Origin: Eledone cirrhosa
Taxonomy: Eukaryota
Direction of reading: 5' to 3'
Assembly (NCBI GenBank): GCA_964016885.1
Contig: OZ024740.1
Coordinates: 163,122,001 to 163,186,000 of the forward strand
DNA: 64,000 bases
Shown here: piece after piece, positions 1 to 64,000 of the stretch
Numbering within the stretch: position 1 is the first letter of the stretch
How the letters are laid out: each line of letters starts with the position of its first letter
Program-made: the position numbers and the translations under genes
The notes under the pieces: generated by a model
Databases searched by the model: none
Seen by the model: only the letters and a program-made list of their open reading frames with translations
What the model was told of the DNA's origin: nothing

Positions 1-3000
1 CGTAAATAGAGTGAACGACAGAATAATTAAAATAAGACTTGTCCTCAATAGAACTACGGTGACAGTAATATCTGCGTACGCACCCCAATCCGGACTGCCC
101 GGCACTATAAAAGACAGATTCTATGAGACACTGTTGCTAACTACCTCCCAAATATCTGACAGTGACTATATAATTATTGCAGGCGACCTAAATGGTCACG
201 TTGGACAACATTGTGACGGCTATGACGAAATCCATGGAGGCTATGGGTTTGGTACTAGAAATGAGGAAGGCTCCAGAATTCTGGAATACTGTGATGCAAA
301 TAACCTAACTATCTGTAACACTAACTTCAAAAAACGTGACAATCACCTGATTACCTATAGATCCGGGGAACACACAAGCCAGGTAGATTATATCCTTACC
401 AGAAGACGTGACAGAGTGTCTGTTGTAAACACTAAATCCCTCCCCCATGAAGAATGCACCTCCCAACATAGACTGATAATTAGCGACCTCATAGTCAGGA
501 CGAGACGCACCCGACAGCAGAAGAGGACTATCCTCAGGAGGAAAATATGGAAACTAAAGGACCCCACAGCCAGAAATAAATTTCAAAGCATATTACTTGA
601 TGCTTTCGACAGTAAGGAAGAGCATCTAGAATCGGACAATATAGAGGGACAGTGGAAATTCCTGAAAGCAAACCTGCTGTTGGCGACAGACGAAGTCTGT
701 GGCTGGAGCAGGCCTGTAGGCAGGAGGAGAGTAACATGGTGGTGGAACAATAGGGTGGAGGGGTCAATTAAGGCCAAAAAGCAGGCTTGGAAAGTATGGC
801 GGGATGGGGGAAGTAGAGTAGACTATCAAGTGGCCAGGAGGGAAGCTAGGAGAGAAGTGTACTTAGCAAGAAGGGAAGCTGAGGAAAGAAAGTTCAAGCA
901 TGTTCTACAACGCGATGACCAAAAACGTGAGGTGTTCAGGATTGCCAGGCAATGCGTCAAGGAAAACCGTGATATTGTCGGGGAGAAGTGTGTACTTAAC
1001 GATGATGGCATACTTGCCATCACCGACACTGATAAGAAGGTAGCTTGGAAGTGTCACTATGAAAGGCTACTAAATGAGGAGAATAAATGGGAGAAAGACA
1101 GTCTCCCCCTTATCGACCCGATAGAGGGACCAGCAGTGTTAGTCGAGGGGAGTATAATAAGTAAGGCAATCAAGGATATGAAGACTGGTAAGGCGGCTGG
1201 GCCTTCGGAAATAGTTGCTGAGATGCTGAAGGCATCTGGCACGGTGGGACACACCATGGTCACCCGCATAGTTAACCAAGTCGTACAGAATGGGGTTGTT
1301 CCGAAGGACTGGCATAGCAGCATCATCGTTAACTGTTATAAGGGTAAAGGAGACGCCCTAGATAGGAGTAACTATAGAGGCATTAAATTAATCGACCAGG
1401 TCATGAAGGTCACGGAAAAAGTAATAGCGCAACTAATCAGAGAGAGAATTGATCTAGATGAAATGCAGTTCGGGTTTGTGTCAGGCAAAAGCACCACAGA
1501 CGCTCTTTTCATAGTACGACAACTACAGGAGAAGCACCTAGCTAAAGGTAAACCCCTCTACTTAGCTTTTGTCGACCTGGAGAAAGCCTTCGACAGAGTC
1601 CCCCGCTCCATTATCTGGTGGGCTCTTAGAAAACTAGGCGTTGACGAATGGCTTGTGAGGGCTATACAAGCCATGTATAAAGAAACAGTCAGCAAGGTTA
1701 GAATTAACAACGAATATAGTGAAGAGTTTAGCGTAAAAGTTGGCGTCCATCAGGGCTCTGTTCTCAGCCCCCTACTATTTATTATTGCCCTTCAGGCTAT
1801 AACAGAGGAGTTCAAGACAGGCTGCCCATGGGAACTCCTATACGCAGACGACCTGACACTCATAGCGGAATCAATGGCCGAGCTAGAGAAGAAATTCCAA
1901 ACATGGAAGCACGGCCTAGAGTCAAAAGGACTTAAAATTAACCTGGCTAAGACCAAAGTTCTAGTTTGTAGGAAAGAAAACAAGGCGGCGGTCCCTTCTG
2001 GGAAATGGTCGTGCTCGGTATGTAGGAAAGGCGTAGGTAGAAACTCCATCTTATGTCCTAAATGCAAAGTATGGGTGCATAAAAGATGTAGTGGGATCAC
2101 AGGTAAGCTAACTAAGAACATAGACTTTACATGTGGCCGGTGTTCTGGTGCAATAAGTAGCAGCAAGTGCCCACAAAATACTAGCTCTTTCAATTGCGCA
2201 GAGGGTTCTATAGAAATAGTGGACAGCTTCCGTTACCTGGGCGATAAAATCAGCAGTGGGGGAGGGTGCTCTGAAAGCACTGTAGCTAGAGTCAGAACTG
2301 GTTGGAAAAAGTTCAGAGAGCTTATACCACTATTAGCTGCTAAAGGGTTCTCCCTAAAAATGAAAGGCAGGTTGTACGATGCCTGCATACGAACAGCAAT
2401 GTTGCATGGTAGTGAGACCTGGGCATTGTGTGCAGAGGATATACGCAGACTAGAGAGGAACGAAGCTTGCATGCTCCGCTGGATGTGTAACAGTAATATA
2501 CGTGAACGGCAAAGCATAAACGAACTAAGGAAAAAATTAGAGATAAGAGGGATCAGATGTTGTTTACTCGAGAGAAGGCTGCGTTGGTATGGACACGTGA
2601 TGCGCATGAAAGTCGATAGCTGTATTACAAAGTGCAGGGCAATAAAGATAGACGGTAGCCACGGAATAGGCAGACCTAGAAAAACATGGGATGAGCTGAT
2701 AAACTCCGACCTCACACACTTACACCTCTCCAAGACAATGTCACTGGACCGTGACCTTTGGCGGTACTCAGTAACAGAGAAGACCCGCCTTGCCAGTAGG
2801 CATCTCTAACAAAATACACCCCTCCCGCGCCACCCCCACCCCATCCACACCACCCCGTTCTATGTAAAGTCATGTTGGTGCCGCGCCATCCAGGCCGAAA
2901 CAAATGAGATCGTGTAGGTGTCACGACAAAAAAACACACAGTCCACGCTGTAATGTGGCCGTGTAGGCAACACGGTAAAAACCTCCCAGACCCACACTGT

Positions 3001-3162
3001 AAATGTGGTTGGTGTTAGGAAGGGCATCCAACTGTAGAAAACCTGCCAGACAGTCCTATGCGAGCAAGACAATCACTCTTGCCTCAAGTGGGACTACCCC
3101 CGTCCAAACCCATGCAAGCGTGGAACACGGACGTTAAACGTTGATGATGATGATGATGATGA
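1..3162 (+). mobile_element. RTE LINE copy 1, including ~340-bp 3' UTR and (GAT)n tail
   Basis: ORF followed by a 3' UTR ending ...ggacgttaaacgtt(gat)n that runs directly into (TA)n; the same UTR occurs at 3595, 32777 and 47800. Confidence 0.93.
11..2809 (+). CDS. RTE-clade non-LTR retrotransposon ORF (C-terminal part of APE endonuclease, reverse transcriptase, PHD-like Cys/His finger, C-terminal RTE motif); probably continues 5' of the window
   Basis: Uninterrupted 932-aa frame: SAYAPQ, IAGDLNGHVG, SQVDYIL, SQHRL (APE); NYRGIKL, QFGF, AFVDLEKAFDRV, GVHQGSVLSPLLF, LYADD, FRYLG (RT); GSETW, RRLRWYGHVMRM, GRPRKTW (RTE C-terminus). Confidence 0.95.
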   Translation: MNDRIIKIRLVLNRTTVTVISAYAPQSGLPGTIKDRFYETLLLTTSQISDSDYIIIAGDLNGHVGQHCDGYDEIHGGYGFGTRNEEGSRILEYCDANNLTICNTNFKKRDNHLITYRSGEHTSQVDYILTRRRDRVSVVNTKSLPHEECTSQHRLIISDLIVRTRRTRQQKRTILRRKIWKLKDPTARNKFQSILLDAFDSKEEHLESDNIEGQWKFLKANLLLATDEVCGWSRPVGRRRVTWWWNNRVEGSIKAKKQAWKVWRDGGSRVDYQVARREARREVYLARREAEERKFKHVLQRDDQKREVFRIARQCVKENRDIVGEKCVLNDDGILAITDTDKKVAWKCHYERLLNEENKWEKDSLPLIDPIEGPAVLVEGSIISKAIKDMKTGKAAGPSEIVAEMLKASGTVGHTMVTRIVNQVVQNGVVPKDWHSSIIVNCYKGKGDALDRSNYRGIKLIDQVMKVTEKVIAQLIRERIDLDEMQFGFVSGKSTTDALFIVRQLQEKHLAKGKPLYLAFVDLEKAFDRVPRSIIWWALRKLGVDEWLVRAIQAMYKETVSKVRINNEYSEEFSVKVGVHQGSVLSPLLFIIALQAITEEFKTGCPWELLYADDLTLIAESMAELEKKFQTWKHGLESKGLKINLAKTKVLVCRKENKAAVPSGKWSCSVCRKGVGRNSILCPKCKVWVHKRCSGITGKLTKNIDFTCGRCSGAISSSKCPQNTSSFNCAEGSIEIVDSFRYLGDKISSGGGCSESTVARVRTGWKKFRELIPLLAAKGFSLKMKGRLYDACIRTAMLHGSETWALCAEDIRRLERNEACMLRWMCNSNIRERQSINELRKKLEIRGIRCCLLERRLRWYGHVMRMKVDSCITKCRAIKIDGSHGIGRPRKTWDELINSDLTHLHLSKTMSLDRDLWRYSVTEKTRLASRHL

Positions 3163-3594
<432 letters not shown>

Positions 3595-4462
3595 CATCAT
3601 CATCAACGTTTAACGTCCGTGTTCCACGCTTGCATGGGTTTGGACGGGGGTTTTCCCCCTTGAGGCAAGAGTGATTGTCTTGCTCGCATAGGACTGTCTG
3701 GCAGGTTTTCTACAGTTGGATGCCCTTCCTAACACCAACCAAATTTACAGTGTGGGTCTGGGAGGTTTTTACCGTGTTGCCTACACGGCCACATTACAGC
3801 GTGGACTGTGTGTTTTTTTGTCGTGACACCTACACGATCTCATTTGTTTCGGCCTGGATGGTGTGGCACCAACATAACTTTACATAGAAGGGGGCGGTGT
3901 GGATGGGGTGTATTTTGTTAGAGATGCCTACTGACTGTAGTAGGTTTTACTTCGTATTTAGGTAAGGCGGGTCTTCTCTATTACTGAGTACCGCCAAAGG
4001 TCTCGGTCCAGTGACATTGTCTTGGTGAGGTGTAAGTGTGTTCGGTCGGAGTTTATCAGCTCGTCCCAGGTTTTTCTGGGTCTGCCTATTCCGTGGCTAC
4101 CGTCTATCTTTGTTATACAGCTATCGTCCTTCATGCGCATCACGTGACCATACCAACGTAGCCTTCTCTCTAGTAAACAACATCTGATCCCTCTTATTTC
4201 TAATTTTTTCCTTAGTTCGTTTATGCTTTGTCGTTCACGTATATTACTATTACACATCCAGCGGAGCATGCAAGCTTCGTTTTTCTCTAGTCTGTGTATA
4301 TCCTCTGCACACAATGCCCAGGTCTCACTGCCATGCAACATTGCTGTTCGTATGCAGGCATCGTACAACCTGCCTTTCATTTTTAGGGAGAACCCTTTAG
4401 CGGCTAATAGTGGTATAAGCTCTCTGAACTTTTTCCACCCAGTTCTGACTCTAGCTACTGTA
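3595..4462 (-). mobile_element. 5'-truncated RTE copy, tail-to-tail with copy 1
   Basis: Reverse-complement 3' UTR from 3595, then ORF end [15 protein letters not shown]...DRDLWRYSVIEKTRLT, near-identical to copy 1. Confidence 0.93.
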
Positions 4463-4887
4463 CGTATATATATATACATATATATATATACATATATTGT
4501 TATACTTTGGGAGGGTCATGTTGCCAATAAGAAACACACGCACCAGTTGCTTTCACTTCAATTTATTATATATTTATAAATTCATAAATTTACAAATCTA
4601 CAAACCTATAAATTATAAATTTCTGGTTGACCAACCAGAAATTTATAATTTATAGGTTTATAGGTTTGTAGATTTGTAAATTTATGAATTTATAAATATA
4701 TAATAAATTGAAGTGAAAGCAACTGGTGCGTGTGTTTCTTATTGGCAACATGATCCTCCCAAAGTATAACAATATATGTATATATATATATGTATATATA
4801 TATACGTACAGTAGCTAGAGTCAGAACTGGGTGGAAAAAGTTCAGAGAGCTTATACCACTATTAGCCGCTAAAGGGTTCTCCCTAAA
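4382..4887. repeat. ~500-bp near-perfect palindrome (RTE fragment + TA tract + pLTR-like stub, mirrored)
   Basis: Centre ttctggttg-ac-caaccagaa (4621-4640); the arms differ by one substitution and an 8-bp duplication in the right arm. Confidence 0.93.
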
Positions 4888-4946
4888 TATCGGTTTCAAC
4901 ACACGATTTCAGATAAAGAATATTGCTAAACAAATTCAGAAACGAA

Positions 4947-6035
<1,089 letters not shown>

Positions 6036-6186
6036 GTACGTTATTCCGGGTTGAATCGGAGGTAACCACAGTAAGTAAGGTACTCAATACATAGCAGAGT
6101 ATAACAGTTTTAATATAGATGAGATTCTACAGGACTAGAACTGTTTCATTAGTTCTAGTCCTGTAGAATCTCATCTATATTAAAAC

Positions 6187-6187
<1 letters not shown>
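6036..6187 (-). mobile_element. Penelope-like pseudo-LTR 3' stub with 37-bp inverted arm
   Basis: Perfect inverted arms 6106-6142 / 6151-6187 around gtttcatt. Minus strand reads aatGAAACagttctagtcctgtagaa...tactct...atgtattgagta...actgtggt, matching 54123-54243. Confidence 0.65.
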
Positions 6188-8611
<2,424 letters not shown>

Positions 8612-9170
8612 ATAAAATATTAAACAAATAATGAATAAACAATTCCTTATATTAAACAAAAAAAGTTCATTATTTAACGATCGTTTCTAGGATATATATG
8701 TGTTAGAGTTGGCATGCATATTCAACAGATCTATGTACAAAATTATACAAAATTATACAAACTATCAAGATTAAATATACATACCAACACATATATACGC
8801 CGTCTTCAGAAATAATATACATATATATATATACATTATTTCTGAAGACGGCGTATATATGTGTTGGTATGTATATTTAATCTTGATAGTTTGTATAATT
8901 TTGTATAATTTTGTACATAGATCTGTTGAATATGCATGCCAACTCTAACACATATATATCCTAGAAACGATCGTTAAATAATGAACTTTTTTTGTTTAAT
9001 ATAAGGAATTGTTTATTCATTATTTGTTTAATATTTTATCTTGACTCTGTATACCGTTTATCTTTCACCGAAAGTGATTTTTCATTACATCTCTTCTTTC
9101 CATGATATCCGGAATACATTGAGTTCTTCATACGGATTGGACACTACCGTAAACTCTTGGTAGATTTATC
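8612..9170 (+). mobile_element. Penelope-like pLTR remnant: 205-bp perfect inverted repeat plus 130-bp unique tail, embedded in (TA)n
   Basis: Arms 8612-8816 and 8835-9039 are reverse complements with an 18-bp TA-like spacer; each arm holds an HHR core. Confidence 0.8.
8834..8983 (+). ncRNA. Type I hammerhead ribozyme-like motif with greatly extended stem II (mirror copy on the minus strand in 8668-8816)
   Basis: Stem I CATTATTT/AAATAATG (8 bp), core CTGAAGA (8842), ~115-nt stem II hairpin, GAAAC (8964), palindromic stem III ACGATCGT, predicted cleavage after GUU at 8975. Confidence 0.75.
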
Positions 9171-11258
<2,088 letters not shown>

Positions 11259-11881
11259 GGTGGCTGCCAACTCGTTTTCGAGTACGGCCACTACTTTACA
11301 TCCATGTAGGATAACCCCTACCGAAGCGCTGAACGAGTGTGACTTTTTAGTCCAGCCAGCGACTTGAAACCTCTGGTACAAACACTACACCTGTGACAAC
11401 CATTGACACATAGTGCTAGGCCCATGGTAGGACAACCATTGACACATAGTGCTGGGCCCATGTGAGGACAAGTGCAGAGAGATCTCCAGATATAAAGCAA
11501 TGCCTGTGCCGTGAAGCTTTTATAGTGAGCAAAGGCACTGCACAAAGCCAGTCCCACTCTCTTAACCAAGATGCTATTTACCAAAAAGAAGAACAAGTCA
11601 ACATCATTGGATACCATCAGGGTTGCAGGTGTTATATCAGAGTTTTCCTTCTCCTAGAATTCTGCCTTGACTAAGGCTAAAGGGGTCATCTCTCCCGGTG
11701 ATTTTGGATGGCCATTGACTCTTAAGAGCTCCTTTGCCCTTTGACAGGTTTTGTTTTTAGTCCTGCAGGATGTCCAAAGTCACCCTCCTCACCAAGAAAC
11801 CTTGGTGGGGTTGCCAGTTTAGTCGCCAACGACCCGACCATGAGACAGGTTGTACTGGGATACATGTTACCAGTAGCACCA
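11259..11881 (-). mobile_element. Short internally deleted RTE-group element (5' UTR-like part joined to ORF C-terminus with a C2H2-like finger and 3' UTR)
   Basis: Minus frame ...WRSLC...[22 protein letters not shown] resembles RTE C-terminal zinc fingers; ctaggagaaggaaaactctga resembles RTE 5' UTR motifs (from memory); flanked on both sides by (TA)n. Confidence 0.55.
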
Positions 11882-13020
<1,139 letters not shown>

Positions 13021-13461
13021 GTGGGGAGACCCAATAAGACCTGGGATGAGGTGATAAAAGCCAACCTTACCCAATTACACCTCTCAAAGGCGATGACACA
13101 CGACCGTGACCTCTGGCATCACGCGGTAATACAGAGTACCCGACCTCCCATGGGTACAAGCTGAAGCATATAGACAATATGTCCCCACACCCTCCCACTG
13201 CAAGGTGGTCGTGGAGGTGCCACAGCAAAAAAGCACCCAGTCCACTCTGTAAAGTGGACGTGTAGGCGCCACGGCAAAAAAGCACCCAGCACTCACTGTA
13301 AATGAGGTTGGTGTTAGGAAGGGCATCCGGCTGTAGAAATCAAGCCAAATCAGTTCCTGTATGAGCAAGGCATGGTCAGTCAACCAGACACTGCCCACAA
13401 CAAGACAACCCGTCTAACCCATGCTAGCATGGAAGAACGGACGTAAAACGGTGATGATGAT
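13021..13461 (+). mobile_element. 3' fragment of a related RTE subfamily
   Basis: [35 protein letters not shown] followed by a UTR with ggttggtgttaggaagggcatcc and a ggacgtaaaacggtgatgatga tail. Confidence 0.85.
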
Positions 13462-13476
13462 ATATATACATACGTA

Positions 13477-13814
13477 TCATCATCATCATCATTTTACGTC
13501 CACTTTTCCCTGCTTGCAAGGGTGGGACGGGAACTGATTCTGGCTTGATTTCTACAGCTGGATGCCCTTCCTAACACCAACCTCATTTACAGTGAGTGCT
13601 GGGTGCTTTTTTGCCGTGGCACCTCCACGACCACTTTGCATTGGAATGATATGTACCCCAGTCCCTATCATCTCATTTCTACAGCTGAGTAAACTGGAGC
13701 AATGTGAAATAAAGTGTCTTGCTCAAGGAAACAACACATCACCCGGTCTGAGAATTGAACTCACAACCTATCGATTGCAAGGCCAATGCTCTAACCACTA
13801 AGCCATGTGCTTCC
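13477..13814 (-). mobile_element. SINE family B (tRNA-like head, CORE-like centre, RTE-derived 3' end)
   Basis: Reverse complement of 17865-18193; A-box-like tggcttagtggttaga, B-box-like gagttcaattc, ccttgagcaagacactt, (GAT)n tail. Confidence 0.85.
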
Positions 13815-13895
13815 ATATATATATATATATATATACATATATGTCATCATCATCATTATTTTACGTCCGCTTTTCCCTGCTTGCAAGGGTGGGAC

Positions 13896-14001
<106 letters not shown>

Positions 14002-15085
14002 TTATGTATGTATGTATATATATATATATAGAGAGAGAGAGAGGTGGGGAGAGAGAGATGATGCATGTAGAGAGAGAGAGACAGATGGTACATATACATG
14101 CATATGAATACGTTTAGACAAGGGACATTTACGAGACAGGTTGACAACAGATGAAAGTATTTAGTCAATGTAAGCCAACAAAACAATAGCGTTCAGCAGA
14201 CATGTAATATGAATGGATTAAGCATACTAAATTGAAATATTCACATGAAATGGTTAGCAGAGGGTGTATAAATTAGAATTATACTAGCAAACAATTTAGC
14301 AAATATGAATAAACATTAGAAGATAGGATCTCACAGGTTGGATGAATCAGGATTGACACAATGTAATATATAAATGTCTGAATAGAAAAGCAGACAAATT
14401 TTTAGACTGATCATGATGACAATAGCTCCTATAAAGATGGTGGTGGTGAGGGGGCTGTTTCTTCTTCGTGTTTAGCCCTAGGCCAACTCTGAACAAGCAG
14501 AGGCATTCTAATGACTGCATTCTCTAATTTGTTCTTCCTTTATTTAAAACAGTAAAATGTTAGTTGAGCAAAGCTTGGCTGCTACTTCTAGCAAGTCGAG
14601 CAACCATGTGGAATTTTTTGTGCTGGCTTACAATGTGAGTGTTTATGGAGGTGGTCATGTCACTTGCTTTATAAGAAGTGATATTATGGACTGAATTTAC
14701 TCTGTTATAGCTAGTCAAAACAAAAATATTGTGCACTAACTAAATGATCATAACTGAGATACAATTTTACTCTTTCACTCCGAGGAACCACTATATTTCC
14801 TACATTTCCTTCTTTTACTGGTTTCTGTCTTTGGACTGTGGCCACCGCCTTCTAATATTTCTAATTGATTATATTGATCGAATAAGTAAATCCTTCTTGG
14901 TGTAAAGTGACATAACTTAATACCCAAATACCACAGGAAATGTTTGTTTGACATACTGATTTACACAGATACACGCACAATGTATGTGTATGTGTGTAAT
15001 AGTCTGTAATACAGTTTACATCTATCAAATTTCACTCACAAGCCATTTATTAACACATGGCTATAGGACAAGCTGGTAAGATGAG

Positions 15086-15497
15086 GCAGAAATATATAAA
15101 GTCAAAGAATGACAAATAAAACAAAACAAAGTAATATATTACCCAGTATACTTCAACATGATATTTCAGAGCTAACCCTCTTTTCAAATGTGAAATGAAA
15201 ATGGTTCAAAACAAAAATGAACGATCAATGTATTCTTCCCTAACTGGTGTAAGTGTTCAGTTAAAGAAAACACATTGATCGTTCATTTTTGATTTGAACT
15301 GTTTTCGTTTCACATTTGAAAAGAGGATAATAGCCCTGAAATATCATGTTGAAATATACTGAGTAAAATATTACTTTGTTTTGTTTTATTTATCATCCTT
15401 TGTACTTTATATATTTCTACTGCATAGTACTGGCTTTCTGAAACTTATCAAACATTTATTACATATCTCACAATGCTTTGTATTAACTATATTACTT
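15086..15497 (+). mobile_element. Older Penelope-like inverted pLTR pair (~160-bp imperfect arms) plus tail abutting (TA)n
   Basis: Arms 15086-15246 / 15258-15420; HHR-like acat-TTGAAAA-gaggataatagccct-GAAATATC-atgt at ~15312-15349; related fragment at 48211-48300. Confidence 0.6.
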
Positions 15498-15502
15498 TAT
15501 AT

Positions 15503-15544
<42 letters not shown>

Positions 15545-16379
15545 TATATATATATAATGCAATGAAAATATCTTGAGGGTTCCGAGGGAGGTGGACAATG
15601 AGATTACACTCTGCAAATTATATTAATGGATAACCTTTGATTCTTTGACTATTGTGTACTAACAAGCATACCCTTTCACAAACAATCAAAAGTTTGGTGG
15701 TACATTATATTGTAAAATGTAGTTTGTAACATAGATAGATGTACTCAATGTTTGGGTCATTAAGCAATAATTGTTCTTACTATTCTGGTTATTGAGTTAG
15801 CATCTGTGTGTGTGTCAAATATTCAAGCTCATGACTAGTGTACATATGTGTACTTATACAGCTTCACATTTGTATGACTAAAGTTTCATTCTTGCCTCTT
15901 CAGTTGTAGATTATAGTATATGTTATATAGACTTAGTATAGAAACCAAATTGTTCTTTAGCCTCAGATTAACCCTGATCAAACAGACTTATGATGAAGGG
16001 CATTCCAGCTATGATGCTCCTGTCTTTTAAATGTATGTAAGATAACATTATCTAATGGGTACCAATGATAGATACATTCACTTTCCCACTATTTTGTCTG
16101 AAGAAGTGAATCCCTCAGATCAAAAGAATATAAACTAGCCTGAGTGTTGGCTAATTGAATCCAACGACCTCAGAATGTTACTGATACTTAAATGAGGTTT
16201 ACAACGCAGAACTGAGAATGATGTGTAGTCTATTATTTACTGCAATGTACAATAACCAAAAAGTCTAGTTATAAATTTAACAATATTAATTTTAAAAAGG
16301 TTTACAAATTCTAACATAATAATGTAAAGGATTTTAGTAAAAGTTTTTAATTAAAAATGAAGGAAGGATCTTTCGAGTA

Positions 16380-16620
16380 ATGTTACTCAATAAGTTGCAT
16401 AGCATGAAGATCAAGGAGTTGCACCAAGTAAAGCCGTTACTTCTCTGCATCCAGAGATCACAGCTGTGAATATGTTGTTAGAATGTTTATGAAAAGAAAA
16501 GCTGGGAAGATTTAATGAGCAAAGTTAACTGGTAAAAGAGCCAAAAGCAGATCAGAAGTAAGATGGTTGGATAACATCAATAAGCTCAGATGGGGAGTTA
16601 GCTGAATCATTTGGAGACAG
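16380..16620 (+). mobile_element. Highly decayed RTE-type LINE 3' fragment
   Basis: One frame reads GKRAKSRSEVRWLDNINK, similar to the G.R.RGR...RW.D motif. Confidence 0.4.
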
Positions 16621-17864
16621 TTGTTTCTGGTAGGAACCACTGGAAGGTGTGTCTGAGAACTCTTCCCTCACGACCCTCTCAGGAATAAATGGACAGAGAA
16701 GGAGGAGAGGGAGGAAAGAATGGCTTCAGACCACAAAATTTGATGAAGGGTAAGTTGATCATATCAAACCCAGTACTTGACTGGTACTTTATTTTATCAA
16801 CCTCAGAAGGATGAAAGGCAAAGTTGACTGGCAGAACAAATATTTATAAGCATTTGTCTGATGCTCTGAAAGAAGGAAAGAATGAAGGAAAACAAATGTC
16901 TGTGTATAAGCAGCAAAGTAAAACAGTATAGATAGTATTGTAAAGAGATTTATAATACAGCTCAATCGTTTTTAGCTTCTTTTTTAACATCTGACACTAC
17001 AGCTTCTTTGTTTAAAAAAAAAAAAATCAGTCAATAATAGTTACTTGTAAAATGAAATAAGAAATAAAGTGATAGAACAATCTCAAGTGGCTTATTGTAT
17101 TTAAGAGATTAGAGCAGGATTCTTTAATGTGTGCTATGTTCATCTAAGTTCAGTGTCTTATTCATTTCTGACTTCAAACTCAAATTAGATCAATTTGATA
17201 CCAAGTCAAAAGTAATCTTTTGTCTACAGGTAGCAAGAAGTGTCAAACTAGATAAATGCTTTACAGTACTTAGTATCATCTTTCTCTGTTCTCAGTTCAA
17301 ATTCTAAAACGGTCAATATTATTATTCATACATTTGTGTGTGTGTGAAAGGGAGTTCCTAAAATAAGTCCCATAATATACTAGGATTGCTTCAATCAACT
17401 CCCCAAACCTAGAATATAGAGAAAATCAATCACTATTTCTATAAAAGCTACAAAATAAAATTGTTAATCTTGTCATTATATAATTAATTAATGATAATAT
17501 TTTTTCTCTTTATGAACGTAATTCTAATTGATTAAACGTTAAATATGTTAGCCCACACTATATGTTTTTCATGCAGAAGGCACCCTGGGACATTTTCCCA
17601 TGTGATTATTTTAAATTGCCTAATTAGTGATATTTTTTTTTCGTTCAAAATCTACTTATCTCAGTCACTCTAAGACCTTGTAAATACGGGTAAGACTATG
17701 CTTTGCTGTAGAGATCTAGTAAGACCAAAATATGTTTGAAGTTATCACCAGTTAAGTGGGGAGTTATCACAAAAATCACTCACGACTTAACTATAAGTTC
17801 TCCATGCAGAACTCATACCCAGGATATTAATGTATATCAAAATATCATTTTAGTTCAGATAAAT

Positions 17865-18193
17865 GGAGGCACATGGTTAGAGCATTGGCCTTGCAATCGA
17901 AAGGTTGTGAATTCAATTCTCAGACCGGGTGATGTGTTGTTTCCTTGAGCAAGACACTTTATTTCACATTGCTCCAGTTTACTCAGCTGTAGAAATGAGA
18001 TGATAGGGACTGGGGTCCCTATCATTCCACTGTAAAGTGGTCGTGGAGGTGCCACGGAAAAAAAGCACCCAGCACTCACTGTAAATGAGGTTGGTGTTAG
18101 GAAGGGCATCCAGCTGTAGAAATCAAGTCAGAATCAGTTCCCATCCCACCCTTGTAAGCAGGGAAAAGTGGACGTAAAATGATGATGATGATG
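17865..18193 (+). mobile_element. SINE family B copy
   Basis: Same structure as 13477-13814; ends gcagggaaaagtggacgtaaaat(gat)n. Confidence 0.85.
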
Positions 18194-19440
18194 AAATGGG
18201 TAGTTTGAATAGAAATGACATCCGTGGTAGTTTATGTAACCATATCTTTCCATTGCAATTAGAAATTTTAAGATGCATTTCAGAAAGGTGATAAATTGGC
18301 ATTCTTTAGAGCATTGGATTAAATGCCTAGGCATCTGGTCCATCTCATTGCACTGTGTTCGGGGCAGTGAATCAGCATAATTGTTAAAAAATTGGATGAT
18401 ATCAGCAATGGAAGGACTAATGGAAAAAGTGTTTCCTTGGTCTCTTCTAACAATCAGCTCCTTTTTTTCCAGTATGGAGAACACCTGACTACTGCCAACA
18501 GGCCAGACAGGTGTAACTCTATCACTGCTTATTGCTATTCAATTTATTATATTTTGAAAGAAAAGTGGAATAGATGTTGAAAACAGACAACCAAATACTC
18601 TGATCATAAATAGTCTGACATGATATTTTAATAGTTCTTCTCAAGTACAAATATATCATGTATTTTTATCTGCAATCACAGTCAGACAAATCCCTAAAAC
18701 AAAATACCTTTGAGTATTTTGAACTACATTGTATTTATTGGATTTATTGGATTTTTTTTAATACTTGAAAGTAGTTGCATGAAGATATCCCATCGTCTAC
18801 AACCTCAAAGACTATGCCATATGGTAAATATTTATTTGAGACTTCTGTTAACTGCATTAATATATTACTTATTGTAATTCTAGTTGACTTTGGTTTACAT
18901 GCAACTATCATGAAAGTAATAACTACAATACTTGATGTTGACTAACTCCATCAGCATTTTATCAGTCTAACCCTTGCTAGCAGGGAAAGTGGATGTTAAA
19001 TGATGATGGTGATGATGAGTATAGTATTGGTACAAGGGGTATATATTCTGTGTGTGCTAGCCAAATGCTGCACATTCACTAAAGATAGTAAATTTTCTTT
19101 GTAATGATTTTGTTCTTGCCATATCTTGATATAATCTCATTGTAATGTGTTATCAAATCCAATAACACTCACTTAGAAACAAATATTAAGCAAGGCTGAA
19201 GTTGTATTATATTCATAGATACAGGCCTAAAGTTTGTATGAGCAATATATACCAAAGTAGTAGATTAAGTACAGTAGCATATCTTATGAAAACAATCACC
19301 ATACCATGTTTGGTACTTGTTTTATAATTCCCGGAGCTTTGTAAAAACTTAAGTCGAAATATCAAAACTACCTTTCTTTTTTTTTTATTATTGGTTAACT
19401 AAAAGTTTTATTTCCAGATTCATTATTCTTTTTTTTCATA

Positions 19441-19468
<28 letters not shown>

Positions 19469-19471
<3 letters not shown>

Positions 19472-19676
19472 GGAAAATGTTCAAGACCCCAACAGCAGAG
19501 CTCAAGCCGTTTCGACAGCTATTTCTGGACTCAATCCAGAAATAGCCATCGAAACGGCTTGAGCTCTGCTGTCAGGGTCTTGACATTTTCCTATTACCCA
19601 CTCTACTACCCAAAGTATTGAGTACTCTGGTGTGTTATGGTCCACCTAGTTCCTTACCACACTTCCTTCGTTATTT
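19469..19676 (+). mobile_element. Fold-back pLTR-like stub next to (TA)n
   Basis: Imperfect palindrome 19469-19594 centred on tctgga-ctcaa-tccaga, with GAAAC at 19551; tail has actct...aagtattgagta like the 6036 and 54033 elements. Confidence 0.6.
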
Positions 19677-22600
19677 ATATATGTATGTGTATGAATGTGT
19701 CCAACTCTCACAAGTAGGGAAAAATAGGTATTAAATGATGATGATAATGTGGCCTTGTAACTGTAAAACAACAAAACAGATCACTGGTTTTATTGTATAC
19801 TGGATTGTCCAGAATGTTATTGTTTAATCCTAACCCCCACACCTTATTTTCAGATAATATTCTGTTACATACAGCCTGCATTGTGAGATATTCCCTTCAT
19901 CAGCTGAAGATCAGTGATTTCAGTACTTTCCAATAGTATTATGATGTTGAGAAGTATTATTGCTACCAGAGAATGTCCAACTTCTTTTTACCCACATCCT
20001 AACATGCTTCACCACCACACCCATTATCAAAAATGACATTATCTGTTGTGTCTTTTTTTTTAAATGGGAGGGTGTAATTTAAGGAAGATTTGGCATCTTG
20101 ACCCATTTTTAGCATGAGATCAACTCTGATCAATAAGTCATGAACCACCAGCATTCTAGTCATAAACATCCTTTCTTTTTTCAGACATTATATAACTAGG
20201 ACTATATTTATCCTATGTATTCTCTTATTTTACTTTGAATTTTTTTAATTGGAAGAATATAGATTAAAGGAGATTTGGGTGTTATTTTTAACAAGTCTAG
20301 TGATCCCAGACAGGCTCACTTGTTAAAGAAAATGGGTAGTACCAACAGCTTAATACTGAACAAGAGTACAGTTAAGAATAAATCTTAATGAGTTCATACA
20401 ACATTTGTAAAGGGCTAATAACTTTGCTCATGACAAGTTTCAATAAAAGAACACTAAGTTGATTTGTCTAAACTATGGCATGGGAGGAATGCAAAAATGC
20501 TGTTTGTGTATGTAACAGTAAAGACAACCATGATATTGAAAGGTAGAAATTATTATGTAAATCATTACTAAGAAAATAGGGTTATCTTATTACAAATCAT
20601 TCATTCTTTGACATTTAAAACTGAAAGATTTGTGTATCAAAAGGGTTGTATATCATATCAATTGCCTTTCAAAAGTAGTTAGAAATGAAATCATTCCAAA
20701 GTTTAGAAATGTAGGAGACTGAACAACACAACAATTTGATAGTCACTTAAATTTCTTGTTTAAATTGCCCTATAACATAAATTATAGGGTAATTCTACTA
20801 GTAATGAGAAAAAGTATTGTATGACTTGTATGTACAAACATTTTACCACTCCATTTACTGAAGTAAACAACAACATAGAAAACATCAGTGTTTTTTTTTT
20901 TGTTTTTTTTCAATCCCAGTAAGAGAGAACATGCCTATAACAAGAAACCAAAATAATTCAGTAAGATATATATTCATAGCTTAGAATGAATTTGTTTCAC
21001 CTTACCTTGAAATATCTTAGTTTTCATTGCTGTTGTTTATTGTGGAGTAAACACATTGTGCTCCGAGAGAACAGATTAAAAAATAAAAATCCAGAACCCT
21101 AATAATGCATTGTGTAAGATGTTTTGCACATTAGTTTATCAAAGTCCAACAGAAGTAGCTGGGGTGTTAACATGAGAAAACCTGTACTCAACACTAAATT
21201 GTAATACCAAAGGTCAAGACCTTGAAGCCACTGCACTAAAGTCTAATAATCAAAATTGCATAAATATTTATCTGTTGATGAACTAGTTCAACAAATAGAG
21301 TCAAATAATTGATAGAGATCAGAGATACATACCAAAAAGGATCACAGTTCTATGAACTTAAGAGGATGAGAAAATAGAACTTGGGTCATCTGTGCTTTTT
21401 TCAAAGTAATCAAAAATAGCTTGCACTAAGAATCAAAACTGTATTGCAAACACAGTTTACTTTGAGTTTAGTATTTATGCCAGTGCTTACCATGCTCTAT
21501 AAATTTACACTCTCTTATGTCTTCTGTTAATAATTTATAGAATAAAAGTTGTGAATAGCAGAATCAGTAAATGGAGTATTCAGTTATATCTATTTACATT
21601 CAAATCTATCCATGGAAAATTATATCTTTCATTGATTTGAGGTTGAAAGAATAAAATTAAAAACTAGCCAAGCAAGTACAGTTGAATTAATTAACTATAA
21701 CTCGCCTCAAAAGTTTTAACAAATAGAATTAGTGTGTCATATATTCAAAACCATTTGTAAAAAATAACAATACTAGTATACAAACAATGTATTAGATCCA
21801 CCAGAATTATTAGTGCTACTTAGGTTACCAACCTCTCTAAAAAAAAAGCAGCAAAGACAATAAAACAACACATTGTATCATCATAGGTTGAACACAGATC
21901 AACTTCACAAAACAAAATCACTCAGTGTCAACCTTGTCTGCAAGGAGCACAACTTGCTGCAGCAAGTTCCAATTCTCAGTGATTGTACAGTCCCCTTCAA
22001 ACACCATCTAGATACATCTGTAGCAGTCTTAAAAACATTACCTATCCCACTAAGACCAGACAGTATGGAATGGACCCTCATAAGTTTTGATGATGAGTGT
22101 TCCAGTTGTTTTGATCAGTGGAACAGCCTGTTCATGAAATAACATGTAAGTGGCTGAGCATTCCACAGACAACTGTACTCTTAACATCATTCTACCTGCA
22201 AGAAATAGTAGTCATATCTTCTTTAAATCAGGGGTATCTTTACTGAAAATCCCTGAGTTACAAGCATTTAAGCCAGGTTTTCAATTTGAAGATACCTTCC
22301 CATCTTCCCATTAGACTCAGAGGCCCTAAAGACCATGGACACTTTTCTTTCCTCCCTAACTTCACAACAATAAATAAATAAATGATACAGGTAAAAATTA
22401 ATTAAATACAGGATGGTCACAGGCTGAAACACCTTTCATCATAAGTTTACTTGATAATAAAAGACAAAATAATAGAAAAGGCATCATGCCTGAAGTGCTA
22501 CAATGCACTCACTGTAAGTTAGAATTAAAAATATAGTCCGCAATTATAAAGATCTATATCACAATCTGTTCAAATGGTTACTCAAGTTTGCTCAATCAAG

Positions 22601-22928
22601 CCTGATTTATGATTAAACATGTTCTTTTATTTTTAATCTGTAGGTCAATGATATATAGAAATTTAAAATGTTAACAGGTAACTAATCTATTATTATTAGT
22701 TTTATTTTCATAGTGTGCTGTCACTGCATTACCAAGAACAGCTCTGTGCACCATGGGTATGTACAGTGTTGTTGTTTCTATTGCATTAAGAGTACTCTTT
22801 GTAATATATGTGCAGTTCTCATAGTGCTATTTTCTGTATGCTGTATATAATTATTAAGCCCTGGTGTTTTGGTTATCTATCTGTCTGTGTGTTTTTTTTT
22901 GTTTTTTTTTTATCATATGTATATTATA

Positions 22929-24181
22929 TAAGTAAGTAAAGAGAAAATTTCAGGAGACATTTATTTATTTTCATAACTTTTACAAAACTTTGACCTCTTT
23001 AAAATAATAAGCTCTCGCATCTACACACTTGCACAGGCCTCTTTCCACTCTTGGAAGACCCCCCCCCCCCACCCGAGTCCTTTTTCTGCAGACCCATCAG
23101 GAAATTCGCTAATGCTTCCTTCAGTTTCTGTGTTGAATCAAATCTGATTACCTTGAGGCTGTCATTCATGTGTGGAAACGTTAATTCTCTTGCTGGACAT
23201 CTAGGTGGTCACCAGCATTGACTTATCGCATGAGGTATCGTCCTGGTGGAACCATCCTTCTCCATTCCTGCAGCCTCTTCTACCTCAATCTCTTCTTGAA
23301 CCATTTCAGAATTTCAAGGTAATACTCCTTATTGAGGATTTGGCCTTTAGGAACCCATTCAATTAGCCCCTGGGATTCGAAGAAAAGAATAACCATGGCC
23401 TTATCTTGCGACCTTCTCATCTTTGTCTTCTTGGGTCTGAGGAAGGAACACATTTACGCTAGGCTCTCTGTGATTTGCTCTCAGGGTCTAAGGTGAATAC
23501 CCAACTTTCATTGCAAGTCAATACTTTATTCAGGAAACCAGAATCAGCCACTATCATATCAAGAATGTCAGTGCAAAATCCCATTCGAAACTACCTCTGG
23601 TTGAAGGGGAGGATCTTTTCCATGATCTTGGCACAGACTTTGTGGAGTTCCAGATTTTTGGTCAGAATTGTCTCCACTGTGCCAAAATTAATACCAATAG
23701 ATTCAGATATCACCCTCACAGTAACTTGATGGTCTTACATCACTAACACTCACACTTCCTCGATGTTTTCCTCCTTTCATGCGCTGTTCCAGGTGTGTTC
23801 ATCCTCAGCCTGTTCATTTCCTTCCGAAAATCATTTAAACCATCTTTAGAAACTTGCTTTATTCATCAATATACTTCCATAGTCCTCCTCTAACATTCCA
23901 TGGGCTTCTTGTTTGGTTTTCTTAAGTTTAACACAAAATTTAATAGTATAAAGTTTCTCCATGTTTCTCCGGATCTTGCTATGTGTTTTCAGATCAGCAA
24001 ATTGGATCACACTGGTTCCACTACATACACCACTGCGCTCCAACCTAGGCAGATTGGAAGTTGCCAGTTACTCATTTTTATAAATTATATGTATGTCTAC
24101 TTCACAAAGAAGTAGCATTCTAACTGAATGATATTTAATATATTTCCTGAAATGTTTTCATTACTTATTTAACACACCTCC
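22929..24181 (-). mobile_element. Decayed mariner DNA transposon (~1.25 kb)
   Basis: N-terminal MEKLYTIKFCVKLKKTKQEAHGMLEEDYG and C-terminal KCVDARAYYFK fragments; imperfect TIRs aagtaaagagaaaatttcagga / tcctgaaatgttttcattactt. Confidence 0.8.
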
Positions 24182-24319
24182 TATATGTATGTATAATATA
24201 TATCATCCTTTAATGTCCAGTTTCTCTGCTTGCAAGGAATGCATGGGTCTTCACTGACCAAGTGAGTACTCATAAGGGGTTATTAACCTCTCAGATGAGC
24301 TGCAGAGTGACCTAGTCAG

Positions 24320-24660
24320 AAATTGGAGAGAAGATGATACAGGAATGAGGACAGGCTGCAGGAAATTTAAGAGGATGGTACCTCTGCTGACAATAAATGG
24401 GGTAGAAGTCTCTTTCTCAGAGTGAAGGATATGCTGTGTGATACCTGAGTGTGAATGACAGTGCTGCATGGCAGTGAGACATGGGCCTTGGCTGCAGAGG
24501 ACCTGTAAGAGCTGGAGGGAGGTGTGACAAGTATGCTCTTGTAGATGTGTGCATGAGCTGAATTCAATATAGTGCAAGAGGGAGGCATAGACATGTGATG
24601 CATGTGAAGAAAGACAGCTGTATAAAGAGGTGCATGGAAATATCAGTAGATGGACTCATG
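24320..24660 (+). mobile_element. Decayed RTE fragment
   Basis: gtgctgcatggcagtgagacatgggccttg (VLHGSETWAL) and flanking similarity to copy 1, 2280-2650. Confidence 0.65.
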
Positions 24661-24981
24661 GAGTTACGTCTCTCCCTTCCATTCCTTTGAGTTTCACACC
24701 CATGTCATTAGTGCACTGGTGCATTTTTTTGTGACACTTGCACTAGAGAGGTTGTCGTACCATGACCAAAGAGTTCTCTGAACACTTTTTCATATGGTTT
24801 CTATTACTGGTAGCCATTTCTATCACCAACCATCTTACAGAGTGTACTGGGTGTGATTTTTCATAACAGCATGTCTGTGTCTACACATGTGAGGGGGTTA
24901 ATTTAGTTTTGACCACATTGAACATATCTTTTGGGGTAGATTCAGACTAATAGCATGGCTGCTCCAAAAAATGCAATATGA

Positions 24982-25207
24982 CAGAGGCTCCAACCTTTTT
25001 GCATGAAAGGGCCAAATTAACATTCCACATTTAGATGAGGGCCACATATTAGGATTATCCATACTATCAAAGACAGTGAACGATTTTATGATGACAGACT
25101 TGCACTTAAAATTGCGTTTTCAATCAAAACTCATTAGACACACATTTTTTAATGAGACAGTCTTTTGAAGTCTGTTGCGTGATCTATATGTTGAAGGACA
25201 TAGAGAA

Positions 25208-25263
<56 letters not shown>

Positions 25264-25504
25264 GAAGTGTGATGGACAGAGAAACCGAGAAACAGGTTAT
25301 TAATACTACTACTACTTCGCAAAGTAGTTTGAATTTATATAAAAATAGGCGCAAATATTTGAAATGTAGCAAAAAATCCTGTCAAGCAGTTGCTGGCTAT
25401 GTGTAATCTGCTGGATAAGCATAATTCTTATCTTGTTCTGAGGGCCGCACTGAACATCCTTAACGAACGCATGTGGCCCTAGGGCCACAGTTAGGAGATT
25501 ACTG
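24982..25504. mobile_element. hAT-like MITE
   Basis: Ends cagaggctccaacc...agttaggagattactg; 8-bp TSD caatatga / caataaga. Confidence 0.65.
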
Positions 25505-26478
25505 CAATAAGAAATATACTTTGTTTTATTTGTACTCACATTCCCAGATATTCAGGTACATATAAATACAATTTACCTACACACAAGTGTGTGAGTGTAA
25601 CACATACTTTCTACTACTTACTTTTATGTTTTCATAACATTTGCTACTTACCCCCCCCCCCCCCCCCCCTACCTTTCTTTAAACTTAACATTCACAAATT
25701 TTAGACTTTCTATTTAACCTCTCTGTATCAAACCATTGGAGAGGCTCCTATACAGTCACATAATATACTAGAAATAACAGTTATATCTCTTTCAAATCAT
25801 AACCTATCATCTTAAAAGAGAGGCGGACAAATTAGACCACTTCTAGATCACCCTGAAATACCTAATAGGTACAGCTGGAATGTCTTTGATAATAAATTTG
25901 CTTAATCAGACCTGACCGGTGGCTAAACAATAACAACAACCTTTCAGTCCTAGTACTCTTTCAATTCCATAACTCATTTTCCATTTTTTTTCTTTCTCTC
26001 TTTTGCTATCTCCATCTCTCTCAAACACATTCTTACACATACAGCCTTTCCTTCATTTATCTTGGTCATTCTTCACAGTTTGCCAGCCTCTTCAGTATAT
26101 AAATAATCATCAAATTATAAGCAAACATGAATTTCCTAAATATCTAATAGCCTAGTGGTTAGGGTGTTATACTCAGTGTTATGAGTTCAATTCCTGTATC
26201 AGGCAGCTTGTTAGGGTTTCAATCTGAAAAAGTTACTGCCTGTATCGATATGAATCACTTACAATAAAATTTTGCTGGAGATAGATTAGCAAAATTTAAT
26301 AAGCGAGAATAAGTGGGAGAGAGATTATTCAGGACCTGAGAGTTGGTGACCACTGTTAGTCTGGCAAAATGGATAGTTCAGTATGGGCCTGGACCCAAAG
26401 GAGACAGAAAATCATTGTTGTATCTGTAAAAGTGGTCAACTATATTTCAAATTTTTCTAATGTTTCTGAAGTCAGCCA

Positions 26479-26519
<41 letters not shown>

Positions 26520-27130
26520 CATCATCATCACCATTTAAAGTCCATTTTTTCATGCTAGCATTAGTTAAACAAGTTGTCTTGCTGAGATTCAGGTCAGGTC
26601 AGATGACCATGTCTTGCACATACAGAATTGTTCCTGGCTTGGTTTCTACAGCCGAATGCCCTTCCTAACGCCAACCACATTTACAGCATCGACTAGATGC
26701 CTTTTATCATGACACCAAAACGACCACTTTACAGTGTAGACTGGGTGTTTTTAGTTATAGCACCAAAACGACCACTTTACAGTGTGGACTGGGTGCTTTT
26801 TGTTATAGCACCAAAACGACCACTTTACAGTGTGGACTGGACGGTTTCTGTCATGACACCAGAATGACCACTTTACAGTGTGGACTGCATGCTTTTATCA
26901 CAGCACCAAAGCTGCCACTTTAGATTGTTGACTGATCATTTTTTGTTGTGGCACCAAAATGACCTCTTTACAAGATGGACTGAGCGTTTATTGTTGTGTC
27001 GCTAACACAGCCACTCTATGCAAGCTGGGCTGGGTACCTCCTGTCATGTCATCAACATGACCACCTTACAGGGTAGACTAGAGGCCTTTGTTATGTCACC
27101 GGTACGACCACCTTATAGGGTGGACTGAGA
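26520..27130 (-). repeat. RTE-type 3' UTR with a tandem array of ~46-bp units (about 9 copies)
   Basis: Tail catcatcatc at 26520; unit gcaccaaaacgaccactttacagtgtggactgggtgctttttgttata repeated from ~26710. Confidence 0.8.
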
Positions 27131-27244
27131 ACTATTTGCCATTAGCCACTTTAGCAACATTGAGAGAACATGTTCATCTTTCCAAAATGTTGGTCAAGAG
27201 AGGTGGTCAGATGTGGACAGTGGGGATGAAGGGGGTAATATAAG

Positions 27245-27712
27245 TCCTAATTGTTGCTAATACAATTGCTATTTTCGCTGTTCTTGAAGAACTTACTTCA
27301 AAAGTATTTTCTTTCAATTATTTTATAAAATATAGATAAACAAATTTCAAAATCCTACCCCCACCAACTCAGTGAAATATTGATCTCTTTACTCCAAAGA
27401 TGCATTCACATCTCATTATTCTACACCACCCTAACAACAAACTAAACAGACTGCCAAAACCAACCTCCCTAAAACTCTAGAACTCCTAATTTCATTCTAG
27501 TATTCCTATCAACACTTCTAACTGAGCATTAATCATGTTATCTTCCCTCACCTCATCTATCTTGTCTGACATTTACTTCTCTGATGAAAGCTCTAAATAT
27601 TTCATTTCACAGCAGACTGACATAGCTCGACCTGCTAAAAATAGTAGTCAAATCATCCTCTGAAAATAAAAACACAGACACACTGGAGAACATGATGCTA
27701 TAGTATACACAA
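27245..27712 (+). mobile_element. Possible decayed Penelope-like 3' end
   Basis: CTGATGA at 27581; terminus ggagaacatgatgctatagtatacacaat(at)n resembles ggcaacatgatcctcccaaagtataacaat(at)n at 4744-4775. Confidence 0.3.
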
Positions 27713-28559
27713 TATATATATAAATAAATCATAGTAATGAGAGAAAGACAATAAACTACGTCACATAATAGGGGAGAAAATACCACCCTGGTAAAGAACA
27801 TATATATAAGGGGTGGTCACGGCTGGAACATTTGTGGTTATAAGTTACGGCTACCTTGGTGTTAAACAATAAAGTCGCGATTTGATGCTTACTGAAATGG
27901 CTCTCGCCTCTTTGATTTTAGTAATTCCATTTAATTTATGTCTGCCTATATATGTATGTTGTTTTCATAGTCTGCCTCCATCGTTTATGAAACTAACACC
28001 ATTATCAGAGCCTTGAGAATATGAATCTAAATCTCAGTATTTTTCATTTAAATACCTACATCTTATTTCCATTACGCAAAATTCTACTAATAATATTTAT
28101 TCGGCATTTTTGTTATCTTAAGCGTTAATAAATGAAGACAAATACAGTATTTGTATAACAAATAAAATCAACATGTTATTTAAATTTTTCTTAAATAAAA
28201 ATGTGCACGCAAGGAATCGTAAGGAATATATCATTCGCACATATTCTAAAAATATTTAAAAAATAAAAACGTAAATTTTTACTAGCCACAGGTCAGACTT
28301 GATCTATCAAACATATGGTTAAAGACGTTCCTATACTGACGTCCTGTCCTTTTATATATCCGTAACTATATTATCTGTATTATACATATTTTTAAAAAGG
28401 TAGATGGATTTGAAGAAGAGTTTACTGCTATTTCTAGCAAGTCGAACGACTACGTAGTTCGTTTATGAAAATTTTTATTGAACATGCAGCTACACGTGAA
28501 ATGATGTAACAGTTATTGAGCAGTCTAATTTTAGCATTTATTACGTTGTTTTGTACTAA

Positions 28560-29190
28560 GCTTTAGACTGCTTCAACGTGGTTAGACGGAACTCCTAAGA
28601 TGGAACTTACGAAGACGGGAAGCTTAAATCTAGGTGAATCTAAATTATTTTTAAAAACTGATTATTGTCCTTTCGCCTCAATATACCCGCAATTATTTAA
28701 GTGTAAACATTACCAATAAAATTTCATGGCGCATATATCAGCATAGTTTAAACATGAGAAGAGGTGCACACGTAATTACTACGAGTCTTGAAAAACATCG
28801 CCGACTTTTGTGTTGTTCTTTTTTTTGTAAAAGGTGAAAAATTTATCCGCCGGAAGTGAAGGAAAAAACCAGAGTGGCGTATATTTCTTTTGTTTTATTT
28901 CTGATTTGGTCCCAGGTTCTGTATATTCAATGTAATTAAACATACACAGAAAGGGATGGAACTCTCAACGCTTATGACAGGGGAAGTAATTTCAAATCTG
29001 TCAGCGACTACACATACAGGTGTACGTAATATGAGTGGGTTAACACACGCAAACTGTTTTTCTCTCTTTTACTTACCCCTCCCCGACACACACAATGTTG
29101 GCTTCAAAAGATGTAACTTAAATGTGATAAATATAGCCAATGCATTTCCATAGAACGGTCTGACGTCATTAAATTTGATTTCCGTTACAT
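28560..29190. promoter_or_regulatory. Promoter-like island
   Basis: Non-repetitive, locally CpG-retaining; ETS motif CCGGAAGTG (~28850), CCAAT (~29137), CRE TGACGTCA (29161); minus-strand GTAAGT donor-like site at ~28605-28610. Confidence 0.45.
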
Positions 29191-29378
29191 AATATTTGTA
29201 TGTACAAATCTATATAAATGTATAATATATATTACATGAGTGTATGTGTGTGTGTATGAATTTGTTGGCATGTGCACACGTTGGTAGGGTTACACACACA
29301 CAGTATTGATTTCTATCACTGGCTGAAAGTTTAATCCATTAGACTGACCCCACTAATTAGCTAGTATTATATTTTATC

Positions 29379-29686
29379 CCGCCGAGGTTAACTTTGCCTT
29401 TCATCCTTACAAGGTCGATAAAATAAAGTACCAGTAATGCACTGGAAAATTGTCGGCCTTGTGCCAAAAGTAGAAATAATTATATTTTATGGGGTAAATT
29501 GGCAGTATCGGAAGAGGGTCGGACGCCATGCTTTGGTGCATAGAGTTACGGCCCTTGCCATTATGAGTTCAAATCCCACCGAGGTTAACTTTGCCTTTCA
29601 TCCTTACGGGGGTCGATAAAATAAAGTACCAGTAATGCACTGGGATAATTACTGGCCTTGTGCCAAAAGTAGAAACAATTATATTT
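29379..29686 (+). mobile_element. SINE family A: partial copy followed by a full copy
   Basis: tggcagtatcgg...gagttcaaatccc...ttgcctttcatccttacggggtcgataaaataaagtaccagtaatgcactgg...gtagaaacaattat. Confidence 0.85.
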
Positions 29687-31260
29687 TATGGATGTCAGAA
29701 GGAGGAATGCCAACATTTGATTCAGAATTAAATTTGGAATGTAAAAGAGTGTAACTAATTCCACATTTCCTTTTTCTAGATAAAAACCTAATTAGTATCT
29801 ATGAAAGGATTTAAAATTTATCAATGAAAAATCACACCTAGTCTCCCTCACAGTATCTTTTCCCATTTCATTCATGGGAAGCCCAAGTCAACATGGGAAA
29901 AAGACTTAAGATCAATGCCAGCAAGGAACACTTATATAATGCATATTTCATTTCTTAGTCATTCAAGGGAGGGTAGCACACATGGCCATTACAAAGCACC
30001 CGAGCCTTTGGGTGAAAGAAACCTTGGTTTATGTGTTGCTGCTGTAATAAACAGAACATCAAGATGTCTGGTTATGCTCAGGATAGAAGTCTGATTAGAA
30101 TGCTTGCCACAGAATCGACTCTGGCTAAAGGCAACCAAGAATCAGGTGGTCACAATCATAAACATTTAAACATTATCTCACTTCTAAAGGTTTATGGTGA
30201 TGTGAAGAGAAGTCAAGTGACCTCTGACATGGAGAAACATGGCCTTAGTTCTAATGTTACTATATCAGTTAGAGCTCTAAATGATTGTTGTTGTTACTGT
30301 TGGACCTCTGTCAGTTCTGATGTTGAGAGTTCAAGTTGTTAGAGCAGAGGACAAAATGTGCTCTTTACACTTTTGGTTCAAATTCCACCAACCTGAACTT
30401 TACTTTTCATCTTTCTGGGGGTTGATAAAATCAAGTCTAAGTTTAGGGAAATGGATTAGCAGAATTGTAATAGCATCAGACAGGATGTCTTGTAGTATTT
30501 GTTCTAGCTCTTTACATTCTGAGTTCAAATTCCACTGTGGCCTGTTTGGATGTAGTCTTAGTTTGTTGCCTGGTTTAATACCATCTGGCTCTTGGGTGTC
30601 TTTAGTTGAGTCCCCTCCTTTACAACAGACCAGGTCACTAGTTTAAAAATACCTTCCTCCTTCCTCACCAATCATGGAGGCTATAAGGGCCATGTGCCCT
30701 GCTGTTCCCTCCCAAACTAACCAGTAGCAAAAAGAACATTTTCGAGCACCCTGCTACTTCTGTTTTACTTCTGTTTTCCGAGTTGTTTTAATTCTGATTG
30801 AAAAGTAAGAGGTTTGTAATCAGAATAAGATCTAACGAAGAATTTAAAAGGGTATTTGTTAGGCTTGCACTAGGAGATTTTTTTTTTTGTTCTTTGTTTT
30901 TGTTCTTTTTTTTTTGTACCAGGAACTATGGTATCCTTGGTAATTGGGATGTTCTGTGAGGTTCTTTAATTACTCATGGGTGGTGCTTCCCTATTCTGTT
31001 ATCAATTTCTTATTACTTAGCCACTCGTCTTTTTTTCTATTTACTCATTTTATTCAAATCCCCATTGCCCTTGTTTATTTGTATTGTCTTTAAGTGTTTC
31101 AACCCTTGTGGCTAATAAAGAATAAACATATCAGAAACTTTTTAAATGATGAGATAAAAATAGCCATGAATATTCAAATACAAAAAGTAATACAATATTA
31201 TTTTGAATTTAAATACTATATATATGTGTATAAAATTTAAATACTATATATATGTGTATA

Positions 31261-31413
31261 AAAACATGGGCGGAGGTGGTGAGAGCAGACCTCAGATTGC
31301 TGAAACTCACGGAGGAGATGACGAAGGACCATGACAAGTGGAGAGATACTGTGCTGAATAGGACCCATACCACCCTTGCAAGCAGGGAAAAGTGGACTAA
31401 AATGATGATGATG
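31261..31413 (+). mobile_element. 3' end of an RTE subfamily with almost no 3' UTR
   Basis: KTWAEVVRADLRLLKLTEEMTKDHDKWRDTV runs into cacccttgcaagcagggaaaagtggactaaaat(gat)n. Confidence 0.75.
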
Positions 31414-32776
31414 AGTGTGTGTGAATGCACGTGACTGATTGGTTAAAGAATTGGATTCACAATCGTAAGTTTGTGATTTCAATTCCCAGACCAGGTAATG
31501 CATTGTCCTTGAGCAAGACACTTTATTTGACATTGTTCCTTCTGCCTGGATTTGCAGCCGACAGATAATATTAGCAACTGGAAAGCCCAAAAGAAACATT
31601 ATTTCCTTGGTCAATTTGATGAGCTCCACTCCATTCGTTAAGCGAATGAGGTCTGGGATCTTGTCGATCAACTGTCAATATATAATAGTAAAATACTTAC
31701 CAGAACAAATTAGTGGGATTTTAATCCATAAAACAAGTCAAAGAAATGTGATTGTAGTCAACTTATAATCAGTAAATCTTTGGAATTGGTATCCACCCAT
31801 ATCTTCACAATTAACAAGGTTATAACTGAAAAGAATGAAACAAGAAATTGATTTAATGATTTAATATACAAGATTTTTCTGAAGCAAGGTTTGAATGTGA
31901 GTATATGTGGATGGATGAACACGTGTGTATCTGAATACATATAGCAACATTATCATTCTTATAATTGAATTTTCATGCTGGAATGTGTTGGACAAGACAT
32001 TTCAAGTCAATTTTTCTGTTTATATGCCCTTCCCATACATATATATCATTGTTTAACGTCCATTATCCATGCTAGCATGAGTTAGATGAGTTGTCTCATT
32101 TGAGGCACACACACATATATATATATATATCCACCATGTCTTCACCTTATGAACAAGGATTCGGGAAAGAGACTGTTCACACCTCTTGTAGGCTTACTGA
32201 TAACTGGCAAGGCCAATGTGGAAACACCAGATCCAACCACTGTGGCTGCAAGGGATATTCTGCTCTTATTCTGGATTTAGTACTGCTGTGTTAATGAGTT
32301 TTCTTTCATTTCTTTGTCTTCAAGACCAATCTATGCATGCATTCTCAAACAAGAATACTGACTGGTGAATGATATGTTGCTAGGCCTTGTGATCAGAGGC
32401 TATAGCAGACTACTTGACAATGGTCAATGTGACATGTATGAAAATATTTCTTCATAGAACATTTATATCTATTCTTTGGAGTACAGACAATGTAAAGACT
32501 ACAAGAAGAAATCCTATTTAAAATCTACTATATTTAATTTAAACAATAACAAACAACACAGAATAGTTGTAACTTACTTCATTTATTACTTAATTATATA
32601 TTACAATCAAATAAGTTAGAATAATATAAATTTTAAAACAAAGTTCAAAATATTTTGAGTTTAAATTTTATTTTAGCTTAACTTTTACAAATTTTCTGCA
32701 TATTAACAATAACAGTCTTACCACTATTACTTGTATTCACTACTATCTCATAAAATAACTCTACCCTTGTAGTTAA

Positions 32777-33947
32777 TCATCATCATCGTTTAACGTCCAT
32801 CTTCCACACTAGCATGGGTCTGGACGGGAATTGTCCCACTAGAGGCAAGATTGGTTGTCTTGCTCGGGACTGTCTGGCGGGTTTTCTACGGCTGGATGCC
32901 CTTCCTAACACCAAACACATTTACAGTGTGGACTGGGAGGTTTTTACCGTGTTACTTGCATGGCCACATTACAGTGTGGGCTATGTTTTTTTGTTGTGAT
33001 ACCTACACGACCTCATTTATTTAGGACTGGATGTTGTGGTACCAACATAGCTTTACATCGAAAGAGGTGGTGTAGATGGTGGTGGGGTAGGGGTAGTAGG
33101 ACGGGGGTGTATTTTGGTTAGGAGGTGCCTACTGACTGTAGGTTTCGCTTTGTACTTAGGCAAGGCGGGTCTTCTGTATTACTGTGTAGCGCCAAAGATC
33201 TCGGTCCAGTGACATTGTCTTGGAGAGGTGTAAGTGTGTGAGGTCGGAATTTATCAAGTCATCCCAGGTTTTTTTTCTGGGTCTGCCTACTCCGTAGCTA
33301 CCGTCTATTTTGATCGCCCTGCATTTTTTTATACAGCTGTCGTCTTTCATGCGCATCACGTGACCATACCAACGTAGTCTTCTCTCGAGTAAACAGCATC
33401 TGATCCCTCTTATTCCTAATTTCTCATTTAGTTCACTTATGCTTTGTCGTTCGCGTATATTACTATTACACATCTAACGGAGCATGCTAGCTTCGTTCCT
33501 CTCCAGTCTGCGTTGATGCTCTGCACGCAAGGCCCATGTCTCACTGACATGTAACATCACTGTTCATATGCAGGCATCATACAGCCTGCCTTTCATTTTT
33601 AGAGAGAAACCCTTAGCGGCTAATAGTGGTATAAGCTCTCTGAACTTTTTCCATTCCGTTCTGACTCTAGCTACAGTACTTTCGGAGAGAACCCTCCACC
33701 ACTGCTGATTTTGTCACCCAGGTAATGGAAGGTATCCACTATTTCTATAGAACCATCTGGGCAATGGAATGAGCTAGTATTCTGTGGGCATTTGCTGCTA
33801 CTTATTGCACCAGAGCACCGGCCACATATAAAATCTATATTCTTAGTTAGCTTACCTGTGATCCCACCACATCTTTTATGCACCCATACTTTGCATTTGG
33901 GACATAAAATGGAGTTTCTGCCTACTCCTTTCCTACACACTGAGCAT
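32777..33947 (-). mobile_element. 5'-truncated, frameshifted RTE copy starting at the PHD finger
   Basis: ORFs 33671-33940 and 33156-33473 match the copy 1 protein; 3' UTR and (GAT)n tail present. Confidence 0.93.
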
Positions 33948-34629
33948 GTTAATAACTAACACAATAGAACATACCATACCTTTCTATTCACTACGTTAGA
34001 GGGAAATTAAGAACCTATTGCTAACATTCAGTACATCTCAGTAAATTAATTATCCAAATTCACGTCATTGACCCTTTTGTGTTATTTCTCCTAGCTCTTT
34101 AATTTTAATGATGTCTAATTTAGACACAAGGCCAGTAATTTGTGAGAGGGTAAAGTCGATTATATCGACTCCAGAAGGATGAAAGGCAAAGTTAAACTTG
34201 GAACATAGAGGGCTATAACGAAATACTACAATATATTTCATATGATGCACTAACAATTCTGATACTCTACTACCATTTTTAGTATTTATAATTCAAACTG
34301 TTCTTAGCTAAAGTCTTTTCTTATGTATAAACCGATCTACTGATCTGCAGGCATGAACAGATGAGATCAAATAAACCAAAATATAATATATGTCCACAGT
34401 TGTCCCTTGCTGGGAAACAAAGATCCAACTGCTCTTTTCCTAGGCTTGTAATTTTTATTTTCTTGGAATAATCTTCCCATTTCTCTGAGACTTGCTAACA
34501 ATTGCCAGTATGAAAATTTCAATAAATTGAGAATTAAATGCATTTAGTAGATTACTCTTTTTCTTTAATTCTCTGATTTCAACACAGCTCAGACAATACA
34601 GATAGAAATTCTGCCTTCATATTCATTAA

Positions 34630-34799
34630 CTCTAATGATTTAGCAGAAAATATTTAAAAACAGGTTTGTTAATTCAAATGTTTATATTATTTTTTTTCAC
34701 TGTGAAAATTTGCAATAAACTAAAGTAAAGACTATTTTTTAATGTGATACAATCATTGTGCTTGCCAATATGGTTTCATGTGGTACAGGATGTTAAGAG
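34630..34799. mobile_element. TTAA-flanked MITE (family shared with 53009-53224)
   Basis: ttaa-ctc...caggatgttaagag-ttaa; internal taatgatttagcagaaaatat is shared. Confidence 0.55.
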
Positions 34800-35857
34800 T
34801 TAATCCCTATGGTTTATATATAGTTTTTGTTTTGTATTTTTTCTTTGTCTTCCTCTCCATATCTTTAACATCTCTATATTCCTTGGTCCCTATGTTTTGG
34901 TAATCACCCACTTCTTTACACTAGTTAATTATAACAAATCCATTGACCTACTACTTTCCCTATATATATATATATATATATATAGAGCATCACTTACAAT
35001 ATAGGATGATTTAGTAACATGGGCCATGCTTTCATGATCCAGTAGGACAACCATGATGTGACAACTAGAAGAGGAGAGGGTTGCATCAGTACTGGGCTTA
35101 TACTTTCTTTATTGACCCCAAAAGGATGAAAGGCAAAGTGGACTTCAATGGAGTTTGAATACGAAGTACAGAAAGTCAGAATGACTTTCACAATGTAGTC
35201 TATCTGCTTAACTGACAGTTTATTGTCATCATCAATTAACTGCTATTTTCCATGCATGGGGAGACAGTTTGTCATTGAGGCTAGACTGGTCAAGTGACTA
35301 TGTCTTGCTCATATGCTCTGTTTTGGGCTTGGTTTCTATTGCTGGATGGCATTCCTAATACCAAGCAATTTATAGTGTATACTGGGAGCATTTTATTAGG
35401 CATACAGCATTACCACCTTACATGATGGATTGAAAGTTTTTTTCCTGGAACAATATATATATATATATATATAATTGTGTATATATGTATAGAGGACCCT
35501 CAGTTGTGTCAAAGGTGTGACAACCTCTCCTGAGCACTCAGTGGAATGTGAGACTGTACATAAGCAAGGCACAGATCCCTGTCCTGCCCGGGAGATCAGT
35601 GGCTCCACTTCAATACTAACATAGTCTCCATCAACCCGCCCAGTCCTTGCTAGCAGGGAAAGTGGACATTAAAACGATGATGATGTCAATCACGAGTAAA
35701 ATCGTTGGGGGCGGGGTACCCACAGTTAAAAAAAGGTACACAATACATTAGTAGAGTGTAAGCATCATTACTTACTATATAAATGGCTTCTACAGGTCTA
35801 GAAGTGTTTCTTTCATATGAAATCTAGTCCTCTAGAAGTCATTTATATATATATATA

Positions 35858-36134
35858 ATTGGTGTTGGTTGCTTAAAGCGCCCGTATGCGGTAGGCCGTT
35901 TGAGCATTCGATGCTCTCATAGAGCAGACTATGATATCTCAGAAAAAAAGAGAATCAGTGTTGCGACAAATGGAATTTATTGGACATATTACAATCGTTT
36001 CTCTGGTGACCAGCTCGAGGCACGATCGATGTGATGATCGAACCTGACTCTGAAAATCGCAAGGTCCTCAGATACATCTTGATTCTACGAAGCAGAAAAT
36101 CTGCTTCGTAGCAACACTGATTCTCTTTTTTTCT

Positions 36135-36140
<6 letters not shown>
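35858..36140 (-). mobile_element. Penelope-like pLTR remnant between TA tracts, with a short inverted 5' piece
   Basis: ~30-bp inverted repeat (cagaaaaaaagagaatcagtgttgc at ~35940 / gcaacactgattctctttttttctg at ~36111), 12-bp hairpin at 36085-36111, HHR core inside. Confidence 0.7.
35983..36078 (-). ncRNA. Type I hammerhead ribozyme-like motif with ~65-nt stem II
   Basis: Minus strand GATGTAT-CTGAGGA-(long hairpin incl. aggttcgatc/gatcgtgcct)-GAAAC-gatt-GTA-ATATGTC; 7-bp stem I with two G-U pairs, GUA cleavage triplet. Confidence 0.72.
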
Positions 36141-36173
<33 letters not shown>

Positions 36174-37260
36174 AACATACACATGCATGTGTGCACACAC
36201 ATGATTTTTAAAGATACACATAATCAAATAATTCAGGTTACATCACCGTGTAAGTACAGAATTCCCTCTAGAAGATACAAATAATGACATTTTCTGCATG
36301 GCATAGTAGAACTCTTCTAAATAAACATCTAGTCTTCCATATTAAGGTTTGTGCATAAAAAAAATTCTTGCTGTAAAAATATCAAGTGAGAGTAAAGCAA
36401 ACCCACCTTCCTTGTGTAAGGAAAGGTGTTGACGTCGATCAGTCAAAGCTCTTTCAAAGAAGCTGGATTACTAAAGAAAGATGAAAAGATCTAAAAGCTG
36501 CCAGGAAGAATTGTACAAAACAGGAGGACTTGGAAAGCATGTTTATACTTTATGCTTCAAAAGGTTCTTGAAGAGCACTAGGAAAGAGTTTCTTTATAAA
36601 TCATTTATTGGAAAAAATTTCAGATTGTTTGAAATCACAAAATTATAAGTACAGTTTATTAAAACTATTTAGTTAACCTCTATTTATTGAAAACTAAATT
36701 AAAATCAGTATTTAAGTATATCTCCTCCTTTTAGATATATATAAATCTTTTTTTATGCATAAAAACAAACATTTTAAGGTTATTTTCTTTTTTTGCTACC
36801 ATTACTGAGCTTGAAACTTTAATGTTTACTCATTTGAATTGGAAATTTCTATTGAAACAGCTAGCTGCTGCTTTGATTTTCCCTTGATGCTGACCAAATA
36901 TCAATTTTATCTGTTTTAAGTAAACATATTGTATATCTAAAAGAAGCAATATATTAAGAATATTTCAGTCAAATATAAATTGTCTAAAACATTTGCCCTT
37001 TTTTTAAAATAAATTAAAAAAAAAAAAAAAAATCTATATTATTACTGTTATTTAGAAGATATCAAAAGAGTTAAGTATCATAATCCCTACTAAAAGACAC
37101 TTTGTATCTTTGGAAAAATACTTAAACTGCCTAACATTTCTCCTGTATATTCAAAAATCTTAATTATCAATATGTGGGTGCAACATAAGCAAATGGTTAA
37201 GAAGTTCGCTTTACAATCATAACATCTTGGGTCTTATCCTATAGACTTTCACAGTTTCCA

Positions 37261-37292
<32 letters not shown>

Positions 37293-37638
37293 GGTTCAAG
37301 GAAATGACAAAACAGAGGTACAAAAAGTCTTATTAGTTTCACGCTATATATATATATATATATATATATATTACAGGCTTCCACATATTTTCATGTACCA
37401 AATCCCTTTCATTATTAATATTATTGGATAAAGGCAGAATCATTAGAGCATTGGACAAAATGCCTGGATGTACTTAGTTATGGCCCTTTATAATTTTGAG
37501 TTCCAATCCCACCAAGGTCAGCTCTGCTTTCTCTCCTTCTGGGGATCCATAAAAATAAAGTACTAATTAAGTACTAGGTTAATTTAATCAACTATTCCCC
37601 TCTCCTAAAACATGATTTCATGTCATGTTTAGAAGAAA

Positions 37639-37818
37639 TAATTGTTTCTACTTTTGGCACAAGGCCAGCTAGTACCCAGTGCATTACTGGTACTTTATTT
37701 TATCGACCCCGTAAGGATGAAAGGCAAAGTTAACCTTGGCGGGATTTGAACTCAGACCATAAAGGGACGTAACTATGCTAGAAAGCATGGCGTCCAACCC
37801 TCTACCGATACTGCCAAT
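37639..37818 (-). mobile_element. SINE family A copy
   Basis: Reverse complement of 39538-39726. Confidence 0.88.
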
Positions 37819-38233
37819 GGTAAAACACCATACAAACTGCCTAGCAATATTCAGTTACATTTACATTTTGAGTTCACATCCTGCTATGGTCAACTTTCAT
37901 CCTTCTGAGGTTGATGAAATAAAGTACTGGGGTTGAGTTGACTCCCCCCAACAAAAAAAAAAAAATTGATGGCCTTGTGCCTAAAATGAGTTATATACTT
38001 TGTTTTCATTCTTCAAAAGTTAATAAACTATATATCTGTAATATACTGAGTCTAGAAATGATTGATAGTCTTTCTCATTCCAGTTTATATTCAAGGTCAA
38101 TATTTTGACAATTTTCACCAACTTCAAATTCTATGTAAATAAGGTGCTAAAATATCTGGAGTCTTATTTTACAATGAAACAGTTTTTTTACATTTACTAC
38201 ATCATCATTGGTGTTATTTATGCATTCCTTTAA

Positions 38234-38441
38234 CCCTTTAGCAGTTACATTACTCTATTGTATTTTCACAGTAAAGGCTTTACCTCACATAATTATCTCA
38301 CATAATATCAAATCTATGAGATTTTCATATTTATTTTGAGAACAATACCTTAACATCAGTATGAGTGCCAGGTACAGCTGGTTTGAACAGAAAAAGGTGA
38401 GAGAATTCTGGCTAGATATGGCCAGTTTAAATGCTAAAGGA
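38234..38441. mobile_element. piggyBac-type MITE (TTAA TSD, CCCTTTAGCA TIR)
   Basis: ttaa-ccctttagca...tgctaaagga-ttaa; homologues at 42145 and 51015. Confidence 0.8.
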
Positions 38442-39309
38442 TTAAAATATTTCCAACAAATGTTTATAATTTGAACTTTTTTAATATATGAATATCTCAT
38501 ACACATGCACAAACACACATGTTTTCTGACAATACTTTTTCTTTCAATCTTACTTCTGATTTGATTTTATTGCTCTCACTCTCTCTCCCTTCTCACTCTC
38601 GCCCTTTTTTTCCTCACTCTGCTGCCACACACTTATTTGCTATCTCTCCCCCCCCCCCCTCTTCTACTCTATGAATCCCTATACAAATTTCTCTAATTCG
38701 ATCTCTTGCTTTCAACTACTCTTAGCATGTAAGTGGCCAGAAGTAACATAAATTCAAGAAACTTGTTGAAATTTAACATCTAAACATAATGTGTTGATTA
38801 GCTGCCAAGGAATTGGATTTTTGCTAATTTCTCATAGGGATTGGCCTATGTTTGAGTATATACAGTAACTCCCTACACTATCATGTGTGTGTGTAAATAG
38901 TTTGCCTTTGTAAAAACTGGGAACCAGAAATGATATAGTCAATTCCTTCATTATGTTGATAGGGAAGTCTACAGTCGGAGTTAGACTCATGTTTTATTAT
39001 TGTATTTCGATAGCTGTGTTGCAAAAATTAAAACTTTTGTCTTTGCCTTTCGAGCAGTTGAGTCCTTGTTGATTTTTACATTGGCTCACCCCTTCCATGT
39101 TCAGACTTGCAGGATACTAACTACAAAGGTGAATTATTTTTATTTCTTTTTTTCATTTTTGAAATTTTATGGTGATTTTTAGATTTTGTTATCTTTTTTA
39201 ATCATTTCAGTTGTTTTTATACTTATTCAAACTTTACCTCGCTCAAGGTACGAAACTTCTAGTTTGTATTCCATTGTTTCACTATATATAAAGTAATTCC
39301 CCTCTTTAT

Positions 39310-39726
39310 TTATTGGAAGTATCGGTAGAGTGACGGAGAACAAGATTTCTGGCATAGAGCTGTGGCCCTTTACGTTCTGAGTTCAAATCCCACCAAGATT
39401 AGCTTTGCCTTTCATTCATACAGGGTTGATGAAATAAAGTACCAGTAATGCACTGGAATCGATTTAATCAACTTTCCCCTACCCCCAAAATTGTTGGCCT
39501 TGTGCCTAAATGAGAAACCATTATCATTATTTTCAATGGCAGTGGATTGGCAGTATCGGTAGAGGGTCGGACGCCATGCTTTCCAGCATAGTTACGTCCC
39601 TTTACGATCTGAGTTCAAATCCCGCCGAGGTTGACTTTGCCTTTCATCCTTACGGGGTCGATAAAATAAAGTACCAGTAATGCACTGGGTAATTGCTGGC
39701 CTTGTGCCTAAAGTAGAAACAATTAT
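39310..39726 (+). mobile_element. Two adjacent SINE family A copies (older 39310-39525, younger 39538-39726)
   Basis: Same head, centre and tail; the second copy is almost identical to 58558-58743. Confidence 0.85.
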
Positions 39727-40026
39727 CATTATTTTCTTTTGGCATGATCCATTATTCTACAAATCAAACTACCTTTGCTTATAGATGGGTTTCTCTATTT
39801 GTAAAGCTTCCTCTTGGCTAGAAATGAGATAGATAGATACCTTTATAAGCTCTATCTCATTTGTTAGCATATTTCTAATGAAAGACTATGATTTTTAAAT
39901 CATTTTGAAATCAAGAATCATTTACTAGTATCAAAAGGTTATTAAAGTTTTCCAGCTCTTTGGCCATCTGAGTTCAAATCCCACCAATGTTAACTCTGTT
40001 TTTCAACTCTCCAGATTTAATAAAAC

Positions 40027-41833
40027 TGTAGTGACCTACATTCCGCGGGCTCACATACATTCTCTGTGCGTGATTTGGCTCAGTTCAGCCAATCAGCGCC
40101 AGTAGAAGAGGATGTATCCCTACGCGCCCTGAGGAAGAAATTCCCCGCGAAGATTTGAAGAATCTCTCTCTTGTACCGGGAACTTCGAACCAGCAACACG
40201 CATAATGTAACGGTGAGATTTTGCACCCTAGCCTCGCCAGCTTTCTGGCGCAATGGCACATTCCCTTTTGTAACCTCTTTTTATATGTAACTTCAACCAT
40301 ATAAGTTAACAAACATTGTTTGTGTTACATCAAAAATAAACATACATTTCATCTCTAATTTCTGCTGTTGAAATCATTATTATGTTACTCGTGCCTCAAT
40401 AACATCTATAATACATGCTGCTGGAATTGGCGACCTGACGAAAGGAATATTGTAAATACAAAGATGGTAAATAGATCGAGGGACCTTCCCTCACGTCTAT
40501 GTCGACAAGACAATCCAACGAGGATACTATCACTTTACCACACTGTCAACTAACGACCTTCATACTTCTACCCTGTTAAAGTGGTGACCGACGTAAGAAT
40601 TTAACACAGCCCTTCTTTTTTATTCAGTTGAACTTTTATTGCCGCGTAGCCGGCCTTTTCGCAACTTGCGAAAATACAAAATATTCCTTTTAAGATTTTT
40701 GAAAGATTAGCAGTATTTCAAAAACTTTTCGCCACAAGGAAATTTCAAAATGGCTACCGACAGGTCCTGGCTACACTTGACAACAACAACGACAGCAGCA
40801 TCAGCGGCAGCAACAGCATTGTTTAACCACTGACCAACGACAGGGAATAGTGAGATGGTAGCTTTGTGGCCTTACCGACGCAAACCACCACACATCGGAA
40901 ATTTCAAAACGGCTTGTAACTTGACCAACGCAACCACCATACCTTCTGTCTCGTTACCACAGGGACTCAAGAAATTGAGACAGTAGTTTTCTCACCATTA
41001 TGGCGTCAGACGTGGCTGCTATATTGGACTCTGGGTTCTTCAACGCTTGACTGCTACTCTACAGAAGATTCATTGACTTTGCTTTAACAACAAGCAACAC
41101 AACCTTATGTCACACAAGGTGGCAGGACGGTACAATGGCCACAAAAACTCTCAAAAACACCATACATCTAACCCCTAACGGCATTAACAAACTTCTTTTT
41201 CGGTTTTCAGATAGAACTAGTGTCAGAAAGTCTGTACACTGGTGATGTGTGAACTATTTGACTTTGAAAAACTCTGAACTTATTGAGCAATTTCTCTGCT
41301 CCCTCACATACATTCTCTGTGCGTGATTTGGCTCAGTTCAGCCAATCAGCGCCAGTAGAAGAGGATGTATCCCTACGCGCCCTGAGGAAGAAATTCCCTG
41401 CGAAGATTTGAAGAATCTCTCTCTTGTACCGGGAACTTCGAACCAGCAACACGCATAATGTAACGGTGAGATTTTGCACCCTAGCCTCGCCAGCTTTCCG
41501 GCGCAATGGCACATTCCCTTTTGTAACCTCTTTTTATATGTAACTTCAACCATATAAGTTAACAAACATTGTTTGTGCTACATCAAAAATAAACATACAT
41601 TTCATCTCTAATTTCTGCTGTTGAAATCATTATTATGTTACTCGTGTCTCAATAACATCTATAATCCATGCTGCTGGAATTGGCGACCTGACGAAAGGAA
41701 TATTGTAAATACAAAGATGGTAAATAGATTGAGGGACCTTCCCTCACGTCTATGTCGACAAGACAATCCAGCGAGGATACTATCACTTTACCACACTGTC
41801 AACTAACGACCTTCATTCAACTACCCTGCTAAA
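40027..41833 (+). mobile_element. Non-autonomous LTR retroelement (LTRs ~40027-40580 and ~41303-41833, ~720-bp internal region) inserted in a SINE
   Basis: ~530-bp direct repeats with few differences; TGTAG start; PBS-like tggtgaccgacgt at 40582 (tRNA-Trp 3'-end complement minus two C); AAAC on both flanks; SINE A halves on either side. Confidence 0.8.
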
Positions 41834-42144
41834 AAACAAAGTACTAGTCCCATACTAGGATTGATATAATTGACTACCTCCCTCCACCCACCCCAAAAAG
41901 AAAAGTCTAATCTAGCAACTACATTCAAAACAATTATTTGTTAGTAGCTTTACTACTTTGCCACCCTTTATATATTGGTTTAACACCACTACCTGGCCCA
42001 TGGATGCCTTTAGTAGGGTCTACTCTGATAACTTCATCCCTCTATCTTGTTGTGACCACTTTGAAAAGGGTCATGGACACAGATTAATCTATATATATAA
42101 TACAGAGATAGAAATAGGATCAATAAAATTTCAAAATTATTTAA

Positions 42145-42348
42145 CCCTTTAGCATTTACATTACTTTATATATACTATTATATTTTTCTGGTAAAGGCTT
42201 TATCTTACATAATTATCTCACATAATATTTAATCTATGAGATTTTCATATTTATTTTGAGAACAATGCCTTAACATCAGTATGAGTGGTTTGAACAGAAA
42301 GAGGTGAGAAAATTCTGGCTGGATATGGCCAGTTTAAATACTAAAGGG
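42145..42348. mobile_element. piggyBac-type MITE copy
   Basis: ttaa-ccctttagca...tactaaaggg-ttaa, homologous to 38234. Confidence 0.8.
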
Positions 42349-42566
42349 TTAAGCACTCACTAGTTAAAGATTTTATAAATGAAGTTAACCCAAATTTTGA
42401 TTCACTTATAATCTGCCTGAGACAGCAGCAAGTTTAAATGTGTGGCAAAGTACTTAAGTTTACAACAGGTGGCATAATGTATTCAGAGCAGATGGCTATA
42501 TTCAGAGTGAAGCTAATATTCCATTAAAAGTTTCTACGTGAATCTCAGATAATTTTCTATACAATA

Positions 42567-42727
42567 TAATTGTTTCTACTTTAGGCACAAGGCCAGCAAT
42601 TACTCAGTGCATTACTGGTACTTTATTTTATCGACCCCGTAAGGATGAAAGGCAAAGTCAACCTCGGCGGGATTTGAACTCAGATCGTAAAGGGACGTAA
42701 CTATGCTGGAAAGCATGGCGTCCGACA
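42567..42727 (-). mobile_element. SINE family A copy (5'-truncated)
   Basis: Reverse-complement match to the family. Confidence 0.88.
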
Positions 42728-42759
42728 TACAATATATAATGAATCTAAACTATAATAAA

Positions 42760-43010
42760 AGAGGGACTGCGTACGGTTTTTTTTTTTTATCCCGTTAGTA
42801 AAATAAGTTGGATTACTTTGAATAAATAATGAATGAATATTACATAATTTATCTACTAAATTTCGTAAACAAAAATAATTTAAAATTGACTTCTTTTCAA
42901 AGTTGCACTTCCGGTATATCGTTGCCACCACCACCACCACTTCAACTACCATATATATAGAAAGAGAGAGTCTGTGATGTCAACACTTCCGGTGGCGATC
43001 ACTTAAATAA
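42760..43010. promoter_or_regulatory. Promoter-like island with two ETS motifs
   Basis: CACTTCCGGT at ~42906 and ~42984 (CCGGAAGTG on the minus strand) in unique, CpG-retaining sequence. Confidence 0.45.
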
Positions 43011-43060
43011 ACAAACTAATTTTCTGTCACTAATTTTCTCCTAATGCAGTTTATATATAA

Positions 43061-43880
43061 CTAGCAGCTGAGCCCGGTTGCACCCAGGGCCACTTTTTAT
43101 TAAGTTAATAATTTGAAAAATATTATTGTAAGTTTATTATAAAGAAGCTGTTTCAGGGGAAAAAAATAGAAATATGCACTTGGGGCTGGACGGCGTACAA
43201 TGAGAAGTGGAGCGACGTGAAATGCGTTGTTTATTAACAGCGAAATAGCAATGTCGATGATATGCAATTTGAAAAATACTACTTACTGTTAGTCGTGGTT
43301 AACATGTATTAGAATTAAAATAAAAACACGCGTCCCTTCTTCGCAATTTAAGGGTTTTATTTCTTTTGATGGAAAACAGTGACCGTACTGCAGAATCGAT
43401 TTCATAAAACGGTACTGTATGATCGTTAAATGTAGAAGGATGATAGTTTATTAACAGCGAAATAGCAATGTCGATGATATGCTAGTTTAAAAATGCATAT
43501 TATGAAGGTTTGTATGATAGTTTACACTTTTTCCTGAAACTGCTTCTTTATAATATTTTTCAAATTATTGGTACTGTATGTTAACAGCGAAAGAACGTTG
43601 ATGAGTTTAAAAATTTGTATGAAATTGTAAATAACTCAGCCAAGTATTAGAACAGGGGGAAATAACTCACCGAACGCGATAGTAAATAGACCGTTTGGGG
43701 GCCCTAGGGACCACATTTTTCAAGTTAGAGATTTGAAACCTCGTCTATTTGCTTTGTTGGCACTTTTTACATGGGTGTGTAAATTTTCACGTCCGTCCGA
43801 CCACGTCTACTACCATTTAACCGTGCACATCTGAATTTCAACCACCACCCATTTCACAAATATATATTAGATATATTAGA
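43061..43880 (-). mobile_element. Non-autonomous Helitron
   Basis: Minus strand starts A|TCTAATATATCTAATATA and ends with GC hairpin gccctgggtgcaaccgggc followed by CTAG|T. Confidence 0.8.
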
Positions 43881-44429
43881 TTACGTTACTGATTACATAA
43901 GACAGTGTAACAACGTCTTCGTTCAATTTCTGTTTATATTGTCAATTACGATTTTTATTGATTAGTTTGAGGGTGAAGATATTAACTATATTTAAGAGAA
44001 TCTGAGAATCTATAACTCAGTGAGTTAAGTCATGTGATACCTAATTTACAGCTAAGTGTAGTAGGGTAGGCCCCATTGTGTTTGAAAATGTCTTTGTCAG
44101 GGATATAGTACACACAGCATTAGTGATGAGATACAAACTGTCAATTTCTTTTGGTCAGTAAATTGGCATAATATTGACATCACCATATGTTTCTTCTCTT
44201 CACTTCATATAGAAAGAAAAATAGAAACAGCTGTGAGATGAGGCAGAAAGAAAGCATCAAAATGAAAAAAATAAAGTAATTTGCAAAAATTATATAAAAG
44301 TGATCATGAGTTAATTATGTCCTTATATCACATAGAAGATTGTTTAAAATGTGATGGCAGACACTCGTGTGATATTCGAACGAAACAAGTAATAAATACC
44401 CTGCTGCGCATTAACAGCAGTATTATTCA

Positions 44430-44862
44430 TGCCGAGGTTGACTTTGCCTTTCATCCTTACGGGGTCGATAAAATAAGTACCAGTAATGCACTGGGTAATT
44501 GCTGGCCTTGTGCCTAAAGTAGAAACAAGTATTATTCATATATGCTGACACCAACTAGAAAATAATCAACAAAGAATATATTTAAAGAGGTTTTCATAAA
44601 ATACAGTTCTTTTGCATAAAACCATTCCTTGCTGTATTATTTTAAAATTAAAATCGAAAAAAGCAAAGCTATTTAAATAATTGTTTCTACTTTAGGCACA
44701 AGGCCAGCAATTACCCAGTACATTACTGGTACTTTATTTTATCGACCCCGTAAGGATGAAAGGCAAAGTTAACCTCAGCGGGATTTGAACTCAGACTGTA
44801 AAGGGACGTAACTATGCTGGAAAGCATGGTGTCTGACGCTCTACCGATTCTGCCAATCTACC
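44430..44862. mobile_element. Two SINE family A copies in tail-to-tail orientation (44430-44530 +, 44677-44862 -)
   Basis: Family matches on opposite strands. Confidence 0.82.
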
Positions 44863-45009
44863 AATGCAAGCCATCAGGTAAAAATGTGAGTGCATACCAC
44901 TTTATTAGAATTATGTTAAGGAAACATGATTATTTTTATTATATTCACTTAATTTTCTCATTAGTTGATTCTAAAACTGTTATATGCTATTAATCAAAGA
45001 AATATAAAG

Positions 45010-45420
45010 AAATTCACCACTGCTATTACTGTAGTTAATATTTTTATGAATACTGTTGAGTTTGTAAATATTATCAATACTGTTGATATTGCTGTAGAAT
45101 CTTTATTACAAATACTGACTGACAATGCAAATATCTTTAGCATCACAGCCACCATTAAATATATTTAGCACCACAACTATCACTGATAATATCCCTACCA
45201 TTGTTAATATCCTTAGTACCACAGTTAGTACTTACAATATCCTTAACACCACAGCAATCACTATAAACATCTCTAGCACAGTATCCACTATTACAAATAT
45301 ATTTGACACCACAGTTACCACTGTTAATATATTTAGCACTACAGTTGCCACTGTTAAAATCATTCTAAGTACCACAGCTATCACTGTTAATATCCTTGGT
45401 TCTACAGCTATCAGAGTAAG
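45010..45420. repeat. Degenerate 30-bp minisatellite (left part)
   Basis: Unit ~aatatccttagcaccacagctatcactgtt; produces the 10-aa NILSTTAITV-like periodicity in ORF 45125. Confidence 0.8.
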
Positions 45421-45433
45421 AAATGTTTTATCC

Positions 45434-48208
45434 TATATCCTTACCAGAAGACGTGACAGAGTGTCTGTTGTAAACACTAAATCCCTCCCCCATGAAGAAT
45501 GCACCTCCCAACATAGACTGATAATTAGCCACCTCATAGTCAGGACGAGATGTACTCGACAGCAGAAGGCAACTATCCCCAGGAGAAAAATATGGAAGCT
45601 AAAGGACCCCACAGCCAGAAATAAATTTAAAAGCATATTACTTGATGCTTTCGACAGTAAGGAAGAGCATTTAGAGTCGTACAATATAGAGGAACAGTGG
45701 GAATTCCTGAAAGCAAACCTGTTGATGGCGGCAGACGAAGTCTGTGGCTGGAGCAGGCCTATAGGCAGGAGGAGAGTAACATGGTGGTGGAACAGTAAGG
45801 TGGAGGAGTCAATTAAGGCCAAAAAGCAGGCTTGGAAAGTATGGCGGGATGGGGGAAGTAGAGAAGACTATCAAGTGGCCAGGAGGGAAGCTAGGAGACA
45901 AGTGTACTTCGCAAGAAGGGAAGCAGAGGAAAGAAAGTTCAAGCATGTTCTACAACGCGAGGGCCAAAAACGTGAGGTGTTCAGGATTGCTAGGCAATGT
46001 GTCAAGGAAAACTGTGATATTGTCGGGGAGAAGTGTGTCCTTAATGATGATGGTGTACTTGCCATCACTGACGCTGATAAGAAGGTATCTTGGAAGTGTC
46101 ACTACGAAAGGCTACTAAATGAGGAGAATAAATGGGAGAAAGACAGTCTCCCCCACATCGACCCAATAGAGGGACCAGCAGTGTTAGTCGAAGGTAGTAT
46201 AATAAGGCAATCAAAGATATGAAGGCGGCTGGGCCTTCGGAAATAGTTGCTGAAATGCTGAAAGCTTCTGGAACGGTGGGACACACCATGGTCACCCGGA
46301 TAGTGAACCAAGTCATACAGAATGGGGTTGTTCCGAAGGACTGGCGTAACAACATCATCATTAACTGCTACAAGGGTAAAGGAGATGCCCTATATAGGAG
46401 TAACTATAGAGGCATTAAATTAATCGACTAGGTCATGAAGGTCACAGAAAAAGTAATAGCGCAACTAATCAGAGAGAGAATTGATCTAGATGAAATGCAG
46501 TTCGGGTTTGTGTCAGGTAAAAGTACCTTTTTATTGTACGACAACTACAGGAGAAGTACCTAGCTAAAAGTAAACCACTATACTTAGCTTTTGTTGACTT
46601 GGAGAAAGCCTTCGACAGAGTCCCTGTTCCATTATCTGGTGGGCTCTTAGAAAACTAGGTGTTGATGAATGGCTTGTGAGAGCTATACAAGCCATGTATA
46701 AAGAAACAGTCAGCAAGGTTAGAATTAACAACGAATATAGTGAAGAGTTTAGCGTAAAAGTTGGTGTTCATCAGGGCTCCGTTCTTAGCCCCCTACTATT
46801 TATTATTGCCCTTCAGGCTATAACAGTGGAGTTCAAGACCGGCTGCCCATGGGAACTCCTATACGCAGCTGAATCAATGGCCGAACTAGAGAAGAAATTC
46901 CAAACATGGAAGCATGGCCTAGAAGCAAAAGGCCTTAAAATTAAGCTGTCTAAGACTAAAGTTCTAGTTTGTAGGAAGGAAAATAGGGCGCCGGTCCCAT
47001 CCGGAAAATGGCCATGCTCAGTGTGTAGGAAAGGAGTAGGTAGAAACTTCATTTTATGTCCCAAATGCAAAGTATGGGTGCATAAAAGATGTAGTGGGAT
47101 CACAGATAAGCTAACTAAGAACATAGATTTTATATGTGGCCGGTGCTCTTGTGCAATAAGTAGCAGCAAGTGCCCACAGAATACTAGCTCATTCCATTGC
47201 ACAGATGGTTCTATAGAAATAGTGGACAGCTTCCGTTACCTGGGTGACAAAATCAGCAGTGGTGGAGGGTGCTCTGAAAGTACAGTAGCTACAGTCAGAA
47301 CTGGATGGAAAAAGTTCAGAGAGCTTATACCACTATTAGCCGCTAAAGGGTTCTCCCTAAAAATGAAAGGCAGGCTGTATGATGCCTGCATACGAACAGC
47401 AATGTTGCATGGCAGTGAGACCTGGGCATTGTGTGCAGAGGATATACGCAGACTGGAGAGGAACGAAGCTTGCATACTCCGCTGGATGTGTAATAGTAAT
47501 ATACGTGAACAGCAAAGCATAAACGAACTAAGGGAAAAATTAGAAATAAGAGGGATCAGATGTTTACTCGAGAGAAGACTACGTTGGTATGGTCACGTGA
47601 TGCGCATGAAAGACGACAGCTGTATAAAAAAGTGCAGGGCAATAAAAATAGACGGTAGCCACGGAGTAGGCAGACCCAGAAAAACCTGGGACAACTTGAT
47701 AAATTCCGACCTCACACACTTACACCTCTCCAAGACAATGTCACTAGACCGAGATCTTTGGCGCTACACAGTAATAGAGAAGACCTGCCTTACCTAAGTA
47801 CAAAGTGAAACCTACTACAGTCAGTAGGCACCTCCAACAAAATACACCCCCGTCCCACTACCCCCACCCCATCCACACCACCCCTTTCAATGTAAAGTTA
47901 TGTTGGTACCACAACATCCAGCCCGAAACAAATGAGGTTGTGTAGGTGTAACGACAAAAAAACACACAGTCCACGCTGTAATGTGGCGCTGTAGGTAACA
48001 CGGTAAAAACCTCCCAGTTCCACACTATAAATGTGGTTGGTGTTAGGAAGGGTATCCAACCGTAGAAAACCCGCCAGGCACTCCTCTGCAAGCAATGACA
48101 ACCACTCTTGCCTCAAGTGGGAAAACTCCCATCCAAACCCATGCAAGCATGGAATATGGACGTTAAACGATGATGATGATGATGATGATTTAAACGATGA
48201 TGATGATT
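45434..48208 (+). mobile_element. RTE LINE copy 2, 5'-truncated and inactivated
   Basis: Colinear with copy 1 from YILTRRRD onward; frameshifts near 46205 and 46525, stop at 46429-46431, YADD reduced to YA; 3' UTR and duplicated (GAT)n tail. Confidence 0.95.
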
Positions 48209-48339
48209 TCATCATGATATTTCTGGGTTATTACCCTCTTTTCAAATGTGAAATGGAAATGGTTCAAAACAAAAATGAACGGTTGATGTGTTCTTTAACT
48301 GGTCAATGTGCCTGAAATAGCATGTGTGGAGTCATTATA

Positions 48340-49025
48340 GTAACCGATAAATATCCTTAGCATCAGAGCTATGACTGCACATATTCTTAGCACTATGGCT
48401 AGCACTGTAAATATATTTAGCAACATATCTATCATTGTAAATATCCTTAGCACTACAGCTAGTACTGTAAAATATATTTAGCACTACAGCTAGCACTGTA
48501 AAATATCCTTAGCACTACAGCTATCACTGTAAAATATATTTCGCACTACAGCTATCACTGTAAAATATATTTAGCACTACAGCTAGCACTGTAAAATATC
48601 CTTAGCACTACAGCTATCACTGTAAAATATATTTAGCAACACAGCTACCACTGGTAAACATACTTAGCAACACAGCTTCCATTGAAAAGATATACATAGC
48701 ATCACATCTAGCATTGCAAATATCCCTAGCAACACAGCTGCCACTGTAAATATCCTTAGCAACACACCTACCATTGTAAATATATTTAGCACCACAGCTA
48801 GCATTGTAAATATCCCTAGCAACACAGCTGCTACTATAAATATCCTTAGAAACACATCTAGCATTGTAAATATCTTTAGTACCACAGCTAGCATTGTAAA
48901 TATATTTAGCACTACATCCACCATTTAAAAATATATTTAGCATCACAGATTGCACTGTAAATATATTTAGCATCACAGCTAGTATTTTAAATATCTCTAG
49001 TACTACAGCCCCAACAGTAAAATAT
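48340..49025. repeat. 30-31-bp minisatellite (right part), about 22 units
   Basis: Unit tagcactacagctagcactgtaaaatatcct/tt. Confidence 0.9.
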
Positions 49026-49644
49026 ACTAAGGTCAACTGCTGCTTGTAAGACTTGGAGGGTACCTCTCCAAGGTGGTAGATCTGAGTAAGGTTGTCTTTT
49101 TTTCTTATGGAAGTTCAGCAGTTGCCCATCCATGCAACTCACTCTTCTATATGTCACCAATGTTATCAAAGGGAAAAACAAGGGCTTATACAGCTTTGCA
49201 CGAGTGTTGTCACAAGTGTCACTATCAGAACACGAAGAGCTGATACCACAAGACACCCCATCTGATGTTCTAACAATTCAGCCAATCCACTGCTCTAGAC
49301 TAGTATTTTATTTACTGACACCTCAAAAAGCTGAAAAACAAAATTGGCCTTGGTGAGATTTGAAATCAGAGCACAGATCTAGAACTAATACTGCAAAGCA
49401 TTCTATGTGATGTTCTAAAAACTTTGTTAATTCTGCTAACTGCCACTGCTGAAAATCAATTCAAGAATATTGCTTCAACCAATATCATCTTTATCATTAC
49501 CACAGACATTGCATATCCTTCTAACATTACATTTTCTAATGCAAATCTTCCACATATCGTATTTGTTGCCTTTACTACCTCTTTCAGTTGAAGAGAACAC
49601 CTTTAATCTAAATAAAACAGAAAATGTTATCTCTCTCTCTTTCT

Positions 49645-49698
<54 letters not shown>

Positions 49699-49787
49699 AA
49701 ACAAAAAATGTGTCTATTTCATTCAATACAGATTTAAATTATTGAAGTAAAACTAAGATACCTGCTTCCTCAAACTTGTTATTAAAT

Positions 49788-49820
<33 letters not shown>

Positions 49821-50965
49821 CTCTGGTGAGTTTAGCTTGACACTACCTTGAAAGCATCTAAGTGGTTGCAAAGAGGTTAGCACAAGTTTAGTTTGTCACC
49901 CAAGTCACAGATTTATAAGAAAAATTAACTATACAAAAATAAATGTAAAGTATTTAAATGGAAAATTGATACAATTGAGCTAAATATATATGTATAAAAA
50001 AAAGAGAAATAACTTCTATAAGTAAGTGGAAGCCAAAATTGTTCAACTGATAGTAAAATGAAACTTCACATTAGACGTCTTCAGACAAGCTTATCAGAAA
50101 TATTGATTATCTCAGCTATGATCAAAGTAAATATATTGATCGAGACACATTGGGGAGGTAAAGGCACGTATGCTGACATGGCAGGAAGATTTTGTTACAA
50201 GCGAAGAAAACTATTTTACAAGACTTATCTGCCAGAAGCTAACTCCAGGTGACATATAGCATTGTTCTACCTTGATATTTAAATGTTAAATATAGTCAGA
50301 ATTGTAATGTTGAGACAAGTCTTTAGAAACCAAGCCTGTGGCCTAGTTTCAATTCTTAGCTGGAATAACTTCATGTGTTTGGAAAAAGCATGAAGGTCAC
50401 AATTTTTTTTATCCTTTCTTTTTTCCAGTTTGCTATTTATGTCACACAGTTATTGGCCAAATTGATTAACTGATAAGTCAACAGATGATATCCTATTCTA
50501 TCACTGACACTGAACTATGGCTATAGTCACGATACTTAACACATGAACGGAACAGTCCACTTAGTTGTAAATAGCAGTTATAGTAGAGGAACAACTAAAC
50601 TATCATTGTCAACATCAAATGGAACAGTCCAGTTACCAGGTAAGATCTACTACAGGATAAGAACTAACTTATCACTGCTCACATTGAATGGAACAGTCCA
50701 CTTACTTTGAAATAACTACTACAGGATAGAAACTTATTGCTGTCCACATTAATCCATACTGATGTAAAGCCATCAACAATTAATTAATTGAGTTGAAATA
50801 CAAATTCTACTCCTGTGAATCTGGAGAAGTCACTTTAATATTCATCACTCCAAGCCCACCCTGTCATCACAGACAACTTTGTCATTGGATTCAGACTCTG
50901 ATTAAGATTATTGAGCTGTGTATATTGGATAGTGAATAAGTGAACAACAATCCATTCTATATTAA

Positions 50966-51317
50966 CTCTTTTGTTACCATATTTCTAATGAATGACACTG
51001 CTAGTTATTTTTAACCCTTTAGCATTTAAACTAGCCATATCTGGCCAGAATTCGCTCACCTCTTTCTATTCAAACGGCTACTCATACTGATGTTAAGGTA
51101 TTGTTCTCAAAATAAATAATATAAAAATCTCATAGATTCGATATCATGTGAGATATAATAGTATATATAGAACAATGTAAGTACTAAAGGGTTAAATCAT
51201 TTGAAAGCAATGAGGAATTTAAAGGGATTTAGTAATATAGCTAACTTTTTAAATATTTAGTTAGTATTTGAAGTCTAACTTAACAAAGCATCTTTCAGAG
51301 GGTCGGCATGAAAAGAG
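50966..51317. mobile_element. TTAA-type MITE containing a nested CCCTTTAGCA MITE (51015-51191)
   Basis: Outer ttaa-ctcttttg...tgaaaagag-tcaa (relatives near 39860 and 63730-63920); inner ttaa-ccctttagca...ctaaaggg-ttaa. Confidence 0.65.
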
Positions 51318-51769
51318 TCAAAGCCATCATAAACAGACATCAACTTCATGGCAAATATTTTCTTCAGCCCCAAAGAATTCTTACAATTTAATGATGAGAA
51401 TAAATCACAATTAACTGTCAGTTATCTTCTCTTTACTGTCATCAGAATTCAATTAATTGAATTAATTTATGCTTACATAAGAAATCAATAATTAAAATCG
51501 ATTTTCTATGAAGGGGTTGATAATAGAAAGGTTATTAAGTATTCCAATATAAAAATTGCCATGATATATTTATGAAAAATGAGATATGGAAAATAACTCA
51601 AGGAAACCAATGGCATGAGTTTAGATGCTTAACTCCAGTTCAGCCTGGATTAAAAAAAAACAAAAACAACTAAAAAATAACCTATAGTCAAAAATATTTC
51701 AGTCATAGCCATCATATAATTTTTTTATGCTCATGGAATTTAGAACCACATACTGTAAACATGGTCATG

Positions 51770-52251
51770 GCCCCAAAACTGTGGCTCCGCTATCAGAAGG
51801 GTTTAGCACGGCCAACTGGCCTGTCCCTCTTCATAGCGGTGCCATCCAGTTCCGCTCTGTAAATGTGGTTGCTGCACCAAACTGTGGTCCTGCTGTGAAG
51901 AAGGGTTTGGCACAGCAAACTGGCCTGTCTCTCTTCATAGCAGTGCCATCCAGTTCCACTCTGTAAATGTGGTTGCTGCACCAAACTGTAGTCCCGCCCT
52001 GAGGTAGGGTTCAATGCGGCCAACTGGCCTGTCCCTCTTCATAGCAGTGCCATCCAGTTCCGCATGGTAAATGTGGTTGGAGTTAGAAAGGGCATTCAGC
52101 TGTAAAGAAAAAACAGCCAAATTTACAGTCCCACTGGAGCAAGGTACAGCGTAGCCAATCCTAGCCAGACTTGTCTCTCAACACAGACGACTCATCTGAT
52201 CCATGCAAGCATGGAAGAATGGACATAAAACAGTGATGATAATGATGATGA
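51770..52251 (+). mobile_element. RTE-type 3' UTR with three tandem ~105-bp units
   Basis: Unit ...aactggcctgtccctcttcatagc.gtgccatccagttcc...gtaaatgtggttg x3, then gttagaaagggcattcagctgtaaa and ccatgcaagcatggaa...ggacataaaacagtgatgat. Confidence 0.75.
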
Positions 52252-53008
52252 TTCTCTAACATCCATTTAAGGGATATTTGGCTGTTATGTTTAGAAGGTC
52301 GAGTGATTACATTGATGCTCCATCACTAGCTTCCATGAATTTAGATAACTATGGCTGAAAAATATTCTCTACGAAGTATACAAAAGATTGCCTCTTAGAG
52401 AAGTGAAATATAAACCTAGCAGTAAAGCAGGAATTATAAGTGACCCTCAAACAAAATTTTTGAAATTATTTCCTTTTTTTTTTTAAGAGTCACTAACAAT
52501 GAGCTCAAGGTTTATATTTTCTTTCTCCAACTAAAAGGCAAATTTCAATTTATTTATTTATAGTTTTTGTCAATACACCATTCAATACATCACCACCTAC
52601 CTGAAACATATATCTTAGGATAAGTTATGTTGTTTGTTTGATTGTGTGTGTGTATGTGTGTGCATGCATGTTTGTATGTGTGTATGCATGTATATGTGTA
52701 TGTATGTATGTTTGTATTTTTGTATACATGTGTACATACATATGTAACATCAACATTATTTTATATCTGGTGTAAAGTCCCAACTTCATACTTATCAGGA
52801 TGATTATAAGCCTTTTGTAAGAGGTTGGCACCATGAAGGGTATCTAACCATTCCTGGTGTCAATCCTTTTAGTCACCTCTTACAACAAGGTGTAACTATT
52901 CTAAACTGGATACAAACAGATAGTTTCATATGTCTGGATTATAATATTCAGCCATTACTGGTATTATCAATATATTGGAACTAAAACACTTATCTTTGAC
53001 AAACTTAA

Positions 53009-53224
53009 CTCTTAACATCCTGTAATGATTTAGCAGAAAATATCTAAAAATGAGTCTGTTCATTCAAATGATTATTAGTATCTTTATATGGATAGATCAT
53101 TATGAAAATTTGCAGTATTAGAGTAAAGACCTTACTTTTTATTGTGATGCAGTTATATTGTTGTTTTGTACTTTTTAAGAATGTACTTGTTAATATGGTT
53201 TTGTGTGGTAGAGGATGTTAAGAG
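53009..53224. mobile_element. TTAA-flanked MITE with 12-bp TIR
   Basis: ttaa-ctcttaacatcc...ggatgttaagag-ttaa. Confidence 0.75.
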
Positions 53225-54032
53225 TTAAATATATTTGCTAGACTAAAATCCAAATATTAACATTTCTATTGATAACACAGTATTAACCAAATGGTCATAT
53301 GCTGACTAAGGTTACAGAACCAATAGCATCTAAACACATCTGGTAAATGATATCCAAATTCAAAGAAACGTATGCTGCCTTATAACACATAGATCATCAC
53401 TACAGCTATATAACATAAATAATTAATAGAAACATTATGCCTGTACAACATTCATTTAATCCATATGAAAACAAAGTAGTGAAAAAGACTAAAATTAATA
53501 CAATTTAGAATTTCAAAGATGCAAATGCCCAAAGCAACTTTTTTTTTTTTTTTTTGAAGCAATAATGAAAAGGTTTTAGCTACAGAAGAAATATCTTAAT
53601 GCTACTTAAGATTAATTCTTACTTTATACTGAGTGTACTACTTTAATCTTTAAATCATGTATTTTTATTTTTCTCCTCAGCCTAGTTTATGATACTATAT
53701 TCATCACAAACATTAGAAGGATACTTTTTATGGATAAGCAAGCACATTACATTTTATCTGTCAGCAGACTTTTATTGGTTTCAATCATTGGAATTATTTT
53801 GTTGACCTTGAAGATAGTTGAAATGTAACACTAACTTGGGTAGAATGGGATATAACCAAATACTAAAAATAGGTATTGTTTGATTCGCTATAACACTGAT
53901 TCTTCTTTCTCCCACTAATACACATACATCTCTCCTTCTCTTTATATATATAGATAGATAAAAACAGACCCTCAAGTGTACTTTGAGCAGTGCCTTTTCC
54001 ATGCTAGTATGGGTTATATATATATATATAAC

Positions 54033-54243
54033 TTTATTATACATAGAAATGATTTCTCCAGGACTAAAAGTGTTTCATTCATATGAAATCATCATGATGG
54101 ACATTCCTGATGATTTCATATAAATGAAACAGCTTTAGTCCTGTAGAAGACATTTCTATATATAATAAAAATGCCTGTACTCTACCAATGTATTGAGTAA
54201 TTCATTTAACTGTGGTCACCCACGACCCAACTCGGGAATCTAC
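54033..54243 (+). mobile_element. Inverted pLTR pair with HHR-like core plus tail, between TA tracts
   Basis: Imperfect palindrome 54033-54169; CTGATGA (54107)-tttcatataaat-GAAAC (54126); tail homologous to the minus strand of 6036-6150. Confidence 0.65.
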
Positions 54244-54325
54244 ATATATATCCCCCCACTCTCAAAAGTGTGAACCTAATAAACCTTTATTTGTCTGCCT
54301 CTCTGTTTTGTTCCCATATAAATTT

Positions 54326-54376
<51 letters not shown>

Positions 54377-54534
54377 CAAATTTATATGGGAACAAAACGG
54401 AGAGGCAGACAAATATATAATATATATATATATTGGAAAATGTGAGAGATCATTCTTTTCCTTAGGTTTTGACACAAACAGAAAGAAATATATAGTACTT
54501 CATTCTAGAGAATTTGTTTGAATATTAGTTCTTA

Positions 54535-57500
54535 TCTATCTTCTATCTATATATATAAAAGCGAGGATGTGTGTGTCTGTGTACAACTTTGGATACCTAA
54601 GGCTTTTACAATTACCAACCGAATTTGACCAAATTTTCTATGCACGTTGCTAAGATGGTCACATCACAAAAAATGTTCAAATCGACCCACGTTGAGCAAT
54701 AAAAAATCGATAGCAAAATTATTTTTTCTAAAGTGCATGATGTAAGGGAGATAACAAACTTTATTGACAATTCTTATAAAGAGAGTGAGAGAGGGGAGAT
54801 ATGGAGACCTTCATTTTCACTTTCAAAACAACAATCATCGTCGGACGAAATTTCAGAAATATAAACATCAGATTCATTTGAAGATAAATCACTAATATTA
54901 TCGTTTGTTTCTTGTTTATTCTGAATCTCGTTGGGCGTAAAACCTTCAAAGTCGTTATCGCTACTTTCATAAGCCATGTATGTTAATACAAAACAAAAAT
55001 TTGTTGCGCTTTCAAAGTTAAAAAAAAACACTTGTTGTTTTAACTTGTTTCACTATATTAAGTGTTAATTTTCTCGGTAAGGGACTAATCTCGCAACAGT
55101 CTCAAATTTACGAGATTTTGATGATGGTTTTAGATGGTTTTAGAATAATCCTTATGGGACTTTCCATTCAAACCATTGGGACCTACAACTTTTACATTTT
55201 TAAAGTAATTTCGTCCACATTTGAGGCAGGCATCATCTATGCTTCCAGCTGTATTCGTACACATCAAACTTTTTTGACAATGAAGGAACATACTGAACAG
55301 GATGTAGTTATTCAAAGGATTTTTTAATTTTACTGTAACACTTCTAAATCTATAAAATAGATTTGCAAGTACATTAATAAAGGCTCTGATGCTGCTACGT
55401 TTGGATTACTTCGGGAAAACAGCCGAGATGAAGTGGCCCAGTACCAAACTGGAAGATACATTAGCTCCAATGAAGCGTTCTGGCGGATTTTCGGATTTTT
55501 TATGCATCAACGGCATCCTGTTGTTCAAAAACTCCAAGTGCACCTGGAGAACGGTCAGAGAGTATATTTTACGAATGCATCAGCTGCTCAGTTAGCACAA
55601 GAATACAGGATTCTACCCGTACCGCTTTCTTTAAACTATGTGAAGAAGATCCATTTGCTAAAACCTTACTATATCCACAAGTCCCATCTTACTATACCTG
55701 GGACAAAAATACATGGAAGTGAAGAAAAACAGGACAGTGTGTCGAAGGTTATCCAGGCATCAAGTTCAACGAGTGCTTGGGCAGAGTTTATACTGTGCCC
55801 CCAAACCAACACGAGTGCTTCCATCTTCGTATGCTACTACACGAGGTCAGAGGACGCAACGATGGCGGAAGTTGCTCTTTCACATTCACCTGCCAGCCTA
55901 AGAAATTTATTTGCGGTACTTTTGCACTTGTGCAACTTATCTGATCCTCTGTCCTTGTGGATGAACTAACAGACGACTACAGACACCAAGCACAATTGCT
56001 GCTTCCATAAATAGAGGTCGGCTTTAGTAATGAATTATACAACAGAGCTCTCATTGATATTGAGGACAAGTTATCTCTGATTGGAGGAAAGGTTTTACGT
56101 GACTACGGTTTACCAGAAACTCATCGCACAGACTCAAACAAACTTCCTACAGATATCATACAGGAGACTTCTTATGACATCCATGATCTCAGCATCTACG
56201 TCACAGATAATGAGCCAAAACTTCTAGCTGATCAGCGACTGGTTTATACCTCCATTACTGAATCGATATTTCAAAGAAGAGGTGGCATATTTTTCGTCGA
56301 TGCTCCTGGGGGTGACAGGAAAAACTTTCGTTACTAAACTTCTTGCAAAGGTTAGACAGAATAAGGACATAGCAATAGCAGTTGCGTCCTCTGGAATCGC
56401 AGCAACTTTGCTCCCTGGTGGAAGGACGGCACATTCAGTTTTTAAATTGCCCCTTGATTTGGCAAAATTGGAAACTCCTACTTGTCATATCACCAAAGAC
56501 TCCGAAAGGGCTCATCTGCTGCGAAGGTGTCACCTTATTGTTTGAGATGAGTGCACAATGGCGCACAAAGGTGTTCTTGAGGCACTAGACAGGTCTTTGC
56601 AATACATACGGGATTGCAGTGATGTTATGGGGGGGGGGGGGGTCACCCTTCTGCTATCAGGAGACTTCAGACAGACTCTTCCTATAATACCGAAAGGAAC
56701 AAGAGCAGATGCGGTACATGCTTAAGTCTTCACCATTGTGGCGACAAGTGACATCATTAAGACTAACTACCAACATGCATGCAAGGTTGCATGGGGACCC
56801 TCTGTCATCAACATTTTCTGGAGACATTCTTACAATAGGAGATGGTAACCTACCTCCGGATACAGATGGGCACATAGCAATTGATCAGATCTGCAATGTA
56901 GTTGAAACTGTCGATGATCTCAAGGCGAGTGTATTCCCGAACTTGCGTGATAACTATACGAATCTTGATTGGCTTGGCGAAAGAGCCATTCTTGCACCCA
57001 CAAATATCACGGTTAGCTGTATTAACGATCAGCTTCTTCAGCTTCTTCTTGGATGTCCACGGATATATATATCTATTGATAATGTATGTGATCCACAGGA
57101 TGCGGTCAATTACCTCCTAATACATTGGTTCTGAAAGAGGGAACGCCAGTTATTTTGCTGAGAAATATCACTCCTCCAAAACTATGCAATGGTATACGCC
57201 TTGTTTGTTAAAAAACTTAGTATTGACGCGACCATTCTATCCGGATGTGGAAAAGGCGAGGATGTGATAATAACAAAATTTAGCCTGATTACATCAGGCT
57301 TCTCCTTACGCCGAACCCAATTTCCCCTTTATGTTGCCTTTGCAATGTCCATAAACAAGTCGCAAGGTCAAACTCTGTCCGTCGCTGGAATTCACTTAGA
57401 TGAACCTTGCTTTTTGTACGGACAATTCTACGTTGCCTGCTCACGAGTTGGCAGTAGAGATAATCTCTTTGCGTTTGTTCCGAAAATAAAAACAAAGAAT

Positions 57501-58006
57501 ATCATCTATCCTGAAGTGCTTTAGTGTTAACAAAAACACTTATTACAGCTCTGCTTTGACTTCACCTTACTCATTACAAAACATACCAATGAATGTGTCA
57601 TGCAGGATATTTTTGATTATAAGTTCAAAATTTAACCATACACAGCAAAGGATGCTCTCAAAGAATACATTTTCTCTTATTCTACTCTCATTGTTTTTTT
57701 GTTTGTATACAACTCTGCTTTCATTACAACTTTTTGTACTTTAGCAAAACTGCCTGTTTTTTTTACAGATTTGCAACGTGCATTGTCTTTAATCATTTGT
57801 ATAACTACATCCTGTTCAGTGTTTTCCTTCATTATCAGCATAGTTTTATGTGTACAAAGATTGCACTAAATATTCGTTTGCATTATTTATTGAAGACTTC
57901 TGGTTATTTTGACAGGTTGGGGACAAATAATTTTCTTCTTTTACTTCCTAGCTGTATATTCTTAGCATAATTTCAAACCCCGGGCAACACCGGGTAAATC
58001 TGCTAG
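54535..58006 (+). mobile_element. Helitron, internally deleted and decayed
   Basis: A|TCTATC... 5' end; 3' hairpin cccgggcaacaccggg then CTAG|T; RepHel remnants inside. Confidence 0.92.
55370..57524 (+). pseudogene. Helitron RepHel remnant (post-Rep region and PIF1-family helicase), multiply frameshifted
   Basis: RYISSNEAFWRIFGF...LQVHLENGQRVYF; FVDAPG(G)TGKTF; AVASSGIAATLLPGGRTAHSVFKLP; ERAILAPTN; QFPLYVAFAMSINKSQGQTL; GQFYVACSRV. Confidence 0.92.
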
Positions 58007-58557
58007 TTTTACATAAAATCCATAATCAGTTGCAGCATTCTGAGATTATATTGGGTTTAAGTATATACATAAAATAGAAGAGACAGTTAAGATATAAAGT
58101 GTTAAAGTGACTTACTAATTCAATGCAATAGATGAGAAGGAGAGTCCAGATTTGAAAACTTGCTTGGGGGAACTTTGGAAAAAGGGAATACTGGACAAAG
58201 TGTTTTGTCAACTACTACCTTGGATTTTCAAGCATAGGCTGTGTTGTGTATAAATATTTATTTAATTAGTTAGGCAAACAATTAATGCACGCTATGCAAA
58301 TTAGAATGACTATATAAATTACGCCCTAGTTTGTGTTTGATATGAATAGTGTCTGGCTATATCTCTCTTTGTGGTCAGAATGATAAGAGCTCTTGTCTTA
58401 TGAAGAACAGCTAATTAGCCATGAAACATGTTTTGGAAATCTCTTATGTTTTTCTCTATACAAAGAAAATAATAAAATGCTCTTTCCACAATGAGATTTG
58501 TAGACTGCAGTTATACCTACATTAAATTTGTCTTAGAATTAAATTTGTCTTAGAAAG

Positions 58558-58743
58558 GGCGGTGGATTGGCAGTATCGGTAGAGGGTCGGACGCCATGCT
58601 TTCCAGCATAGTTACGTCCCTTTACGATCTGAGTTCAAATCCCACCGAGGTTGACTTTGCCTTTCATCCTTACGGGGTCGATAAAATAAAGTACCAGTAA
58701 TGCACTGAGTAATTGCTGGCCTTGTGCCTAAAGTAGAAACAAA
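58558..58743 (+). mobile_element. Young full-length SINE family A copy with TSD
   Basis: Flanked by aaatttgtcttagaa at 58541 and 58741. Confidence 0.9.
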
Positions 58744-59391
58744 TTTGTCTTAGAATTATAAATCTGTTATGTAATAAATAAAAGCTTCCTGTTCATAAAA
58801 TACATAATGTTTTTATTTAGGAACAAGGTAAATTTTAGAATGGAAAAGATATAGTTTAATAATGGGAGCATTTATAAATGCATATACATGTATGGATATT
58901 TTTCTTTATAGATTCTATATGTGTGTCTGTTATAAAACCCACAAGTATTACCTTTACACAAATACGCATTGTTCACATTTTTGGACACACAATAGAGAAG
59001 GAAACATAAGTACTGAACAGGCATATATTCATACGCTAACACATACCCTATAACATGCACAAGATACATATTAAATATACACGCATACTGTCACACACTC
59101 TAAAAACTATTCAAAAATCCTACTTTATTCCTTCTCTATTCCTCTAGGCTAAGCTAGGATACCAGCCAAGGAAGACTAATGAAATTATGTCTGATTAGTT
59201 AGGCTGTGGAAGTAGAAAAATAGAGATACAGACAAAAGCTGAACCTTTCTTTATACAAAAATTACATTCAGACAGACCAGTTATATAACTAGTTTACCTC
59301 TAACTACAAGTGATTTACTAAGCAATACATTATGATACCACAATACAAAATAATGATGATAATAATCACTATATAAATATATATCATCATC

Positions 59392-59723
59392 ATAAAGTCT
59401 CTTGCTCAAGGAAACAACACATCACCTGGCCTTCAATTCTCAGATCGGGTGATGTGTTATTTCCTTGAGCAAGACACTTTATTTCACATTGCTCCAGTTT
59501 ACTCAGCTGTAGAAATGAGATGATAGGACTAGGGTCCCTATCATTCCACTGCAAAAAAGCACTCAGCCCACACTGTAAAGTGGACGTGTAAGTGCCATGG
59601 AAAAAAAGCACCCAGTACTCACTGTAAATTAGGTTGGTGTTAGGAAGGGCATCCAGCTGTAAAAATCAAACTAGAATCAGTTCCCGTCCCACCCTTGCAA
59701 GCAGGGAAAAGCGGACGTAAAAT
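59392..59723 (+). mobile_element. SINE family B copy with inverted 5' piece
   Basis: Body matches 17915-18180; 59392-59426 is the reverse complement of ~59448-59482. Confidence 0.8.
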
Positions 59724-59799
59724 CGTCGTCGTCGTTGTCATTGTCATCGTCATCATCATCATCATTTAATGCCTGCTTTCCCTGCTAGCAAGAGTATAT

Positions 59800-60290
59800 A
59801 TATAATCCGATAAGTTTACAAGGAAACTGGGCAAGTTTGAAAATTTATTGTTTGTTTTAATTATAAAAAGCTGCCACAATTAATATTATGACTACAAAAT
59901 AGTTGAATAAACTAGATACATTATCCTTGGAGTTAAAAAGTAAGTGGACAGAGACACCTACATCTCTGTCTAGGTAAAGTAAGAAAAACTATATATAATT
60001 TCATAAAATCAATTTGCCTACAATAAAAAATGAGTAAAAACATACCAAGAACACTTTTGATGAGACCATGGTGGTCTGGAAACATTGACAAAATTATGTT
60101 CACAAATGTTTTTCATTGCTTCTGTGGCAGAACTGTTCTTTTGAAACTTATACAGTAAGCAACGGTGAATATGTTGTTTCATTAAGTTCTTATCCTCCAT
60201 GGGGTTAATTACCGAAATAACTATGAATGGCACACTGCCGGATAGAAGAGATGATATACTGAACTATTTTAAACAGTTTCCACCCATTTG
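59800..60290 (-). mobile_element. Internally deleted mariner remnant (boundaries approximate)
   Basis: MEDKNLMKQHIHRCLLYKFQKNSSATEAMKNICE resembles the mariner transposase N-terminal HTH. Confidence 0.6.
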
Positions 60291-60352
60291 ACCTTGGCTC
60301 TGACATGATTGGTTGGTTCATATTTCATAGTGGTGAAAAAAATGCAATTATA

Positions 60353-60400
<48 letters not shown>

Positions 60401-60494
60401 TATATGACTGAACACATGTGCTTTTCCTTTAATGTTTTTTTTTTGGGGTCTTTCTTTTTCTCACTATCTATTTCTTCATTTATTTCTCATTCTA

Positions 60495-60530
60495 TCTTCT
60501 GATGAAGGACTATTGCCTGAAACGTTAAGA
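60495..60530 (+). ncRNA. Minimal type I hammerhead motif (Penelope pLTR type)
   Basis: TCTT-CTGATGA-AGG(actattg)CCT-GAAACGTT-AAGA: 4-bp stem I, 3-bp stem II, palindromic ACGT stem III; AATAAA ~30 bp downstream. Confidence 0.7.
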
Positions 60531-61271
60531 CTTTTTAAATTCTATATCGAGCATTAAATAAAATATTTCTTCATTGTACTATACTGTTTGCTTTGGTGTT
60601 TCTGTTTAATTTTAGCATGCATGTGCGCACACACACACACACACACATATGTATGCAAACTGACATATACTTTCCTTGGCACTTGGAGTTCCCCCAAAGC
60701 AAGCTAATGTTATTGCTGCTGCGTTTGTTAGCCAAAATGGAAAGTGCATCACCAGCCATAATTATTCCAGTGAAATTCCTTTTGAAAAACTATCCTTTTT
60801 GGGAACATGTACACACACATGCTCCATACACATGCACATACACATGTATCCAGAAGTAATTGCTAATTTGTGAATGGTGAGGAAAATAAACTGCCTAATT
60901 TTATTTTATTTTTTACTGTAATAGACTATCACTTCAGCCAATCTAATGATTACTATGCATTGAGTAGAAGACTTTTTTCTTTGAACTAGATAGATAATAA
61001 AATATATATTTTAGCACATAACCTTCCATTGTTAAATGTTCATAAATTATGAGTAGCTTAGAAATCTGTTACCTCTGACATATATTAGTGGTGACTAGAC
61101 TTCCAGGAGTAACTATTTATGTGTTTCCCAGGAGATATTAATTTACTCATGTAAATTTAATTGCAATAACCGTCCATATAAAAGACTCCTCTATCATTAC
61201 TAACAGAGTAAATATTACCATCATTACAAAAAACGAATCGTATTTCACTAATGCACAAATTCATATATATA

Positions 61272-61452
61272 TAATTGTTTCTACGTTTGGCACAAGGCCA
61301 GCAATTACCCAGTGCATTACTGGTACTTTATTTTATCGACCTCGTAAGGATGAAAGAAAAATTAATCTGGGCGGGATTTGAACTCAGAATGGCAAGGGCC
61401 GTAACTCTATGCATCAAAGCATGGCGTCCGACCCTCTACCGATACTGCCAAT
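61272..61452 (-). mobile_element. SINE family A copy
   Basis: Reverse-complement family match. Confidence 0.87.
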
Positions 61453-61621
61453 ATAATGTATGACTGCTAGAGGTCCAAGCCCCACACATCATCATCATCA
61501 TCAGATGTTGTGTGTGTGTGTTTTGGTCCTCTGGCAATTACAATGATGTGTGTTCTTGCTTGATCAATGGAGCAGCCTTCTTGTGAAATGAACATGCAAG
61601 TAGCTGATATATTCACATATA

Positions 61622-61808
61622 TAATTGTTTCTACTTTTGGCACAGGGCCAGCAATTATCCCAGTGTATTACTGGTACTTTATTTTATTGACCTCGTAAGG
61701 ATGAAAGGCAAAGTTAACCTCGGCGGGATTTGAACTCAGACCATAAAGGCCGTAACTCTTTGCTGCAAAACATGGCATCCGACCCTCTACTGATACTGCC
61801 AATCCACT
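61622..61808 (-). mobile_element. SINE family A copy with TSD
   Basis: Family match; atattcacatatataat on both sides. Confidence 0.88.
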
Positions 61809-61840
61809 TATATATTCACATATATAATGCCTTCATATAT

Positions 61841-62218
61841 ATAATAATGAAGTAGAAGGCAATAAGATGATATTTCACCACATTATATTTATTACGTAAT
61901 AGCTATTATATGTATTTCCTTGGTATCTGTTACACAATTGTAAACCTTTAGATACAATTTCATCAGCTCTCACCTGTATAAAATTTAGTGATGTAATTTG
62001 ATGATATATTGGCCAAAAGGTGTTGATTCTCCACTACTCAGTTGATATATCACCAATTTATATCACTAAAATATATACAGTTGAGAGCTCTGTGACAAAA
62101 TTATATCTGAAGGTTTATAATTACATAACAGATACCATGGAAATATGTATTACAGTTATTACATAATAAATAAATTGTGATGAAGTATAACCTTATTGCC
62201 TCCTAGTTCATTATTATA
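61841..62218. repeat. Old long inverted repeat (~170-bp imperfect arms), MITE or fold-back
   Basis: ataataatgaagtagaaggcaataag...tggtatctgtta vs taacagatacca...cttattgcctcctagttcattattat. Confidence 0.75.
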
Positions 62219-64000
62219 CCAATGCTCCATCATACACACCTGCATGAACCCATATCACACTAGGAAATGTATACTGACACCAGTGTTTATTGATCGATGT
62301 TTGCCCTACAAAACTAGTAACTGATTAATTAGCACAAGGTAACCACAACTACATACACACACACACACATATACATATATATATATATATAATCTAATGT
62401 CTGCTTTTTCAACTAGAAAGGATTGGATAGGTCTTCACAGACCAAGTCAATACTGAAGTGGGTTTGCTGACCTCCCAAAGAGGCTAGGTATCTGCATATC
62501 ACTTACATAAGGCCCCAAGTTCTACTAAGTGCATTTTATCATGGCACCAGTACTATGGAAGTTGTCACATCATTGCCATGGTTTCTACAATTGGATGCCC
62601 TTCCTAACACCAAACACTTCACAGCACACACCAAGTTCATTTTCTCATGGCACCACCACATATATATAGAATGAATCTCCACTGGTTTCAACAATGAATC
62701 CTCCAGTTGTTTAATCAATGGAACAGCTTGTTCATGAAATTAATGTACAAATTGTTGAGCATTCCACAGATGTGTACCATTAATGTAATTCTCAGGGAGA
62801 TTTAGCATAACACAATATATGACAAGACTGGCCTTTTGAATTACAGGTACAGTCCACTCAACAGGCTTCTAAACAATTTCCATTGCCCAATTTCACTCAC
62901 AAGGAATAGGTAAACTTGAGGCTATAGTGAATGAGTCTTGCCCAAGATGTCACACAGTAAGTCAAACTATAAAGTAGGAAAGAAACTTGTATTTGTCTTT
63001 CATGTAAAGTACATCAAACAAGGTTGTGTACTCAGTTCACATGCAATACACATTGGTAAAATTGAATACTGTGGCCATTAGTCCAATATTTTAACTGTCC
63101 ATCCATTGAGCCTTCACATTTAAATGAACCCTCTAGCTACCATTATCAACTCCCCAACCTCCATTTCTCCTTGATTAAATACGTATAGAAAACGTTTTGT
63201 ACTTGATTAAAATTATATCAAAATATCATTTACTATATGTCGTGAGGTATGAGAAACCTGCTGGGAAATCTCTGTACATTTTTCTTCTTATATCAGTCGA
63301 TACCCTGAACATAAAGTTGTTAGAGCTAATCTGGTTCAGCTTAAGTATTATTTGACCTGTATATACTATAGATTCCAACTACTTCCTACTAACATACATT
63401 TCCACTATCCTCAATTTGAACGTAGTGTTATTACAACATGGTTATCACATATGCCTGCAACAGCCAATAACTCTAATATGTAAATGCTAGAAGTCAAGCA
63501 CAGCCTTGCCTGGGTTTAATAATACCTAGAATAATAATCATATGAATTTATAATATTTTAGACAAATTACTTTAAAAATAAGCTGGAAAATTTCAGTTGG
63601 TCCAGAAATGTTGATTTAATCATATTTATTACATCTAAGCCATGGTTCAATTTGAGCTTCATAAAAAATGTGCAAGAACAATATAAACAAATATAGAAGC
63701 TAAAGCAAACTTTTATTTTTACATTTTTTTTACCCATTTATTCCCATATTTCCAATGAAAGACACTTTCTTGGAATTTAGTAAAATTACTAACTGTTTGA
63801 AGATGAAGTTAATGTTTGGAACATTATTTAACAAAAAATTCTTAAATAGAATTTTTATGGAATATTTTAAAGTGGGCAATTTTGTATTAAAAACCATGGA
63901 GTTGGTATCGAAAGGATTAAATCTTGTACTAATTTGCATAATTACTCTAAATGAATTATTTTTCTAACCAGTAACATACTCCAGTGTTTATTGCAGTGAT

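What the first reader, a model, noticed from the sequence alone, without database searches (positions are those of the whole stretch)
4382..4887. Fold-back that copied its own insertion site (inverted target duplication)
Seen: the palindrome is centred on tggttg-ac-caacca immediately before GAAA, and the right arm mirrors the 130-bp pLTR-like stub, then the 34-bp TA tract and then 81 bp of the neighbouring RTE copy, stopping abruptly at 4887; 60 bp of unrelated sequence (4888-4947) follows before (TA)n resumes. Inference: second-strand synthesis primed from the hairpin ran through the junction into the target DNA and then switched template. This would be a direct record of the integration mechanism, and it dates the event after the RTE insertion.
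Basis: partly seen in the sequence, partly recalled or inferred. Interest (0 to 1): 0.72.

Follow-up and report, generated by a model that had tools for sequence, protein, structure and literature searches.

The report
Retrotransposon fold-back that copied its flank
A 506-base near-perfect palindrome sits where a very young Penelope-like retrotransposon entered a (TA)n tract, and its second arm also holds an inverted copy of 115 bases of the neighbouring DNA, which is likely a scar of the new DNA strand folding back on itself during insertion.

Summary
The palindrome is in the assembly at the stated coordinates (4382-4629 / 4630-4887; one mismatch, one 8-base extra repeat). Its centre is unique in the 3.0-Gb genome.

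The "130-bp stub" belongs to a very young, high-copy Penelope-like element (PLE) with a reverse transcriptase, a C-terminal GIY-YIG nuclease and a (TA)n target.

The "60 bp of unrelated sequence" (4888-4951) is not unrelated. It is the element's own 61-nt "tail", which directly follows the arm sequence at 7,920 other places.

Head-to-head pairs (a tail-less antisense arm plus a tail-bearing sense arm) are routine here: about 100 of the 220 non-canonical tail junctions examined. That architecture is already published for PLEs.

The window is unusual in one respect. It is the only one of the 220 with an inverted copy of non-element flank, (TA)17 plus 81 nt of the adjacent 5'-truncated RTE, lying between the sense arm and the tail.

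Best reading (about 0.5): the target-primed antisense cDNA snapped back, copied itself, ran 115 nt into the target, then joined the tail cDNA at a 2-nt microhomology. Later template-switch repair (about 0.3) and an assembly artefact (under 0.1) are not excluded. The public-read checks were inconclusive.

The parts
3598..4462 (-). 5'-truncated non-LTR (RTE-like) retrotransposon copy. Its last 81 nt (4382-4462) form the outer part of the left arm.
Evidence: Open frame 3958-4515 on the minus strand with a non-LTR C-terminal region. Three other copies in the window (83-91% identical) continue beyond the point equivalent to 4462, so this copy is truncated there.
4463..4496 (.). 34-nt (TA)n tract with CA interruptions: the left remnant of the target microsatellite.
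   Evidence: Sequence. The same TA/CA pattern continues in the long microsatellite right of 4951.
4497..4629 (-). Antisense, tail-less, 5'-truncated arm of the Penelope-like element (unit positions 350 down to 215).
   Evidence: 100% identical over 133 nt to 9 other genomic copies and 99% to 30 more, among the 40 of 637 candidates that were scored. Mapped to the 411-nt unit. The arm starts at unit 348-352 in 94 of 100 head-to-head insertions.
4630..4772 (+). Sense arm of the element (unit 213-350). It mirrors the left arm and carries two private changes (T4754; an extra ATAGGTTT within 4652-4667).
   Evidence: The 8-nt duplication is unique in the genome. T4754 on this 85-nt haplotype occurs once in the genome, although the same base change in a 32-nt context occurs in 166 copies.
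4773..4806 (.). Inverted copy of the 34-nt TA tract (4463-4496).
   Evidence: Identical in the arm alignment.
4807..4887 (+). Inverted copy of the RTE piece 4382-4462 (target DNA).
   Evidence: Positions 4810-4887 match 4459-4382 at 78 of 78, against 97.4% for the copies at 47284-47361 and 2282-2358. Homology with the left flank stops at 4382/4887.
4888..4951 (+). The element's 61-nt 'tail' (unit 351-411), the stretch between its two reverse-transcription start sites. It is joined to the flank copy at a 2-nt AA microhomology (4886-4887).
   Evidence: 97% identical to unit 346-411. The tail start follows CAA of the arm at 7,920 genomic places. In the full-length copy L262 it encodes residues near the N-terminus of the ORF.
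4952..6090 (.). Long TA/CA microsatellite: the right part of the target.

Best explanation
The palindrome is a head-to-head insertion of a young Penelope-like retrotransposon in a (TA)n tract, and its second arm was likely made when the target-primed antisense cDNA folded back and copied itself and then 115 nt of the attached target DNA. Shown: the element family, its two insertion end points, the arm anatomy, and that the flank copy derives from the adjacent DNA. Inferred pathway: (1) The element's nuclease cut both strands of a (TA)n tract 34 nt from a truncated RTE. (2) The left DNA end primed reverse transcription at the internal start site (CAATAT|CG, unit 350) and made the antisense arm down to unit 215. 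That point is the 3' shoulder of a conserved RNA stem-loop. (3) The right DNA end primed at the downstream start site (AAATAT|CG, unit 411) and made only the 61-nt tail. (4) The 3' end of the left cDNA snapped back, copied the cDNA (the sense arm) and, finding no overlap with the short tail cDNA, went on through the TA tract and 81 nt of RTE. (5) It was then joined to the tail cDNA at an AA microhomology. The structure has no function. It is a scar.
For: The family is a PLE. [quoted passage not shown] It has a partial upstream pLTR, an adjacent inverted copy, and the ATG inside the arm sequence.

There are two insertion end points. 15 of 30 loci end at unit 411 with the tail and 15 at unit 350 without it. 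Both sites read AATATCG in the RNA.

Head-to-head pairs are routine: 77 asymmetric and 21 symmetric of 220 non-canonical tail junctions. The antisense arm is tail-less in 94 of 100. In about 30 of 78 asymmetric pairs the sense arm is little more than the tail (start at unit 343-347).

The window's right arm contains target DNA in inverted order, exactly between unit 350 and unit 351. It is 78/78 identical to the adjacent RTE. The template of the sense arm was therefore the strand that carries flank plus antisense arm.

The left arm equals the family master, while both differences lie in the right arm and are private.

The turning point lies at an RNA stem-loop (-13.2 kcal/mol, z -2.4).

Published support. 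A PLE protein cleaves and extends both strands and starts at two internal RNA sites, with the tail between them (PMC11167929, main text read). Inverted 5'-truncated copies and one-sided tails are typical of PLEs (PMC8557442, passages). Self-priming was proposed from palindromes at inverted junctions (PMC3846280, passages).
Against: There is one case only: 1 of 220 non-canonical junctions, beside 7,920 canonical ones.

No read-level confirmation and no empty or intermediate allele were obtained.

The sequence cannot time the fold-back. The same product could arise later.

The centre is not perfectly symmetric: the right arm is 2 nt longer, inside an (AACC)n run. I cannot derive that from a simple snap-back.

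Copying 115 nt of duplex flank needs strand displacement or a resected flank, which is assumed.

T4754 matches a variant seen in 166 other copies, so a second RNA source is not fully excluded.

Non-element zero-spacer palindromes are as frequent in control windows near these loci as next to the tail (5 and 2 against 5 of 220). Palindrome-forming processes unrelated to this junction therefore exist in this genome or assembly.
Confidence: 0.5

Rival explanations
1. Two steps. An ordinary PLE head-to-head insertion formed first, either a symmetric fold-back or an antisense arm joined to the tail. Later, a break or a stalled fork in or beside the right arm was repaired by template switching on the left arm (quasipalindrome-type or synthesis-dependent repair). 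That synthesis overran the end of homology into (TA)17 and the RTE, and was closed at the AA microhomology.
For: 21-22 symmetric fold-backs without a flank copy exist in the same family, so the supposed precursor is common. Palindromes are known to provoke such switches (established knowledge, recalled). The product is identical to that of the integration model. Non-element palindromes elsewhere show that fold-back events occur away from tail junctions.
Against: It needs a second rare event exactly at the junction between unit 350 and the tail. The left arm is still 100% identical to the family master and the 115-nt flank copy is 100% identical to its source, so little time has passed since insertion.
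Confidence: 0.3
2. Assembly or sequencing artefact. The true locus is RTE-(TA)17-antisense arm-tail, and the 258 nt at 4630-4887 were added by a chimeric fold-back read or by a polymerase template switch.
For: No public contig bridging 4629/4630 could be laid in 4 runs. PLE inverted structures are known to trouble assemblies (PMC8557442, passage). Removing 4630-4887 leaves a structure seen at many other loci.
Against: The arms differ by a private 8-nt duplication and one substitution. The outer end of the extra piece meets the tail at the element's own start site with a microhomology, as biological junctions do. The runs hold only 0.47-0.58 of the sampled words, so a missing centre word is expected by coverage alone.
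Confidence: 0.08
3. Two separately primed cDNAs on two copies of the same left DNA end (sister chromatids after replication) were fused head to head. A short fragment of the second copy (81 nt RTE + TA tract + cDNA) was trapped before joining to the right end.
For: A model of this kind is proposed for L1 foldback junctions (PMC11702581, passages). T4754 is a variant present in 166 other copies, which a second RNA template could explain.
Against: Both arms stop within 2 nt of the same element position, which two independent cDNAs would not do. T4754 on this haplotype and the 8-nt duplication are unique in the genome. It also needs an extra break 115 nt into the sister flank.
Confidence: 0.07

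Closest known systems
Canonical insertion architecture of endonuclease-containing Penelope-like elements: pLTR, an adjacent inverted 5'-truncated copy, and a one-sided 30-40 bp tail (Craig et al. 2021, PMC8557442; Arkhipova et al. 2013, PMC3846280; Frangieh et al. 2024, PMC11167929)
   Same: RT plus C-terminal GIY-YIG ORF. The ORF starts inside the pLTR. There is a partial tandem pLTR and an inverted copy head to head. The tail is at one end only and lies between two start sites in the first codons of the ORF. The target is AT-rich/(TA)n.
   Different: The tail is 61 nt rather than 30-40. Both start sites share AATAT, which can pair with the (TA)n target, whereas in the Anolis element the start site is not homologous to the cut DNA. 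No Rfam hammerhead was found. In the window the inverted arm includes 115 nt of target DNA. None of the passages I read describes that, and two full-text searches turned up no such report.
L1 twin priming and L1-associated hairpin/foldback and inverted target duplications (PMC11702581, passages read)
   Same: The second DNA end primes internally by microhomology. cDNA self-annealing gives a hairpin. Junctions are closed by microhomology. Inverted duplications of target DNA are reported as rare by-products.
   Different: The enzyme class differs (APE-type nuclease, poly(A) priming). L1 inversions do not normally give fully overlapping mirror arms, and L1 foldbacks are described as chromosome-scale junctions in cultured or cancer cells rather than as a small fixed germline palindrome.
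Quasipalindrome / template-switch mutation at inverted repeats (recalled, no call)
   Same: One arm of an inverted repeat templates new sequence in the other, which can extend the palindrome outwards.
   Different: Usually a few bases to tens of bases. It is not tied to a retrotransposon junction.

Membership tests
Penelope-like element, endonuclease-containing, C-terminal GIY-YIG | Single ORF with a reverse transcriptase followed by a C-terminal GIY-YIG nuclease | tested here: met
   L262 has a 1280-aa open frame. RVT_1 scores E 3.8e-4, 20.7 bits (below Pfam's cut-off of 29.6). GIY-YIG scores 22.7 bits (cut-off 22.6) in the last 180 residues. The whole-protein scan at E<=0.001 listed nothing. 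A CX4CX2C motif lies before the GIY-YIG domain.
Penelope-like element, endonuclease-containing, C-terminal GIY-YIG | pLTRs from partial tandem insertion, with the ORF start inside the pLTR | tested here: met
   In L262, unit 200-410 lies upstream of the ORF and unit 1-411 downstream. The first ATG is at unit 326.
Penelope-like element, endonuclease-containing, C-terminal GIY-YIG | An inverted 5'-truncated copy adjacent at the 5' end | tested here: met
   98 of 220 junction loci, or 100 with a looser cut. L262 shows it too. There are many close -/+ pairs among the 150 scored nuclease hits.
Penelope-like element, endonuclease-containing, C-terminal GIY-YIG | A short tail present at one end only, between two RT start sites | tested here: met
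   The tail is 61 nt. The antisense arm lacks it in 94 of 100 pairs whose sense arm has it. 15 of 30 loci end with it and 15 without.
Penelope-like element, endonuclease-containing, C-terminal GIY-YIG | [quoted passage not shown] | tested here: not met
   No Rfam family reached the gathering score in the window plus 5 loci. No hammerhead appeared at E<=10 on L024 1350-1900. By eye the unit has CTGAAGAG, a 6-bp stem and GAAA, but that resemblance to the hammerhead core is recalled, not scored.
Penelope-like element, endonuclease-containing, C-terminal GIY-YIG | RT groups with PLE/telomerase RTs in a tree | not tested
   No tree was built, so the clade (Neptune-like, Hydra and so on) is left open.
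L1-type twin-priming inversion | The inverted and direct segments come from adjacent, essentially non-overlapping parts of one RNA | tested here: not met
   In the window both arms cover unit 213/215-350 completely. Many other loci of the family do fit this feature, with the antisense arm from 350 and the sense arm from 343-347.
Foldback-type DNA transposon or MITE | The same inverted-repeat element is present in several copies with its own ends | tested here: not met
   The centre 28-mer occurs once in the genome. The arms are made of a PLE piece plus locus-specific flank.

The most novel reading that the evidence does not exclude
The window preserves an overshoot product showing how Penelope-like elements build their inverted repeats. 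The sense arm is copied from the antisense cDNA while that cDNA is already attached to the chromosome (snap-back after target priming), not from an antisense transcript before integration. The one-sided tail is the abortive cDNA of the second DNA end, made between the two start sites.
Probability: 0.45. Interest if true: 0.65.

Novelty: new variant of a known kind. Interest (0 to 1): 0.5.

Why it matters
How Penelope-like elements form their inverted pLTRs and one-sided tails is still an open question in the papers read here. [quoted passage not shown] Arkhipova 2013 proposed self-priming, possibly on an antisense template.

An arm that runs on into the target says which strand served as its template: the one already joined to the chromosome. 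Together with the family-wide rule found here (antisense arm tail-less, sense arm often tail only), this gives a concrete order of steps that can be tested. The existing in vitro PLE system could look for snap-back products containing target sequence. If the event turns out to be later repair or an artefact, what remains is an ordinary PLE insertion.

Tried and rejected
Read support. One search for runs and two layings of Logan contigs gave no contig bridging the centre. The runs hold about half of the sampled words and a filter drops contigs, so this gives no verdict either way.

Hammerhead ribozyme. Rfam searches at gathering score and at E<=10 were negative.

A SINE with a transcribed (UA)n tail. 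I dropped this after L262 showed that the RNA continues past unit 411 into the ORF.

A fixed 5' end at unit 1. This was an artefact of using L024 as the query with low-complexity masking. Copies such as L056, L079 and L027 continue upstream.

A shared RTE 5' end across copies. This was an artefact of where my query ended. Other copies run on beyond that point.

Second examples of flank copying. L056 and L118 turned out to be internal ORF sequence of the element. L189 has a perfect palindrome of non-element DNA (162-nt arms) 62 nt from a minimal insertion, and L216 has an 87% inverted repeat. These cannot be tied to the insertion, because control windows show as many such palindromes.

Earlier notes of this scan. 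Nothing was on record near the place.

A count of the unmutated 85-nt haplotype, meant as a control, was not obtained. The comparison therefore rests (10 of 40 scored copies are 100% identical over 133 nt).

Full report
**Observation**

The window shows a 506-nt palindrome at 4382-4887.
- The left arm 4382-4629 and the right arm 4630-4887 are mirror images.
- They differ by one mismatch (G4515 against T4754) and an extra 8-nt unit ATAGGTTT in the right arm.
- The centre reads CTGGTTG-AC-CAACCAG.
- As a single DNA strand the stretch folds at -278 kcal/mol against -40 +/- 4 for shuffles (z -55.6).
- The 28-mer across the centre is unique in the genome.
- The window is G000:C1:163122001-163186000 in a genome of 2,995,841,428 bases.

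**What the parts are**

The 133-nt core (4497-4629) has 43 listed matches in its own genome, from 637 candidates of which 40 were scored. Ten are 100% identical, including the window's own, and 30 are 99% identical.

I aligned 30 loci and defined a 411-nt unit from the natural copy L024. On that unit:
- The left arm is unit 350 to 215 in antisense.
- The right arm is unit 213 to 350 in sense.

In 15 of the 30 loci this 61-nt piece directly follows unit 350. In the other 15, (TA)n or another simple repeat follows unit 350 instead. Genome-wide, the start of the 61-nt piece is preceded by the canonical CAA at 7,920 places.

**The family is a Penelope-like element (PLE)**

- L056 led from the unit into coding sequence with a GIY-YIG motif.
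- A search with that 171-aa piece gave 31,511 first-look candidates. The 150 that were scored are 94-100% identical, and many form close minus/plus pairs.
- L262 holds a 1280-aa open frame. [quoted passage not shown] The whole-protein scan at E<=0.001 listed nothing.
- In L262 the ORF is preceded by unit 200-410 and by an inverted unit 350-159. It is followed by a 3' region ending in unit 1-411 and (TA)n.
- The first ATG lies at unit 326. The arm and the 61-nt piece therefore encode the first residues of the ORF, and the RNA continues beyond unit 411.
- Both points where insertions end, unit 350 and unit 411, read AATAT|CG in the RNA.
- No hammerhead was found by Rfam.

**Fit with the literature**

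- Frangieh et al. 2024 (PMC11167929, main text read) show that a PLE protein cleaves and extends both DNA strands. It starts reverse transcription at two internal sites in the first ~115 nt of the ORF, and the "tail" of genomic copies is the stretch between those sites.
- Craig et al. 2021 (PMC8557442, passages) describe the usual inverted 5'-truncated copy next to the upstream pLTR, the one-sided 30-40 bp tail, and a (TA)n bias in one clade.
- Arkhipova et al. 2013 (PMC3846280, passages) note palindromes at inverted junctions and propose self-priming, possibly on an antisense template.

The 61-nt piece is thus this family's tail.

**Census**

I collected every place where the exact first 25 nt of the tail are preceded by anything other than CAA. 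That gave 93 + 48 + 79 = 220 places. All 220 were fetched and mapped to the unit. Counts:

| Class | Loci |
|---|---|
| Asymmetric head-to-head pairs | 77 |
| Symmetric head-to-head pairs | 21 |
| Sense copies reaching unit 1 | 46 |
| Sense copies reaching unit 1, with a distant antisense copy | 13 |
| 5'-truncated sense copies without an adjacent antisense arm | 24 |
| 5'-truncated sense copies with a distant antisense copy | 9 |
| Tail only | 18 |
| Tail only with a distant antisense copy (the window is filed here) | 7 |
| Tail alignment too short to class | 5 |

Further findings, which used a slightly looser cut:
- The antisense arm starts at unit 348-352 in 94 of 100 pairs, and at unit 405-411 in 2.
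- In the asymmetric pairs the sense arm often starts at unit 343-347, so it is little more than the tail.
- Centres of the symmetric pairs cluster at unit 61-81 (12 of 22). The rest lie at 230-257 and 299-316, and one lies at 345-347.

**Is the flank copy unique?**

For all 220 loci I asked whether the 400 nt upstream of the tail contain an inverted copy of upstream sequence that is neither the element nor a TA repeat.
- Only the window has non-element flank copied next to the tail.
- L056 and L118 are the element's own ORF.
- L189 has a perfect palindrome of other DNA 62 nt from a minimal insertion, and L216 has an 87% inverted repeat.
- Control windows 600-1500 nt away hold as many such palindromes: 5 and 2 against 5 of 220. 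I therefore do not count L189 or L216.

The right arm's RTE piece is 78/78 identical to the adjacent copy, against 97.4% to the two next-best copies in the window. The adjacent copy is truly 5'-truncated at 4462, because the other copies continue past that point. The RTE therefore came first.

**Differences between the arms**

- The left arm equals the family master.
- The 8-nt duplication is unique in the genome.
- T4754 in a 32-nt context occurs in 166 copies, but on the window's 85-nt haplotype it occurs only once.
- The tail carries a variant shared with 35 other copies (36 matches including the window's own).

**Mechanism**

Shown: the right arm was templated by a strand that carries flank, TA tract and antisense arm in one piece. 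The extra 115 nt sit exactly between the two start sites.

Inferred: both ends of a cut in (TA)n primed on one RNA. The left end used the upstream site and the right end the downstream site. That would explain why one arm lacks the tail and why the other is often tail only. The left cDNA stopped at the 3' shoulder of an RNA stem-loop (-13.2 kcal/mol, z -2.4). It snapped back, copied itself, overshot 115 nt into the target, and was joined to the tail cDNA at AA.

In ordinary symmetric pairs the snap-back strand would anneal to a tail cDNA that reaches a few bases past unit 350, giving a seamless junction.

**What is not settled**

- The timing of the fold-back is open. A later template switch on an existing palindrome gives the same product.
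- The 2-nt asymmetry at the centre is unexplained.
- Read support is missing. No bridging contig was laid in runs that hold 0.47-0.58 of the sampled words.
- For L1, hairpin foldbacks and inverted target duplications are described (PMC11702581, passages). For PLEs I found no report of an arm that includes target DNA, either in the passages read or in two full-text searches. Subscription papers such as the early Penelope work were not searchable.
- Earlier notes of this scan held nothing near the place.

**Verdict**

This is a rare variant of a known PLE insertion architecture, of moderate interest as a natural clue to how PLE inverted repeats form.

Noticed in passing
window 2279-3149 and 3598-4462: Two RTE-like copies (90.9% identical) lie tail to tail around a ~450-nt TA/CA microsatellite (about 3150-3597). 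Two more copies sit at 32778-33678 and 47281-48178.
   Followed up: partly
window 4952-8650: Several kilobases of TA/CA microsatellite with a few short interruptions. It is the preferred target type of the PLE family.
   Followed up: no
L262 (G000:C1:301390000-301395500, minus strand): A copy of the PLE with an uninterrupted 1280-aa frame. The family has at least 31,511 first-look hits to its nuclease piece, and the 150 that were scored are 94-100% identical. This suggests very recent, massive activity.
   Followed up: partly
L024 and other full units, unit positions about 125-165: By eye the unit has CTGAAGAG, a 6-bp stem with a 5-nt loop, and GAAA, which resembles a hammerhead core. Rfam does not score it.
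   Followed up: partly
L186 (-1494..-1160), L200 (-1341..-1100), L189 (-399..-76), coordinates relative to the tail start: Zero-spacer palindromes of non-element DNA with 120-170-nt arms at 97.5-98.8% identity occur near PLE loci, about once per 22 kb of the 264 kb scanned. Their origin is unknown: another fold-back process, other element families, or assembly.
   Followed up: no
unit positions 61-81 (for example L042, L058, L104, L141, L248): 12 of 22 symmetric fold-backs turn at unit 61-81, and several 5'-truncated sense copies start near unit 70-82. This may mark a preferred RNA 5' end.
   Followed up: no
L244 (G000:C28:48282634-48284310): Two tails in tandem, separated by about 48 nt of (TA)n.
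   Followed up: no

Follow-up and report, generated by a model that had tools for sequence, protein, structure and literature searches.

A type I hammerhead motif with a 115-nt stem II in a head-to-head pLTR insertion of a Hydra-clade Penelope-like element of Eledone cirrhosa

Two arms of an inverted repeat, at positions 8612-8816 and 8835-9039, were found in the window (the whole 64,000-nt stretch of Eledone cirrhosa DNA that was analysed) and are identical over 205 bp each, so that the perfect repeat claimed in a preliminary description of this DNA is exact. The arms lie head to head and are separated by 18 nt of TA/CA filler (8817-8834, unstranded). The forward arm is the pLTR of a Hydra-clade Penelope-like element (PLE) and spans 8835-9172 of the + strand, from the start of stem I of a hammerhead motif to the end of a 'tail'; it is 100% identical over 342 nt with dispersed copies and precedes the ORF in full units. 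The preliminary description had the extent of the repeat right but ended the forward arm at 9039, whereas this arm runs about 132 nt further. The additional segment, the tail (9040-9172, + strand), is present on one arm only and has a small hairpin at its end, as judged from pair counts and folding, and from this end we infer a second RT start site. The right end of the forward arm is ambiguous between 9170 and 9176 against the TA repeat. The inverted arm (8612-8816, - strand) is an exact copy of 8835-9039 which carries a second, mirrored hammerhead (C3 at 8809) and lacks the tail. The target flanks on the left (7282-8611) and on the right (9173-11261) are both (TA/CA)n microsatellite, with no strand assigned.

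Other features were noticed in the window. A unique island among the microsatellites at 6035-6185 contains an internal inverted repeat and is possibly the end of another PLE family. A disrupted LINE that retains RVT_1 and a stretch resembling a PHD, and which we take to be RTE-like, lies at 45119-47797 (+ strand) with fragments at 1792-4579 (- strand). Three frames at 55361-57524 (+ strand) resemble a Helitron Rep/PIF1 helicase by eye and gave no Pfam match, and a degenerate 30-nt tandem repeat at 48617-49114 (- strand) contains an open frame of 10-residue repeats.

All parts of the hammerhead named in the preliminary description were located on the + strand. Stem I is formed by its 5' strand CAUUAUUU (8834-8841) and its 3' strand AAAUAAUG (8976-8983), both supported by the pairing count. 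The core CUGAAGA (8842-8848) is separated by 115 nt from the second half of the core (8964-8975), where GAAA (8964-8967) leads into the palindromic stem III ACGAUCGU (8967-8974) and H17 is U8975. The sequence features of a type I hammerhead were all observed, namely CUGANGA, GAAA, A15.1-U16.1 and a residue other than G at H17, and cleavage is predicted to occur after 8975. The intervening stem II (8849-8963) is a rod where the mismatched base C.A (10.1-11.1), already pointed out in the preliminary description, is followed by two pairs (G-U and G-C), a C.C mismatch, a basal helix, a middle helix and an apical stem whose internal loop is conserved. Subfamily A, to which the window belongs, has GUU as its cut triplet, and subfamilies B and C have GUA; the C.A mismatch together with GUU may weaken the ribozyme of the window's subfamily.

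The hammerhead region is more stable than expected (z -5.5, with 0/200 shuffles as stable), in line with the fold that had been proposed. Stem II by itself folds at -40.5 kcal/mol (z -6.5) and contains six G-U pairs, whereas its antisense reaches only -18.4. The rod is 115 nt long, and two of the helices first listed for it share the same TT (8864-8865). The reading of the deviations as G-U pairs on the + strand holds for this copy, where the antisense is weaker, but is not general: the strand asymmetry was observed in subfamily A and in one C copy and not in several other families or in B, whose stems fold about equally on either strand. The Rfam hammerhead models gave no match at the gathering threshold in the window, as anticipated for standard descriptors, and this is expected because an insert of about 100 nt interrupts the core.

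Residues 8834-9175 were used as a query against the same genome (3.0 Gb) and 40 of the 286 candidates were scored. All 40 scored places are about 100% identical to the query and 13 of them, including the window's own, match at 342/342 positions, which bears out the suggestion of a very recent event. Among the scored candidates, 11 inverted partial matches were found and every one of them ends at query position 206. Tandem copies lie 6.7-6.9 kb apart and enclose an ORF of 807 aa whose ATG is 485 nt downstream of the hammerhead core. In these full units the ORF, which encodes both RT and a GIY-YIG endonuclease in a single frame (YRDD and IVY..YIG motifs), directly follows the pLTR sequence of the window, which supports the claim that the motif is a PLE hammerhead. 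The ORF matches that were scored are 99-100% identical in 56/56 cases and are free of stops in 54/56. A Pfam search of the ORF returned no significant family, and the RT and GIY-YIG assignment is consequently based on the motifs and on 116 homologues. Further PLE characters were also present: tandem or partial tandem pLTRs, an inverted 5' copy and a tail at one end.

The protein motifs place the element in the Hydra clade, which is described in section 11 of PMC8557442 by an RWK-type motif, DKT, a CxCX5C linker, CxxC/CxH, a (TA)n target and a length generally <3 kb. Here RWR occurs at about residue 38 and DKT at residue 115, and the aligned proteins have DK[TS] in 30/30 and RW[KR] in 25/30 cases. 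The linker reads CNCRNKANC, CxxC is CRLC, CxH is CNH, CCHH is absent from the ORF protein as judged by eye, and insertion is into (TA)n, all as expected of this clade. The tandem period of 6.7-6.9 kb departs from the <3 kb length, which is descriptive and not strict. A Neptune/Nematis PLE was rejected, since its DKG, CX2-5CxxC linker and CCHH were not found, and so was a Naiad/Chlamys PLE, which requires an N-terminal endonuclease; the endonuclease motifs here are C-terminal, at residues 666-800. As assigned by its motifs, the element is a young Hydra-clade PLE. We also noticed that the element carries a TG/TA-rich, microsatellite-like 3' region of ~3.8 kb (L033 1900-5100), by which it spreads microsatellites.

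The inverted repeat had been taken for a special duplication. Instead, it is an ordinary PLE insertion product with a stereotyped arm length, as PLEs typically have a tail on one side and an inverted copy truncated at its 5' end in the accounts of PMC8557442 and PMC3846280. Among 30 head-to-head pairs from the collected loci, one arm is short and the other tailed in 28, the hammerheads of both arms are identical in 18 and the junction fillers differ from pair to pair. Short arms of 12 copies are 205-215 nt long. By analogy, such short and tailed arms fit two internal RT start sites, as described for the Anolis PLE in PMC11167929.

The split core with a stem II of 97-117 nt has 10,954 exact matches in the genome and the reversed pattern has 0, so the arrangement is not due to chance. 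Three subfamilies were recognized, in which the proteins of A, B and C are about 88-92%, 75-78% and 65-67% identical to A over the stretches found, and stem II is mostly 99-115 nt long. For covariation we aligned 40 hand-picked sequences from 85 distinct ones and counted 17 hand-named pairs, leaving out the middle and apical helices, because RNAalifold, run on a MAFFT alignment, placed the core opposite GAAA and, owing to register shifts, did not recover the middle helix. The named pairs are paired in 96.6% of cases compared with 32-51% for slid controls. Five pairs changed on both sides, and covariation across subfamilies is seen in stem I and at the base of stem II. The covariation anticipated among genomic copies is therefore visible in the pairing but not in the number of covarying pairs, which does not exceed the shuffle control (111/500): the changes go back to a small number of inherited events, and common ancestry inflates the cell counts of this test. 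Stem III never varies and is by itself uninformative here.

Constraint was assessed in 100 copies chosen by the tail motif and not by the ribozyme, of which 69 span the ribozyme. Variants shared by at least three copies were found in 0/17 columns of the core and palindrome against 92/260 elsewhere (Fisher p 0.001, with columns that are not independent), while private mutations occur at ~1% everywhere. CUGANGA and GAAA are thus conserved in homologous copies, as the preliminary description would have it. Between subfamilies, the core with stems I and III is 91-97% identical, stem II 62-74% and the flanks 52-68%, a comparison that is partly biased because the initial discovery of B and C relied on the 3' half of the core. 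At the level of sequence, the split hammerhead is real and its long stem II is under selection.

Stem II also contains a donor-like GTATGT and an acceptor-like TTTT(G)TACATAG (window 8867-8920), which are kept in A, B and C at a distance of 42-54 nt. A single spliced-junction pattern for subfamilies A and B had 0 copies in the genome and a comparison of four contig sets revealed no splice-like joint. The absence of spliced copies neither favours nor opposes an intron because PLE copies keep introns.

The long stem II is a genome-wide trait of these sequences. The motif GAAACAATTGTH occurs 56,824 times in the genome compared with 1,363 times in the control. We scanned 60 evenly spaced 10-kb stretches (600 kb) for type I motifs with a palindromic stem III and obtained 62 hammerheads, compared with 0 on reversed DNA and 0-2 per block shuffle. 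Stem II is 11-36 nt long in 48 of them, 48-70 nt in six and 88-115 nt in eight; 14/62 have at least 45 nt, where any single long-stem-II match may be due to chance. For a second family, whose stem II of 93-96 nt is predicted to be branched, there are 1,885 matches and 0 in the control. Its members often form direct pairs 0.7-1 kb apart and resemble non-autonomous retrozymes (G000:C1, for example 13844289/13845278 and 60206499/60207508; L426, L427). In multiple copies of several hammerhead families, CCGANGA (U4 to C) was observed to replace CUGANGA (L232, L241, L244, L254, L255, L260). Metagenome loci with related proteins have a hammerhead in 14/77 cases, all with a stem II of 10-25 nt, and many of these contigs end near the ORF.

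Stem II could be a selected functional domain, for instance one bound by the element protein or a host factor, which would act as a ribozyme switch or direct the RNA to reverse transcription. Hardly any change between A, B and C is seen in the apical GAU/AUC and UGUA/UACA stems or their internal loop, in contrast to the basal helix, the base of two pairs followed by C.C recurs in families with a stem II of 26-35 nt, and protein-assisted cleavage is known for one PLE from PMC11167929. However, the stem II lengths form a continuum of 11-117 nt with sequences that differ between families, and 51/115 stem II columns vary between subfamilies; we hold a selected domain to be a tentative idea that leans towards doubt. 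The preliminary description had instead proposed a pre-miRNA-sized hairpin. The size and stability of the rod would suit a pre-miRNA or siRNA precursor, and cleavage would free a hairpin RNA of 141 nt. Nothing beyond size supports this role, as the arm sequences are only 62-74% identical between subfamilies and the stem of another long-stem-II family is predicted to be branched, which makes a small-RNA precursor highly improbable. We prefer to view stem II as a rod whose length is tolerated.

The ends of the copies indicate where the RNA begins. Among the 100 copies picked by tail, 41 extend upstream past the core by 47 nt or more, whereas 29 have their end at stem I and 30 downstream of it; two end within 6 nt of the cut and 0/100 exactly on it. 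In two of the 29 copies an upstream pLTR lies beyond an insertion and these were dropped, whereas 27/29 have no upstream pLTR in the 600-1200 nt of flank examined, so that the first bases of stem I are the starting point of 27/100. The template is therefore likely to be uncut RNA that starts with the ribozyme, and we infer A8835 as the transcription start. All three subfamilies retain an ATTGG box 65-80 nt upstream, an AATAAA and a TCATT start; the first and last of these are presumably NF-Y and Inr elements. An internal promoter is described for D. virilis Penelope in PMC2377424. The ORF-bearing loci count against a simple start-site model, since 0/30 start at stem I (22 run on upstream and eight are cut elsewhere, several in the same arrays); 0/30 begin exactly at the cut. 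The long copies may arise instead from read-through of arrays or from circles, following the circle model of PMC4209133; no scar would be expected from circles. Cap-derived G was not in excess at the junctions (9/55).

Alternatively, the cluster of 5' ends at stem I might reflect a polyadenylation-type cleavage site, with AATAAA 7-9 nt upstream of CA and a U/GU-rich stretch downstream, or an endonuclease cut at ATT. In addition to the conserved AATAAA and the ORF-bearing copies that do not start at stem I, this would agree with the preference of the Anolis PLE endonuclease for ATT (PMC11167929). Moreover, a SINE, tRNA-like by eye, has entered the ATTATTT at which stem I starts, and duplicated its target, in seven loci of B and C (L099, L107, L108, L111, L123, L141, L408), and this hot spot means that ATTATTT may be a nuclease target rather than an RNA end. 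A template jump to the SINE at the RNA 5' end was rejected, because the upstream pLTR is present and the SINEs are insertions with a target duplication. The missing upstream pLTR in 27/29 copies and the ATTGG box at promoter distance argue against a processing or nuclease site, which we consider possible but not probable, and a transcription start at stem I is retained below.

Building on the family membership and clade motifs observed above, together with the copy numbers, the covariation, the constraint on the core and the stereotyped ends, we consider it likely that the window holds a 5'-inverted short pLTR insertion of a young Hydra-clade PLE. The hammerhead in it would be a conserved motif that likely cleaves itself as a dimer or with a protein, and in which growth of stem II has produced a rod of ~100-115 nt. 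Transcription would start at the first base of stem I, making the ribozyme the 5' leader of the element RNA. The monomer is predicted to be mostly in an inactive fold, in which UUUCUG pairs with UAGAAA, at -42.0 kcal/mol compared with -38.6 for the hammerhead. A further -10.0 comes from the palindrome duplex, and the motif is accordingly predicted to be active as a dimer or when helped by a protein; alternative arm-swapped dimer folds are lower still (-96.6), and all these energies are indicative only. The element RT would copy the uncut leader from two internal starts, at about +205 and +337, and the resulting short and tailed arms would be joined head to head in the (TA)n target. Cleavage would follow the pairing of two motifs by their 8-nt palindromes, for instance in RNA read through tandem units or together with the element protein, and its purpose may be to produce templates that are circular or of unit length. 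A stem II of such length would be tolerated because minimal hammerheads lack contacts between loop I and loop II, but its base would have to stay paired. The copy in the window is probably inert, as it has no upstream pLTR and its read-through RNA is predicted to fold arm on arm into a 205-bp duplex hiding both motifs.

A motif that is catalytically dead or nearly so in subfamily A, with its core kept as a promoter or RNP signal or by recent descent, would also account for the favoured inactive monomer, for the pairing probability of stem I near 0 in the 341-nt leader and for the lack of copies or ORF loci that begin at the cut, and metazoan PLE hammerheads cleave poorly in vitro according to PMC4209133. 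The constraint, however, obeys catalytic rules: H17 varies only between U and A while N7 is A, G, U or C across families, and stem III is palindromic in all families accepted by the scan, which required a palindrome. A dead motif is therefore quite unlikely, and a dimer- or protein-dependent ribozyme is preferred. Protein dependence has a precedent in the Anolis PLE, whose hammerhead needs its protein and whose uncut RNA is the main substrate (PMC11167929). An extended scheme, which we think unlikely, is that the Hydra-type elements of this genome repeatedly turned stem II into a domain of 50-117 nt and that the 5' ribozyme is switched by protein: the uncut leader would be the RT template, whereas the cut in dimers would shed a capped hairpin RNA and give scarless circular or unit-length templates.

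These findings make the natural size range of hammerhead stem II several times wider, and do so in motifs on which selection is visible; they also suggest that descriptor searches undercount ribozymes, with ~1 motif per 10 kb here and nearly a quarter (14/62) in the long class. The insert ends indicate that uncut RNA starting with the ribozyme is likely copied, whereas no trace of cut RNA is left in them. This young family, in which intact ORFs number in the dozens and dated insertions in the thousands, makes the role of PLE hammerheads testable.

The element class is already known and the inverted repeat is ordinary, but the ribozyme variant is unusual and apparently undescribed. In the openly accessible literature searched, no PLE hammerhead with a stem II of ~100 nt is reported; prior notice in subscription papers or Repbase is possible. 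The element resembles the Hydra clade PLEs described in PMC8557442 (Hydra-1_Obim, Penelope-n_HM; Craig et al. 2021) in its C-terminal GIY-YIG, RW[KR], DKT, CxCX5C and CxxC/CxH motifs, its (TA)n target, its near-end type I hammerhead, its inverted 5'-truncated copies and the mismatch at the base of stem II. For the latter, File S2 of that paper lists U.U in many Hydra rows and C.A in the plant PLE-X1_cBra, and PMC3088659 provides a further precedent. It differs in its unit of 6.7-6.9 kb with a long microsatellite-rich 3' region, compared with <3 kb, in its very high copy number and in its stem II of 99-115 nt, compared with about 10-25 nt in the Hydra rows of File S2. The half cores of Naiads are 35-50 nt apart in the same source.

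With the minimal or dimeric PLE hammerheads (Cervera and de la Pena 2014, PMC4209133; PMC6765202) the motif shares type I topology, a location in pLTRs, a short palindromic stem III and tandem units. The preliminary description held that PLE hammerheads normally have a very short stem II, but the very short stem in PMC6765202 is stem III, and helix II has 7-8 bp in PMC4209133. These two papers give 6-8 bp for helix II overall and PMC13725137 uses 'long helix II' for 6-8 bp, compared with 30-43 predicted pairs here. Poseidon PAc of Anolis, as presented in PMC11167929 (Frangieh et al. 2024), likewise has two RT starts that define a tail, an AT-rich target and an uncut RNA template; its tail is 30-40 compared with ~132 nt here, and its hammerhead overlaps the ATG, whereas the present one lies 485 nt upstream of it and has a long stem II. 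The nearest known split ribozyme is the discontinuous mammalian Clec2 hammerhead, on the descriptions in PMC6155905 and PMC6765202, where the two core halves are also divided by a long insertion. The Clec2 ribozyme is of type III with 150-1500 nt in helix I and resides in a host 3' UTR, whereas the motif described here is of type I, holds a paired rod in stem II and is carried by a mobile element.
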